Origin: an uncultured Trueperaceae bacterium
GTDB lineage: Bacteria > Deinococcota > Deinococci > Deinococcales > Trueperaceae
DNA length: 64,000 nt
Assembly (NCBI GenBank): GCA_963815215.1
Contig: CAWFFU010000011.1
Coordinates: 320,001-384,000 of the forward strand
Reading direction: 5' to 3'
The translations under genes were made by a program, and so were the position numbers. Under the pieces are notes generated by a model that saw only the letters and a list, made by a program, of their open reading frames with translations, was not told the DNA's origin and did not search any database. Positions 1-64,000 of this stretch are shown in pieces. Position 1 is the stretch's first letter; each line of letters begins with the position of its first letter.

Positions 1-161
1 AGGTGCTGCGGTCGGGCCACCATGCCCGCATCGACGCCTGGCGCCGGCGCGAGGCCCTGAAGCGCACCCTGGCCCGGCGCCCCGACCTGCTCGAGCGCGC
101 CCCGCTCGATGACGACGACCTGGCCGTGCTGGCGGCGCTGCGCGCCGAGCGCGAGGCTTGA
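1..161 (+). CDS. trmD: tRNA (guanine-N1)-methyltransferase TrmD, 3' end (partial)
   Basis: Frame from nt 3 reads [30 protein letters not shown]...*, matching the TrmD C-terminal motif (VLxSGxHxxIxxWR...RTxxRRPDLL); TGA at 159-161. Confidence 0.9.
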
Positions 162-301
162 GCGCCGCCACCTCGCCGGGGGCGTCGCGCTCCCGAGGAG
201 CCCAACGGAACGTCCCCGCCGCGAAGCTAGCGCGGCGGGGACGACCGTTTCCGGGGCCCAGAGGCGTCCGGCTGCGGTCCGGACGATCCTCCCGGCACGC
301 T

Positions 302-829
302 CTAGCCGCCGGAGGCCGGTATGGCGCCGTCCTTCTTCATCTGGTCGATGACCTGCGGCGTGATGTCGAGGTTCTGGTCGGCGTAGACGACCAGGCCGCT
401 GCCGCCGCTGCCGGCGGCGCGCGAGTCCAGCACGATGGTGTAGCCGTCCTGCTGGGCAACCTCCTTGATCGCCGTGTTCACCGCGAGGACCGCCGGCTGC
501 GCGGCGTTCTGGATGTCGGTCTGGTAGCGCTTCTGAACGGCATTGAGCGTCGTGACCAGGGTCTGGTAGCGTTCGCTCTCCTGCGGCGTGAGCTGCTGCC
601 CCTGCTGCTGCTTCTGCGACAGGGCGTCGATCTTGGTGCGCAGGCCGTTGATCTCGGTCTGCGCCTGCTGCTTGAGCTGGTCGGCCTTCTTGCCCGCTGG
701 GTGGGCATTGATGGCGGCCTGCGAATCGACGAACGCGATGTGGGCGGGCTGGTTCTGCACGCTCGGGCTGGCCGCCACCAAGGCGACGAGCAGTACGGCG
801 GCGAGTGCGGCGAGGGTGAGTCTCTTCAT
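302..829 (-). CDS. skp: OmpH/Skp family periplasmic outer-membrane-protein chaperone
   Basis: Signal peptide, IAFVD motif, helical coiled-coil body, C-terminal YTIVLD...VVYADQNLDIT. Confidence 0.88.
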   Translation of the reverse strand: MKRLTLAALAAVLLVALVAASPSVQNQPAHIAFVDSQAAINAHPAGKKADQLKQQAQTEINGLRTKIDALSQKQQQGQQLTPQESERYQTLVTTLNAVQKRYQTDIQNAAQPAVLAVNTAIKEVAQQDGYTIVLDSRAAGSGGSGLVVYADQNLDITPQVIDQMKKDGAIPASGG

Positions 830-963
830 AGCGCGGGTAGTCTACCACCAGCATGATGAGAAGCTAGGTCTCGCGAGGTTACGTCTGTGTCACGATCTCT
901 CCTCTGTTCTCGCCCCGGGCCGCGTGCCCTTCACGGCTCCCGGCCCGTCCCGGCAGGACGGCG

Positions 964-2112
964 GTGAACTCGCTCGTAGCGGTTTTCGTCGGCGTCCTCG
1001 GCGCGTTGGTTGGGAGCTTCGGCAACGTGGTCGTCTACCGGCTCCCCCGCCGTGAGTCGATCGTCTTCCCGGGCAGCCACTGCCCGACGTGCAACCACCG
1101 CCTGGGACCCCTCGAGCTGGTGCCTCTGCTGTCGTTCCTGGCCCTCCGCGGCCGCTGCCGCTCGTGTGGGGCGCCGATCAGCTGGCGCTACCCGCTGGTG
1201 GAGGCCGCGATGGCGACGCTGTTCGTGGCCCTCGTGTTGCGCTGGCCCCCTCTCGATGCCGGGCTCAGCGCGCTACCGCTGATGGCGGTATTGGCGATGC
1301 TGCTGATGGCAGCGCTCATCGACCTCGATCACTTCATCCTGCCCGACGTGCTGACGCTGCCCGCCCTGGTGTTGGCGTTGGCCGGCAGCCTGCTCTACGC
1401 ACCGGACCGCGGCTTGCCCACCCCGAACGCCGCCCTGGCCGGGGCGGCGGCGGGCGCCGGGGTGCTGCTGCTGATCAACCGCCTCGGCGCCCTGGTGCTG
1501 CGCCGGTTCGCGGACACACGCGAACGGCTGTGGCCCATCAGCCTGGATCAGGCCAACCTCGCGGCGCTGGGCGGTGCGGTCGGCGGATGGCAGGTCGGAC
1601 TGGCGCTGGGCGCGGTCAGCGTGCTGGTCAACCTGATCGCGCGGCGCCCCGTGCGCCTGCCCGAGGGGCCGCTCTACGGGCTGTGGGCTGTGGCGCTGGT
1701 GCTGTCGACGACGAGCTTCACCGTCGCCCCGGCCGTCGCGCTCGGCGGCAGCGTGCTGGCGGCCGGCATATGGGCCGTCATCGGCGCCGTCTTCTGGTGG
1801 ATCAAGGACACGTCGACCGGCGCGAAGGACGAAGCGGAGGCGGAGGACGAGGCCGACGCGGAGCCCGTCGCGATGGGCTTCGGCGACGTCAAGCTGGCGG
1901 CGGTGCTCGGTGCGCTCCTCGGCTGGGAGGTGTTCCTGGTCGGTCTCCTGCTGTCCGTCACGCTGGGCGCGATCGCAGGCATCATCGCCCGCATGTTCGG
2001 CGGCGACCGCGTCATCCCCTTCGGACCGGCGCTGCTGGTGGGCGGCCTACTGGCGCTGTTCGTCGGCCACGACATCGTGGCGTGGTACCTGGGCCTGCTC
2101 GGCGTGGCCTGA
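964..2112 (+). CDS. pilD: Prepilin peptidase / N-methyltransferase (A24A)
   Basis: GSFGNVVVYRLP, SHCPTC and GRCRSC Cys pairs, LIDLDHFILPD, MGFGDVKL, IPFGPAL. Confidence 0.93.
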   Translation: MNSLVAVFVGVLGALVGSFGNVVVYRLPRRESIVFPGSHCPTCNHRLGPLELVPLLSFLALRGRCRSCGAPISWRYPLVEAAMATLFVALVLRWPPLDAGLSALPLMAVLAMLLMAALIDLDHFILPDVLTLPALVLALAGSLLYAPDRGLPTPNAALAGAAAGAGVLLLINRLGALVLRRFADTRERLWPISLDQANLAALGGAVGGWQVGLALGAVSVLVNLIARRPVRLPEGPLYGLWAVALVLSTTSFTVAPAVALGGSVLAAGIWAVIGAVFWWIKDTSTGAKDEAEAEDEADAEPVAMGFGDVKLAAVLGALLGWEVFLVGLLLSVTLGAIAGIIARMFGGDRVIPFGPALLVGGLLALFVGHDIVAWYLGLLGVA

Positions 2113-2262
2113 GGGCCGACACGGGACGCGGGCCGAATGCGCGGTTGCGGGCCGCCGCCGGCTCGAAGGACCTCAGGCACACCGTGGTAGAGTCGGAACC
2201 ATTCGCCCGGGGCCGTCAGGGCCGCGCATCAGGCGTGAGCCGGTCCCCGGAGAGGGGTGCGC

Positions 2263-3210
2263 ATGGATGTCTTGCGAGTGCCGAGCCTGAGGGGGCGCGA
2301 CCTGTTGTCGCTGGCGGAGGTGAGCTCCGAGGAGTTCCACGGCCTGATCGACAGTGGGGTTCAACTGAAGCGCGCTTGGAAGAATGGCGATCGGCCCGAG
2401 CTCCTGAAGCACAAGACCATCGCCATGATCTTCGAGAAGCAGTCGCTGCGCACGCGCTCGACCTTCGACATCGCCATGGCGCAGCTCGGTGGGCATTCGG
2501 TCCTACTCAGCCAGAACTACATCGGCTGGGGCGTACGCGAGACCATCCGTGATGTCGCACACAACCTGGAGCGCTGGGTCGAGGGCATCATGGCCCGGAC
2601 CTACGGCCACGACACTCTGACCGGACTGGCGCGCCACGCCGACGTCCCCGTCATCAACGCCCTGTCCGATCTGGCGCACCCGTGCCAGTTGCTGGCGGAC
2701 TACATGACGCTGCGCGAGACCTTCGGCGAGTTGCGCGGGCTGAAGCTCACCTTCGTCGGTGACGGCAACAACGTCTGCAACTCGCACATCGAGGCGGCCA
2801 CCCACGCCGGCGTGCAGCTGACCATCGCCTGCCCGGAGGGCTTCGACCCGGACGCCGCGGTGCTGGCGAACGCGCGGGAGCGAGGCGGAGACATCCGCAT
2901 CGTCCGCGACCCGCGCGCGGCCGCCGAAGGGGCGGACGCCCTGTACACCGACGTGTGGATCTCGATGGGCATGGAGGAGGAGGCCGAGGCCCGCCGCAAG
3001 GCGTTCACCGGCTACACCATCACCCCAACGTGGTTCGAGAGCCTGTCGCCGCGCGGCGTGTTCATGCACGACCTGCCCGCCCACTACGGTGAGGAGTGCA
3101 CCGAAGATGCCGTCTACCACGAACGAAGTGTCGTCTTCGACCAGGCCGAGAACCGTCTCCACGCCCACAAGGCCGCGTTGGTGCAACTGCTGGCGGATCC
3201 GGAGGCGTAG
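2263..3210 (+). CDS. argF: Ornithine carbamoyltransferase
   Basis: FEKQSLRT, HPCQ, GDGNNV, DVWISMG, QAENR motifs; co-transcribed with argC and argJ. Confidence 0.9.
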   Translation: MDVLRVPSLRGRDLLSLAEVSSEEFHGLIDSGVQLKRAWKNGDRPELLKHKTIAMIFEKQSLRTRSTFDIAMAQLGGHSVLLSQNYIGWGVRETIRDVAHNLERWVEGIMARTYGHDTLTGLARHADVPVINALSDLAHPCQLLADYMTLRETFGELRGLKLTFVGDGNNVCNSHIEAATHAGVQLTIACPEGFDPDAAVLANARERGGDIRIVRDPRAAAEGADALYTDVWISMGMEEEAEARRKAFTGYTITPTWFESLSPRGVFMHDLPAHYGEECTEDAVYHERSVVFDQAENRLHAHKAALVQLLADPEA

Positions 3211-4287
3211 ATGAACGGGCGCCTTCGCGTCGGTGTGCTGGGTGCGAGCGGCTACGGCGGCGCGGGCCTGATCGAGCGCCTCGGTCGCCACGCCGGCGTC
3301 GAGCTGACGGCCGTGGGGTCGCGTCAGTACCTGGGCGAGCCGATCGAGGCCTGCTGGCCCCAGTTCGCCGGGCTCCACCCCGGCCTGCGTTTCGAGAGCA
3401 ATGAGGCGGTGCTGGAGGCCTGTGAGGTGGTGTTCTGCGCTACCCCGCACGGCGCCACCGCGCCGCTGGTGAAGCAGGCGTTGGAGGCGAACGTGGCGGT
3501 CGTCGACCTGTCGGCCGATTTCCGCCTCGACCCGGAGACCTACACGCGCTGGTACGGCGTCGAGCACCCGCACCCCGAGCTGTACGCCCTGGCGCGCTAT
3601 GGCCTGGTCGAGCTCCACCGCGACGAGCTGGCGGGCGGGCGTCTCATCGCCAGCCCGGGCTGCAATGCCACCGCCGCCAGCCTGGCGCTGGCGCCGCTGG
3701 CGGCCGCCGGTCATCTCGGGCCGAGCGCCGTGTGCAACATCGTCACCGGCGTATCGGGAGCGGGCCGCGCGCCCAGCCAGGCGCTCCACTACACCGAGGT
3801 CAACGAGAGCGCCCGACCGTACAAGGTGGCCGGCAAGCACCGCCACACCGCCGAGATCGAAGCGACGGTGGGGCGCGCGCGGGCCGGCGGCAAGCGGCTC
3901 GCCACGCACGAGCCGTTCACCCCCTATACCGTGAGCTTCAACCCGCACCTGGTGCCGATGTCGCGGGGAATCCTGGCGACCTGCACCACGCAGCCCGCTG
4001 ATCCGCAGGAGCTGACGGACGAGCGCCTGCTCCAGGTCTTCCGCGACTACTACGCGGGGGACCCGCTGATCATCGTGCAGGACGATCTTCCGCAGACGAA
4101 GGCGGCTGCCGGGAGCGACCGGGCGGTGCTGAGCGTGCGCTACGATGCACGTGCGCGAACCGTGGTGGCGTTCTGTGCGATCGACAACCTCGGCAAGGGT
4201 GCGGCTGGCCAGGCCGTGCAGGCGTTCAACGTGGCCTTCGGCTTCGACGAGGCGCAAGGCCTCACGCGAGGGGGGATGTGGCCGTGA
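3211..4287 (+). CDS. argC: N-acetyl-gamma-glutamyl-phosphate reductase
   Basis: GASGYGG Rossmann motif, DLSADFRL, SPGCNAT catalytic Cys, SGAGR, IDNLGKGAAGQAVQ. Confidence 0.92.
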   Translation: MNGRLRVGVLGASGYGGAGLIERLGRHAGVELTAVGSRQYLGEPIEACWPQFAGLHPGLRFESNEAVLEACEVVFCATPHGATAPLVKQALEANVAVVDLSADFRLDPETYTRWYGVEHPHPELYALARYGLVELHRDELAGGRLIASPGCNATAASLALAPLAAAGHLGPSAVCNIVTGVSGAGRAPSQALHYTEVNESARPYKVAGKHRHTAEIEATVGRARAGGKRLATHEPFTPYTVSFNPHLVPMSRGILATCTTQPADPQELTDERLLQVFRDYYAGDPLIIVQDDLPQTKAAAGSDRAVLSVRYDARARTVVAFCAIDNLGKGAAGQAVQAFNVAFGFDEAQGLTRGGMWP

Positions 4288-5432
4288 AGGTGCCGATGGG
4301 ATTCGAGATCGCCGGGGTGACGGCGGGCCTGAAGGCGTCGGGACGCCCCGACCTGGGCCTGGTGTACTCCCCGTACCCGCTGGCCTGGGCCCTGATGAGC
4401 ACCGACAACGTGGTCAAGGCGCCGTGCGTGTCACGCAACCGCTCCCGCTTCACCAGCGGCGCCGCCGTCCGCGGCATCGTCGTGAACAGCGGCAACGCGA
4501 ACTGCGCCACCGGCGAGCGCGCCATCTGGGACAACGAGGACATGGCCGGCGCGGTCGCCTCGGCGCTGGCGCTGGCGCGCGTGCAGGACATGCTCACAGC
4601 CAGCACCGGCGTCATCGGGCAGACGCTGCCGGTCGACAGGATCCGGCAGGCCATCCCGGGGCTGACGTCCGCCCTGGGCGAGGACTCGGGCACCTTCGCC
4701 GACGCCATCCTCACCACCGACACCACCCCCAAGCAGGTCGGCGCCACCCTGCGCGGCGGCAGTCGCATCGTGGGCATCGCCAAGGGCTCGGGCATGATCC
4801 ACCCCTCCATGGCCACCCTGCTCGCGTTCGTTCTCACCGACGCCGACATCAGCCAGGACGACCTCCGCGCCGTGTGGCCCGGCATCGTCGAGCGAACCTT
4901 GAACCAGGTGACGATCGACGGCGACACCTCCACCAACGACATGGCGGTGGCGCTCTCGTCGCGCCAGATCGGCGCCGACAAGCACGAGTTCGTCGAGGCC
5001 CTCGAAGAGGTCGTCGTCAAGCTGGCGCGCAAGGTCGCGCGCGACGGCGAGGGCGCGACACGGCTGCTAACGGTGCGGGTCACCGGCGCCCGCACTGGCG
5101 CCGAGGCCCGCGCCGCCGCGCGAACGGTCGTGGGCAGCACGCTGGTCAAGGCCGCCGTCCACGGCGCCGACCCCAACTGGGGCCGTATCCTCGCCGCGGT
5201 CGGGCGTTCCGGCGCCGTCTCCGACCTGGCCAACCTCCGCATCGGCCTGCAGGGAGTCGTGGTCTACCACGGAGGCCTGCTGGCCTTCGATGCGGCCGCC
5301 GTGTCGGAGAAGATGGCCGCCGAGGAGGTCATCATCGAGATCGATCTCGCCGCAGGCGAGGCCGTCGGCGAGGCCTGGGGTTGCGACCTCAGCGCCGAGT
5401 ACGTGCACATCAACGCCGACTACACCACCTAG
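4284..5432 (+). CDS. argJ: Bifunctional ornithine acetyltransferase / N-acetylglutamate synthase
   Basis: NSGNANCATG, STGVIG, KGSGMIHPSMAT autoproteolysis site, DGDTSTND, DGEGAT, DPNWGR, INADYTT; GTGA overlap with the argC stop. Confidence 0.95.
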   Translation: MKVPMGFEIAGVTAGLKASGRPDLGLVYSPYPLAWALMSTDNVVKAPCVSRNRSRFTSGAAVRGIVVNSGNANCATGERAIWDNEDMAGAVASALALARVQDMLTASTGVIGQTLPVDRIRQAIPGLTSALGEDSGTFADAILTTDTTPKQVGATLRGGSRIVGIAKGSGMIHPSMATLLAFVLTDADISQDDLRAVWPGIVERTLNQVTIDGDTSTNDMAVALSSRQIGADKHEFVEALEEVVVKLARKVARDGEGATRLLTVRVTGARTGAEARAAARTVVGSTLVKAAVHGADPNWGRILAAVGRSGAVSDLANLRIGLQGVVVYHGGLLAFDAAAVSEKMAAEEVIIEIDLAAGEAVGEAWGCDLSAEYVHINADYTT

Positions 5433-5439
5433 CCAACGG

Positions 5440-5480
5440 GAGCGTGGGGGGCGACGGCTGCACCGTCGCCCCCCACGCTC
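5440..5480. terminator. Perfect 18-bp hairpin between convergent argJ and lpdA (likely bidirectional terminator)
   Basis: GAGCGTGGGGGGCGACGG-ctgca-CCGTCGCCCCCCACGCTC; no clear U-tract. Confidence 0.7.
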
Positions 5481-5491
5481 ATGCCGGTCCC

Positions 5492-6883
5492 TCAGCGCCG
5501 CCGGTTGGCGATGTGGATGGCCTGCCCGTGCGCATGCTCCGCGGCCTCCATGACCGCCTCGGCAAGGGTCGGGTGGGCGTGCTGGGTCAGCGCGATATCC
5601 TCCAGCGTGGCCCCCATCTCGATCGCGAGGGCGGCCTCGGAGACGATGTCTCCCGCTCCCGGTCCGACCATGTGGAAGCCCAGCAGCAGGTCGGTCTTCT
5701 CATCCCCCACCAGCTTCACCATGCCTCCCTCGACGCCCAGCGTGGTGGCCCGGCCCGAGGCGGACAGCGGGAACCGGCCGATGCGCACGGCGTAGCCGGC
5801 ATCCCGGGCCTCCTGCTCGGTCATGCCCACGCTGGCGTGCTCGGGGCTGGTGTAGATCACGGCGGGAACCACGGTGTCGTAGCCGCTGGGCTTGCCGCCG
5901 GCATGCTCGGCGGCGGCGAGCCCCTCCTTCATGGCCTTGTGGGCGAGCAGCGGGGCGCGGGCAACGTCACCGATGGCGTAGATGTGATCGACGGTGGTCT
6001 GCATGTGGTCGTTGACGACCTTGACGAAGCCGCGATCGTCGACTTCGACGCCGAGCGCCTCGAGCCCCAGCCCCTTGCCGTTGGGAGCGCGCCCGACGGC
6101 CACCAGGATCTTGTCCACGACGAGCGTGTCGCGCGACCCGTCGGCACCCTCCAGCACCACTTCGGTGCCCTTGGAGGTCTTCTTCTGGCTCACCGCCTTG
6201 GTGGAGGTGCGGATGTGGATGCCCTTCTTCTCCAGGGCCTTGTGCAGCTCTTTCGAGGCGTCGGCGTCGCCCAGCGGGACGATGCGGTCCATCATCTCCA
6301 CCACCGTGACCTCGGAGCCGAGCGCGCTGTAGACGTCGCTGAACTCCAGCCCGATGGCGCTGCCGCCGATGGCGAGGAAGCGCTTGGGCACCTCGCTGAC
6401 GCGGAGCGCGCCGGTGGAGTCGAGGATGCGCTCGCCGTCGAACTCGAAGCCCGGGATCTGGATGGGACGCGAGCCGGTCGCCACGATGAAGCGGTCGGCG
6501 GTGACCTGCTTGTCGCCGACCGTCAAGGTGTGCGCGTCGACGAACGAGCCCTCTCCCTCGAGCAGCGTGACCTTGTTGCCCTTGAATAGCATCCGCACGC
6601 CGCCGGTCATCTTCTGGACGACGCTGTCCTTCCATCCGTTCATGCGCTCCAGGTCGACCGCGGGCTCGCCGAAGCTCACGCCGAAATCCGCGGCGTGCTT
6701 CGCGCCCCGCAGCTCGCCGGCCACGTGCAGGAGCGCCTTGGTGGGGATGCAGCCGGTGTTGAGGCACACCCCTCCGACGGCCGCCTTCTCGACGCACGCC
6801 GTCTTCAGGCCCAGCTGCGCGGCGCGCAGGGCGGCGTGGTACCCCCCTGGGCCGGAGCCGATCACGATCAGGTCAAAGTCCAT
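5492..6883 (-). CDS. lpdA: Dihydrolipoamide dehydrogenase (E3)
   Basis: GSGPGG FAD motif, [13 protein letters not shown] redox disulfide, [16 protein letters not shown] before the ATG at 6883. Confidence 0.95.
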
Positions 6884-7118
6884 GGAAGCCTCCAAGGGTC
6901 GAGAGCTGCGGCGCCCTTCGGGCGAACGTCCGCCGGATCGACCGAGCGCCTGCGGTGGGCCCGCGTCCGGCTGTGCGCCGCACGGCGAGCCAGCGCGCGG
7001 CCCGGTTGCCCATCCAGTCTACCCTTCGGAGCGCGCGGGCCGGATGCTCCACGATCGCGGGCGGGTGCGCCCGCGATCGGCACCGCCGACCGGCGCGTGC
7101 CGGCAACCCGGACACGCG

Positions 7119-7147
7119 TTGACAGGCCCAGGGGGACGGACTATCCT
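7119..7147 (+). promoter_or_regulatory. Sigma70-type promoter for the leuS leader
   Basis: TTGACA (7119-7124), 17-nt spacer, TATCCT (7142-7147). Confidence 0.75.
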
Positions 7148-7153
7148 GCCTGC

Positions 7154-7222
7154 ATGGCAAGTTGCCGTCACGCCCACGTTCGCCGCGCCGAGCGGCTAGC
7201 TCATGGGAGGCCGATGCGCTGA
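7154..7222 (+). CDS. Putative leaderless leader peptide (22 aa, MASCRHAHVRRAERLAHGRPMR) upstream of leuS
   Basis: ATG 6 nt after the -10 box; the only Leu codon is the rare CTA (7196-7198); stop lies inside a predicted antiterminator arm. Confidence 0.4.
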   Translation: MASCRHAHVRRAERLAHGRPMR

Positions 7223-7248
7223 ACCACCGGATCAGGTGGGTTCGTCGC

Positions 7249-7280
7249 CGGCCCCGACATCGGTTCGGGGCCGTTTCTTG
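7249..7280 (+). terminator. Intrinsic terminator within the leuS 5' leader (attenuator)
   Basis: CGGCCCCGA-catcggt-TCGGGGCCG followed by TTTCTTG, about 65 nt before the leuS start. Confidence 0.65.
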
Positions 7281-7343
7281 TGGCGCGACGCACGTGCCGG
7301 GCGTCCCAGAACGTTCCCGCGCGCTTCGTAGACTGGAGAGGCT

Positions 7344-9857
<2,514 letters not shown>

Positions 9858-9873
9858 GGCGCGCGCGGCGACG

Positions 9874-10656
9874 CTACTGAGGCGCCAGCAGCACGACCTC
9901 GCTGAGCGTGGACAGGTCTACCGCCGGTTGCACGATGAAGCTGCGTCTCAGCTCGTTGGGATTGGGCGGTAGTACCTGCTCCACGGTACCGACCAGCACG
10001 CCGTTCGGGAACAGGCCGCCGTAGCTGGACGTCTCCACCTTGTCTCCGACCTCCACCGGCTTCTCGGCGATGAAGTCGGTGACGCGGATGCGGCCGCCGA
10101 CCTCGCCGACGGCGATGCCCTGCCCGCCGCGGCCCCGCACCGTCACGCCGACGCGTGATTGTGGGTCGAGAACGGTGCGCACCACCGCGTTGTGCGGCGA
10201 CACGTTCGTGATGATCCCCACCAGCCCCTCCGGCACCGTCACCGGCATGTTCAGGAGCACGCCATCCTGCATGCCCTTGCTGAGATCGAGGCGGGCGAAG
10301 GCCGGCCCGCTGCTACCTCCGATGACCGAGGCGGTGGTGACGACCCCGGGGGACTGCTCCTGCCGCACCGCCAGCACCTCGCGCAGGCGCTGCAGCTGGA
10401 GCTCCAGGTCGCGGTTGCCCTGCTGCAGCGCCGCCACCGTCTGGTGAAGGGCGGACACCTCGTGGCGCAGGTCGCTGCGGTCCGCGAGGCTGCGCATGGT
10501 CGCTCGCACGTTCATGCCCGAGCGATACAGCAAGTTGTGCGGCAGCGCGACGGAAGCGGAGACGTCGGCCGGAACCCGGCCCACGAAGGCCGTGATGACG
10601 AACGTCAGGAGCCCCAGCGCGAGGAGCACGTACCAGGCGCGAAGCAGACTAGACAA
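9874..10656 (-). CDS. mreC: Rod shape-determining protein MreC
   Basis: N-terminal TM, coiled coil, KGMQDGV..MPV..GLVG, ETSSYGGLFPNGVLVG; follows maf; start placed at the TTG overlapping the maf stop. Confidence 0.88.
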   Translation of the reverse strand: MSSLLRAWYVLLALGLLTFVITAFVGRVPADVSASVALPHNLLYRSGMNVRATMRSLADRSDLRHEVSALHQTVAALQQGNRDLELQLQRLREVLAVRQEQSPGVVTTASVIGGSSGPAFARLDLSKGMQDGVLLNMPVTVPEGLVGIITNVSPHNAVVRTVLDPQSRVGVTVRGRGGQGIAVGEVGGRIRVTDFIAEKPVEVGDKVETSSYGGLFPNGVLVGTVEQVLPPNPNELRRSFIVQPAVDLSTLSEVVLLAPQ

Positions 10657-11224
10657 GGCGGACCCCCAGACGCGCGGCGGCCTCGACCACCGTTGCGACA
10701 CTCAAGCCCACCACGTTGAAGTAGCACCCATCGACGCGCTCGACCAGCGCGGAGCCGCGCCCCTGGATGGCGTATCCGCCGGCCTTGTCGAGCCCCTCTC
10801 CGCTGGCGACGTAGCGGCCGACCTCCCCCGGGTCCAGCGCCCGCATGCGAACCTCGGTATCGACGACGACGGTCTCGCGCTGTCCGTCCCGGACCAGGGT
10901 GTGGCCCGTGAGCACGTGGTGGGCCCGCCCGGAGAGCCGGCTCAGGAACGCCCGGTTCTCGGCCAGATCGGCCGGCTTTCCCAGCACGACACCGTCGAGC
11001 ACGACCACGGTGTCGGCCGCCACCACCAGGGCCCCGTCATCACCGCGCAGCGTGAGGGCGGTCGCGGCCTTGCTCTGGCTGAGCCGCCGCACCAGAGGCT
11101 CGGCGGCCTCGCCGTCGAACGGCGACTCGTCGATGTCGACAGGGAGCACTTCGAACCGCAACCCAAGGGCGCGCAGCAGATCCTCGCGGCGCGGTGAGCC
11201 GCTGGCGAGCACGATCGTCGTCAC
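10649..11224 (-). CDS. maf: Maf family nucleotide pyrophosphatase
   Basis: IVLASGSPRR, AADTVV, GKP, DKAGGYAIQG, NVVGL. Confidence 0.94.
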   Translation of the reverse strand: MTTIVLASGSPRREDLLRALGLRFEVLPVDIDESPFDGEAAEPLVRRLSQSKAATALTLRGDDGALVVAADTVVVLDGVVLGKPADLAENRAFLSRLSGRAHHVLTGHTLVRDGQRETVVVDTEVRMRALDPGEVGRYVASGEGLDKAGGYAIQGRGSALVERVDGCYFNVVGLSVATVVEAAARLGVRLV

Positions 11225-11328
11225 GCCACCAGTGTACCTGGAGGTGACCGCCCGTCCCCACCCCGACCGGACCGGCAGCGCCGCTACCGGACCCGTCGGG
11301 GACGGTAGACTACCGCGGGAGGCCGGAC

Positions 11329-12021
11329 ATGGACACCTTGGAACGGTGGAAGCGGGAGGCCGCGGAGCGGGCGCTCGCGCTGGTGGAGCCCGGCATGCTG
11401 GTGGGGCTGGGATCGGGCAGCACCGCGCGGCACTTCATCGCCGGTCTCGGCGACCGGCTGAGGTCTGGCGCGCTGGATCGCGTCCTGGCCGTGCCCTCGT
11501 CCCGTGACAGCGAGGAGCAGGCGGCCGCGCTCGGCATCCCGCTCACCGAGCTGCCGGCGACCGGGCTCGACCTGGCCGTGGACGGCATGGACGAGGTCAC
11601 CCCTGCCCTGGACGTCATCAAGGGCCTGGGTGGCGCGCTCACGCGGGAGAAGATCGTGGCCTCGAGCGCGCGCCGTTTCGTGTTGATCGGCGACGACCGC
11701 AAACGCGTGGCGCACCTGGGCGAACGTTCGCCGGTCCCCGTGGAGGTGGTGGCCTTCGGCCTGCGCCGCACCCGCGCGTTGCTGGAGGGGCTGGGCGCCC
11801 GAACCGCCGTGCGCGGCGGGGACGCCGCACCGTTCGTCACCGACAACGGCAACCGCATCTTCGACCTTTCGTTCCCCGCCGGCTTCACGCCGCAGGAGCT
11901 GGCGGCCGCCCTGGCGACGCTGCCCGGCGTGGTCGAGCACGGGCTGTTCCTGGGGATGGCCGAGCGAGCGTTCCTCGCCGGCGAGGACGGCGTCCGGGAG
12001 CTCACGCCGGAGCGCGCGTGA
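11329..12021 (+). CDS. rpiA: Ribose-5-phosphate isomerase A
   Basis: GLGSGST, DGMDE, IKGLGGALTREK, TDNGN, GVVEHGLF. Confidence 0.95.
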   Translation: MDTLERWKREAAERALALVEPGMLVGLGSGSTARHFIAGLGDRLRSGALDRVLAVPSSRDSEEQAAALGIPLTELPATGLDLAVDGMDEVTPALDVIKGLGGALTREKIVASSARRFVLIGDDRKRVAHLGERSPVPVEVVAFGLRRTRALLEGLGARTAVRGGDAAPFVTDNGNRIFDLSFPAGFTPQELAAALATLPGVVEHGLFLGMAERAFLAGEDGVRELTPERA

Positions 12022-12028
12022 GGGCGGC

Positions 12029-12409
12029 GTGATCGTCGCCGTCGGCATCGACATGGTCGAGCTCGACCGCATCCGAGCGGTGCTCGAGAGACACCCGGAG
12101 CGCTTCCTGGAGCGCCACTTCCATCCCGACGAGCGCGCCGAGTTGCGCGACCGCGCCGACCCCGTCCCGGGGCTGGCCGCCCGCTTCGCGGCCAAGGAGG
12201 CCTTCCAGAAGTGCTGGGCCGAGACCATCGGCTGGCGAGACGTGTGGGTCGTGAAGCAGGGGAGGCGGCCCCAGCTGGCGTTCTCGCCGGATCTGGCCGC
12301 CGCCCTGCTGGCACAGCGCTTCGAGACCCATCTGTCACTGACCCACACGCGCGAGCACGCCGCGGCGCTGGTGGTGCTGGAGCGGCACGACGGGCCGCCT
12401 CCCCGCTAG
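12029..12409 (+). CDS. acpS: Holo-ACP synthase (4'-phosphopantetheinyl transferase)
   Basis: VGIDMVE, AARFAAKEAFQK, LSLTH. Confidence 0.92.
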   Translation: MIVAVGIDMVELDRIRAVLERHPERFLERHFHPDERAELRDRADPVPGLAARFAAKEAFQKCWAETIGWRDVWVVKQGRRPQLAFSPDLAAALLAQRFETHLSLTHTREHAAALVVLERHDGPPPR

Positions 12410-13044
12410 GACCCCTCCGCCACCTCGGCCAGGCCCTCGTCATCGAGCAGCACGATGCTGCGGTAGCCGGTGCGGATGAGGCCCGCGGTGCGCAACTCGG
12501 TGATGATCTTCGAGACGCTCTCGCGGGTGCTGGCGGTCCCCTCCGCGACGAGTTCGTGCGTGGCGGCTACCACCAGATGCCCGTCGTCGTCGGCGCGGGC
12601 CAGCGGGGTCTGCGCCAGCGACAACAGGTAGCGGGCCACCCGGGCGCGCAGGTCGCCCGTCTGCAGGTGGTACTCGTAGTCCATCAAGCGACGCATCTGG
12701 TCGGACAGGGAACGCGTGATGTGCATCAGGTGCCCTGCCTCGATCCGCTCCGGGTCGATGGCGTCGATGCTCGCCAGGGTGAGCGTTTCGGCGATCTCAC
12801 CACGCTCGCCGGTCATCAGGGCGTCTTCGCCGAAGAAGTCGCCGGGCAGAACGTGTCGGACGGTCAGGGTCCTGCCCTCGGGAGTCGTTCGCGTGATGCG
12901 GATGAGGCCGTCGCGGACGCGGTAGACCGAGCGGGCCGGGTCACCGTCGAGGTAGAGCGTCTGGCGACGCCGGTAGTTGAGGGTCTGGCTGGGAGCGTCG
13001 AACGCTGTGCGCTCGAGGGTAGAGGCGTTCCGTCGAACGTGCAT
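12406..13044 (-). CDS. Crp/Fnr family transcriptional regulator, LdrP/DdrI-like
   Basis: cNMP-like domain (PGDFFGE) plus HTH (THELVAEGTASTRESVSK); directly downstream of a CarH/LitR homolog as in Thermus litR-ldrP; GGAGG RBS. Confidence 0.85.
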   Translation of the reverse strand: MHVRRNASTLERTAFDAPSQTLNYRRRQTLYLDGDPARSVYRVRDGLIRITRTTPEGRTLTVRHVLPGDFFGEDALMTGERGEIAETLTLASIDAIDPERIEAGHLMHITRSLSDQMRRLMDYEYHLQTGDLRARVARYLLSLAQTPLARADDDGHLVVAATHELVAEGTASTRESVSKIITELRTAGLIRTGYRSIVLLDDEGLAEVAEGS

Positions 13045-13192
13045 GTGCACCTCCGTGGGCACTCTCCCGATCGACGGGAGGCTGGATGCGGTTGGCTGCG
13101 CCGCGCCTAGTGGGTCGGCAGGGGATGGGGGACGAGGGCCTCGGAGCCCCAGCGCTCGGCGCAGCGCACGTTCGGGCCCGGCCGTGGCCCGT

Positions 13193-14089
13193 TCATGCGC
13201 CGGCCGCCCGGCCGGGGCCCGAGATCTCGTGGAAACGCTTGACGGCCTCGCCGACGTCGTCGGCGAGGTACACGCCTCCCAGGCGCTCGGCGCGGGAGGG
13301 GTCGCGGTCGAAGGCGGCGCCGCCGTATACCACGACCGGCGCGAGCTGCTTGAGCACGTCGATCTCCCGCTCCAGCGCGTCGAGCGCCTCTGGCGCGGAG
13401 GCCGACAGCATGACGGCCGAGGCACCGAGCTGGTGCGCCATGGCGTTGAGGTCGGCCACCGGCGTGTCGGCGCCAACGTAGTACACGGCGTTCCCGGCGC
13501 GCCGGAGCAGCACCGCCAGCATGAGGGCGCCGAGCTCGTGATGGTCGCCGGGGGCGCAGGCCACGATGACCGCGGGACCGTGGACGTGGCTGGCCGCCAG
13601 GCTCATCAGGTGGCGCAGCCATCCCTGGACGAAGCTGGAGCTGAAGTGTTCGGTGGTGGTGTCGATCCGGCCGTCGTGCCACGCCTCACCGATGTCGACC
13701 ATGGCTCCCGCGATCACGTCGGGCACCACCGTCTCGACGGGGTGCAGGGCGTGCGCCTCGCCGAGCACCCGCTCGGCGCCGTCCTCGTCGAGGGCCAGGA
13801 AGGCGTCGACCAAGCGGCGGCGCAGCACGTCGGTGGGTAGCGGGGCGGGCTGCAGGGCGCCGGAACGATCCACCAGCTCGGCGGCGCGGGACGCCGGCAC
13901 GCCGTCGGCGATATGGCGCTTCATCGCCTCGATGGCGCGCAAGTCGTCGTCGGAGTACAGGCGATAGCCCGCCGACGAGCGCTCGGGGTGGGGAACGCCG
14001 TAGCGACGTTCCCACTGCCGCAGCGTGCCGGCGGCGACGGCCGTGCGTTCGACGACTTCGTTGACGGTGTACTTGCCGATGTGGGTCAT
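13193..14089 (-). CDS. carH: CarH/LitR family adenosylcobalamin-dependent photoreceptor repressor (MerR HTH + B12-binding)
   Basis: MerR HTH (LRQWERRYG..P.RS.AGYRLYS), W-x9-EH motif (WHDGRIDTTTEH), D-x-H-x-x-G (DHHELG), YVGADTP. Confidence 0.88.
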   Translation of the reverse strand: MTHIGKYTVNEVVERTAVAAGTLRQWERRYGVPHPERSSAGYRLYSDDDLRAIEAMKRHIADGVPASRAAELVDRSGALQPAPLPTDVLRRRLVDAFLALDEDGAERVLGEAHALHPVETVVPDVIAGAMVDIGEAWHDGRIDTTTEHFSSSFVQGWLRHLMSLAASHVHGPAVIVACAPGDHHELGALMLAVLLRRAGNAVYYVGADTPVADLNAMAHQLGASAVMLSASAPEALDALEREIDVLKQLAPVVVYGGAAFDRDPSRAERLGGVYLADDVGEAVKRFHEISGPGRAAGA

Positions 14090-14108
14090 AGGTGGGCTCC
14101 GAGGCGAG

Positions 14109-14236
14109 TGTACAACCATCGTCTAAGGTTAGTAGCATGGTAGTACACACCTTGAACGCTGTCAAGTGTCCTCGCCGGACACCGTCCCCTCCTCCCGCGT
14201 CCCATTCGTGTTATCCAGTCGTTCAAGGCTTGTACA
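14109..14236 (-). promoter_or_regulatory. carH promoter (TTGACA-17-TACCAT) with 11-bp-spaced TnnACN operator repeats
   Basis: -35 at 14160-14165 and -10 at 14137-14142 (minus strand); repeat cores at 14109/14120, 14142/14153 and 14209/14220/14231. Confidence 0.7.
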
Positions 14237-14290
14237 CTCGCTGCCATCGACCGACCGGCCCGGTGAATCGGCCACGCGCTCCGGGGTAGC

Positions 14291-14758
14291 ATGCCTGCCA
14301 TGCCCGACCCGAAGAAACAGGTCACCGCCTACACCGATGGGTCTTGTGAGACCCGCAGCGGTGACGGCGGGTGGGCCTACCTCCTGCTGTACAACGGGGC
14401 CCGGAAGCGCGCCAGCGGCTTCGAAGCCGAGACCACCAACAACCGCATGGAGCTCACCGCCGCAGTGCGTGCGCTCGAGGCGTTGCACGAGCCCTGCCAG
14501 GTCACCCTCGTCACGGACAGTCAGTACCTCAAGAGGGCGTTCACCGACGGCTGGCTGTCGAGTTGGCAGCGGAACGGCTGGCGCACCGCCGGTCGCACCG
14601 CGGTCAAGAACCAGGATCTGTGGCAGGAGCTGCTGCGCCTCACCAGCCACCACGCGGTCGCTTGGTCGTGGACGCGTGGACACGCCGGACACAGCGAGAA
14701 CGAGGAGGTCGACGGCATGGCGCTGGCGGCACGCAAGCAACGTCGCGCCGTTCCCTGA
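14291..14758 (+). CDS. rnhA: Ribonuclease HI
   Basis: YTDGSC, TTNNRMEL, TDSQY, VKNQDLW, GHAGHSENE.VD. Confidence 0.95.
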   Translation: MPAMPDPKKQVTAYTDGSCETRSGDGGWAYLLLYNGARKRASGFEAETTNNRMELTAAVRALEALHEPCQVTLVTDSQYLKRAFTDGWLSSWQRNGWRTAGRTAVKNQDLWQELLRLTSHHAVAWSWTRGHAGHSENEEVDGMALAARKQRRAVP

Positions 14759-14875
14759 GCTCCCGGGCGACACCGAGAGAGCGCCTCGAGCCGCGATCGA
14801 CGTGCGCGCCACAGATGCGGTACCGCTGCCAACGCGAGGCCGCGCAGCACGCTTGTCAGTGAGCCTGCCGGAGCG

Positions 14876-16012
14876 TCAGCCGCCGAGCCGGCCGGCGGCC
14901 GGCTCGGCCAGGCAGGCCAGCAGCCGCTCGAACGCGCGGTAGCCGTCGACGAGCGAGGCGGGGTCGATCCACTCGCTGCTGCGGTGGGCGTCGCCGCCCC
15001 GGTAGACGCCGAAGCCGATCGCAGGCAGGCCCCGTGCCAGGGCTGCGTTGGCATCGGTGCTGCTCGCCACCACGACCGCCTGGGGTCCGCCCCCCTCCAG
15101 CGCCCGCAGCGCGCACGACACGAGCTCCGCGTTGTCCACGCTGGCGACGGGGCGGTCGCCGATCTGCGTGAACTCCACCGCGCACCCTGCCCGTCGCGAC
15201 GCCCCCTCGATCGCCATGCGGGCGCGGCGCTCCAGGTCATCGAGCACGGTCGGGTCGAGGCTCCTCAGGTCGAGTGTGAACCCGGCCTCCTGCGCGATGG
15301 CGTTGATCGACGTTCCGCCCCACACCGTCCCCACATTGAGCGAAGAGCGCGGCTCCGCGGGCACGCTCAAGGCGCTGAGGGCGTGGATGGCTTCGCCGGC
15401 GGCGTGCACCGCGCTGGGCGTGGGGTAGTCGCCCCAGGAGTGGCCACCCGCGCCCCTGAAACCCGCGCGCAGACGCCGCGAGCCGACCGCCTGCGCCACG
15501 ATCGTGCCCAGGTGGCCGTCGACCGCGATGAACAGGTCGTGCTCCGCTCCCCGATCGGCCACCAGCTGCCGTGCGCCGCGCAGATCGCCCTCCCCCTCCT
15601 CGCCCACCGTCGCCGCCACCGTGAGCCGCGGTCGGAGGTCGTCCGGGCGTGCTCCCGTCCGCTCCAGGAACACGCTCAGCACCGCCAGGCTGGCGCTGTT
15701 GTCACCGATCCCGGGGGCGCACAGACGGTCGCCTTCGCGCCGCACACGCACGTCAGTGCCGGCACCGAACACGGTATCGAGATGCGCGGCCACCAGCACC
15801 CGCGGACCCCGGCCGCCCGGCAGCGACGCCACCACGTTCCCGGCCGCGTCGCGCTCCACCGGCACACCCGTCCGCGCCCATAGATCAGCGACGAGGCGTC
15901 CGCGCGGCTCCTCGCCGAACGGCGGCGCCGGCACCTCGGTGATGGTCTTCAGATGCCCCTCGAGCGCCCGACTCAGCTCACGTGCCGACGCCGGGCGTGC
16001 TCCCGGAGGCAC
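14876..16012 (-). CDS. M20/M25/M40 family metallo-hydrolase
   Basis: AAHLDTVF, APGIGDN, VGEEGEGDL, GGHSW, STDAN, GDAH; GTG start right after the regulator stop. Confidence 0.85.
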   Translation of the reverse strand: MPPGARPASARELSRALEGHLKTITEVPAPPFGEEPRGRLVADLWARTGVPVERDAAGNVVASLPGGRGPRVLVAAHLDTVFGAGTDVRVRREGDRLCAPGIGDNSASLAVLSVFLERTGARPDDLRPRLTVAATVGEEGEGDLRGARQLVADRGAEHDLFIAVDGHLGTIVAQAVGSRRLRAGFRGAGGHSWGDYPTPSAVHAAGEAIHALSALSVPAEPRSSLNVGTVWGGTSINAIAQEAGFTLDLRSLDPTVLDDLERRARMAIEGASRRAGCAVEFTQIGDRPVASVDNAELVSCALRALEGGGPQAVVVASSTDANAALARGLPAIGFGVYRGGDAHRSSEWIDPASLVDGYRAFERLLACLAEPAAGRLGG

Positions 16013-16013
16013 C

Positions 16014-16676
16014 TCAGCTATTGTCCTGGAGCGTGGCGATACCCTCACGCAGGGCGTACAGCGCCGCCTGCGTGCGGTTGTTCAGACGCAGCTTGGAGAA
16101 GATCTCCGACAGGCGATTTCGCACCGTCTTCTCGCTGACCCCGAGCGACTGGGCGATCTCCTGGTTGGACGCGCCCTGGGCGAGCAGCCGCAAGATGTCC
16201 TCCTCGCGCTCGGTGAGCTCGCTGATCTTGTGGTCGGGGTGTTCGGGAAGCTCCCCCACCTTGCGGAACTCGTCGAGGATCGACGCGGCCATCTCCGCGT
16301 TCAGGAGCGTCTCCCCTGCCGCGACCCGGCGGATGGCGTCGATGAGGTCGTTGGCGTCGGCGTCCTTCAGCAGGTAGCCGCGCGCGCCCACCTTGATCGC
16401 CTCGAAGACGTACTTGTCCTGTCGGTACATGGTGAGGATGATGACCTTGGCGACCGGCTGCTCGGCGAGGATCGCCTTGGTCGCCGCAACGCCGTCGAGC
16501 TCGGGCATCTGGATGTCCATCAGGACGACGTCGGGCTTGGTCTCGAGGGCATACCGCACCGCTTCACGGCCCGTCGACGCCTCTCCGATGATCCGGAAGT
16601 CGTCTTCGGTCTCGAGGATGCTCCTCAGACCCTGGCGGAACATGGCGTGATCGTCGCACAGGAGCAACCGAATCAT
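16014..16676 (-). CDS. NarL/LuxR family response regulator (no adjacent kinase)
   Basis: [20 protein letters not shown] receiver domain; [25 protein letters not shown]. Confidence 0.93.
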
Positions 16677-16854
16677 GATGGGCCCACTGTACCGTAGTCG
16701 GCGCCGTGATACCGTTGTGTTGCAGCTGCCGGGCTCGTGCCAGGCCGGACCGGTCGCACCCTCATCGCCCCACCAGGCTCGAGTGCGGTCGGCGGCGTGG
16801 CGGGAGCCCGGCAGCTGCACGAAGGGACCAAGAAGACCTTCACGAGGAGGACGC

Positions 16855-17334
16855 ATGGCGCATCCCAAAGGCGTCCTGATCGAACGGCTGCAGAGGTCGG
16901 GCCAGAACCGGCCCGAGTTCCGCAGCGAACGTACCGGTCCGGACCATCAACCCACCTTCCTCAGCGACGTTCTGGTCGACGGGCACGTGCTCGGCACCGG
17001 TCAGGGGGGCAACAAGCGGGAGGCCGAACGGCGTGCCGCCGAAGAGGCGCTCGCTGCTCTCGATCGCGGCGGCACCGTGCTCGACATCGAAGCTTCCGTC
17101 GACATGGAGCCGGACGAGACCTTCCTCGACGACGCTCCCTTCGAGGGGCCCTGGCCGGTGTTCGAGGCGGTCCTGGCCGCCAGCCTGCAGGTCGCCGACC
17201 GTCGCATCCCCGACCACCTGCGTGGCGACGAGGCCCGCACCGCGGTGCGCGACTTCGCGCTGTCGCTCTACAAGGACGTACTGCAAGACCTGGGCGACGT
17301 CGTCGACGACGGCCCCGACGGCGAGGACTCCTGA
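16855..17334 (+). CDS. Stand-alone double-stranded RNA-binding motif protein
   Basis: [39 protein letters not shown] is a dsRBD; GAGGAGG RBS; no RNase III catalytic domain. Confidence 0.8.
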
Positions 17335-17441
17335 TCCAACCGGGCTAGGACCCGGTCCGCGGGCATGGGGGGAGTTCCAACGGCGGGGGTCACGCCGGAG
17401 CGTCCTCGACCCCGGGGACGGTTGCCGGCAGCGCTCCGCGC

Positions 17442-17777
17442 TCAGGCTCCGCCCGATTCGTCGGTGGCGTCGTCTACGTGGTCGCTGGCGTAACGCTCGA
17501 TACGGCGCAGCTCGGCGGTGGCCTTCTCGCGCACCAGCATCTCGCGCATACGCTCTCCTCCGGAGAACGCTTCCGTGCCCTGAGCCTCGATGAGATCGAC
17601 CATCTTGGCGGCGAAGGCCCGCAACGGGGTCACCATCGACAGCTCTTGCAGGCTCCGCTCGTCAGCCATCGCCAGCGACAGCAGTCCGGCGTCGAGGCCG
17701 CCGGCCTCGTCGTTGACGGTGACGACGACATCACCGTGATCGGTGGTGACCAGGAAGCGCCGCGGCTGCTCGGGCAT
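17442..17777 (-). CDS. Hypothetical protein
   Basis: ORF with native codon usage; TAGGCT -10-like box 8 nt upstream of the ATG. Confidence 0.65.
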   Translation of the reverse strand: MPEQPRRFLVTTDHGDVVVTVNDEAGGLDAGLLSLAMADERSLQELSMVTPLRAFAAKMVDLIEAQGTEAFSGGERMREMLVREKATAELRRIERYASDHVDDATDESGGA

Positions 17778-17965
17778 CGCGGCACAGCCTATCACGCACG
17801 CCGCGGGCGCCACGACCGCGGACCGGGGGCGCGGGATGCTAGCATGGGTGCCCACCCTGACGCATCCCCCGCGCCGCAGGCGCCGCCCCTCGACCAGGAG
17901 GACCCCTTGCTCGTTCCGCCCCTGAACGGAGCGCCCAGGAGCGCCGCACCCCCGGTGAGACCGGC

Positions 17966-20179
17966 ATGACCCACCGCAGCCTCGAGCGCGATCTCGGCCT
18001 CTACGCGGTCATCACCATCAGTGTCGGTGCCATGATCGGAAGCGGCATCTTCGTGCTGCCGGGCCTGGCCTCCAAGATCGCCGGTCCCGGCGTCATCCTC
18101 GCCTACCTTCTGGCGGGCCTGATCGTGCTGCCCGCAGCGCTCAGCCAGTCGGAGATGGCGACCGCGATGCCGGAGGCGGGCGGCACCTACCTCTACGTCG
18201 ACCGCGCGCTAGGTCCCATGCTGGGCACCATCGCCGGCATCGGCGTGTGGTTCTCGCTGGTGCTCAAGAGCGCGTTCGCGCTGGTCGGGCTGGGCGCCTA
18301 CCTGCTGCTGTTCGTCAACCTGCCCACGAAGCCCGTGGCGCTGGGCCTGGCCCTGCTGGTGCTGGCGGTGAACGCCCTCGGCGTGAAGCAGACGGGCCGC
18401 CTGCAGGCCGTGATCGTCACCGGCGTGCTGGGCGTGCTGTTGCTCTTCGTGCTGCGGGGCGCCGCCGTCGTCGACGCCTCCCGCTATCAGCCCTTCCTCG
18501 CGCATGGCGTGGGCGGCCTGCTGGCCGCGACCGGCTTCGTGTTCGTGAGCTACGCCGGGGTCACCAAGATCGCCAGCGTCGCCGAAGAGGTGCGCGCGCC
18601 GGGGCGGAACATCCCGGCGGGCATCCTGGTCAGCATCGCTCTGATGATGGTCGTGTACACCGGCCTCATCTACGTCGTCGTGGGCACCAGCCCGGCCGCA
18701 CAGCTGCACGGCACCCTCACCCCCATGGCGCTGGCGGCCCGCGACATCCTGGGGGTCGGCGGCGAGATCATCATCGCGATCACCGCCGTCCTCGCGCTGA
18801 CGAGCATGGCCAATGCCGGCGTCCTCTCCTCGTCGCGCTACCCCTTCGCTATGAGCCGCGGCGACCTGGCACCGCCGCTGTTCCAGCGCGTGCACCCCCG
18901 TTTCGGAACGCCGGTAGCGTCGATCGCCCTGACAGGGGCGGTCCTGCTCGCCCTCATCGCGTTCGTGCCGGTGGTGGATCTCGCCAAGCTCGCGAGCGCC
19001 TTCCAGATCCTGGTGCTGTGCTTCGTGAACCTGGCGCTGATCGCGTTCCGCGAGGGCCAGGTTCCCAGCTACCGTCCGACCTTCCGCTCCCCCGGCTATC
19101 CCTGGGTGCAGCTCGGCGGGATCGGCGCGGGGCTGCTGCTGATCACCCAGATGGGATGGCTGTCGGTGCTGGGAGCCGGCGGCATCGTGATCGTGGGGCT
19201 GGTCTGGTTCCGCGTCTACGGCCGCCCCCGTACCGAGCGGGAGGGCGTGGCGCTGGCAGCGCTACGCCGCAACACCGACAGTACCGCGGTGGGTCACACG
19301 CGCCGCGCCTTACACACGCCCGGGCCCCTCAACCTGCTGCTCCCCGTGCACCCGCATATGGCCGCTGAGCGCGAGCGCGACCTGCTCAGGCTGGCGGCCA
19401 TGCTCGCCGGCCCGCGCGACCGCCTGCGTGTGATCCGTTTCGACCAGGTACCCGAACAAGTCGAGCTGCTCGCCATGGCCGCGGGGCCCAGCGCCGAGGA
19501 CCGGGCGTTCGAGACGCGCGTGGAGAACGAGCTGGACGGGCTCGGCACGCGCCTGTACCTGGGCACCGTCGTCGGTCACGATTGGAAGGAGGCGATCGTC
19601 CTCCATGTGCGCGAGCACCGCGTCGACCTGGTGATCACCGACGAGATCCGGGCTCCTACCCCGTTGCGTCCGTTGAGTCGCGATGCGGGCTGGCTGATGG
19701 ACCGTAGCGGCGCCGACGTGGCAGTGCTCGGCCCACGTCCCTTGAACGGCATCTCCGAAGTGCTGGTGATGGGCACGGGTGGACCCTTCGACGCCCTGAA
19801 GGTGGACCTGGCGAGCCGTATCGCACGCGGCCAGGGTGCGCGCATCCGCTTCATGCACGTGGTGGCGGAGAGCGCCCTGCCCGCCCAACTCGACACCCTG
19901 CGCAGCTACCACGATCAGCTCGCCGCGCTCTGCGGCGTCCCCACCGTGAGCGACATCCGCCGCGCCGCGAACCCCCGTTCGGAACTGGTCGAGGCCTCCA
20001 GGAGCGCCGATCTCGCCATCCTGGGCGCGACCGTCCACCGCTACCTCGGGACCCGCGGTGCGCGTGACCTGGCCCACCAGCTCGCCGCCGGCCTGGAGTG
20101 CCCGGCACTGATCGTGCACGCCCAGCTCTCGCACCGGCGCACCGTGCTCGGCACACTGCTCGAACGCATCGCATACTAG
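17966..20179 (+). CDS. APC family amino acid permease with C-terminal USP-like domains
   Basis: GAMIGSGIFVLPG, EMATAMPEAGG.Y, SYAGVTKIASVAEE; about 12 TM helices then about 300 aa soluble alpha/beta tail. Confidence 0.85.
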   Translation: MTHRSLERDLGLYAVITISVGAMIGSGIFVLPGLASKIAGPGVILAYLLAGLIVLPAALSQSEMATAMPEAGGTYLYVDRALGPMLGTIAGIGVWFSLVLKSAFALVGLGAYLLLFVNLPTKPVALGLALLVLAVNALGVKQTGRLQAVIVTGVLGVLLLFVLRGAAVVDASRYQPFLAHGVGGLLAATGFVFVSYAGVTKIASVAEEVRAPGRNIPAGILVSIALMMVVYTGLIYVVVGTSPAAQLHGTLTPMALAARDILGVGGEIIIAITAVLALTSMANAGVLSSSRYPFAMSRGDLAPPLFQRVHPRFGTPVASIALTGAVLLALIAFVPVVDLAKLASAFQILVLCFVNLALIAFREGQVPSYRPTFRSPGYPWVQLGGIGAGLLLITQMGWLSVLGAGGIVIVGLVWFRVYGRPRTEREGVALAALRRNTDSTAVGHTRRALHTPGPLNLLLPVHPHMAAERERDLLRLAAMLAGPRDRLRVIRFDQVPEQVELLAMAAGPSAEDRAFETRVENELDGLGTRLYLGTVVGHDWKEAIVLHVREHRVDLVITDEIRAPTPLRPLSRDAGWLMDRSGADVAVLGPRPLNGISEVLVMGTGGPFDALKVDLASRIARGQGARIRFMHVVAESALPAQLDTLRSYHDQLAALCGVPTVSDIRRAANPRSELVEASRSADLAILGATVHRYLGTRGARDLAHQLAAGLECPALIVHAQLSHRRTVLGTLLERIAY

Positions 20180-20194
20180 GGTCGACGCCTCGGT

Positions 20195-22042
20195 ATGGTC
20201 CATCTCCTCGCCAGCCACCCCGCGCTCGCCATCGCCGCCATCATCACGCTGGGCGCGGGGGCGCAGTGGCTCTCCTGGCGGCTCCGCGTGCCGGCGATCC
20301 TGCCGCTGCTGAGCATCGGATTCCTGGTGGGGCCGGTGCTGGGCTGGCTGCGGCCGTCGCAGGTCTTCGGCGACGCCCTGCTCTACCCCGCGGTGTCGCT
20401 GGCGGTCGGGCTGGTGCTGTTCGAGGGCGGGCTGACGCTGCGCCTGTCCGAGCTCCACGAGACGCGCCGCGTGATCGTCTCCCTGATCACGGTGGGCGCC
20501 TTGGTGACGTGGCTCGGCAGCGCCGCGGCCGCGTACTGGCTGGGTGCGCTCCCGGGCCCGCTCGCGCTGCTGTTCGGAGCCCTGGTCATCGTCACCGGCC
20601 CGACCGTCATCGGCCCCCTGCTTCGCATCGTTCGGCCCACCGCCCGGGTGGCCAACGTGCTCAAGTGGGAGGGCATCATCATCGACGTGGTCGGCGCGAT
20701 GGTAGCTGTGCTGGTGTCCGAGGCGCTGCTGCTGGGCACCGCCCAGTCCGCTCCCGCGCACACCGTGCTGCTGCTCGGGCGCTTCCTGGTGGTGGGCGCG
20801 GCTGCCGGGGCGGTGGCCGGCTACGCGCTGGCCTGGCTCCTGAAGCGCCGCGCCATGCCGGACTACCTGATCAACGTGGTCTCGCTGGCCACGCTGTTCT
20901 CCGCGTTCACGCTGGCCAACGTCGTCACCGACGAGTCGGGGCTGCTGGCAGCGGTGGTCATGGGGGTGGTGCTGGCCAACCTCCGGGTCCCCAACATCGG
21001 TGCGCTGCTGAGCTTCAAGGAGGACCTCAGCGTGCTGTTCGTCAGCATGCTGTTCGTGGTGCTGGCGGCCAACCTGCAGCTCGCTTCCCTCGCCGCGGAG
21101 TTGACCTGGCGCGGGCTGGCGCTGCTGCTGGTGCTGGTGCTCGTCACCCGGCCGGCGGGTGTGCTGCTGAGCAGTCTGCGCTCACCGCTCACCTGGCCCG
21201 AGCGCCTGTTCCTGTCCGGCATCGCGCCGCGCGGCATCGTGGCGGCCGCCGTCAGCTCGCTGTTCGCGTCCAAGCTGACGGCGGCAGGCTTCGAGCAGGC
21301 ACGCTCGCTCCCTCCGCTGGTGTTCCTGATGATCGTCGGCACGGTGCTGCTGGCGAGCCTCTCGGCCCGCCCCCTGGGCGTGCGGCTGGGCGTAGCGGAC
21401 CCCGACCCTCAGGGCTTCCTGATCCTGGGGGCGGACGAGGTGGCTCGAACCGTGGCTCGCGCCCTGCACGCCCAGCACATCCCGGTGCTGCTGGCCGACA
21501 CCAACTGGTCGCACGTCACCGCGGCGCGCGTCGAGGGTCTACAGGCCTACTACGGGAGCCTGCTGTCCGATCACAGCGACGACGAGCTGCGATTGTCCGG
21601 CATCGGCCGGCTGCTGGCGTTGACGTCCAACGACGAGGCCAACGCACTCACCGCACTCAAGTACGCCCGCGAGTTCGGCACCGCCAACGTCTTCCAGCTC
21701 GCGCCCAGCCGCGGCGGCAACGACCGCGGCCGGCTCGGCGGAGAGCGGCGCGCGCGCCTGCTCGTGGGCGACGACGTCACCTTCCCGCGCATGCGGGCGC
21801 TGGTGCACGCCGGCGCTGAGGTGAAGCGGACCGAGCTTACCGAGCGCTTCGGGATGGAGGACTACCTGCAGCGCTACGGCAGCGCCTGCGTGCCCCTGTT
21901 CGTGCAGCAGGGCAAACGCATCGAGGTGGTGGCGGCCGGCGGGGCGGCGCCGGAGCCAGGGTCGGCCCTGTTCGCGTTGGTGCTCGAGCCCGACGACGAG
22001 GGCGGCGGCGGCGAGGTAGCAACGGGCGGCGCCGGGAGCTGA
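20195..22042 (+). CDS. NhaP-type (CPA1) cation:proton antiporter with C-terminal TrkA-N-like domain
   Basis: LFEGGLTL, VTGPTVIGP, LKWEGIIID, ESGLLA, APRGIVAAA; C-terminal GFLILGA...DTNW NAD-binding-like fold. Confidence 0.88.
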   Translation: MVHLLASHPALAIAAIITLGAGAQWLSWRLRVPAILPLLSIGFLVGPVLGWLRPSQVFGDALLYPAVSLAVGLVLFEGGLTLRLSELHETRRVIVSLITVGALVTWLGSAAAAYWLGALPGPLALLFGALVIVTGPTVIGPLLRIVRPTARVANVLKWEGIIIDVVGAMVAVLVSEALLLGTAQSAPAHTVLLLGRFLVVGAAAGAVAGYALAWLLKRRAMPDYLINVVSLATLFSAFTLANVVTDESGLLAAVVMGVVLANLRVPNIGALLSFKEDLSVLFVSMLFVVLAANLQLASLAAELTWRGLALLLVLVLVTRPAGVLLSSLRSPLTWPERLFLSGIAPRGIVAAAVSSLFASKLTAAGFEQARSLPPLVFLMIVGTVLLASLSARPLGVRLGVADPDPQGFLILGADEVARTVARALHAQHIPVLLADTNWSHVTAARVEGLQAYYGSLLSDHSDDELRLSGIGRLLALTSNDEANALTALKYAREFGTANVFQLAPSRGGNDRGRLGGERRARLLVGDDVTFPRMRALVHAGAEVKRTELTERFGMEDYLQRYGSACVPLFVQQGKRIEVVAAGGAAPEPGSALFALVLEPDDEGGGGEVATGGAGS

Positions 22043-22060
22043 GCCGCGCCCGCCTGGGTC

Positions 22061-22762
22061 CTACTCGCTGGCTTCGTCGAGGAACTGCTGCAACCGCCCC
22101 ACGTGCACCGTGATGGGCGCACGCCGGCGACGCACCGCCCCGTACTCGAGCAACCGCGCCAGGCAGTGGCTGACGGTCTCGCGGGTGGCGCCGATCATCT
22201 TGGCAAGGTCCTGCTGGGTGAGGTTGAGGTCGATCACGGTGCCGCGGTCGCCCGTCACACCGAAGTCGTTGGCGAGCCTGAGCAGCAGGTTGGCCAGGCG
22301 GCCGGGCGCGTCGAACGCGCCCACCTCGGCCTGCCACTGCTGAGCCTGCCACAGGCGCGTGCTCATCACCTGGATGAACTTCATGGCGATCTTCGGGTAC
22401 TGCACCAGTAGACGCTGGAAGTCCTCCTCGGGCATGACGATGAGGGTGGTGTCGACCACCGCCTCCGCCTGGTTGGGCCTTCGCTCGCTCTTGAGGAGCA
22501 GCAGCTCCCCGAAGATGTCGTACTGACCGAGGAGCCCGAGGATCATCTCCTTGCCGTTGGGGAAGTACATGGAGATCTTCACCATGCCGTCGCGGATGAA
22601 GTACAGCGCGTCGGCCGGGTCCTCCATGTGGTAGATGATCTCGCCCGCCGCGAACCGCTTGTAGGGGGTGATCCGCGACAGCTGCTCGAGTTCGTCCGCC
22701 GACAGGTCCTCGAACAGCTGGGTGTTCTTCAGGTGCCACACCAAGCTCGGATATTCATGCAT
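22061..22762 (-). CDS. Crp/Fnr family transcriptional regulator
   Basis: LFEDLS, YDIFGE, LTQQDLAKMIGATRETVS HTH. Confidence 0.92.
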   Translation of the reverse strand: MHEYPSLVWHLKNTQLFEDLSADELEQLSRITPYKRFAAGEIIYHMEDPADALYFIRDGMVKISMYFPNGKEMILGLLGQYDIFGELLLLKSERRPNQAEAVVDTTLIVMPEEDFQRLLVQYPKIAMKFIQVMSTRLWQAQQWQAEVGAFDAPGRLANLLLRLANDFGVTGDRGTVIDLNLTQQDLAKMIGATRETVSHCLARLLEYGAVRRRRAPITVHVGRLQQFLDEASE

Positions 22763-22870
22763 CTAGCGCAGTCTACACGACGCGCTGCACGGGGTAAAGC
22801 ACATCGCAACGCGAGGGGAACCGTGTGGGGCGGGCCTCGTGGGCCCGTTCACGGCTCTGGACGACCGCCG

Positions 22871-23926
22871 TCACGGCTCGATAGGGGCCAGCAAGTACGC
22901 CTCCAGCAGCGCCGCGGTGCGTTCGATCGCCTTGCGGTGCGTGCGCTCGTAGCTGTGGGAGGCGTCGACGCCGGGTCCGATCAGAGCCGCGCGATGGTTG
23001 CCGCCGGCGCGCCAGGAGGCGGTGGCGTCGGAGGCGTAGTACGGGTAGATGTCGATCTTGAGGGGGATGTCGTGCTCATGCGCCAGCCGCCGTAGGCGCC
23101 GGTTCATCCCGTAGTCGTAGGGACCGCCCGAATCCTTGACGCACAGCGTCACGTCGTACTCGGTGCTGGTCTGCCCCTCCCCTACCGCGGCCATGTCGAT
23201 GCACAGCAGTTCCTCGACCTCAGCCGGGATGCCGGTGGCCGCGCCGTGCCCCACCTCCTCGTAGTTGGAGACGAAGAAGTGGGTATCGCCGTCGGGCTTC
23301 ACCTTGCCGGCCACGAAGGCGCGGGTGACCGCCAGCGCGACCGCCACGGCCGCCTTGTTGTCGAGATGCCGGCCCTTCACGAAGCCAGACTCGGTGGCGC
23401 GCGGCGCGCTGTCGAACGACACCGCGTCCCCCACCTCGATCCCGAGCGCCCGCACCTCGTCCGCGCTGTTCGCCTCCAGGTCGAGCCGCACCTCCATGGT
23501 GCCTTCGTCGCGCTTGAGGTCGCGCAGCTCCGGACCGTGGACGTGCGAAGACTGCTTGGTGTTCACTACCGTGCCGCTGACGGCGCGCCCGTCCTCGGTG
23601 TGCACCACGCACTCCGCGCCCTCGATGGTCGCCCAGTCGTAACCGCCGATCGGGCTCAGCCTGATGCGGCCGCCGGCCTTGATCTCCTTGACCATCGCGC
23701 CCAGTGTGTCGATGTGGCTGGCTACGGCGCGAACCGCGCCGCCCTTGCCCTCCAACGTCCACAGCAGGGCGCCCTTCGGTGTGCGGCGGGCGCCCACCCC
23801 CAACGTGTCGAGCTCCGCCTCCACCGCCGCCAGGGCGCGTTCCGTGAAGCCCGTGGGCGACGGGGTCGCCAGGAGCTCGAGTAGGATGCGCAGGCCGTCT
23901 TCGATATCCACCCCAGGTAGGCTCAT
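22871..23926 (-). CDS. M42 family metallopeptidase
   Basis: PSPTG, SHIDTLG, GRHLDNK, NYEEVGHG, CIDM, SHSYER. Confidence 0.9.
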   Translation of the reverse strand: MSLPGVDIEDGLRILLELLATPSPTGFTERALAAVEAELDTLGVGARRTPKGALLWTLEGKGGAVRAVASHIDTLGAMVKEIKAGGRIRLSPIGGYDWATIEGAECVVHTEDGRAVSGTVVNTKQSSHVHGPELRDLKRDEGTMEVRLDLEANSADEVRALGIEVGDAVSFDSAPRATESGFVKGRHLDNKAAVAVALAVTRAFVAGKVKPDGDTHFFVSNYEEVGHGAATGIPAEVEELLCIDMAAVGEGQTSTEYDVTLCVKDSGGPYDYGMNRRLRRLAHEHDIPLKIDIYPYYASDATASWRAGGNHRAALIGPGVDASHSYERTHRKAIERTAALLEAYLLAPIEP

Positions 23927-23973
23927 GCGCTCCATGGTAATCCGGCGACGGGGAGGGCTGCAGCGGTGCTGGC

Positions 23974-24348
23974 TCAGCGTTCCTCGGCCGAGACCTGCGC
24001 CTCGCTCCCCAGCGCCCCCCAGTCGTCCACGCTGCCCTCCTCCTGGAACCACGGCAGACCGCGCAGGTAGGCCGAGCGCGCGATCATGTACCCCGACAGG
24101 GGCGCGGTCAGGAAGAAGAAGCCGGCGATGAGCAGGACCCGCGGGGTGCCGTCGACCGGGAAGAAGGCGATGGCGGCGCCGGCGAAGATCCCCAAGCCGC
24201 CCAGCGTCACCAGCTTGGTGGCGGCGTGCAGGCGGGTGTAGACGTCGGGGAAGCGGACCAGGCCCACCGCCGCGGCCAGCAGGAAGATGCAGCCGAGCAA
24301 TACCAGCACCTGCGCAACGGGGTGGCCGTCGAGCGCCGAGCCGTTCAT
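23974..24348 (-). CDS. mrpG: Mrp Na+/H+ antiporter subunit G
   Basis: GLVRFPDVYTRLHAATK; last gene of the mrp operon. Confidence 0.92.
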   Translation of the reverse strand: MNGSALDGHPVAQVLVLLGCIFLLAAAVGLVRFPDVYTRLHAATKLVTLGGLGIFAGAAIAFFPVDGTPRVLLIAGFFFLTAPLSGYMIARSAYLRGLPWFQEEGSVDDWGALGSEAQVSAEER

Positions 24349-24635
24349 CGCATCACTCGTCCGCGGAGCAGGTACCGCGCCAGCGCCACGGTGCTCAAGA
24401 AGCCCAGGATGGAGATGATCAGGGCGGCGTCGAGCAGCGAGGTGTAACCGGTGCGCAGCGCGGCCACCACCACCATCACGGCGAGGTTGACGGTGAGGAA
24501 ATCGAAGGCGGTCACGCGGTCGCCCCAGGTGGGACCGCGCACCACGCGATAGGTGGCGAGCACGCCCGAGATGGCGAGGCTGACGATGGCGACATCGATC
24601 ACCACGGTGAGGGTCCTCCCGGCCGGGGCCGGCAC
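24345..24635 (-). CDS. mrpF: Mrp Na+/H+ antiporter subunit F
   Basis: RVVRGPTWGDRVTAFD, GFLSTVALARY; start uncertain. Confidence 0.9.
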   Translation of the reverse strand: MPAPAGRTLTVVIDVAIVSLAISGVLATYRVVRGPTWGDRVTAFDFLTVNLAVMVVVAALRTGYTSLLDAALIISILGFLSTVALARYLLRGRVMR

Positions 24636-24654
24636 CCGGCCGCGCCGAGCGCGG

Positions 24655-25122
24655 TCACGACATGAACCCCAGGATCAGCCGCTCGATGCGCTGCACGCTG
24701 GCGCGCGAGCGTTCCGGATCGGCCTGCAAGATGGCGTGGGCGTAGAGCCAGCCCCGGTCGTCGGACACGCCCATCGCGACCGTTCCCGGCAGTAGCGTGA
24801 TGGCGGCGGACAGCAACGAGATGGCGGCGTCGCTCCGGAGGCGCAGCGGCACCGCGATGATGTGCGGGTGGTAGCGGGGCCTGGGCCGGACCGCCAGCAG
24901 GGCCACCATCACGTTGGAGGTGACCAGCTCCCACAGGAAGCTCACCGTGAAGCGCGCCAGCGCCGCCAGCCGGCGCGGGAACGAGCGCTCGCGTTCGCGC
25001 TCCACCACGCTCAGCAGCAGCACACCGAGCAGCGCGCCGACGACCAGGTTGACGGCGGTCAGCTGCCCCATCAGGAAGCTCCACATGAGCGCCATGCCAA
25101 GTACCGCCAGCAGCGAACCCAT
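24655..25122 (-). CDS. mrpE: Mrp Na+/H+ antiporter subunit E
   Basis: ITLLPGT motif, LYAHA. Confidence 0.9.
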   Translation of the reverse strand: MGSLLAVLGMALMWSFLMGQLTAVNLVVGALLGVLLLSVVERERERSFPRRLAALARFTVSFLWELVTSNVMVALLAVRPRPRYHPHIIAVPLRLRSDAAISLLSAAITLLPGTVAMGVSDDRGWLYAHAILQADPERSRASVQRIERLILGFMS

Positions 25123-25125
25123 GGC

Positions 25126-26658
25126 TCAGTGTGCCCCTTCCCGCGGCGGCGCGTCCGGGACCAGCACGGCGGCGCGGTAGGCGGCGTTGCCGTCGAGTTG
25201 AGTGGCCACCCGCCCGCACAGCCCGTACAGCGGTCCGGCGAAGACCGCCAGCGACAGCAGCAACGCCACCGCCACCGCCGTCACCCCGCTCATCGCGCGC
25301 GGGATGGCGACCCGGTGGACGGCATCGGCCTCGCCCCAGAAGAACTCGCGCCAGATGCGCATGGTGGCGTAGAGCAGTAACAGCCCGGTCAGCACAGCGG
25401 CGGTCGCCACCGTCACCGGCAGCCAGGCCCCCGTCGCAAGCATCGCTCGCACCAGTGCGAACTTGCCGATGAAACCGCTGGTAGGCGGCAGCCCCGTCAG
25501 CGCCAGCGCGGCCGTGAAGTAGCCCGCACCGAGCCAGGGGTAGAGCCCCAGATGCCCGTGTTCGCGGTAGCGCGGGCCGGCGATGCGCTCCGCCAGCGCC
25601 GCCACCAGGAACAGCACGAAGATGACCGCGACCGAGTTGAGCAGGTAGTACAGCGCCGCCGTCATGCCCCCGTGCGTGCCGATGAACACGCCGGCCACCA
25701 GGTACCCGATGCTGGCGACGTTGGCGAAGGCCATGGCGTGACGCCAACGCCGGCGGGCCACGGCGCCCAGCGCGCCCACCAGCATCGTGACTCCGGCAAG
25801 GGCGAGCAGCAGCGTCGGCACGGCGTGCTCGCTCGGGAACATCAGCGTGAAGGTCCGCAGCAACGCGTACACACCCACCTTGGTCAGCACCGCGGCGAAG
25901 TAGGCGCTGACGGCCGCCGGCGGGACCGGGTAGCTGTCGGGCAGCCAGAAGCCGAGCGGGAAGACAGCCGCCTTGGTGGCGAACACCAGCGCCAGTAGCG
26001 CCGCCAGCAGGGTGATGCGCAGGTCGCCGCCGTGAGCGCTCACCCGCTCGGCGATGTCGGCCATGTTGAGACTGCCCACCAGCCCGTACACCATGCCGGC
26101 GGTGACGACGAACACAGAGGAGGCCATGAGGTTGATGACGACGTACTTGAAGCCCTCGCGCAGCTGCGGCAACTCGCCGCCCAGCAGGAGCAGGCCGTAC
26201 GACGCCAGTAGCATCACCTCGAAGGCCACGAACAGGTTGAAGAGGTCCCCGGTGAGGAAGCACATGTTCACGCCCATGAACAGGAACTGCAGCAGCGCCT
26301 GAGCGCCGAAGGCGTCGCGAGCACGGTTCAGCAGAGCGCTGTCGCCCCGCACCGGGGCGTGCTGCAGGCTCGAGCCCGCGAACACCACCGTGAGCAGGCC
26401 CAGCACGTTGGCCGCCAGCAGCAGCAGCCCCGCCAGCCCATCGGCCGCCAGCGTGATGCCGAACGGCGCCGCCCACGCCGCCATCTGCACCACCAGGACC
26501 TCACCGTGGAAAGTCCGCACGGCGATGGCGATCGACACCGCCAGGGTGGCCGCCGAAACGGCGGTCGACACCCACCGCCGCACCAGGCTGCGGCGCACCA
26601 GCAGCAGCACCGATCCCCCGAACAGCGGTAACAACACCGGCCACGCCAGCACGTTCAC
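25126..26658 (-). CDS. mrpD: Mrp Na+/H+ antiporter subunit D
   Basis: WAAPFGITL, DLFNLFVAFEVML, KAAVFPLGFWLPDSY, LTKVGVY; GTG start overlapping the mrpC stop. Confidence 0.93.
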   Translation of the reverse strand: MNVLAWPVLLPLFGGSVLLLVRRSLVRRWVSTAVSAATLAVSIAIAVRTFHGEVLVVQMAAWAAPFGITLAADGLAGLLLLAANVLGLLTVVFAGSSLQHAPVRGDSALLNRARDAFGAQALLQFLFMGVNMCFLTGDLFNLFVAFEVMLLASYGLLLLGGELPQLREGFKYVVINLMASSVFVVTAGMVYGLVGSLNMADIAERVSAHGGDLRITLLAALLALVFATKAAVFPLGFWLPDSYPVPPAAVSAYFAAVLTKVGVYALLRTFTLMFPSEHAVPTLLLALAGVTMLVGALGAVARRRWRHAMAFANVASIGYLVAGVFIGTHGGMTAALYYLLNSVAVIFVLFLVAALAERIAGPRYREHGHLGLYPWLGAGYFTAALALTGLPPTSGFIGKFALVRAMLATGAWLPVTVATAAVLTGLLLLYATMRIWREFFWGEADAVHRVAIPRAMSGVTAVAVALLLSLAVFAGPLYGLCGRVATQLDGNAAYRAAVLVPDAPPREGAH

Positions 26659-27086
26659 GGGGCGCCCTCCTCGTCGACGTCGGCGGCGGTGCCGATCTCC
26701 GGCGACACCGACGGGTACTCGGGATCGGCGTAGACGATCGGGCTGCGCACCGGGTCGGGACGGTCGGCCAGCTCCTGCACGTGATCGGTGCCGGTGACCT
26801 GGTAGGCGCGAAGCGCCAGCACCAGCAGCAGCGCCGTGGTCGCGAAGCTGATGACGATAGCGGTGAGGATCAGCGCCTGCGGCAGCGGGTCGTTGTACGG
26901 CCCGGCGAGTTGCAGCAGCGGCGGTGCGTCGCGACGCTCGCCCTCGCCCGCCAACAGGATGGCGATGTTGACGCCGTAGGAGATGAAGGAGGCACCCAGG
27001 ATCAGCCGGATGAGGGCGCGCGACAGCACCAGGAACACCCCGGCTCCGATGAGCAGCGCGGCCAGCAAGGGCAACAGCAGCTCCAT
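26655..27086 (-). CDS. mrpC: Mrp Na+/H+ antiporter subunit C
   Basis: DPLPQALILTAIVISF. Confidence 0.94.
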   Translation of the reverse strand: MELLLPLLAALLIGAGVFLVLSRALIRLILGASFISYGVNIAILLAGEGERRDAPPLLQLAGPYNDPLPQALILTAIVISFATTALLLVLALRAYQVTGTDHVQELADRPDPVRSPIVYADPEYPSVSPEIGTAADVDEEGAP

Positions 27087-27586
27087 CAGCGCTCACCCCC
27101 GTCCTGATGCCGGCCGCCCTCGGGGTCCCGGGGCGGGGTCGGCGACTTGCCGCGCTCCCTCAGCTCCGCCAGACCGCCCTCCTCGGCCAGCAGATCGATG
27201 ATGGTGACGGTGGCGCCGACCACCACCAGGAACACGCCGAAGTCGAACAGCGACGCGCTGGTCCAGTCGAAGGTACCGATGCCCGGGAGCCGCAGCGTGC
27301 CGTGATCGCTGGTCAGGAAGGGGCGTCCGGTGAGCATGGGGGCGACGCCGGTGGCCAGCGCCACCAGCAACCCCACCGGCATGAGCACGTCGCTGCGGAT
27401 GCGCAGCAGACCGCGCCGGCGGGCCATGCGCACCAGCAGCCCGGCCGCCGCCACGATCAGCCCGGCGATGAAGCCGCCGCCCGGAGCGTTGTGGCCGCGC
27501 AGGAAGAAGTTGAAGCCGAGGGCCAAGAGCGCGAACACGATCGGCGTCACCAGGGTGCGGAAGAAGATGTCGGGTCCCTTGCTCAC
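27086..27586 (-). CDS. mrpB: Mrp Na+/H+ antiporter subunit B
   Basis: RGHNAPGGGFIAGL, LFDFGVFLVVVG. Confidence 0.93.
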   Translation of the reverse strand: MSKGPDIFFRTLVTPIVFALLALGFNFFLRGHNAPGGGFIAGLIVAAAGLLVRMARRRGLLRIRSDVLMPVGLLVALATGVAPMLTGRPFLTSDHGTLRLPGIGTFDWTSASLFDFGVFLVVVGATVTIIDLLAEEGGLAELRERGKSPTPPRDPEGGRHQDGGER

Positions 27587-29913
27587 GGCCGCGCCCCCTG
27601 CGACCCGTCGCCGTCGGCCGGCGGCCCTTCGTCGGGGGGCGTCTCGCGCTCGGCCGGCTGCTGCGTCTGCAGCCGCAGCAGCGCCAGCACGCTCGACGCA
27701 GCGATGACGAGCACAGCGATCTCACCCATGGTGTCGTAGCCGCGGAAGTCGACCAGGATCGTGTTCACGACGTTGGCTCCGCCGGCCAGCGTCTTGCTGA
27801 AGCGCAGGAAGAACTCGGCGATGCGCGGAGCGATCGGCTGTTGCACCGACACCAGCAGCGTGAACACGGTGGCCCCCACCGCCACGGCGATCACGCCGTC
27901 GAGCGCCCCGAGCGCCGGTGGGCGCGTGTAGCGGCGCATCGCCGGCAGGAAGCGGAACACCGACAGGAACAGGATGACGGTGACGGTGTCGATCAGTAGC
28001 TGGGTGAGCGCCAGATCGGGCGCGTGCAGCAGCACGAAGATCAGCGTCGAGGCCACGCCGGCCAGCCCCAGGTAGATGAGGGCGGAGAGCCGCGAACGGG
28101 TCAGCAGCGTTCCGCCGATCCCGGCGATCACCAGGCCGGTGGCCAGCGCCATGTCGACCGGCACCGCCGACAGCGTCGGCAGCACCACCCTGTACCCCTG
28201 GAACGCGCCGACCGCCGCGACCGCCACGAACAGGACGCGCAGGTGGGTGGCGAACGAAGCGCCCTGGGTGGCGCGCGTGAAGGAGCCGGCGAAGCGCTCC
28301 AGGCCGGCCAGCACGCCGTAGTAGACGGTGTTGGCGTTCCACCTCGGCGTGATGGCCTCCTGCAGGCGCGTGAAGCGGTCGCGCCCGAAGTGCAGCGCCA
28401 CCCCCACGGTCCACGTCAGCAGCGACAGCGCGAGCGTCGAGGAGAAGCCGTGCCAGAGCGCCAGCGGCTCGGGGTGGAAGCCGAGGCCGGGCGCGGCGAG
28501 GTCGGTGAGGGCGGTCGCCAGCGTCCCCTGCGGGGGTACCAGCCCGAACGCCACCACCGCCACCGTCAGCGGCAGCACCGGCAGCCAGAAGGCGGCGCGG
28601 GGACGGTGCACGTCGGGAGCCTCGGCGCGGTAGGGGCCGAAGAACACCGACAGGAAGCGCAGACTGTAGGCGAAGGTCATCACACTCCCCGTCACCGCCA
28701 GGGTCGCGGCGATCCACCCTTGCTGCTGCATCGCTTCGTAGAACAGCTCCTTCGACACGAACCCGCCGAAGGGGGGCACCCCGGCCATCGACAACGCCGC
28801 AGGCACCGCCAGCAGCGCCGTGATCGGCAAGCGCCGGCCCAGCCCCGACAACGTACGGATGTCGCGGCTGCCGGTGACGTGATCGATGATCCCCACGACG
28901 AGGAACAGCGCCGCTTTGAAGGCCGCGTGGTTGACGAGGTGGGCGGTGGCGCCGAAGGGGTGGCCTGAAGCGTACATGGCGGTCAGGATGCCGAGCTGCG
29001 ACACCGTGGAGTAGGCGAGAAGCGCCTTGAGGTCGTTCTGCCGCAGCGCCAGATAGGAGCCCCAGAACATCGTCAGCAGGCCCGCGTACATGGCGACCTG
29101 CGCCAGCGTGGTGCCGTCGAGCAGGAACCCGAACTTCGCCAGCAGGAACACGCCCGCCTTGACCATGGTGGCCGAGTGCAGGAAGGCCGATACCGGCGTC
29201 GGCGCCTCCATGGCCGTGGGCAACCACAGGTGGAACGGGAGCTGCGCCGACTTGGTGAAGGCGGCCACCAGCACCAGCACCAGCGCCGGCACGAACATCG
29301 GGCTGCTCTTCAACGCCGCGACGTCGAGCCCCGAGACCGTGGAGCTGTGCCCGGCGATGCCGATGAGGGCGACCGCTACCAGCAGCGCCAGGCCTCCGAC
29401 GGCGGTCACCAGCAGCGCCTTGACCGCTCCGTCACGCGCCGCCGCACGGCTGTCCCAGAACCCCACGAGCAGGAACGAAGCGATCGAGGTGAGCTCCCAG
29501 AAGGCGAACAGAGCGATGAGGTTGTCCGACAGCACCAACCCGAGCATGGCGCCGCCGAAAGCCAGCAGGTAGCCGTAGAAGCGCCCGTGACGCTCACCGG
29601 GAACGAGGTACGAGGCGGCGTAGAGGGTGACCAGCACGCCGATCACCGCCACCATCAGGGCGAACAGCAGCGAGAAGCCGTCGGCCCGAAGCGTCAACCC
29701 CAGCCCCAGGTCCGGTACCCAGGTCAGGTTCGACGAGGCCGGCCGGCCACGGAGGGCCGGCGGCACCAAGGCGACGAGCGCCAAGGCCGGCACGAACGCC
29801 AGCCACAGCAGGTAGCCGCTGCGAGCGCGCAGGCGCGGACCCAGCAGCGGCGCCAGGCCCGCGCCCAGGAAGGGTGCGAGCACCGCCAGGGGGAGCAGGA
29901 TCGCGGCGCTCAC
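27583..29913 (-). CDS. mrpA: Mrp Na+/H+ antiporter subunit A
   Basis: FWELTS, KSAQLPFHLWLP.AMEAPTPVSA.LHSATMVKAG, APDLALTQ, NVVN.ILVDFRGYDT. Confidence 0.95.
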   Translation of the reverse strand: MSAAILLPLAVLAPFLGAGLAPLLGPRLRARSGYLLWLAFVPALALVALVPPALRGRPASSNLTWVPDLGLGLTLRADGFSLLFALMVAVIGVLVTLYAASYLVPGERHGRFYGYLLAFGGAMLGLVLSDNLIALFAFWELTSIASFLLVGFWDSRAAARDGAVKALLVTAVGGLALLVAVALIGIAGHSSTVSGLDVAALKSSPMFVPALVLVLVAAFTKSAQLPFHLWLPTAMEAPTPVSAFLHSATMVKAGVFLLAKFGFLLDGTTLAQVAMYAGLLTMFWGSYLALRQNDLKALLAYSTVSQLGILTAMYASGHPFGATAHLVNHAAFKAALFLVVGIIDHVTGSRDIRTLSGLGRRLPITALLAVPAALSMAGVPPFGGFVSKELFYEAMQQQGWIAATLAVTGSVMTFAYSLRFLSVFFGPYRAEAPDVHRPRAAFWLPVLPLTVAVVAFGLVPPQGTLATALTDLAAPGLGFHPEPLALWHGFSSTLALSLLTWTVGVALHFGRDRFTRLQEAITPRWNANTVYYGVLAGLERFAGSFTRATQGASFATHLRVLFVAVAAVGAFQGYRVVLPTLSAVPVDMALATGLVIAGIGGTLLTRSRLSALIYLGLAGVASTLIFVLLHAPDLALTQLLIDTVTVILFLSVFRFLPAMRRYTRPPALGALDGVIAVAVGATVFTLLVSVQQPIAPRIAEFFLRFSKTLAGGANVVNTILVDFRGYDTMGEIAVLVIAASSVLALLRLQTQQPAERETPPDEGPPADGDGSQGARP

Positions 29914-30005
29914 GATGGCGCGGCCCTCAGGCGCGCGCCTGGCGCCGCTCCGGGGAACGGATCACGGGAGGCGCGCCCCCGGCGCGCGTCTCTCGTCATG
30001 GTCCG

Positions 30006-31088
30006 CTACTGCCCCGTGCCGCCGCCGGAGGGTGCCGCGGTGGCGCCGGCACCCGTGGGCGCGCTCGCCTTGTTCGCGCGCATCGCATCCGACAGGGTGA
30101 TCAGGCGCTCGTAGCTGGCGAGCTGGGTGTAGTCCCCGACCTTGAGCCCGTCCACGAACAGGGTGGGCGTGCCGGTGAGGTGGAGCTGGGCCCCCGCCTC
30201 CTGATAGGCCTTGTCGATCCGCGCGCTGTAGGTGCCGTCCTTGATGCACTGGCTCACGCCGTCGGTGCTGAGTCCTGCGTCCGCGGCTATGCCGATCAGC
30301 GCCGACACCGGATCCGAAAGACCGCTCCAGCTGTCCTGGCTGGCGAAGAGCGCATCGTGATAGGTCCAGAACGACGCCGGGTCGTTGGCCGCCGTCACGC
30401 ACTCGGCCGCCTCGGCGGCGGTCATGGCGTTGGGGTGGATGGTCTTGAGCGGGAAGTAGTGGAACTCGAAGCGCACGTCGCCCTTCGCCAGCAGCTGCGC
30501 CTTGAGCTGCGGCAGCACGGTCTCGGCGAAGCGCGCACAGAACGGGCACTGGAAGTCGGAGAACTCCCGGATCACGTGCTTGGCGTCGGCCGGCCCGATG
30601 CTGTGCGCAGCCGGTGGGAAGGTGGCGGGATCGACCGTCTGCGGCTTGAGCGTGAAGTCGAGGTGGTACGAGGGGGCGTCGCCGGTGACGGTGAGGTTCA
30701 GCTCGAACTCCTCCACGCCGATGGACGTGGGCCCCTTGCCGGCGAGGTCACTCAGCCGCGTGCGGAAGAACTGCGCCGCAGGCGTGGCGATGCCCTGGCC
30801 GTACCCGGTCGCGGCACCGATCAGATCGGCGGCGAAGCGCACGTTGGCGTCGTTCATGACCCCGCTCCCGCTGACGGCCAGGGCGATGTCCGAGGCGCTC
30901 TCGACCTGGAAGTCGAAGCTGGAGGCCGCGGTGAACCCTCCCGCCGTGGCGGCCGGCTGGTAGCTCTTGAGCGCGTCGATGATGGTGGAGGGACGTTCGC
31001 CGATCGACGCAGCAGCGGTGGGCAGCAGTGCCCCGAGCGCGATGAGAGCCAGCAGCAACATCCGATGGAGGCGGGGCCGTGCGGTCAT
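30006..31088 (-). CDS. Exported DsbA-like thioredoxin-fold protein with extra N-terminal domain
   Basis: Signal peptide; EFSDFQCPFCA CXXC, FPL..IHP.A..AAEA..C, GTPTLFV. Confidence 0.87.
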   Translation of the reverse strand: MTARPRLHRMLLLALIALGALLPTAAASIGERPSTIIDALKSYQPAATAGGFTAASSFDFQVESASDIALAVSGSGVMNDANVRFAADLIGAATGYGQGIATPAAQFFRTRLSDLAGKGPTSIGVEEFELNLTVTGDAPSYHLDFTLKPQTVDPATFPPAAHSIGPADAKHVIREFSDFQCPFCARFAETVLPQLKAQLLAKGDVRFEFHYFPLKTIHPNAMTAAEAAECVTAANDPASFWTYHDALFASQDSWSGLSDPVSALIGIAADAGLSTDGVSQCIKDGTYSARIDKAYQEAGAQLHLTGTPTLFVDGLKVGDYTQLASYERLITLSDAMRANKASAPTGAGATAAPSGGGTGQ

Positions 31089-31513
31089 GAAGTCATCTCC
31101 TTCACGCCCCCGCCCTGGTCGGGCGGCGGGTCGTCGGTGAGCGGTAGGCGGCGGGCCCGAGTGACGCTCAGCAGCGCATCCACCGGCACGCGCAGCAGCA
31201 CGTCGTGCTCGCCTCCGCCACCGTAGACCACGCCGCTCTCGGGAACGCTCAGGCTATCGACCAGGGTGGGAAGTGGCGCGCGGTGGCCGAACGGCGGCAT
31301 CGAGCCGACAGCGTAGCCCGTGATGGCGCGCGTCCGTTCCGGCGAAGCGAGGCGCACGGAACGACGGCCGACGCCCAGCGCACGCGCCAGGGCGCGCGCC
31401 GCATCGGGCACGGTCGGGGTCGGCACACCCGGGTGGACCAGCTCCGCCGCCAGCTCGTGGTCGCGCAGGAAGGCCGCCAGGTCATGCTCGCTCAAGGACG
31501 TCGCACTCGGCAT
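31085..31513 (-). CDS. YbaK/EbsC family aminoacyl-tRNA editing domain protein, apparently internally deleted
   Basis: TPTVPDAARAL, VRLASPE..TGYAVGSMPPFGH, VYGGGG; the usual G..IVKSLVF..VLV..G..RVD segment is missing. Confidence 0.7.
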   Translation of the reverse strand: MPSATSLSEHDLAAFLRDHELAAELVHPGVPTPTVPDAARALARALGVGRRSVRLASPERTRAITGYAVGSMPPFGHRAPLPTLVDSLSVPESGVVYGGGGEHDVLLRVPVDALLSVTRARRLPLTDDPPPDQGGGVKEMTS

Positions 31514-31589
31514 GACGCCCAGTGTAGCCCCCCGTCGGGAGGCGCTCAAGGAAGCTCGTCCCGGCGGTACAGGACCCGGCCGCGCGCCG

Positions 31590-33101
31590 CTACCCCAACC
31601 GGTAGAGCGCTGCGTACTTGCGGCGCAGGTAGGCGAGGTAGGGGGCGGCGTCGAGATCCGATCCGGTGGCACGCTTCAGCAGATCGGCGGGCAGGTAACG
31701 CGCTCCGTGCCGATGGACGTTCTCCCGCAACCAGCCGAGCAGGGTGGCGAAGCGCCCGCCACGGATCTCGCTCGGCAGATCCGGATGGGCGGCGATCGCG
31801 GCCTCGAAGAGCTGCACGCTCATCAGGTTCCCGAGCGTGTAGGTCGGGAAGTAGCCGAACAGGCCGATCGACCAGTGCACGTCCTGCAGCACGCCGAGCG
31901 CATCGTTCGGCGGCGTGATGCCGAGGGCGTCGGTCATGAAGTCGTTCCAGGCGGCGGGCAGGTCGCGCACCGCCAGGTCGCCGCCGATGAGGCCCATCTC
32001 GAGCTCGAAGCGGAGCATCACGTGCAGGTTGTACGTGACCTCGTCGGCCTCGACCCGGATGAAGCTGGGCTCGACGCGGTTGATGGCGGCGTAGAAGTCG
32101 TCCAACGGCACGGCGCGGAGCTGGCCTGGGAAGGTGCGCTGAAGCCGCGGGAAGGCACCCTCCCAGAAGGCGCGGCTGCGGCCCACCAGGTTCTCCCACA
32201 GGCGCGACTGCGACTCGTGCACGCCGAGACCGACGGTGCCCTCCAAGGGCGTGCGGTAGTAGTCGCTCGAGATCCCCTGCTCGTACAGCGCATGGCCGGC
32301 CTCGTGCATGGTGCCGAACAGGGCGGCGTTGAGGTAGTGCCCCTGGTAGCGGGTGGTGATCCGGACGTCGTGCATGCCGAGCGCCATCGCGAACGGATGC
32401 AGAGTGCGGTCCAACCGGCCGTGCTCGAGGTCGTAACCGAAGGCGGTGACGGTGTCGAGCGCGAAGCGCTCCTGGTCCGCCTCGTCGTACGCCTGCCTGA
32501 GCACGCCGTCGTCGATGGCGTGCCCGGACTCGCTGATGGCGCGGACGAGCTCGACCGTCTCCCGGCGGAGCGGATCGAACACCGCACGCAGGCGCGCAGC
32601 CGTGGAACCCGGCTCGTGCAGGTCGTGCAGCGCGTCGTAGGGGTGGTCGTCGTAGCCCAGCGCCTCGGCCTCCTGGCGCTTGAGCTCCACCATGCGCTCG
32701 AGCTCCGGTGCGAAGGTGGCGAAGTCCTGCTCCTGTCGGGCACGCGCCCACACCGCCCTTGCGCGGGCCGCGTGCTTGCCTAGCGCTTCGACCAGCTCGA
32801 CCGGCAGCTTGGTCGCGCGGTCGACGTCACGACGCGCCTGCCGCACCGTGGCGGCCTCGACCGAGTCGTCCGGCAGCCCTGCGGCTTCCAGCGCCTCGAC
32901 GAGCTCACCCAGCGCGGGATCGGTCAGGCGTTCGTGCGCGAGGGCCTCGAGCGTCGCCATCTGCTGACCACGCGCCTCCGCGGCCCCCGGCGGCATGTAG
33001 GTGTTCTCGTCCCAGGAGAGCACGGCGTGGGCCTGGGACAGGTCGCTGATGACGGCTGTCCGGTCGAGCAGACCCCGGAGCAGCTGTTCGTTGTCGGTCA
33101 T
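31590..33101 (-). CDS. Carboxypeptidase Taq family (M32)
   Basis: HPF, DVRITTRY, HEAGHALYEQ (HEXXH), HESQSR, IRVEADE, LQDVHW, GYFPTY. Confidence 0.95.
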   Translation of the reverse strand: MTDNEQLLRGLLDRTAVISDLSQAHAVLSWDENTYMPPGAAEARGQQMATLEALAHERLTDPALGELVEALEAAGLPDDSVEAATVRQARRDVDRATKLPVELVEALGKHAARARAVWARARQEQDFATFAPELERMVELKRQEAEALGYDDHPYDALHDLHEPGSTAARLRAVFDPLRRETVELVRAISESGHAIDDGVLRQAYDEADQERFALDTVTAFGYDLEHGRLDRTLHPFAMALGMHDVRITTRYQGHYLNAALFGTMHEAGHALYEQGISSDYYRTPLEGTVGLGVHESQSRLWENLVGRSRAFWEGAFPRLQRTFPGQLRAVPLDDFYAAINRVEPSFIRVEADEVTYNLHVMLRFELEMGLIGGDLAVRDLPAAWNDFMTDALGITPPNDALGVLQDVHWSIGLFGYFPTYTLGNLMSVQLFEAAIAAHPDLPSEIRGGRFATLLGWLRENVHRHGARYLPADLLKRATGSDLDAAPYLAYLRRKYAALYRLG

Positions 33102-33243
33102 GCCATCTCCCTTCGCCGCGCCAGTCTACCTTCACGCATCGCCCGCGCCATGCCCGCGAACGCGCCGGCGGCGCACCACACGGCCGCCGCCGCGGGAGCG
33201 ACCGGCACCCGCCGCGCAGCCGGGCCCGTGCTATCGTGGAGGC

Positions 33244-34974
33244 ATGGATATCGCCGTCTCCGACGCCGCTCGTGACATCGTAGGCCGCGAGCGGACGTTG
33301 CTCGCCGACCTCCAGGCGTTGCTGGCTCGGCTCGAGGCGGAGAACGAGCATCTCGACGACCTGCGCAACGCCATGCGCGACCTCGACGGCATCTTCATGC
33401 TGGTGGTGTGCGGCGAGTTCAACGCCGGCAAGTCGTCACTGCTGAACGCGCTGGTCGGCGAGCGTGTCATGCCGGAAGGGGTCACCCCCACCACCGACCG
33501 GATCACCGTGGTGACCTACGCGGAGAGCCCGAGCGAGAGCGAGGAGGCGCCGGCGCTGGTGCGCCGGAGCTACCCCGCGCCGCTGCTGCGCGACCTGGCG
33601 CTGGTCGACACGCCGGGCACCAACGCGATCATCCAGCGGCACCAGGAGCTCACCGAGCGCTTCGTGCCGCGCGCCGACCTGGTGCTGTTCGTCACCAGCG
33701 CCGACCGGCCCTTCACCGAGAGCGAGCGCACCTTCCTCGAGCTGATCGCCTCCTGGGGCAAGAAGGTGCTGATGGTGGTGAACAAGCTCGACATTTTGGA
33801 CAGCGACGTCGAACGCGAGAAGGTGGTGGCCTACGTGCTCCACCACGCCAGCGAGACGTTGGGAACGACACCGGACGTGTTCGGAGTGTCGGCCAAGGCG
33901 GCGTTCAAGGCGCGCATGACCAACGATCTGGCGGGCGTGCAGGCGAGCGGACTGGGCGCGCTGGAACGGGCCATCTCCTCGCGCCTGGGCGAGGACCGGC
34001 TCAAGCTCAAACTGCTCTCGCCGCTGGGGGTGGCGCGGCGCACCGCCGAGCACTACCGCTCGGTGCTCGACAACCGGCTCGAGCTGCTGTCGACCGACCG
34101 CCGCACCTTGGAGGAGATCGAGCGCCAGCGCGACCAGTTCGAGCGGGACATGCGGCGCGAGTACGAAGGCTACCTGTCACGCATCGAGAACGTGCTGCTG
34201 GAGGTCGAGCGGCGCGGCAACGACTTCTTCGACGACACCGTGCAGCTACGCAAGGTGTTCATGCTCATGAACACGGATCGGGTGCGCGAGGCCTTCCAGC
34301 ACCGCGTGCTCAAGAACGTCGACAGCGACATCGATCGCGCCGTCGGCGACATGGTGGACTGGTTCATCCAGCGCAACCTGCAGCTGTGGGAGGACGTCAT
34401 GACCTTCGTCAACGAGCGCCGCGCCGCAGAGCGCGAGCGGGTCATCGGCGAGGTCGGAGGACGCTTCCAGTACGACCGGCAGGTGCTGGTCCGGTCCCTG
34501 CACGAGCGCTCCGAGACGGTGCTCGAGGGCTACGACCAGAAGGCCGAGGCGGCCCGCCTGGCGGACTCGCTGCAGAGCTCGGTGGTGCAGTCGGGCCTGC
34601 TCGAGGTGGGCGGCCTGGGGCTGGGGGCGGCCGTGCTCGCCATCCTGACGACCACCGCCATCGACGTCACCGGCATCGCGCTGGGGCTGGCGTTGATGGG
34701 TGTGGGCCTGCTGGTCATGCCGCGACAGCGGCGCAAGGCCAAGCGCGAGCTGGCCCGCAAGATGGAGGAGCTCCGCGCCGGCCTGCGCGAGAGCCTGGCC
34801 ACCCAGGTCGACACCGAGCTGGCGCGCTCACAGGAGAAGCTCTCGGGCGCCATCAACCCCTACACCCGCTTCGTTCGCGCCGAGCTCGACCGGCTGGGCG
34901 AGCTGCATGAGGAGCTCGACGGCTTCGACGCGCGCATGACGGAGGTCAAGCGCGAGGTCGAGGCGCTGGGGTAG
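33244..34974 (+). CDS. Bacterial dynamin-like GTPase
   Basis: G1 GEFNAGKS, G2 PTT, G3 DTPG, G4 NKLD; long helical stalk with a hydrophobic hairpin near the C-terminus. Confidence 0.88.
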   Translation: MDIAVSDAARDIVGRERTLLADLQALLARLEAENEHLDDLRNAMRDLDGIFMLVVCGEFNAGKSSLLNALVGERVMPEGVTPTTDRITVVTYAESPSESEEAPALVRRSYPAPLLRDLALVDTPGTNAIIQRHQELTERFVPRADLVLFVTSADRPFTESERTFLELIASWGKKVLMVVNKLDILDSDVEREKVVAYVLHHASETLGTTPDVFGVSAKAAFKARMTNDLAGVQASGLGALERAISSRLGEDRLKLKLLSPLGVARRTAEHYRSVLDNRLELLSTDRRTLEEIERQRDQFERDMRREYEGYLSRIENVLLEVERRGNDFFDDTVQLRKVFMLMNTDRVREAFQHRVLKNVDSDIDRAVGDMVDWFIQRNLQLWEDVMTFVNERRAAERERVIGEVGGRFQYDRQVLVRSLHERSETVLEGYDQKAEAARLADSLQSSVVQSGLLEVGGLGLGAAVLAILTTTAIDVTGIALGLALMGVGLLVMPRQRRKAKRELARKMEELRAGLRESLATQVDTELARSQEKLSGAINPYTRFVRAELDRLGELHEELDGFDARMTEVKREVEALG

Positions 34975-35022
34975 CACGGCAGGCTTCCGTGGAGCCGGGC
35001 ACAGAGTGCTAGACTCTGCGCC

Positions 35023-35871
35023 ATGTCCGAGACCCGTCCTCCACGCATCGCCTATCAGGGTGTGGCCGGGGCGTTCAGCGAGGAGGCCGCCCTCGGGTTC
35101 GCGCCCGACGCACAGGCGGTGGGCTTCGCCACCTTCGAGGAAGCGTTCGCGGCCGCCGTCAGCGGCGATTGCCAGTTCGCCTGCCTGCCGGTCGAGAACA
35201 GCCTCGCCGGCTCTATCAACCAGACCTACGACCTCCTCACCGACTCCGTGCTGCACGTGGTAGGCGAGCAGATCGTGCGCGTGCACCACAACCTGATGGT
35301 GAAGCCCGGCGTGAAGCTCGAGGACGTCCAGCGCGTCTACAGCCACACGCAGGCGCTGCAGCAGTGCCAGGGCTTCATCCGCAAGCACGGCTTCGAGGCG
35401 GTCACCGACTTCGACACCGCCGGCGCCGCCAAGTTGCTGGCCGAGAACGGTGGTCACGGCAAGGCAGCCATCGCCAGCAAGCGCGCCGCCGAGGCCTACG
35501 GGCTCGAGGTGCTGGCCGAGGACATCGAGGACCTGGACTTCAACTTCACGCGCTTCTTCGTGCTCGGCACCGACGAGCGCCCGAAGGATAGCGATACGAG
35601 CAAGACCAGCCTGGTTCTGGCCACCCGCCACAAGCCGGGCTCGCTGGTCGACTGCCTGCAGGAGTTCCCCCGCAACGGCATCAACATGACCAAGCTCGAG
35701 TCGCGCCCGCGCCGCGACAAACCCTGGAGCTACCTGTTCTACGTCGACATCGAGGGGCACATCGAGGACGAGAACGTGGCCACCGCCATCACCGCGCTGA
35801 TGCGCAAGGCGGCGTTCGTGAAGTTCCTGGGGAGCTATCCGGCGGCGCCGAGCGTGGTGGAGATCGAGTAG
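35023..35871 (+). CDS. pheA: Prephenate dehydratase
   Basis: YQGVAGAFSE, PVENS, SHTQALQQC, NFTRF, ACT domain INMTKLESRP. Confidence 0.94.
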   Translation: MSETRPPRIAYQGVAGAFSEEAALGFAPDAQAVGFATFEEAFAAAVSGDCQFACLPVENSLAGSINQTYDLLTDSVLHVVGEQIVRVHHNLMVKPGVKLEDVQRVYSHTQALQQCQGFIRKHGFEAVTDFDTAGAAKLLAENGGHGKAAIASKRAAEAYGLEVLAEDIEDLDFNFTRFFVLGTDERPKDSDTSKTSLVLATRHKPGSLVDCLQEFPRNGINMTKLESRPRRDKPWSYLFYVDIEGHIEDENVATAITALMRKAAFVKFLGSYPAAPSVVEIE

Positions 35872-35953
35872 CTCCGGTGCGTCGGTCGCAGCCGTTGCTG
35901 ACGCGACATCTTCGACGAACGGACGACGTGACCGCGCGGTAGGATGGCGCCCG

Positions 35954-38940
35954 GTGAAGCGTTTCCTCTCCGTTGCGTAGCATTGCCCTTGCCCTCGTTG
36001 CCATGGCCGTGCTGGGCGTTCTGACGTTGGCGTCGGCTCAGACCTTGACCGTCGAGGCGCCGCCGGGGAGGCTGGCGCAACCGGGGGACTACGTGACGCT
36101 GGTGTTCCTGGTCCGGAGCGCGTCGGACATGACGGCTGGCCTGGACGCAAGGTCCTCGCACGGTTGGCAGCTCCTGGGACCGACCTCGACCGTGACGCTC
36201 TCCGCAGGCTCGACCCAACCTGTGGCCGTCACGGTCGGCCGTCCCTCCGACCGCCGTCGGCGGGCGACGCCCGACGAGGTGACGCTGACGGCGGTCGGCG
36301 GCGGCCAGCAGGCGTCGGCATCGTTCGGAGATCGAGGTCGCGCAACACCTGGATCTTCAGCTCCAAGCCCCCGCTCAGGTCGTCGTCGGAGGATCCCTGA
36401 ACGTCACGGTCACGAACGCCGGGAATGTGACGACGGGGGCGACCGTGAGCGCCAGCGTCGACGGCCAGCCGGTCGGCTCAAAGGACGTCACGGTGCAGCC
36501 CGGCAAGCAGGTGACGCTCAGCTTCCCCGTGAGCCAGGAGGGGCGGTATCAGGTCCGGCTGCTGCGCAACGACAAGGTCGTGGCCGTGCGGTTCGTCGAC
36601 ACCGTGGTGAACGGTCTTCCAAAGCCCGCCACGTTCACCCTCTCGGGGACCGCGTCCGCCAACCTCGACACCGACGGGATGTGGGGGGCCTCCGTCGACG
36701 TCAAGGGCGCGCTGTCCGACGAAGCGAGTCTCGACGCCAGCGTCCGAGCCGACGCCCCACTGCGGAGTTACGTCGCGCTCCAGTCCACGTCGGTCAGAGC
36801 ACGCCTCGGCGATATGGCGAACGATCCTCTCGGACTGCCGCCGTTGCAGGGCTTCGGCATGTCGGCGATGGTCGCGCCCGGTAGCTACGCTCTCGAGGGC
36901 AGCGCAGCCTGGCTGGAGGGACCTCGGTACGCGGGGCGGTTCGAGCTCGGCTACCGCCGCGCCGCGCAGGACCTCAGCCTCGTGGGCGGTCTGGGGATGA
37001 CGGCAGGCAAGGTCGCGGCTGCCGCCCGGATGAGCGGTACGTTCGATCACGGAAGTGCTGTCGTGCGCGGAAGCTACGACGGGCAGAGCGTCACCGCGAG
37101 CTACCAGATGCAGGCCAGGGACTCCACCGGCAACTATTCCGTCGGCGTGATCCTCAGCGACGCCCTCACCGACTACGGGCGGCTCGACCTCAGCGCGAAT
37201 TACGTCGCGGGCCACACGGCCGCCTTCGCTGTCGGCACCGTACCCCTCGGTGTACAGGCGGCGGGGATGGCACAGGTCGGTGGGGAGATGCGCCTCGCAT
37301 CGGTCGATTCCGGAAGCCTCAGCGCGGCAGCGGCCCTAGGCGACGTCGAGTCGTACGCCCGGGTCTCCTTCGACCCGAGCCCGCGACAGAGCGTTCGCCC
37401 TTCTGCTTCCGCCGGCGTCGTCTATCAACCCCAGGATCTCGGCTGGGGTGTCGCCTTCGACGCCCGCCTCGGGTTGGGAAGCACATCCGGCGCCCACGCC
37501 GGCTGGTCGTCGTCGGCCGAGCTTCGGGGACGCTACTTCCCCGGATCCGACGCCATCCGCGGACGGCTGAGCCTCCGCACCCTCGGGAACCTCGCCCCGG
37601 CGACCGTGTTCGGTTCTGCAGGGTGGGACCTCGGAACGGGGACCGTGAGCGTGGGCACCGGAACCATCTTGACTACCGGACCGTGGACCTTCCAACTGAA
37701 TGCCGGGGGACAGTATGCGCCTGCGTCCACGTATGCGTGGAGCGCTCAGCTCGGGCTCCACGCACGTTGGGCGTTCGACCTGCCCGTGCCCGAAGCGGTC
37801 GTCCAGGCGGCCGGGGGACGACGGCTCGGTACCGTGGTCGTCCAGGTGTCGGCCGATGGGGAGCCTGTGGCGGGAGTCCCCATCGCCGTCGGTCGCTACC
37901 GCATCCAGTCCGATGCAAGCGGTAGCGTCACGCTGCGTCTGCCGCCCGGGCGCCGGACCGTCTCGGTCGCCCTCCAAACGCTCGCCGCGAACATGCAGCT
38001 CGTAGGCCCGGGCTCGCGGACCGTGGAGATCCAGAACGGAACGACGATCCACGTCGAGTTCCGGCTTCGGCGAACGGCCGCGGTCGAGGGACGCGTGTTG
38101 AGCGACGCCAACGGTGACGGGGCCGCGGACACACCCGAGCGCGCCGTCGCCGCGACGATCCTCGTGCAGGACGCGGGTGGCCAGAGCCAGGTCGTCCACA
38201 CGCGCCCGGATGGCACGTTCGTGGTTCGCGGGCTTCCGAAGGGGCAGACACGCGTCGAGGTCGTCGAGACACCACCCGGTTCCGCAGTCGTGGGCAAGAC
38301 GGAACAACGACTGACACTCTCGGCAGGTGGCACGAGCACCGTCCAGTTCCTCGTGCAGCCGGCAGCGGCGAGAGCGACTACCTTCGGCGGCGGCGGCCTG
38401 ACCGTCCGCGACATCCGGCCGGAGGTCGATGCCGCCCCTCCCGGCAGCGCTCCGCTCGTCACCATCACCACGACGGGTCGACCGGACCGGGTCGATATCG
38501 ACGTCGGCGGCCACACCCTCGAGGCGCAACGCGGACCCGACGGAGCGTGGACCGCGCGCATCCAGGTGCCCCCTGGTGCCGCCGGCGTCGTCACGTTCCG
38601 CGTGCGCGCCGTGCGTGGTGGATCCACCGTGTCGCGCAGCAGCCAGCTCGTCGTGAGCGGCGATGTCCCCCTGGTTTCGATCGAGCCCATACCCCCCCTG
38701 AGGGCAGGCGCCACCGCGACGCTGACCGTTCACGTCCTCTTCGCCGCGACCTCCGTCACGTCCCGACTCGGCGGCGAAGCGACCGTGCCCATGACCGAGA
38801 CGTCGCCCGGACGGTGGACCGCCCAGATCAGGGCCCCGGAAACGAGCGATCAGGCCGAGGTACCGTTGCGCATCACGGCCCTCCGCGGTGGCGGCGAGAG
38901 CACCGTGCTATCGAAGACGCTGCGCGTGCTGCCGCGCTGA
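35954..38940 (+). CDS. Large exported usher-like protein (Ig-like domains, beta-barrel-like core, C-terminal Ig/SdrD-B-like domains); 5' part frameshifted
   Basis: Signal peptide and QPGDYVTLVF in one frame; after indels near 35965 and 36240-36330 the frame EIEVAQHLDLQLQAPAQVVVGGSLNVTVTNAGN joins the 837-aa ORF; amphipathic beta-strand region, then GRVLSDANGDG domain. Confidence 0.6.
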
Positions 38941-39091
38941 ACGAGCCCTCGGAGGCAGCTGGCGCCCAGGGTCCGACCCCATCGCGTGCGGACGCGCACG
39001 GATGCGGCGCACGCTGTTCCCGCATGTGCCGTTCCCGCCCCACCGCTACGTGGAAGCGGGCGTGCTGCGCCGGGGGATGCGCGCCGCGATC

Positions 39092-39968
39092 CTAGGGTGA
39101 CGTAACCGAGTAGGTGACGACAGCGTTGTAGCTCCCTGCCGTCTCGCCGCCGGTGATGCCGAGCGCGAAGTCGTCGGGGACGATGACGGTCGCGAAGCTG
39201 CCGCCCGTGCCGGGCCCCGTCGCAACGATGCTGGCACCGGCGCCGAGCGCAACGCCCCTCACGCGCACGGCTCCGGCCGTGCCTGCAGACCCGGACCCGC
39301 TCCAGGTCAGGGTTGCCGTCATCGTGTAGGGCGAGGCAGACAGGACATCGACCGACGTGAGCGTCGTGCCCTGGGCCGTCGGGGGCAGGGTGCCGCCGAT
39401 CGCGGAGTAGTACGCCAGCGGGGTCGTTGGCGTAGTCGAAGGCCACCGTGTCGCCGCCCGAGAGCGCGCGCCACGACGCGGCGGCATGATGACCCGGATC
39501 GTGTTGGTGACGGAGTTGGCGCCGATCAGCGTGTACGTCACGGTCACGGTGTAGGTACCCGGCGCCACGGCCACCGGTCAGGTGCAGCAAGTAGTGACAT
39601 CCACCCCGCCGTCCTGAAGCGCCAACCCCAGTTGGCGTCGAACACCGTCTGTTGCGAGGTTGAGAGCATGACCTCGGGGACCGCCCCGTGCGTCGTCGAC
39701 GCTGTAGTCGGCGATGAGCTCGAACGGCACCGGGATGTTGCTCGCCACCACGACGCGCACGTTCCCCCAGGCCTGGATGGTGAAGTTGATGGAATCCGAG
39801 CTCGGGTCCGGCGCGATCCGGCCCGGATCGTTGCCGGTCGACGCGCTCGTACACCTGCTGCGCCGTCGGGCTGGAAAATGACCGTGCCGATGTCTCTGCG
39901 CAAGCGTGAGGCCGGCGAGTGCCGAGCGGCCACAGTTCGCGAGTACGACCTCGGACCGACGTCAGCAC
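39092..39968 (-). CDS. Two-domain fimbrial/adhesin-like protein (frameshifted in this sequence)
   Basis: Two beta-rich domains each ending in a pilin-type strand: APGTYTVTVTYTL and AGSYNAVVTYSVTSP*; several indels in the 5' half. Confidence 0.55.
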
Positions 39969-39975
39969 CGATGCC

Positions 39976-40770
39976 TCAGTTCCTCAACTGGAAGGGAAGC
40001 TGCCCTGCGAGCGAGCCTCCTCGAGAGTCCTCGATCAGTGCGAGGGCAACGTAGTAGCCGGGGGCAAGATCCTTCGGCAAGGCCAGGTCGATCTCGCCTC
40101 GCTCTCTCGCATGACGGGCTTGTCCTGAACGGGGAGCGTCGCCACTGTCTTGCCCGTGGCGTCGCGGAACTCGACCTGGCCCGCTGGCGCGCATCAAGGT
40201 GTTGCCTTGGTTGTTAACGACCACCTTCAGAGTTTTCCCGTCGAGATACATGTCGCTCAGGGTCGACCCGGTGGTGGCCGTCCCCGCGATCGTCACGTAG
40301 ACGATCAGTCCGAGCCGCTGGCGCGTGACGAACTGCGCGCCCGGCCCGCTGCTCGCCTGGGCTCGGTCTGCGAAGAAAACCACGCTCTGGTAGGTGCCAG
40401 CCAGGCTGCGGTCGTTGGGCACGTGCGACGGTGATGCGGACCGTGGTCTGTGCTGCCGGGGGCAACGCAGACGTGCTCACGCTGGGCGTCGATCCAGCTC
40501 GTCGCGCTATGGGGCGCCGATCCCGCGGGCAGGAACCTCAGCTTCCCGTCGCTCGCCTGCACCCAGTCCCCGATGCTCACGGTCAGCGGGACGCTGGTTC
40601 GCGGAGGTGCTGAAGACCGTGACCTCGGCACTCGTCGTGCCGCCCGGAGGAACGGTGAGCGGAGATGCGTGCAGGGGACAGCCCGATGTCCGCCGCGAGT
40701 GCGGCGGACATCGTGGTCAGGAGGGCGAGGAGTGGGCGACGCTGGCGAGGAGAGCGCGGGACGTTCGCAT
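39976..40770 (-). CDS. Periplasmic pilus-assembly chaperone-like protein (frameshifted in this sequence)
   Basis: Reconstructed across frames: signal peptide, DIGLSPARI.LTVPPGG, VSIGDWVQ..GKLRFLPAGS...SATSWI, GTYQSVVFF, RLGLIVYV, VVNNQGNTLMR.SGQVEFRD, LAPGYYVALALI. Confidence 0.65.
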
Positions 40771-40774
40771 CGGT

Positions 40775-41325
40775 CTACTGCGCCGTCAGGGTGTAGATGA
40801 TGTCGTAGGTGTAGGTCGCCCGGCGCTGAGCGTGCCGTCGAGCGTCAGAGGTCAGTCACTGCTCGTGAAGACGAGCGCAGTCTTGCCCCGCGTCGACGTG
40901 CAGCGCGTAGTAGCCGTCGAAGGCGTCGCGCCACCGATCGAGATGGACGCGCTCAGGACGCTGGGATCGGAGCGCCGTCGTGGAGTTGCCGCTTTGCCGT
41001 CGCGCCACGGTGAAGTCGGCGCCGCCGGTCGTTGGTGAAGGCGCTGAACTCCTGGAAGCCATTCCCCAGCCGGACTGATCGTCGAGGGGCTCGCGCTGAC
41101 GGCGTTGTAGAGTCGGAGTCCGCCGGGCTCGAAGGTGAGTCGTCGTCGCCGCTCGTCGCCGATGATGTGCAGCGCAACGACGGTTGGCAGGGTGATGATC
41201 AGCTGGTGTTGCTGTCGGCTTGGGCCGTGCCGCCAGGCCGCCGTCGGACGTCTGCGCCGAAGGCTGCGCCGCCGAGGAGCGGCGGCGACGGTGAGGATGA
41301 GTCGGTGAAACAGTGCCTTTTTCAT
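40775..41325 (-). CDS. Major pilin-like secreted subunit (frameshifted in this sequence)
   Basis: GGAGGG RBS, MKKALF signal peptide, HQLIITLPTVVALHI, C-terminal LTLDGTLSAG(T)YTYDIIYTLTAQ* beta-zipper-like motif; about 170-180 aa when repaired. Confidence 0.6.
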
Positions 41326-41346
41326 GTCTTTCCCTCCGGAATGAAA

Positions 41347-41421
41347 CTTCGGCCGGTCGCGCTACTAGCTCCACCTGTCCCAAGCGCCCGAATACAGGAT
41401 CAGGTTTCATCGCTTCCGAAG
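41347..41421 (-). ncRNA. c-di-GMP-II (class II cyclic-di-GMP) riboswitch
   Basis: Minus strand CTTCGG-AAGCGATGAA-ACCTGATCC-TGTATTCGGGCGCTT-GGGACAGGT-GGAGCTAGTAGCGCGACCGG-CCGAAG: P1 CTTCGG/CCGAAG, kink-turn TGAA/GGA, loop GCGCT pairing with AGCGC (pseudoknot); matches the class II pattern GAAAC..UGAA...GGGCACUU...GGAGUUAGUAGUGCAACC. Confidence 0.85.
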
Positions 41422-41830
41422 GGATCCCCACCAGCTCGATTTGGTGGGGGGTTCGTAAGACTGACTGGAGCCTAGCCAGGGCGGACTTACAGAACTCTTA
41501 GTCGGAGCGCTGTTTGTGGAGTCTTTAACGCGTCCTGGACGGGTTTGTTGGAAATTCCACAGAATCCGGCTCGCCCCGGCCTCTTCGGATGAGCACCAGA
41601 GATGCTGTCCTGCACGAAGCTCCGCCTTCGTCGGCGCCACCGCGACGAGAACAGGTCGTCCGTCGGACGCGCCGGTCCCCGAAAGCGCGGCGCCGCACAG
41701 CCTAAGCACAACCCGAGCGCACCCCGGGCCTAGCGCCGGCATAGCGCCGCCGATCCCGCGCCCACCGTGCGCCCACCCCTTTGGCCACGCCTTCGCCACC
41801 CCTCCCCCACCCCGCGCCTACACTGAGAGC

Positions 41831-42135
41831 ATGGATGATGGGCCCGAAGCCACACCCCGCGGCGACACCCCGACGACCACCCCGACGACCGCCCCGCCAT
41901 CCGCCTGGACAACGTGCTCAAGCTCGCCGGCATCGCCGAGACCGGCGGTCAGGCGAAGCGCATGATCCAGGCCGGCGAGGTGCTGGTGAACGGCACCGTC
42001 GAGACGCGCCGCAAGCACATGCTGCACGAAGGGGACGAGGTCGGGGTCGGGGACGAGAGCTTCGTGGTCGAGCTGACAGACGAGGACGATCTCGCCGACG
42101 ATCTGGACGAAGAACCGGGCGAGCACCGGGCCTAG
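41831..42135 (+). CDS. S4-domain RNA-binding protein (YaaA/YbcJ-like); one apparent indel near the 5' end
   Basis: IRLDNVLKLAGIAETGGQAK.MIQAGEVLVNG.VETRRK; TACACT box 6 nt before the ATG at 41831, which is out of frame with the S4 domain. Confidence 0.85.
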
Positions 42136-42166
42136 GACACACGGCCTAGGACACACGGCCTAGGAC
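42129..42166 (+). repeat. 14-bp tandem repeat GGCCTAGGACACAC, about 2.7 copies, overlapping the S4 gene stop
   Basis: Copies at 42129-42142, 42143-42156 and a partial at 42157-42166. Confidence 0.9.
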
Positions 42167-42343
42167 GCTCGCGGCCGGCCTCCCGCCGGGACCCGATGCT
42201 GGGACCCTCCCCCGGCACCACCCGATGGGACCACCCGCTGACGCAACCCCCCTGAACCCAGCCCCCTGGATCGAGTCCACCATTCCAGCCCGCTGAGATG
42301 GCCCGCTGCGACCGCCGCCACCGCCCGACACCGACGCGCTCGA

Positions 42344-42994
42344 TCAGAGCGAGGCGAGCACCTCCACCTTCAAGCCGTCCAGCGCCACCGGCTCCACCCT
42401 CTCCCCCGGGTACCACAAAGTGCGCGATCGGAACCTCCCCGCGGCGGGCGCCCGGTAGACCTCGAGCCAGACGTTCTCCAGGTCGAGCAGCCACACCTCA
42501 CCCACGCCGCCGCGGGCGTAGCGCGGCAAACGCGCGTCCATCGAACGGGCGCCACGCAGGACCTCGACCGCCAGCAGCGCCTCACCGCCGGCACGCGACG
42601 CCTCGCGTCCGAAGCGAGGTGAGGCATCGAGCAACGCCAGATCGGGACGCAGCAGGTCGCGCGGGCCGAGCCGCAGCGGCGGCAGGAAGGCCAGCTCGGC
42701 ACGTCCCAGCAGCACGGGCTCGAGCCGCGAGGCCAGCCCGACGACCGCGGCCACCTCGACCGACCGGGGCAGCGGCGGCACCTCGACCCTGCCGTCGATC
42801 AGCTCCGCCCGCGGTCCCGCGGGCAACGCCCCGGCCCGTTGCCGGGCCAGGAACTCGGCTACGCTGGTGCGCCCGCCGCCCGCTCCGCGGATGCGTGCGC
42901 CGTCCGGCGCGTGCGCGGGACCGTCCCGGAACGGGACCGGATCCTCCTGCAGAACCAGCCGCGGCACCGTCCCGCAGCTCGTCCACCATCCCAT
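42344..42994 (-). CDS. Uma2/DUF820 family putative endonuclease (start uncertain)
   Basis: RAELIDG, RPDLALL, LLAVEV, RYARGGVGEVWLLDL...LEVYR. Confidence 0.8.
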   Translation of the reverse strand: MGWWTSCGTVPRLVLQEDPVPFRDGPAHAPDGARIRGAGGGRTSVAEFLARQRAGALPAGPRAELIDGRVEVPPLPRSVEVAAVVGLASRLEPVLLGRAELAFLPPLRLGPRDLLRPDLALLDASPRFGREASRAGGEALLAVEVLRGARSMDARLPRYARGGVGEVWLLDLENVWLEVYRAPAAGRFRSRTLWYPGERVEPVALDGLKVEVLASL

Positions 42995-43087
42995 CGACTG
43001 TCACATCGCCTGTCGCATCGCCCGCCGCGTCCCGCGCCGCGTCCCGGGCCCCGTCCCGCGGTCCCTCCCCCGGCCCCTCCTCCGTTC
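42968..43087. repeat. Degenerate 12-bp tandem array (about 10 units)
   Basis: cgtcccgcagct cgtccaccatcc catcgactgtca catcgcctgtcg catcgcccgccg cgtcccgcgccg cgtcccgggccc cgtcccgcggtc cctcccccggcc cctcctccgttc. Confidence 0.65.
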
Positions 43088-43271
43088 GCCATCCGTGTCC
43101 GTCCCGCCGGCGGCTCCGTGTCATGCCAGGAGCATGCGCACCGCCGGAACTTGTTGCACGGGGTGCCGGGGCCGCGACCCAGCCGTTCTCGGCCGCGGTT
43201 GCTCCCGAGCCGGCAGCTCGCAGCGCCCGTGATACACTCCCGAGCGGGCGTCCGGAGGCCCTTGAATACCC

Positions 43272-46352
<3,081 letters not shown>

Positions 46353-46397
46353 GCGTCGCCGCTCCCGGGCGCACGCTCGGACAGGTCGATTCGAGGC

Positions 46398-48146
46398 CTA
46401 GAGCTCCGGCTCGTCCTGTGCTTCCCCGTCAGCCGGTGCGGGCCCATCGGCGGCGGCATCGGGGCTCTCCCCGTCGGCCTGCATCCACTCGGGCTCACCC
46501 AGGCCGGTGAGCCGTTCGCGACTGCGATTGGGCAACCGCCCGCGTAGTGACGAGGCGTAGTCCGCGAGGTTGGCGAGACCGTCGCCGACCGGCAGGCGCA
46601 AGCAGAACTCACCTTGCCCGACGCGCCCCACCAGGTGGAAGGGAGCTTCGGTGAGGCGCTCCAGCACCTTGAGCACCACGTCGCGACTGAGCGTCCCGCC
46701 GCCCGCCAGGTCCTCCAACAGGAACACCGTCGGGGCCCGCAGGCCCGCCAGGTGGGTGAGCACCTCCGAGAAGGCGCCGCGTTCCGCCACCAGCGTCGCC
46801 ACGCCCTTCTCGAAGCGTTCCAGGCCGTGTCCGAAGAGCCCCTCGCGCTCGAAGTGCAGCTCCAGATCGATGGGACCGACGGGGACGCTCTGGCTCAGGG
46901 TCCGTACCCGGTGGAGCCCCTCCCACGACCACAGAGTCGCGCGGGCGAGCTCGGCCGGCGCCTGCAACCGCTGCAGGTCACGCCGGTCACCGAAGACGGC
47001 CAGGTAGCGTGCGCCGGACTCGCGCCGCCGCGCCAGCAGGGCGGCCCAGTCGAGCCGCTGCCCGTAGCCCAGCGCGAACACCAGCGCCGTGTAGCCGCGT
47101 CGCCCGAGCTCGGCGTGCACCATGAGCTGGCCCTGGCCGAGCGCCTCCACGCGGAAGCCGAACGCCTGCAGCAGCTCGCGGGCCTGACCCACGGTCTGCA
47201 GGTCGATCTCCTCGTCGTCCTCCTCGCCGTGAGCCAGGGCGGCGTCGCCCGGGAAGACGGTCGGGGCGCGCGGCGGTGCCCGCCGCTCGCGAACCGCGGG
47301 TGAGGCGCCGCGCTCGTCGCTCGCCTCCGGATCGGGCGGTGCCGGGGTACGTTCCCGCTCCGGCGCGCTGCCGGGACCCGGATCGCTCGCCTCCGGAGCC
47401 GCGTCCGGCTCGCGCCAGGGCGTCGGCGCGCCGGTCTGCCAGGGATCCTGCCAGGTCGACTGCCACAGCGCCTCCTGGCGGGCCCCTCCGGGAGCCTGCG
47501 ATTCGGGCCGATCCTCGGCCGCCGGCGGCCCGCTCGCCGCCTCCCGGGCGACCGGTCGTGGCACGGCCACGCCCATGGGCGTGGCGGCGGGGTCCTGCGC
47601 CTTCCGTCCGGCGGCCTGGGCCCCGGTCCGTCGCGCGCGCTGCAGCGACTCTTCCTCGTCGATCCGGCGCTCGAGCGCCGCACGCGCATGCCAGCGGCCC
47701 TCGAAGAACACGAAGCGGTCGTCGGCCTCCAACAAGCTCTTCAGGTCGAAGTCCGCGGGCAGGTCGGGGTACAGCGCCCGCACCTCGACCTCGCTGGCCG
47801 CCAGCTCGGCCTCGGCCAGCTCGTCGAGCAGGGTGGCCACGGCGCCGGGACGCGCGTAGTCGGGCTTGCGGACACGCGGCAGCGGCGTGAACGCGAAGCG
47901 CCCGTCCTCGAGTGGTCGGATCAGGAGCTCGTCGTTGACGTCCAGCTCATGGGCCGCGAAGAACTCGTCCAGGCCGGCGACGGTGCGCGGACCCGTGACG
48001 ACGATCTCGAACTCGACATCGCTCCGCGTGTCGACGGCGGTAACGGCGCCGTCTTCCGGGAACAGGCCGAGCATCGTTCGCGGCAGGGTGAGCGCTCCGT
48101 GACGCAGGCAGTGACGCGTCAACGGATAGCGATACTCCTGATCCAT
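46398..48146 (-). CDS. Hypothetical protein (globular N- and C-terminal domains joined by a Pro/Ala-rich linker)
   Basis: Long ORF with native codon usage; GAGGGG RBS before MDQEYRYPL. Confidence 0.75.
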   Translation of the reverse strand: MDQEYRYPLTRHCLRHGALTLPRTMLGLFPEDGAVTAVDTRSDVEFEIVVTGPRTVAGLDEFFAAHELDVNDELLIRPLEDGRFAFTPLPRVRKPDYARPGAVATLLDELAEAELAASEVEVRALYPDLPADFDLKSLLEADDRFVFFEGRWHARAALERRIDEEESLQRARRTGAQAAGRKAQDPAATPMGVAVPRPVAREAASGPPAAEDRPESQAPGGARQEALWQSTWQDPWQTGAPTPWREPDAAPEASDPGPGSAPERERTPAPPDPEASDERGASPAVRERRAPPRAPTVFPGDAALAHGEEDDEEIDLQTVGQARELLQAFGFRVEALGQGQLMVHAELGRRGYTALVFALGYGQRLDWAALLARRRESGARYLAVFGDRRDLQRLQAPAELARATLWSWEGLHRVRTLSQSVPVGPIDLELHFEREGLFGHGLERFEKGVATLVAERGAFSEVLTHLAGLRAPTVFLLEDLAGGGTLSRDVVLKVLERLTEAPFHLVGRVGQGEFCLRLPVGDGLANLADYASSLRGRLPNRSRERLTGLGEPEWMQADGESPDAAADGPAPADGEAQDEPEL

Positions 48147-48275
48147 GGGTCCCCTCACGTGATCGGTCACGATACCGGCAGAGGCTGGCCTGCCCCGCGA
48201 GCGGCGGTCGCTCGCCCGTGGGACCACGTCCGGGCAGGCATTGTCATCATTTCGGCAAGTGTAACAGACACTCGG

Positions 48276-48476
48276 TCAATCGTCGTGACCCTCGCCCCGG
48301 AGCTTCTCGACGTTGCGTCGGAACACCTCCAGGCTCGGGAAACCCGTCGGCCGCATCACTCCGCCCGGCGCCCCGCGGTGCCCGCATGCCGGGCAACGGA
48401 CGTCGTCGTCCATGGTGGCGTCGGACGCGAAGACGTGCCCGCACTCGCCGCAACGCACGTGGGGGGTCATGGGCAT
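48276..48476 (-). CDS. Small zinc-ribbon protein (66 aa)
   Basis: GGGAGG RBS; MPMTPHVRCGECGHVF...VRCPACGH contains two CxxC pairs. Confidence 0.7.
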   Translation of the reverse strand: MPMTPHVRCGECGHVFASDATMDDDVRCPACGHRGAPGGVMRPTGFPSLEVFRRNVEKLRGEGHDD

Positions 48477-48567
48477 CGGGATCCTCCCTGCCGAGGTGAC
48501 CCCGGCGCGACCGGCGGACGCGGCGCTCGCTCGCGTCCGCTGTGCCGCCGGCCGCGCCGGACCCTCA

Positions 48568-51369
48568 TCACTCCTTGCCGGTCCCGCCGAACACCAGCCG
48601 GCGGCGCTTGCGGCGGGGCCGCTCGCCTCCGCCCTGGTCGGCGGGTGGGCCGGCCGGCGCCTTCTCGGCCGGCGCCTTTCTTGCTGGCTCGGCGCGACCG
48701 GCGCCGGCGGACGAGCCCTTGCCGCTCTGGGCGCGAGCGTCGGCCGCTGCGGCGGTCCCCTCTTGGGCGCCGCCTCCCTTGCTCGAACGGCGGCGCCGGC
48801 TGCGCTTGGCAGCGGGCTTGGCGCCGCTCTCCTCGGCGGGGGCCGCTGCAGTCGGCACGGCGGCCGGAGCCTCTGCGGGCGTTTCGACTTGCCCTGCGCT
48901 GCTCTTGCCGGCGGCCCTCGAGCCGCCCCTGCGCGAGCGCCTGGAGGGCGCGGCCGTCTCGCCGGCACCCTTGTCCGCGACCTTGCCGGCCGCCTTGTCC
49001 GCACCGGCGGCCGCGGCCTTCGGTTCGGCCTTGGCGCCACCCTTGGCGCGGCTCTTCGACCCGGACGCCGGCCCGGACTTGGCCGCCGCTTTCGACCCGG
49101 TCTTGGCCGCCGCCTTGCCGCCTCCGCGCTGAGCGCGGCCGTTGCCGCTCGCCTTGGCACCCTCCTCGGCCGTGAATGCCGAGGGGGCCTTGAGCGTCTT
49201 GGGAGGCTTCTGTCGCACGGGCTTCTCCTCGATCTCCACCTCGGGCATCTCCATGGTCGCCGGGATGAGGTCGATCTGCCGCTGGGTGGGATTGGCCTGC
49301 AGCACCTTCACCTCGACGCGGTCGCCCATCCGATAGCGCTTGCGGGTGTGCTTGCCCATCAGCATCAGGGCGTCCTCGAGGTAGATGTAGTAATCGTCGT
49401 CGAGGTGGGAGACGTGCATCAGGCCCTCGACGCCGTTCTGCAGGCTGACGAAGACGCCGAAGTTGGTGACGCCGCTGACCACGCCGTGGAAGGTCTCGCC
49501 GATGTGATCCTTGGCCCAACGCGCGTGGTAGTAGCGGCTCAGGTCGCGTTCGGCGCTCTCGGCACGGCGCTCGCGGTCGCTCGATTGCTCCGCCAGCTTC
49601 GGGAAGTCGGTCTTCAGCCGCTCCTTCAGCGTCGGCGACAGGCGGTGCTGCAGCAGCGCGCGCATCACGCGGTGGACCACCAGGTCGGGATAGCGGCGGA
49701 TCGGGCTGGTGAAGTGGAGGTAGTTCTCGAACGCCAGCCCGAAGTGACCCAGGTTCTCGGAGCTGTAGCGCGCCTGCTTGAGGCTTCGCAGCAGCAACGT
49801 GTTGACGATCTGCGACTCCGGCTTGCCTGCCGCCTCACGCAGGATCCGCTGCAGGTCCTGCGGCCGCGCCTTCTCCAGATCCAGGGTGTACCCGAGTCGG
49901 GCGAGCGCCTTCTGCAGGGCCTGCACCTTCTCGGCGCTGGGATCCTCGTGCACCCGGAACAGCGCGGGCACGTCGCGCCTGTCGAGCTCCTCGGCCACCA
50001 GTCGATTGGCCAGCAACATCATCTCCTCGATGAGCTGCCGGGCGGTGTTGCTGCGCACGGGTGTGAGGTGCAGTGCACCCTGCTCATCGACGTCGACCTT
50101 GGCTTCGGTGAAGTCGAAGTCGAGCGCGCCCGCGCCGATGCGCTGCTTGCGGAGCTCCTGGCTCAGGTTGATGAGCACCTTGATGTCGCGCTCCAGCTTG
50201 CGCTTGCCGTGAGGGAGGCGCCCGCCGTCGCTGAACGTCTGCACCTGCTCGTACGTCAGGCGCGCATCGGACTCGATCACGGTCTCGCGGAAGCGCACGC
50301 TCTTGACCTCGCCGGCCCGGGTGATGTCGACGAACACCGACAGAGCCAGCCTCGGCTGCCCCTCGACCAGTGAACAGATGCCGTTGGAGAGCGTCTCGGG
50401 CAGCATCGGCAGGGTGCGGCCGGGGAGGTACACGCTGGTGGCGCGCTCCTGCGCCTCGTCGTCGAGGCTGGTGCCCTCCGCCACGTAGTACGAGACGTCG
50501 GCGATGTGAACGCCCACGCGCAACAGACCGTCCTTGCCGCTCCCCTCGAGGCGCTCGAGCGACAGCGCGTCGTCGAAGTCCTTGGCGTCCTCGCCGTCGA
50601 TGGTGAAGGTGGCGTTGTGGCGGTAGTCCGACCGGCCCGCCATCATCTCGCCGTCGACCGTGGGCGGGACCGCCTTGGCCTCAGCGTCGGTGTCGGGGTC
50701 GAACTCGGCCTTGAGGCCGTACTTGACGATCACGGCCTTGGTCTCCACCTCGGGGTCGTCTTCGGCCCCGAGGAACTCCTCGACCTCGCCGAAGGGCTCC
50801 TTCTCCCCGGAGGCTTCGGGCCACACCATGTGGGCCACGATCCGCGAGCCGCCCTCGAGCTTGCCCACCGACTCGGGCGTGAGCAGGATGCGCTCGCGCA
50901 GGCGCGGCGAGTCGGGACGCAGGATGGCGTAACCGCGCGCGTACTCGAGGGTGCCGACCACGTGCGCGTAGCCGCGCTCGAGGATCCGCACGACCTCGCC
51001 GCTCTGGCGATCGTCCTCACCGGACATGGTGTTGGGGCGCGCGACCACCCGGTCGCCGTCCCAGGCGCCGGCCAGCTTGTTCGCCGGGATGAAGAGATCC
51101 TTGCCCTCACCGCTGTCGGAGATGACGAAGCCGTAACCGCCCGAAGTGACCTGGAGCTTGCCGATGAAGAGGTTCATCTCCTGCGGCAGACCGAAGGTAC
51201 GCCGACGGGTGCGGATCAGGCGACCCTCGTCGGCGAGGTCGGCCAGCAGCTTGTGGAGCGCGTTGCGATCTTCGATTTGCAGGTGCTTCTGCACGTCCTG
51301 GACATGCCAGGGATGCTCCGGATTGCTCCGGAAGAAGGTGAACACCTGTTCCTTGTCGAGTTCAACCAT
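48568..51369 (-). CDS. rnr: Ribonuclease R
   Basis: N-terminal HTH and CSDs, TIDGEDAKDFDDA, HFTSPIRRYPDL, S1 domain, long Lys/Ala-rich basic tail. Confidence 0.96.
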   Translation of the reverse strand: MVELDKEQVFTFFRSNPEHPWHVQDVQKHLQIEDRNALHKLLADLADEGRLIRTRRRTFGLPQEMNLFIGKLQVTSGGYGFVISDSGEGKDLFIPANKLAGAWDGDRVVARPNTMSGEDDRQSGEVVRILERGYAHVVGTLEYARGYAILRPDSPRLRERILLTPESVGKLEGGSRIVAHMVWPEASGEKEPFGEVEEFLGAEDDPEVETKAVIVKYGLKAEFDPDTDAEAKAVPPTVDGEMMAGRSDYRHNATFTIDGEDAKDFDDALSLERLEGSGKDGLLRVGVHIADVSYYVAEGTSLDDEAQERATSVYLPGRTLPMLPETLSNGICSLVEGQPRLALSVFVDITRAGEVKSVRFRETVIESDARLTYEQVQTFSDGGRLPHGKRKLERDIKVLINLSQELRKQRIGAGALDFDFTEAKVDVDEQGALHLTPVRSNTARQLIEEMMLLANRLVAEELDRRDVPALFRVHEDPSAEKVQALQKALARLGYTLDLEKARPQDLQRILREAAGKPESQIVNTLLLRSLKQARYSSENLGHFGLAFENYLHFTSPIRRYPDLVVHRVMRALLQHRLSPTLKERLKTDFPKLAEQSSDRERRAESAERDLSRYYHARWAKDHIGETFHGVVSGVTNFGVFVSLQNGVEGLMHVSHLDDDYYIYLEDALMLMGKHTRKRYRMGDRVEVKVLQANPTQRQIDLIPATMEMPEVEIEEKPVRQKPPKTLKAPSAFTAEEGAKASGNGRAQRGGGKAAAKTGSKAAAKSGPASGSKSRAKGGAKAEPKAAAAGADKAAGKVADKGAGETAAPSRRSRRGGSRAAGKSSAGQVETPAEAPAAVPTAAAPAEESGAKPAAKRSRRRRSSKGGGAQEGTAAAADARAQSGKGSSAGAGRAEPARKAPAEKAPAGPPADQGGGERPRRKRRRLVFGGTGKE

Positions 51370-51514
51370 TGCAGCAAGTGTAGCCCGCGCGCGACCCACA
51401 CCCCGTCGGCAACGCGGGCCGAGCCGGAGCGGCCGGGCCACAGCGTGGGATCGGGGCCCGCCTTCTCCGCCCTCCGCTCTCGACCATCGTCACCGACGCC
51501 ACGGGAGCGCACCT

Positions 51515-51554
51515 CCTTTCGGGACTTTCAGCTCTGACTGAAATTCGCCGAAGG
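51515..51554. promoter_or_regulatory. Inverted-repeat operator upstream of the GbsR/MarR-type regulator
   Basis: Core TTTCAG-N6-CTGAAA (51526-51543) nested in the imperfect repeat CCTTTCGG...CCGAAGG; TAGTCT -10-like box at 51558-51563. Confidence 0.65.
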
Positions 51555-51585
51555 CCGTAGTCTCGTGTCCTAGGGAGGGGTCATC

Positions 51586-52101
51586 ATCGAACGACGCGCG
51601 CCCGCCGAACGGGGGGCCCTGCTGGCACTCATCGAGGAGATCGGGCTCACCTTCGAAGCCCAGGGCCTGCCGCGCATGGCCGGTCGCATCGTCGGCGCCC
51701 TACTGGTGGCCGACCCGCCCGAGCAGTCGGCCGACCAGCTGGCCCAGACCCTCCACGCCAGCCGCAGCTCGATCAGCACCATGACGCGACTCCTGGAAGG
51801 CACCGGGCTGATCGACCGGGTCAGCAAACCGGCCGATCGCAGGCTCTACTACCGCAACCGCCCCGACGCCTGGCACCAGCGCACGCTGGACGCCGTGGAC
51901 CCGATCCGCCGCATGCGCACGCTGGCCGAGAAGGGGCTGCGCCTGATGGACGGCGCCTCCCCCGAGGTCCTGCGCGGACTGGTGGACATGTATCAGTTCT
52001 ACGCCTACTGGGAACGTAGCATGCCCCGCATGATCGCCGCCTGGGAGGACGCCAGGGACCGCGGCGACCTGCCCGAGCCGCCCGCCGGGGAGCCGCCGTG
52101 A
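51586..52101 (+). CDS. GbsR/MarR family transcriptional regulator (probable non-canonical start)
   Basis: LIEEIGLTFEAQGLPRMAGRIVGALL..EQSADQLAQTL.ASRSSIST wHTH, DRRLYY; the conserved helix lies upstream of the first ATG (51676). Confidence 0.8.
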   Translation: MERRAPAERGALLALIEEIGLTFEAQGLPRMAGRIVGALLVADPPEQSADQLAQTLHASRSSISTMTRLLEGTGLIDRVSKPADRRLYYRNRPDAWHQRTLDAVDPIRRMRTLAEKGLRLMDGASPEVLRGLVDMYQFYAYWERSMPRMIAAWEDARDRGDLPEPPAGEPP

Positions 52102-53369
52102 CCCCGGCCATGACCCCTGCCCCGCCGCGGCCGCGTCGCGCCCACGACCTCGCCAGCCTGACGCGACTGGCGTGGCGTAACCTGTGGCGCCAGCGCCGCC
52201 GCACGCTGCTGCTGGTCGTGGTGGTCGCCTACGCCACCCTGGCGATCGTGTTCTTCTGGGGCTTCACCGATGGCTTCCTCGACTCCGTCATGAACGCTCA
52301 GGGCCGCCTGGTGGCGGCGCCCGTGCTGATCACCAGCGAGGTCTACCACCACGATCCGGACCCGTCGAACGGGCTGTCCGGACTGGCGGCGCTGGAGGCC
52401 CTGGCCCTGGCCGACCCGCATGTCGGCGCAGTGGCGCCCCGCATCGACTTCGGCGCGTTGCTGCGCTCGCCCTACGCCACCGAAGGCGTGATGGCCCGCG
52501 GCGTCGACCCCGCTCGCGAGGGCCGCGTGTCCGACCTACCCGCGCGGGTGAGCCAGGGCCGCATGCTGCAGGGGCCGGGCGAGATCGTTCTGGGCAAGGG
52601 GCTGGCCGAACGGCTCGACGTGCGCCTGGGAGAACGCCTGGCGGTGGACGCTTCGGCCCTGGCCGGACCGCAGGCGCTCGGACTCCGGCTGGTAGGGCTC
52701 ATCGACGCCGGAACGCCGGTCATCGACGACTCCACGGCCCTGATCGACCTGGCCGATGCCCGCACCCTGACGGGGGTCGCCGGCGCCACCGGGCTGGCCC
52801 TCGACGTTCCCCTGGGGCAGGAGACGGCCGCGGCGCAAGCGATCAGCGCGCGCCTCCCAGACGGAATCCACGCCTACGCCGTGGGCGATCTTCTCGGCGC
52901 GCTGCAACGTGGCCTCGCGGCCGAACGCATCCAGATGATCCCGATGGGCCTGCTGTTCTCCCTGTTCGCCGCCGTCGCCGTCACCACCACGGTCGTGGTG
53001 AGCGTGCTGGAACGCATCCGGGAGTTCGGCGTGATCGTCTCCCTGGGGCTCGACCAGGCCAGCCTGGCCTGGCTGGTGACCTTCGAGTCCGTGTTCGCGA
53101 CCGCCCTGGGCTGGCTGGTCGGCCTCGCCGCCGGCTACGGGCTGCTGTGGGTCTTCAGCACCACCAACGCCCTGGGAGCGCTGATGATCCACACCTACGG
53201 CGACATCGTTCAGGGCCTCGCCCTGACCGACCAGATCTACGCTTCGGTGCGCCTCGAGTACGCCCTGTTCGCCTCCGTCACCATCGCCTTCGCAGCCCTG
53301 TTCTCGGCGCTGGCGCCGGCGCGCCGCGTCCGCCGGCTCAACCCCGCCGAAGCCATGCGCGCGCAGTGA
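52098..53369 (+). CDS. ABC transporter permease, FtsX/MacB/LolE-like
   Basis: LAWRNLWRQRRRT, periplasmic domain, SVLERIREFG, LNPAEAMR. Confidence 0.9.
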   Translation: MTPAMTPAPPRPRRAHDLASLTRLAWRNLWRQRRRTLLLVVVVAYATLAIVFFWGFTDGFLDSVMNAQGRLVAAPVLITSEVYHHDPDPSNGLSGLAALEALALADPHVGAVAPRIDFGALLRSPYATEGVMARGVDPAREGRVSDLPARVSQGRMLQGPGEIVLGKGLAERLDVRLGERLAVDASALAGPQALGLRLVGLIDAGTPVIDDSTALIDLADARTLTGVAGATGLALDVPLGQETAAAQAISARLPDGIHAYAVGDLLGALQRGLAAERIQMIPMGLLFSLFAAVAVTTTVVVSVLERIREFGVIVSLGLDQASLAWLVTFESVFATALGWLVGLAAGYGLLWVFSTTNALGALMIHTYGDIVQGLALTDQIYASVRLEYALFASVTIAFAALFSALAPARRVRRLNPAEAMRAQ

Positions 53370-53382
53370 AAGGACACGGTCC

Positions 53383-54129
53383 ATGACACGCTTCGTTGCT
53401 CGAACGTTGGTCGCTGCCGTGCTGCTGGGGGTCACCGGCATCGCTGCCGCCCAGGACTCGGCGCAGGCCGTTCTGGATAGGGTCGTGGAGAACCTGCGCG
53501 GCGTCAGCCAGTGGGCGACGCTGCAACTCACCGTCGAGCGCCCGCAGAGCACCACCGAGTACGTCATGGAGATCGTCACCGACGGCGACAAGCGCTCGCT
53601 GGCCCGCGTCACGGCGCCGCCGCGGGACGCCGGCCAGGCGTTCCTGTCGGTCGACACCAACCTGCTCATCTACAATCCCCGGCTCGGCCGGAGCCTCCGC
53701 CTGCCCCCATCGGGCCGCAGCAACGCCTTCCTGGGGTCCGATCTCTCCTACGACGATCTGGCCGGCGAGGAGTACCGCGACCAGTACGACGCCGCCATCG
53801 CCGACCGGAGCGCCACTGCCATCACCCTCGACCTCACCCCGCACCCGGAGGCGCCCACCCCCTACGGCAAGCTGGAGTTCCGCGTCCAGCCCGGCACCTA
53901 CGCTCCGCTCTCGCTCACCTTCTTCGATCAGCGGGGCAACGCGGTCAGGCGTATGAGCTTCGCGGAGTTCAAGCAGGTGGACGGCAGGACCGTTCCCGAA
54001 CGCTTCGAGGTCGTCGACCTGTTGAAGGACGGCTACCGGACGGTCGCGTCCTGGACCCAGGTCGATTACCGCACGCCGGTCCCGGACCGTTGCTTCACCG
54101 AGGCCGCGCTCGAGCGGGGGTGCCGCTAG
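53383..54129 (+). CDS. LolA-like outer-membrane lipoprotein-sorting protein
   Basis: Signal peptide, P.RDAGQAFL, IYNPRLGR, FLGSDLSYDDL. Confidence 0.85.
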   Translation: MTRFVARTLVAAVLLGVTGIAAAQDSAQAVLDRVVENLRGVSQWATLQLTVERPQSTTEYVMEIVTDGDKRSLARVTAPPRDAGQAFLSVDTNLLIYNPRLGRSLRLPPSGRSNAFLGSDLSYDDLAGEEYRDQYDAAIADRSATAITLDLTPHPEAPTPYGKLEFRVQPGTYAPLSLTFFDQRGNAVRRMSFAEFKQVDGRTVPERFEVVDLLKDGYRTVASWTQVDYRTPVPDRCFTEAALERGCR

Positions 54130-55355
54130 CCGTGCTCTCTCTCGCCTGGCGCAACCTGTGGCGGCAACGCCGGCGCAGCCTGACGAGTCTGGGTGCGGTG
54201 GCGTTGGTAGTGTGCCTGTCGATGCTCTACTACAGCATCGGGGGCGCGGCCGTGAACAGCATGTACCGCAACCTGACCGAGGCCGGCGGCCAGATCCAGA
54301 TCCACGTGCCCGGCTATCGCGACCTGCGCGACTTCTCGGCGGGCCTCATCCGCAACGCCGCACAGGTCGAGGCCGCGGCCCGTGCCGACGGGGGCTCGGG
54401 CGTGGTGGTCGGCGCGCTGGACGTCCCCGGCCTGCTCATCCATGGCGACCGCTCGCGCGCCGTGGCGCTGTCGGGACGACAGTGGCCCGACGCCTTGCGG
54501 GAGAGCTACCTGCGACAGAACCCCTTGGAGGGGCGCTTCGTTCGCGCCGGGGACGAGACCGGGATCGTGCTCGGCCGCGGCCTGGCCACCGCGCTCGATG
54601 TCGGTATCGGCGACCAGGTCATGATGTACGCCCCCGGCACCGAGGGGTACGGAGCGGGCTCGTACACGGTGACCGGGCTGGTCGACGTGCTGGATCCCAG
54701 CTACGCGTCGCGCACCGCGCTGATCTCGCTGGCGGCGGCCCAGACGCTGGCCGCCCCGGATGCCGTGTCGCGCGTCGAGGTGCACTTCCCCTCCATCCGC
54801 CGGGTACAGGACGACAGCGCCAGCCTCGAGGCGGCGCGGCGCTTGCAGCGCGCCGTGCCTGAGCTGTCGGTGGAGACCTGGCGCGAGCTGTCGCCGATGC
54901 TGGTGCGCATCCTCGACTCCCTGCGGCCGGTGATGGCGGTGGTGTCGGTCATCTTCTTCATCCTGGCGGGCCTGCTGGTGGTCAACAGCATCTACCTCGG
55001 GATGATCGAGCGCATCCACGAGTTCGGCGTGCTGATGTCGCTGGGTGCCAGCGGGCGACGGGTGCTGGGCCTCATCACGCTCGAGAGCGTGCTGCTGTGT
55101 TCCGCCGGCGCGCTCGTGGGCACCGCCGTCGGGCTCCCGCTGGTGGCCCTGATGGCGCGCGGTTTCACCGTACCCGGGCTCGAGCAGTACTACGCCAGCT
55201 TCGGCATGGACCCGGTCTTCTACGCCAGCATCCACCCCAGCGAGGTGGCCTTCGCGATCGCCTTCGCGTTGGGCACCGGTGTCCTGGCGGCGCTGTGGCC
55301 CGCCTCCCTGGCTTCGCGCCTCGAGCCCGTCGAGGCCATGCGCTTCACGGCGTGA
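54120..55355 (+). CDS. ABC transporter permease, FtsX/MacB/LolE-like (second copy)
   Basis: LAWRNLWRQRRRS, MIERIHEFG, LEPVEAMR. Confidence 0.9.
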   Translation: MPLAVLSLAWRNLWRQRRRSLTSLGAVALVVCLSMLYYSIGGAAVNSMYRNLTEAGGQIQIHVPGYRDLRDFSAGLIRNAAQVEAAARADGGSGVVVGALDVPGLLIHGDRSRAVALSGRQWPDALRESYLRQNPLEGRFVRAGDETGIVLGRGLATALDVGIGDQVMMYAPGTEGYGAGSYTVTGLVDVLDPSYASRTALISLAAAQTLAAPDAVSRVEVHFPSIRRVQDDSASLEAARRLQRAVPELSVETWRELSPMLVRILDSLRPVMAVVSVIFFILAGLLVVNSIYLGMIERIHEFGVLMSLGASGRRVLGLITLESVLLCSAGALVGTAVGLPLVALMARGFTVPGLEQYYASFGMDPVFYASIHPSEVAFAIAFALGTGVLAALWPASLASRLEPVEAMRFTA

Positions 55356-55380
55356 GCGCACCGCACCCCGGAGGGACGGC

Positions 55381-56088
55381 ATGAGCCTGTACCGCATCGA
55401 GAACCTACAGAAGCGCTACCGGACCGGCGAGGTCGAGACGCTCGCGCTGCGCGGCGTCGACCTCACCATCGAGGAGGGAGAGTTCACGGCCGTCGCCGGG
55501 CCGTCGGGCAGCGGCAAGAGCACGCTCCTGCACCTGATGGGGGCGCTCGACACGCCGTCGGCCGGCGAGGTCTACCTGGCCGATACCCGGATCGACCGCC
55601 TCGGCAAGCGCGAAGCCGCCCGCATGCGTCTGGAGAACCTCGGCTTCGTGTTCCAGGCGTACAACCTCATCCCCGTCCTCACCGCGCTCGAGAACGCGGC
55701 CTTCGTGCTGGAGCTGCAGGGCGTGAGCCGCCGCGAACGGGAGCGGCGGGCACGCCAGGCGCTCGACGACCTCGGCATGGCGGAGTTCGCCAGCCGTCGT
55801 CCCAACCAGCTCTCCGGCGGCCAGCAGCAACGCGTGGCCGTCGCCCGAGCTCTAGCGGCCGAACCGAAGATCATCCTGGCCGACGAGCCCACCGCCAACC
55901 TCGACAGCGAGACCGGGCATGCCCTCATCGAGCTGATGCGCCAGCTCAACCGCGAGCACGGCGTGACCTTCGTGTTCAGCACGCACGATCCGAGGCTGCT
56001 CGACAGCGTGGACCGCATCGTCCGGCTCGAGGACGGCCGCGTCACCGGCGAGGAGACGCGGGACGGGGCCGCGCGCGGCGAAGCATGA
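55381..56088 (+). CDS. ABC transporter ATP-binding protein, LolD/MacB-like
   Basis: GPSGSGKST, LSGGQQQR, LADEPTANLD, STHD. Confidence 0.95.
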   Translation: MSLYRIENLQKRYRTGEVETLALRGVDLTIEEGEFTAVAGPSGSGKSTLLHLMGALDTPSAGEVYLADTRIDRLGKREAARMRLENLGFVFQAYNLIPVLTALENAAFVLELQGVSRRERERRARQALDDLGMAEFASRRPNQLSGGQQQRVAVARALAAEPKIILADEPTANLDSETGHALIELMRQLNREHGVTFVFSTHDPRLLDSVDRIVRLEDGRVTGEETRDGAARGEA

Positions 56089-57185
56089 GTCGCCCGAAGG
56101 GCGCCGCCCCGGCGGTACGCGCCGCACGCCGCCGGCCCCGGCTACACTCGGCGCTCCATCGGATCACGCGGCTCGCGGCGGCATTGGCGCTGGCGGCGTT
56201 GGCGCTGGCGGCATCCGGTGTGGCGCTGGCGCAGGTCAGTGTTCGCGTCGAGGTCCCCTACGGCGCCACCGTGGGGCTGGCCTCCTTCGGCGGAGCCACC
56301 GCCGGCGAGGCCTCGTTCGCCACGGGTCTGCACGTCGACGCCGAAGCGAGCCTCGACCCGCTCCGCCTGACGGTACGGCTCGACCCGTCGATGCGCGCCG
56401 TGGACGTCCCGGCGATGGTCCCGGGAGCACCGCCGAGCTCGTCGTCTCCGAACTGGGAGCCCGGCCTCACCGAGGCCTACGCCCTGTTGCGTGAAGGGCC
56501 GGTGGACGTCAGCGCCGGCGTCGAGCGGCTTCCGCTCGAGACCGCACGCCTCACCGTCCCTTACCAGCTCGACCGCACCGCAACGGACGGCCGGCGCCAG
56601 GGGCTGTTCGGTGCGCGCGCCGCGATCTTCCTCACCCCGATGCGGGTGCGGGCCGCACTCTTCGAGAGGAGCGGCTCGCTCGGCGGCGCGTTGAGCGTGC
56701 GCGCCGACCTCACCAGCGTGCAACTCGAAGCCCACGCCGTCTACCTGGACGGCCTGGCGTTCGGCGCTTCGGCCAGCGGCACGCTGGCCGACACCGTGCT
56801 GTACGGCGAGGCCTGGCTATTGAGCGAGCCGTGGCGCGGGCGGGCCGCGCTGGGCGCCAGTGGCTACCTCGCCGACGCGCTGTGGACCGCCGAGCTCGCC
56901 TTCGCGCCGCCGGCGGGCCTGCCCGGCGGTGCTGCCGTGCCCCAGCTCGCCGGCCAGCTCAACGTTCCCCTGAGCGCCGACAGCGCCATCGACCTCTACG
57001 CCACCGCCGCGCTGATGGACAGCGTGCTGACACCGGGCGCCCGCAGCCTGGCCGGGCAAGGCGCGATCACCTGGGTGACCGGCGATCCCGACGTCCAGCT
57101 CGAGCTCGGGCCCGGCATCCGGGCCGACGAGCTCGGCACGCACTACGCGCTGACCGTGCGCCTCACCACCTACACCGCGTTCTGA
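56085..57185 (+). CDS. Exported protein, probable outer-membrane beta-barrel
   Basis: Signal peptide (VALA-Q), alternating amphipathic strands, LTEAYA..VDVSAG motif, C-terminal Phe. Confidence 0.6.
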   Translation: MSRPKGAAPAVRAARRRPRLHSALHRITRLAAALALAALALAASGVALAQVSVRVEVPYGATVGLASFGGATAGEASFATGLHVDAEASLDPLRLTVRLDPSMRAVDVPAMVPGAPPSSSSPNWEPGLTEAYALLREGPVDVSAGVERLPLETARLTVPYQLDRTATDGRRQGLFGARAAIFLTPMRVRAALFERSGSLGGALSVRADLTSVQLEAHAVYLDGLAFGASASGTLADTVLYGEAWLLSEPWRGRAALGASGYLADALWTAELAFAPPAGLPGGAAVPQLAGQLNVPLSADSAIDLYATAALMDSVLTPGARSLAGQGAITWVTGDPDVQLELGPGIRADELGTHYALTVRLTTYTAF

Positions 57186-57233
57186 GGCGTCTCCCGGAGA
57201 CGGCGCCGCCTCGCGACCGACCCGCTCGCCGCG

Positions 57234-57905
57234 CTAGAGAAAAGTAGCGATGCGGGCCAGAGGCTTCCTGTCGATCTTCGGCACCCGCGCGCCCTCGGCC
57301 GGATGACCGACCACCAGGAGCAGGAAGGGCCGCTCGTGGGCCGGCCGCCCGAGCAGCTCGTTCAGGAAACCCATCGGGCTGGGCGTGTGCGTCAGGCACA
57401 CCAGACCGGCCTCGTGCAGCGCCGCGATGAGCAGCCCCGTGGCGATCCCCACGGACTCGGTGGCGTAGTAGTGCATACGCTTCCCGCCCTCGGGGGTGAC
57501 GCCGTACGGCTGCACGAAGATGCCGATGAGCACGGGCGCGACTTCCAGGAAGAGCTTGGAGGCATCAGTCCCCAGCGGCTCGAGGGCCTCCAGCCACGCC
57601 TCGGGGGCGCGCCGCAGGTAGAACTCCCGCTCTTCGCGCTCGGCTTCGACCCGGATGCGGCCCTTGATCGCCGGGTCGGTGACGGCGACGAAGTGCCAGG
57701 GTTGCAGATTGGCGCCATTGGGAGCGGTTCCGGCCACCTCCAGGCACGTCTCGATCACCGCCCGTGGCACCGGCCGATCACTGAACGCGCGCACGCTGCG
57801 TCGCGTTCGCAGTCGCTCGTAGCAGGCGCGCGCGCGGGCCAGGATGTCGTCGTCGTCACGGTCGATGTACCCGGTCAGGGGCTCGGTGGCGGGCATGGCC
57901 CCCAT
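57234..57905 (-). CDS. Nitroreductase-superfamily iodotyrosine deiodinase (IYD) homolog
   Basis: [19 protein letters not shown], lid with E-x3-Y (EREFY), W, and K (GTDASK), [18 protein letters not shown]. Confidence 0.85.
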
Positions 57906-57950
57906 TGTGCCATCCGCTGGACCGCGCCGCGAAGCTCGGCGCCCACCTCG

Positions 57951-58901
57951 CTAGCGCGCCCGGGCGATCTCCCGCTCCGCCAGCGTTCTCAGCGCGGCGC
58001 GTGCCGGCGTGGCGTCGAATACGTCCAGCGCAGCTGCCGCCGCCTCCGCCTCGAGCCGGATGCGCGCGCGGGTTCGTTCATCGGTGCCGTTCTCGCGAAC
58101 CAGCGCGATCATGCGGGCAACGTCGTCGCCGCGTGAGGCATGGCGACGCAGGATGTCCCGCGCCTCACGCTCGTCGTGCTCGAGCAGCAACAGCAGGACC
58201 GGGTAGGTGGCCTTGCCCTCGCGCAGGTCGCCGCCCACCGGCTTGCCCAGGCGCTCGGCGTCGCCGAGGAGGTCGAGGTAATCGTCCTGCATCTGGAAGG
58301 CCCGCCCGTAGTGCATGCCGTAACGCACCAGCGCGTCGCGTTGCACCCGGTCGGCCCCGCTCAGGATGGCCACGCCCTCCACCGCCGAGGCCAGCAGGAT
58401 GGCGGTCTTCCCCTCGATGACGGCGTCGTAGGTATCGAAGCTGAAGTCCTCGAGGGTCGCCGCCTGGAACTGCAACACCTCACCCTCGCAGATGGCGGCG
58501 GCGGTGCGGGACATCAAGCGCGTGAATTCCGCGCTGCCGGTCTCGGCCAGCAGACCCAGCACGCGGGCCAGCATGAAATCGCCGGACATCACGCTCACCA
58601 CGTTGCCGTAGCGCCTGAACGCCGCCTGCGCGCCGCGACGCGTCTGGGCGTCGTCGATGAGGTCGTCGTGAAGCAGCGAGGCGGAATGGAGCAACTCGAC
58701 GGCCAGCGCCACCTGCAAGGTGCTCTCGCGATCCGTACCCAGCAGCCGGCCGGCGAGGAAGCTGAGGGTCGGCCGCAAGCGCTTGCCGCCCGCACCGACG
58801 AGGTCGTCACCGATGGCCTCGATGAAGGCGACGGACGAGTGCAGCTGTCCCTGCATACGGGCCTCGAACGTCGCAAGATCGTCCTGGATCAGCTCGAACA
58901 C
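57951..58901 (-). CDS. Long-chain polyprenyl diphosphate synthase (HepT/IspB-like)
   Basis: GGKRLRP, ASLLHDDLID...RRG, GKTA, FQMQDDYLD, GKPVGGDLREGK. Confidence 0.92.
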   Translation of the reverse strand: MFELIQDDLATFEARMQGQLHSSVAFIEAIGDDLVGAGGKRLRPTLSFLAGRLLGTDRESTLQVALAVELLHSASLLHDDLIDDAQTRRGAQAAFRRYGNVVSVMSGDFMLARVLGLLAETGSAEFTRLMSRTAAAICEGEVLQFQAATLEDFSFDTYDAVIEGKTAILLASAVEGVAILSGADRVQRDALVRYGMHYGRAFQMQDDYLDLLGDAERLGKPVGGDLREGKATYPVLLLLLEHDEREARDILRRHASRGDDVARMIALVRENGTDERTRARIRLEAEAAAAALDVFDATPARAALRTLAEREIARAR

Positions 58902-58980
58902 AACGTCCGCCAGTATACGGGCCCGTGGGGTCCGGCCGCAGCGCGTTGCGAGCAAGGCCCCGGCGGTCCGACCGGCGCCC

Positions 58981-59625
58981 TCAGGAGCCGACGCGCTCCC
59001 TGGCGGGGCCGCCCTGCAGGTAGTACGCCAGACGCTTCAGGCCGGCGACGAAATCGACCGGCTCGACGAACACGCCGCTGGGCACGTTGATGACCGTGGG
59101 CGCGAAGTTGAGGATGCCCCGGATTCCGGCCGACACCAACCGCTCGGCGGCCTCCTGGGCGACCTGGGCGGGCACGGTCAGGAAGGCGATGTCGATCGCC
59201 GAGTGCGCCACCCGCTCTTCGATCTCGTCGACGGCGTAGACTTCGACGTCCCCGATGTGGCGCCCCACCTTGGCCGGATCGCTGTCGAACGACGCCTTGA
59301 GCTCGAAGGCGTACTGACCGAAGTTCGGGTAGTCGGCCAGCGCCTGCCCCAACCGCCCCATCCCCATGATGGCGACGTTCCAGGGCCGCGTCAGGCCAAG
59401 GATGCCGCGCAACTCGCGTCGCAGCGTGAGCACGCTGTAGCCAGCGCCACGGGTACCGAAGCGGCCGAAATGCGACAGGTCCTTGCGGACCTGGAAGGCC
59501 GACACCCGCGCCTCCTCGGCGAGAAGGTCCGACGAGGTGCGCTTGATGCCGGACTCTTCGAGGTCGGTGAGGATCCGGAGATAGGTGACGATACGGCTGA
59601 CCGTAGCCGTCGGGGCGGCACTCAT
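58981..59625 (-). CDS. rex: Redox-sensing transcriptional repressor Rex
   Basis: R..YLR, QVRKDLSHFG.FGTRG.GY, GMGRLG.AL, GILNFAP. Confidence 0.95.
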   Translation of the reverse strand: MSAAPTATVSRIVTYLRILTDLEESGIKRTSSDLLAEEARVSAFQVRKDLSHFGRFGTRGAGYSVLTLRRELRGILGLTRPWNVAIMGMGRLGQALADYPNFGQYAFELKASFDSDPAKVGRHIGDVEVYAVDEIEERVAHSAIDIAFLTVPAQVAQEAAERLVSAGIRGILNFAPTVINVPSGVFVEPVDFVAGLKRLAYYLQGGPARERVGS

Positions 59626-60764
59626 CAGCGCGGGAAGCTATCGATCCCCGCTGCCTTCAGATCGGACTGGACCTTCTGCAGCCGGTCCGGACCGAACGGC
59701 CCGACGAGCAGCTTGACCAGCCCGCCCTCGGTCCTCTCGGTCACCTGGTAGCCCATGGAGGCGAGCTTGGCGCTCTGCGGCTTGGCGCTCGCGGAGTTGC
59801 CGTAGGCGCCGACCTGGAGGTACCGCTGGTCGCCGCCCGTCGCGTTCGTCGCCGCATTCGTCGTCGCGTTCGTCGCCGAGGCCGCTGCGCCGGAGGACGA
59901 CGCCGGGGCCGCCGACGATGTGGCGCTGCCGCCGGCCGCGGTGCTGGCGGGCTGCGGCGCGCTGTCCTGAGTGCCCTTGAACTCGTACACCACCGGGTCG
60001 ACGCCGAACCCGCCGCCCTTGATCCTGCCGGCGACCGCGTCGGCCTCGGACTGCGTGCGGTAGGGACCGACGAGCACGATCGTCAGATCACCCTGATCGG
60101 CCAGGAACACGGGGTAGCCGGCCTTCTTGAAGACCTGCTCCTGGCGCTGAGCGTAGTCGGCGTGCGAGAAGGCGCCCACCGAGATGCGGTAGGGGGCCGC
60201 CGAGCCGGGCCCGTTGACGACCGGTGCCGCGGGAGCGGCCGACGCGGACGAACCGGCTGCGGGGGCCGCACTCGCCGTGGTCGGCGCGCTCGGCGCGCTA
60301 GGCGTCGAGGCGCTCGAGCTGGACGAGGGCGCGCCGCTGGACGCGGTGGAGCCACTGTTGTCGCTAGGCGGGAGCACCGCGACGCCGCCGCTGCCGCCGC
60401 CGCTCGCGGGTGTCGCTGCGGCCGAGCCGGCGGAGGAGCCGCTGGTCGTTGCGGGAGCACTGGTCGTCGAGCCGCCAGCGGAAGCCTGCGCCGACGATGT
60501 GGCGGCGCTGGACGAGCCACTGGAGGACGACGGCGAGGACGCTGGAGAGGACGACGTGGAGGACGACGTTGCGGAGGGTGTAGCCGCGGAAGGCACGGAG
60601 CTCTGTGTGGTCGAGCTCTGCGCTGCAGGGGTGCTGGTCCGGGTGCTCTGCCCCACAGGGAAGAACGAACCCCCCGTGATGAGCGTCGCGATGATGCCGG
60701 CGATCACCGCGACCAGGGCGATGCCGATCAGCAGGTCGGGCCAGTTACGTCGAAGCCAATCCAT
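59625..60764 (-). CDS. Membrane-anchored protein with two SPOR peptidoglycan-binding domains
   Basis: N-terminal TM, Ser/Ala/Thr-rich linker, YRISVGAFS..VLVGPY and YLQVGAY..LLVGPF. Confidence 0.88.
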   Translation of the reverse strand: MDWLRRNWPDLLIGIALVAVIAGIIATLITGGSFFPVGQSTRTSTPAAQSSTTQSSVPSAATPSATSSSTSSSPASSPSSSSGSSSAATSSAQASAGGSTTSAPATTSGSSAGSAAATPASGGGSGGVAVLPPSDNSGSTASSGAPSSSSSASTPSAPSAPTTASAAPAAGSSASAAPAAPVVNGPGSAAPYRISVGAFSHADYAQRQEQVFKKAGYPVFLADQGDLTIVLVGPYRTQSEADAVAGRIKGGGFGVDPVVYEFKGTQDSAPQPASTAAGGSATSSAAPASSSGAAASATNATTNAATNATGGDQRYLQVGAYGNSASAKPQSAKLASMGYQVTERTEGGLVKLLVGPFGPDRLQKVQSDLKAAGIDSFPR

Positions 60765-60789
60765 GGTTCCATTCTAGTGCAGCTACGAA

Positions 60790-62325
60790 TTAGAGGTACT
60801 TGGTAATCGCGTCGCAGGCCTGCTGGTAGCCCTGCTGGCAGGAACTCTTCCAGGCGTCACGCGCCGCGCTGCGGCGGTCCTGGGAGTACAGCGCCCAACC
60901 GAGGTTGAAGTAGCTCTCGCTGTCCTTGGGGTTCTGCTGGATCAACAACTTGTAGACGGTTTCTGCGTCCTGGAAGCGCTTCGCAGCCAGATAGGCGGCA
61001 CCCAGGTCGACCCGCGCCTCGACGCTGTTGGGCGCAAGCTGAGTGGCCCGCTCGAAGTACCGGATGGCGCTGTCGTAGCTCTTCTGCTGGTAATCCGCCA
61101 ACCCGGCCCAGAGCTGGGCCTGCGCGTCATCGGCCTGGGCCTGCACGACCTGGTCGAGCTGCTTGGCGGCGGCGGCGTACTCCGCCTTGCGATACAGCGA
61201 GCGGCCGGCGATGAACCGGGCCTGGGTGATCTGCTTGGCGTCGCTGAGCTGGCCCAATGCGGCCTGCGCATTGGTGAGCGCCTTGTCGGTCTGCGCGAGC
61301 TGATCGTAGGCAGTGGCCAGCGCCAGGTGGATGTCGCCGTTGTCCGGCGCCAGGGCGCCGGCCTGCTCGAGCGGGCCGAGCGCCTTCTGGGTCTGCCCGC
61401 CCTCCAGGTAGCTCACACCAAGGTTGTACAGCGCCTGCCAGGAGTTGGGATCGGCCTGCGCCGCCAGCTGGAACGACTGGGCGGCATCGGCGTCACGGCC
61501 GAGGCTCTTCTGCAGCGTGCCCAGCTTGACCAGGATGTTCGCCTTGGCGCTGTTGTCCGAGGCCGCTTCGGCCTTCTTCAGCGCGCGGTTGAGCGCGAAC
61601 ATGGCGTAATCGATCTGCCCCTGCTTGACGTAGATGTCGGCGATCAGGGCGCTGACACGGTAGTCGCTGCTGGAAGCCTCGAGCTTGGTCAGCTCGGGCA
61701 GGGCATCGAGGCCCTTGCCCGCCTGCTCGAGCGCCTGGCCGCGCCTCAGGATCATGTCGGCGTTGCCGGGATCGAGCTGCAGCGCCGAGGCGTAGGCGTC
61801 GGCGGCCTTGGCGTAGTCGTTGGTCAGCTCGAGCTGGCCCGCCAGCCCCAGGTAGGCGGCGATCTTGTCCTTGGTCGTGGCGACGTTGTCCGCCACCTTG
61901 ATGGCGGCCTGGAACGCGGCCGCGGCGTCGCTGGGCCGGCGCAGCTTGGCCAGCGTCACCGCCCGGTTGAAGTGTCCGTCGAAACGCTGCGGGTAGAGCC
62001 GCGTGACCTCGCTGAACTCGAACAGCGCGGACTGGTAGTTCCCAGCCGCGAACTCCGCCAGACCGAGACCGTAGTGAGCATCGCCGTTGCCGTAGTCGAT
62101 GGAGATGGCCTCGAGGAAGCTCTGCTTGGCATCGGCGTACTGCGCTGCCTGGTACTGAGCGTTGCCGAGATCGACCCACACCGTGGCGTCGTTGGGAGTG
62201 GCCTGGGCCTTGGCGCGCAGATCGGAGATCGACGGTTGGGCCCACGCCGACGAAAGCACAAGCACCAGGACGAGGGATGCCAGGATAGCCCTGCCCAAGC
62301 CCCGATTGCACGTCATGCTCTTCAT
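60790..62325 (-). CDS. Exported tetratricopeptide repeat protein
   Basis: GGAGG RBS, signal peptide (SAWA-Q), many TPR units (W..LG...Y...Y..A...F..A....P). Confidence 0.88.
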   Translation of the reverse strand: MKSMTCNRGLGRAILASLVLVLVLSSAWAQPSISDLRAKAQATPNDATVWVDLGNAQYQAAQYADAKQSFLEAISIDYGNGDAHYGLGLAEFAAGNYQSALFEFSEVTRLYPQRFDGHFNRAVTLAKLRRPSDAAAAFQAAIKVADNVATTKDKIAAYLGLAGQLELTNDYAKAADAYASALQLDPGNADMILRRGQALEQAGKGLDALPELTKLEASSSDYRVSALIADIYVKQGQIDYAMFALNRALKKAEAASDNSAKANILVKLGTLQKSLGRDADAAQSFQLAAQADPNSWQALYNLGVSYLEGGQTQKALGPLEQAGALAPDNGDIHLALATAYDQLAQTDKALTNAQAALGQLSDAKQITQARFIAGRSLYRKAEYAAAAKQLDQVVQAQADDAQAQLWAGLADYQQKSYDSAIRYFERATQLAPNSVEARVDLGAAYLAAKRFQDAETVYKLLIQQNPKDSESYFNLGWALYSQDRRSAARDAWKSSCQQGYQQACDAITKYL

Positions 62326-62469
62326 GCCAGCCTCCAGATCGCTGCGCCTACGTATCCCCATAGACTGCGTGCGAAACGATAATTCCGGTGTCCACTGTAG
62401 TATGGTGCGCCGTTCCGGACGTGTGAAATCCCCCACGAGATATGCCCTTCACAGCGGCAAAAACCGCCT

Positions 62470-63561
62470 TCAGGGACGGAACTCGGGCAGGCGCAAAGGC
62501 ACCCGGGAGGGGGCTCCCGTGGCGTCCGTTGCGCCCTCGCTGAGGGCGAGTTGGCCGCACGCGCCGCCGGCGTCGCGCCCCCGGCTGAAGCGCACCGACA
62601 CCGGTACCCGCCGGCGCTCCAGCTCCGCGCGGAAGCGCTCGGTGGCGGCCGCGCTACTGGCCTTGAAGCCGGAGCCGGGCCAGGGGTTGAACGGGATCAG
62701 GTTCACGTGGACCTTCAGTCCGCGTAACAGCTCGGCCAGGGCGCGCGCCCGCCCGGGGTCGTCGTTCACGCCGCGCAGCAATGTGTACTCGATGGTGACG
62801 CGCCGGCCGGTGGCCTCCTGGTAGGCGCGCACCGCGGCCACGATCTCGCTGATGGGATGGGCGTGCGCGGTGGGGATGATGGCCCGGCGCGTGTCGTCGT
62901 CGGGGGCGTGCAGGCTGAGCGCCAGCACCAACGGCAGGGCCTCGCCCGCCAGTCGTCGGATGCGACCGGGCAACCCCACCGTGGACAGCGTGATGCGCCG
63001 TGGTGACAGGTCGAGCCCCTCGGGCGCCACCAGGGTCCGGATCGCACGCACCGCGTGATCGTAGTTCAACAGCGCCTCGCCCATCCCCATGAGCACCACG
63101 TTGCGGATCGCGCGCGGCGCCACACCCTCCTCGGCGGCCACCACCAGGACCTGGCCGACGATCTCGCCGGGGGTCAGGTTGCGGCCGAACCCGAGCGCCC
63201 CGGTGGCGCAGAACGCGCACCCGGCCGGACAGCCCACCATGGAGGACACACACACGGTGGTGCGGTCGGCGTAGGGCATGTAGACCGCCTCGGTCCGGCG
63301 CCCGTCCGGCAGGCCGAACAGGTATCGCACCGAGCCGTCCTTCGACGGGAAGCGCTGCACGGTGTCGAACGGTGAGATGCGGTAGCGCTCCGCCAGGGAC
63401 GAGCGCAGCCCGGCCGGCAGGCTGGTCATGGCCTCGAACGTCCCCGCGCCGTGACGGTAGAGCCACTCGGCCAACTGGCCGCGGCGGTAGGCAGGTTCGC
63501 CGTCAGGCAGGGGCAGATCGCTGGGTGGCGCGTCGTAGAGGCTGGGCAGCGCGTCGGGCAT
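62470..63561 (-). CDS. rlmN: Dual-specificity RNA methyltransferase RlmN (radical SAM)
   Basis: [18 protein letters not shown] (CxxxCxxC), LMGMGE, LSLHAP, NLIPFNP, GACGQL. Confidence 0.95.
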
Positions 63562-63712
63562 CGCGCATCAGGGTACCGCGCGGGGATCGCGGAAGCGCGC
63601 GGCCCCGCAACGCGCCCACGGGGTCTGACGCTCGCCGGCCCCGGCCGGGCTATCATCCAAGGACGACAATCGACTCTGACGCCCTCTCGTCAAGCATGTG
63701 GGGAGACGACGT

Positions 63713-64000
63713 ATGGCTGCACGCAAGCTGAAGACGATCGGCATGGTGCTGGCAGGCGGCAAGGGAACGCGACTGCATCCCCTCACCTGGAAGCGCACGA
63801 AGCCCGCGGTCCCGTTCGGCAGCAAGTACCGGATCATCGACTTCGCCCTGAACAACATGATCAATTCCGGGATCTTCGGGATGTACATCCTCACGCAGTT
63901 CAAGGCGCAATCGCTCACCGAGCACATCCAGCGCAACTGGCGCTTCGGCAGCTTCCTGTCGGAGTACTTCATCACCCTGGCGCCCGCGCAGATGTACCTC
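63713..64000 (+). CDS. glgC: Glucose-1-phosphate adenylyltransferase, 5' end (partial)
   Basis: [68 protein letters not shown]. Confidence 0.93.

Follow-up and report, generated by a model that had tools for sequence, protein, structure and literature searches.

A c-di-GMP-II-fold aptamer with a variant ligand pocket and a predicted translational ON switch upstream of a pilin-like gene

Does the leader of a pilin-like gene on the minus strand of a contig from an uncultured Trueperaceae bacterium carry a riboswitch of the class II c-di-GMP fold, how could such an element control the gene, and which signal would it read? The window, that is, the whole stretch of 64,000 nucleotides that we analysed, had been described in an earlier note, which proposed a c-di-GMP-II aptamer, an alternative helix running into the ribosome binding site and, from the two together, an ON switch. 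The genome to which the window belongs measures 3.3 Mb, has 70% G+C and is 97% complete.

The aptamer and its ligand pocket

When the 64 kb were scanned with Infernal against 4227 Rfam families, a single family was found, the c-di-GMP-II aptamer RF01786, on the minus strand at 41343-41426 (65.0 bits against a gathering score of 53.5; E 2.9e-12, computed on the entire window). The match spans the complete model (positions 1-84 of 84) and was recovered again on 401 bases, so that the aptamer named in the earlier note is borne out at full length and above the gathering score. Two further members of the clan also exceed their cut-offs at the same place, in the order RF01786 (65.0 bits), RF03169 (59.3 bits, cut-off 40) and RF03170 (54.7 bits, cut-off 47.9); RF03168 (c-di-GMP-I-UAU) has no match in the genome. 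The family is common among the relatives of this bacterium, with about 557 matches in 115 of 128 genomes, and occurs in just one of 14 control genomes, that of Deinococcus radiodurans.

All elements of the fold were found in the cmscan alignment: P1, P2, the k-turn, P3 and the pseudoknot between the P3 loop and the 3' strand. The first pair of P2 (A-U), the k-turn bases and A13, A61, C68, A70, C71, C72 and G73 match the consensus. P1 is built from CUUCGG (41416-41421), the strand for which another helix competes (see below), and CCGAAG (41347-41352), as seen both in the alignment and in the constrained fold, with a duplex energy of -7.0 kcal/mol. It is 6 bp long in the window and 4-5 bp in three relatives (G003, G004 and G007), and its pair 13-85 covaries, being UA in 14 and CG in 3 of 17 aligned leaders. 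The pseudoknot joins the P3-loop strand CGGGCGC (41384-41390) to the 3' strand at 41353-41362, which also holds the pocket bases G41358, A41357 (A70) and G41354 (G73); its duplex energy is -11.3 kcal/mol, and its tetramers covary among 86 distinct aptamers (GCGC/GCGC in 77, GCAU/AUGC in 5, GCGU/ACGC in 2 and GCAC/GUGC in 2). The aptamer is a genuine member of the class II c-di-GMP riboswitch fold.

Is its pocket also that of a proven c-di-GMP sensor? The pocket list in PMC7288161 comprises A13, A14, U37, G39, U60, A61, C68-G73 and A74. In the structure 3Q3Z, c-di-GMP is bound through both of its guanines: one forms three hydrogen bonds with the A69 sugar edge, and the second contacts G73 as well as the A70 ribose; A70 itself intercalates, A61 forms the ceiling and A14-U60 stacks on the backbone (PMC13715770). 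The floor of the pocket is a non-canonical P1 pair (PMC13715770), so that ligand binding acts directly on P1. By our own mapping, position n of the Rfam model is position n+1 of 3Q3Z, which fits all 13 pocket nucleotides; position 74, unconserved in the Rfam consensus, was set aside. Ten of the 12 comparable nucleotides are unchanged, and two differ: position 69 is G (41358) in the window versus A in 3Q3Z, and position 37 is C (41390) versus U.

G and C stand at these same two positions in the consensus of RF03169, the c-di-GMP-II-GAG family; the pocket stretch reads GAGACCG in that consensus, CAACCG in RF01786 and CGACCG in the window. G69 is accompanied by A70 and G73, which on our own reading of the family name are the bases of the GAG variant. 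RF03169 scores above its cut-off but is not the best clan member at the locus, where RF01786 leads it by 5.7 bits because the remaining sequence is nearer to the canonical consensus. Judged by its bases, then, the pocket is non-canonical and has the c-di-GMP-II-GAG signature, and the earlier caution that variants of this fold can differ in ligand specificity was apt. The two positions are strictly linked: the 86 distinct aptamers comprise 57 with U37/A69, one with U37/A69 and C70, 28 with C37/G69 and none that is discordant, in a sample enriched for G69 by its retrieval, of which the association between the two positions is independent. All 17 aligned leaders, drawn from 17 different genomes, have G at position 69. 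When 19 G69 aptamers of relatives were scanned, 12 were called RF01786 and 7 RF03169. In one relative, G054, a single leader carries both types, a G69 aptamer and an A69 aptamer separated by 33 nt.

A helix over the Shine-Dalgarno sequence

How could the aptamer be coupled to expression of the downstream gene? In the minimum free energy (MFE) fold of the leader (41455-41315), the anti-Shine-Dalgarno strand UCCCUUCGGA (41424-41415), which overlaps the 5' strand of P1, pairs with UCCGGAGGGA (41340-41331), which nearly copies the 3' strand of P1. The resulting 10-bp helix covers the entire Shine-Dalgarno sequence GGAGGG (41332-41337), each base of which is paired with a probability of at least 0.998 in the unconstrained ensemble. 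A 4-nt bulge follows the helix, and then an accessory half in which AUGAA(AC), from the segment AUGAAAC that forms the k-turn and the start of P3 (41404-41410), pairs with the linker GUUUCAU (41341-41347). This fold has an energy of -56.2 kcal/mol (z -3.02), and an equally good one was obtained in 1 of 200 dinucleotide shuffles. Enforcing P1, P2 and P3 gives -40.0 kcal/mol and leaves GGAG (41337-41334) unpaired, with the final two G of the Shine-Dalgarno sequence (41333-41332) engaged in a weak local stem. Compared with the aptamer fold, the alternative one is favoured by 16 kcal/mol when the pseudoknot and ligand terms are left out. As duplexes, the anti-Shine-Dalgarno core has -16.9, the accessory half -5.0 and the complete alternative helix -23.4 kcal/mol.

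The segments on which the earlier note had built its model are all at the places it gave on the minus strand: CGGAAGCGAUGAAAC at 41418-41404, GUUUCAUUCCG at 41347-41337, GGAGGG at 41337-41332 and the start codon ATG at 41325-41323, which lies 6 nt past the Shine-Dalgarno sequence and is aligned in six orthologs. Because the alternative helix uses nucleotides of the P1 5' strand (41421-41416) and of the k-turn segment (41410-41404), it excludes P1 and the k-turn, as that note had reasoned. It had left open whether the helix abuts the ribosome binding site or occludes it; occlusion stands, and mere abutting does not, as the 10-bp helix covers all of GGAGGG. The GTTTCAT pairing that it had put forward is present, but is accessory and not the key conserved part, the anti-Shine-Dalgarno half being the one kept in all 17 leaders. 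A pairing of the linker UUUCAU with AUGAAA at the start codon was set aside, as it is not kept in orthologs.

Is the helix conserved? When 41 genomes (G000 and 40 relatives) were searched at the DNA level, leaders alignable from the upstream hairpin to the start codon were obtained from G003, G004, G006, G007 and G019. A six-way alignment shows no change in the aptamer, UCCCUUCGGA or UCCGGAGGGA (6 of 6); the leader of G048 was found separately. Searching 128 related genomes (among them the unpublished genome G118, counted as one of the 128 in the pattern-search tallies alone) with a pattern for the G69 form returned 30 loci, of which by eye 5 were chance matches in coding DNA and one was doubtful. 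The pattern also matches coding DNA by chance, and a reversed-pattern control was about equally frequent, so we give no exact frequency of G69 across the relatives. Among 150 of the 688 matches of a second pattern, viewed by eye, about 96 with AA, 11 with GA and 3 with AC were riboswitch-like.

Seventeen G69 leaders share one layout: a hairpin, CUUCGG or CUCCGG, the aptamer, CCGAAG or CCGGAG, a linker of 2-8 nt, (U)CCGGAGG, 5-8 nt and the ATG, followed by a pilin-type gene in 7 cases and by a lipoprotein gene (of two kinds) in 10. CCGGAGG is invariant in all of them, including the CC on the 5' side of the Shine-Dalgarno core, which is dispensable for ribosome binding. All 17 have the Shine-Dalgarno sequence paired to the 5' strand of P1 in the MFE fold, with a mean pairing probability of 0.80 in 2 leaders and 0.99-1.00 in 15, and the distance from aptamer to Shine-Dalgarno sequence is 11-18 nt. 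In alignment A3, 88.2% of the cells of an 11-pair anti-Shine-Dalgarno helix are paired, and sliding the partner strand by 1-3 columns lowers this to 36-63%. Three pairs vary on both sides; pair 9-104 is CG in 7 sequences, UA in 5 and GC in 3, and pair 7-106 is CG in 5, GC in 3 and GU in 1. Five of the 11 pairs form an invariant core, which P1 and the Shine-Dalgarno sequence would hold fixed in any case, and the comparative weight therefore lies mostly on three flanking pairs. The covariation score of the helix is 0.203 versus 0.102 in shuffles, and none of 500 shuffles reaches it, a count that is not usable as a probability since the sequences are kin. In the three leaders with CG at P1 pair 13-85, the same U-to-C change turns a G-U pair of the anti-Shine-Dalgarno helix into G-C.

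The accessory half is confined to some of the seven pilin-type leaders and absent from the ten lipoprotein leaders. It is preserved by compensatory changes on both sides in G006 (AUGAAGC/GCUUCAU), by G-U pairing in G019 and by compensating changes in G048; it has one mismatch in both G003 and G004 and is lost in G007.

The separate upstream hairpin that had been noticed at about 41426-41449 is likewise present in the MFE fold at that site. Its 8-bp stem pairs CCCCACCA (41449-41442) with UGGUGGGG (41433-41426) around an 8-nt loop and stops one base short of the anti-Shine-Dalgarno strand. The stem is altered on both sides in orthologs (CCCUUGCC/GGCGAGGG in G006, CCCCGGC/GCCGGGG in G019), and most of the 17 related leaders have a similar hairpin 5' of P1. 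Lacking a U tract, the hairpin does not qualify as an intrinsic terminator, and no terminator-like site was found in 40700-42200. A consensus scan of the same interval gave no sigma-70-like promoter. About 20 nt upstream of the hairpin, an alignment of seven orthologous upstream regions (A5) contains a conserved hexamer TAnnCT (TAGGCT in the window, 41469-41474), which is possibly a -10 element, and a conserved GTAAG lies at 41486-41490.

We consider it very likely that the leader acts as a translational ON switch built on the c-di-GMP-II fold. CUUCGG (41421-41416) would pair either with CCGAAG (41352-41347), closing P1 beneath the pocket, or with UCCGGAGGGA. Without ligand, the longer anti-Shine-Dalgarno helix would prevail, assisted in the window leader by the AUGAAAC/GUUUCAU pairing, and the ribosome binding site would be buried; from the duplex energies, the ligand-free state is therefore predicted to be OFF. 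With ligand, the pocket, the pseudoknot and P1 would hold CUUCGG in the aptamer, and the exposed Shine-Dalgarno sequence and ATG would permit translation of the first gene of a chaperone-type pilus operon. We infer the ON direction, the dependence on ligand and the identity of the ligand, which by homology would be a cyclic dinucleotide. By our own estimate from the duplex energies, the pseudoknot and ligand binding could tip the balance; given the gap of 16 kcal/mol, switching may depend on folding during transcription, or the leader may be largely OFF. Other points that weigh against this reading are the shortness of P1, the patchy conservation of the accessory half and the broken frames of the downstream genes in the assembly. 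The ON switch predicted in the earlier note fits a Shine-Dalgarno sequence that is paired in the ligand-free fold, in an alternative structure sharing a strand with P1, and the lack of any terminator-like site.

Control might instead be mainly transcriptional, through Rho, or act via mRNA stability, with the Shine-Dalgarno pairing as a secondary feature, since untranslated leaders can be exposed to Rho or RNases and the conserved 5' hairpin could serve as a stability element. We think this quite improbable: the leader has no intrinsic terminator, the spacing of just 11-18 nt between aptamer and Shine-Dalgarno sequence leaves no space for a separate platform, and the helix that covaries is precisely the one over the Shine-Dalgarno sequence.

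The controlled operon and its frameshifts

What would such a switch control? Gene 1 (40775-41325, minus strand) starts at the ATG of the leader and, read in three frames beside its intact orthologs, encodes a secreted pilin-like protein with several frame changes. The intact orthologs, in G004, G007 and G019, are secreted proteins of 185-201 aa. A structural model of gene 1 (pLDDT 77, 6 sequences) had as its best Foldseek match the FimH pilin domain (E 8.7e-3), and in VIA the best Z was 5.7, with FimA at 5.0, all under the noise level of the tool; these sub-threshold matches include many donor-strand pilins. Gene 2 (39976-40760, minus strand, frameshifted, 5' limit approximate) was located by tblastn with its counterparts in G004 and G007 (37-40% identity). 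The model of the G007 ortholog (pLDDT 93.8, 30 sequences) matches the fimbrial chaperones CfaA, CsuC, Caf1M and FimC in Foldseek (E 5e-10 to 8e-9, probability 1.00, TM 0.45-0.6), and its best structural match is WxLIP (E 1.5e-11). By this modelled fold gene 2 would qualify as a PapD-like chaperone, and it has no Pfam PapD match. Gene 3 (39092-39960, minus strand, frameshifted, 5' limit approximate), also located by tblastn, encodes a two-domain pilin-like secreted protein; in G004 and G007, the gene 1 ortholog is followed by a protein of 255-256 aa and then one of 318 aa. Gene 4 (35973-38940, plus strand), recognised from orthologs and tblastn, is a convergent gene for a large secreted protein and a candidate member of the system; it has one frame change near 36323-36331, and its G007 ortholog is intact with 989 aa.

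None of the four proteins exceeds a family cut-off in Pfam or NCBIfam, and scans of gene 4 and its G007 ortholog against the same collections gave no outer-membrane usher family. The description of gene 1 as pilin-like, taken over from the earlier note, is a reasonable reading of its context: intact orthologs and the neighbouring chaperone fold speak for it, a family match is lacking and the frame is broken in the assembly.

Are these genes broken in the organism or in the assembly? Genes 1-3 contain many frame changes within about 2.3 kb (41325 down to 39092) and gene 4 one, and frame changes also affect this operon in G003 and G048, as would be expected if the operon were dead in the organism and the riboswitch an intact leftover. 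We regard that as unlikely, and a consensus error at a strain-variable locus as the probable cause of the frameshifts, judged from the pattern of sequence differences. Long intact ORFs with high GC3 cover much of the remaining window, in which 38940-41839 is the largest gap. Among public runs, of which none contains more than 0.17 of the sampled words of the stretch, short contigs from three metagenomes have no substitutions over 135-151 nt in parts of gene 3; relative to the window, public contigs of three runs lack one base at 39419, and additional single-base indels occur at 39466-39929, most of them in a single run. Frequent indels next to hardly any substitutions point to consensus error and not to decay. 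Further evidence against a relic is that two runs from two other metagenomes match the leader without a difference up to 41500, starting at 41312 or 41325, with all structural features retained; one public contig continues past the leader into a different pilin allele. Short contigs identical to the leader are also present in one metatranscriptome, which is no proof of transcription because DNA carry-over is possible.

The ligand and comparison with known systems

Finally, we asked which signal the G69/C37 pocket would sense. Weinberg et al. are said to have proposed in 2017 that such variants may sense other signalling molecules. The literature that we searched, outside which that defining 2017 paper falls, gave no ligand for the c-di-GMP-II-GAG variant and nothing relevant on c-di-GMP-II elements of Deinococcus. 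The genome encodes 22 GGDEF domains, one DAC domain and no SMODS domain; c-di-GMP and c-di-AMP synthesis is therefore possible, and a source of cGAMP is not evident from the SMODS search.

There is close to an even chance, in our judgement, that the pocket still senses c-di-GMP and that the two changes are tolerated or tune affinity. RF01786 is the top scorer of its clan (65.0 vs 59.3 and 54.7 bits), the remaining pocket bases are canonical, GGDEF-domain matches abound (the 22 just named), and copies with A69 in the same genome precede similar genes for exported proteins, one of them pilin-like with an N-terminal motif in common. Less easily reconciled with c-di-GMP is the three-hydrogen-bond contact of A69 (PMC13715770), which, we infer, the exocyclic amine added by a G would disturb; moreover, the absence of discordant pairs at 37/69 (0 of 86) resembles pocket remodelling more than drift, and Rfam separates the G69 type as a variant family of its own.

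The same strict co-variation (U/A in 58, C/G in 28, mixed in 0) favours a sensor of some other signal, such as 3',3'-cGAMP or another cyclic or linear dinucleotide, as does the invariance of G69 across the 17 aligned leaders. Base preference is set at this site, as the matching adenine of an engineered Bacillus halodurans aptamer can read either base of cGAMP, G or A (PMC13715770), and the tandem of G69 and A69 aptamers in G054 would be more sensible with two inputs. Such a sensor nevertheless appears doubtful to us, as a genome that is 97% complete has no match to a SMODS-type cyclase and the gene contexts of G69 and A69 aptamers are alike in kind, both being exported proteins. A single GGDEF domain has Thr at what may be the Hypr-determinant position, where many domains carry other residues; this is a lead only. 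We would suggest, tentatively, that the G69/C37 aptamers of this bacterium and its relatives are a separate ligand class among the canonical c-di-GMP-II switches, with 3',3'-cGAMP as the most straightforward candidate: adenine could be recognised by G69 at the site where A69 recognises guanine, and G73 would be retained for the other guanine. A single cell would thereby use one RNA fold for two second-messenger channels, each governing surface structures, and leaders such as that of G054 would be two-input gates wired in tandem; tandem c-di-GMP-II arrangements are described in PMC9481103. If the ligand is c-di-GMP, the leader is an ordinary, well-documented example.

With either ligand, a chaperone-type pilus operon that is uncharacterised and has a strain-variable pilin gene would come under a dinucleotide signal. 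The leaders, at about 100 nt and with a translational platform of one helix, are simple test objects for the ligand question, and the strict linkage of U37/A69 versus C37/G69 offers a clean two-base swap. For annotation, clan competition labels this aptamer as canonical despite the changed ligand-reading base, and 12 of the 19 G69 aptamers scanned in relatives were so called.

How does the locus compare with known systems? The operon resembles chaperone-usher pili (Fim, Csu, CFA/I) in that the gene 2 ortholog has a two-Ig PapD-like fold and the products of genes 1 and 3 are secreted and beta-rich, with a conserved N-terminal strand and a weak pilin-fold resemblance; it differs from them in having no family match, no usher that was found and WxLIP as the best match of gene 2. 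The best-studied c-di-GMP-II switches use terminators or, in Clostridioides difficile, a group I ribozyme. The ribozyme arrangement is described in PMC9481103. Like RF01786 and its structure 3Q3Z from Clostridium acetobutylicum, the window aptamer is full-length, with P1, P2, k-turn, P3 and pseudoknot, and unlike them it has G69, C37 and a platform that sequesters the Shine-Dalgarno sequence. With RF03169 it shares G69, A70, G73 and C37 and an exported-protein gene directly downstream, whereas its sequence is otherwise nearer to the canonical Deinococcus-type consensus.

Sequestration of the Shine-Dalgarno sequence via a common P1 strand is a standard riboswitch design; in translational adenine, SAM-II and preQ1 switches, the Shine-Dalgarno sequence and the anti-Shine-Dalgarno strand take part in such a competition for a P1 strand. 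The leader described here is like these in that a ligand-stabilised helix would take up the anti-Shine-Dalgarno strand and the Shine-Dalgarno region mimics the 3' strand of P1, and unlike them in its fold and ligand class and in the extra 5' hairpin that abuts the switching helix. Thus, the riboswitch fold and the platform design are already known, and it is in the bases of the ligand pocket that this leader differs from a proven c-di-GMP sensor.

Reading frames and alleles of the controlled operon

The entire operon behind the riboswitch shifts frame many times on the minus strand (39092-41325), and a further frame change lies on the plus strand at ~36323-36331. Elsewhere in the window, much of the sequence is covered by long intact ORFs. 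When the window was compared with public contigs, the differences were single-base indels, with substitutions almost absent. Frame changes were also found within the copies of the riboswitch-controlled operon in the related genomes G003 and G048. In addition, one metagenome contig matched the leader without a difference as far as codon 5 of the pilin-like gene (41312, minus strand), after which it continued into sequence for another signal peptide and another pilin. Strains thus share a conserved leader but differ by a swapped pilin allele.

Sequence around the leader and upstream neighbours

Upstream of the leader hairpin, at 41461-41490 on the minus strand, the blocks GTAAG, then TAnnCT, then CAG were conserved in seven orthologues. 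They may be a regulator site or a promoter, in either case of a kind that the sigma-70 scan would miss. Within the leader, the linker UUUCAU (41341-41346, minus strand) could also pair with the start-codon hexamer AUGAAA (41320-41325), a sequence that occurs a second time as the k-turn hexamer (41405-41410); the orthologues do not conserve this linker/start-codon complementarity. The upstream neighbours of the operon are genes for a small S4-domain protein (41914-42135, plus strand) and a Uma2-family putative endonuclease (42344-42994, minus strand), the latter followed by carB (43272-46352).

Further aptamers, unusual pockets and GGDEF enzymes

Outside the window, the genome (G000) contains six further c-di-GMP-II aptamers (L001-L003 and L005-L007), arranged as three tandem pairs ~190 nt apart (C11:288378-288653, C8:287590-287833 and C3:1070163-1070436). 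Downstream of the pairs lie genes for two lipoproteins, one glycosidase-like and the other large and secreted, and for an intact secreted protein that has an N-terminal motif in common with the pilin-like gene. Among the 22 GGDEF domains of the genome, one (C10:246970-247440) carries Thr at the putative Asp-to-Ser/Thr determinant site of the Hypr GGDEF enzymes, which make cGAMP. A different GGDEF gene is located ~2.5 kb from the C3 pair.

In the related genome G054 (contig C9), a single leader within locus L061 carries two aptamers on the same strand, 33 nt apart (1447-1530 and 1564-1647 of L061); one is of the G69/C37 type, the other canonical with A69. A two-input gate could result if their ligands differ. 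The first aptamer of the C3 pair, L003 (C3:1070163-1070245), shows a third type of pocket, in which A69 is present and C70 takes the place of the intercalating adenine. This pocket type recurs with similar tandem spacing in three further genomes (G055, G056 and G057), and the two variants named by Rfam, GAG and GCG, differ from it in lacking the A69 and C70 combination.
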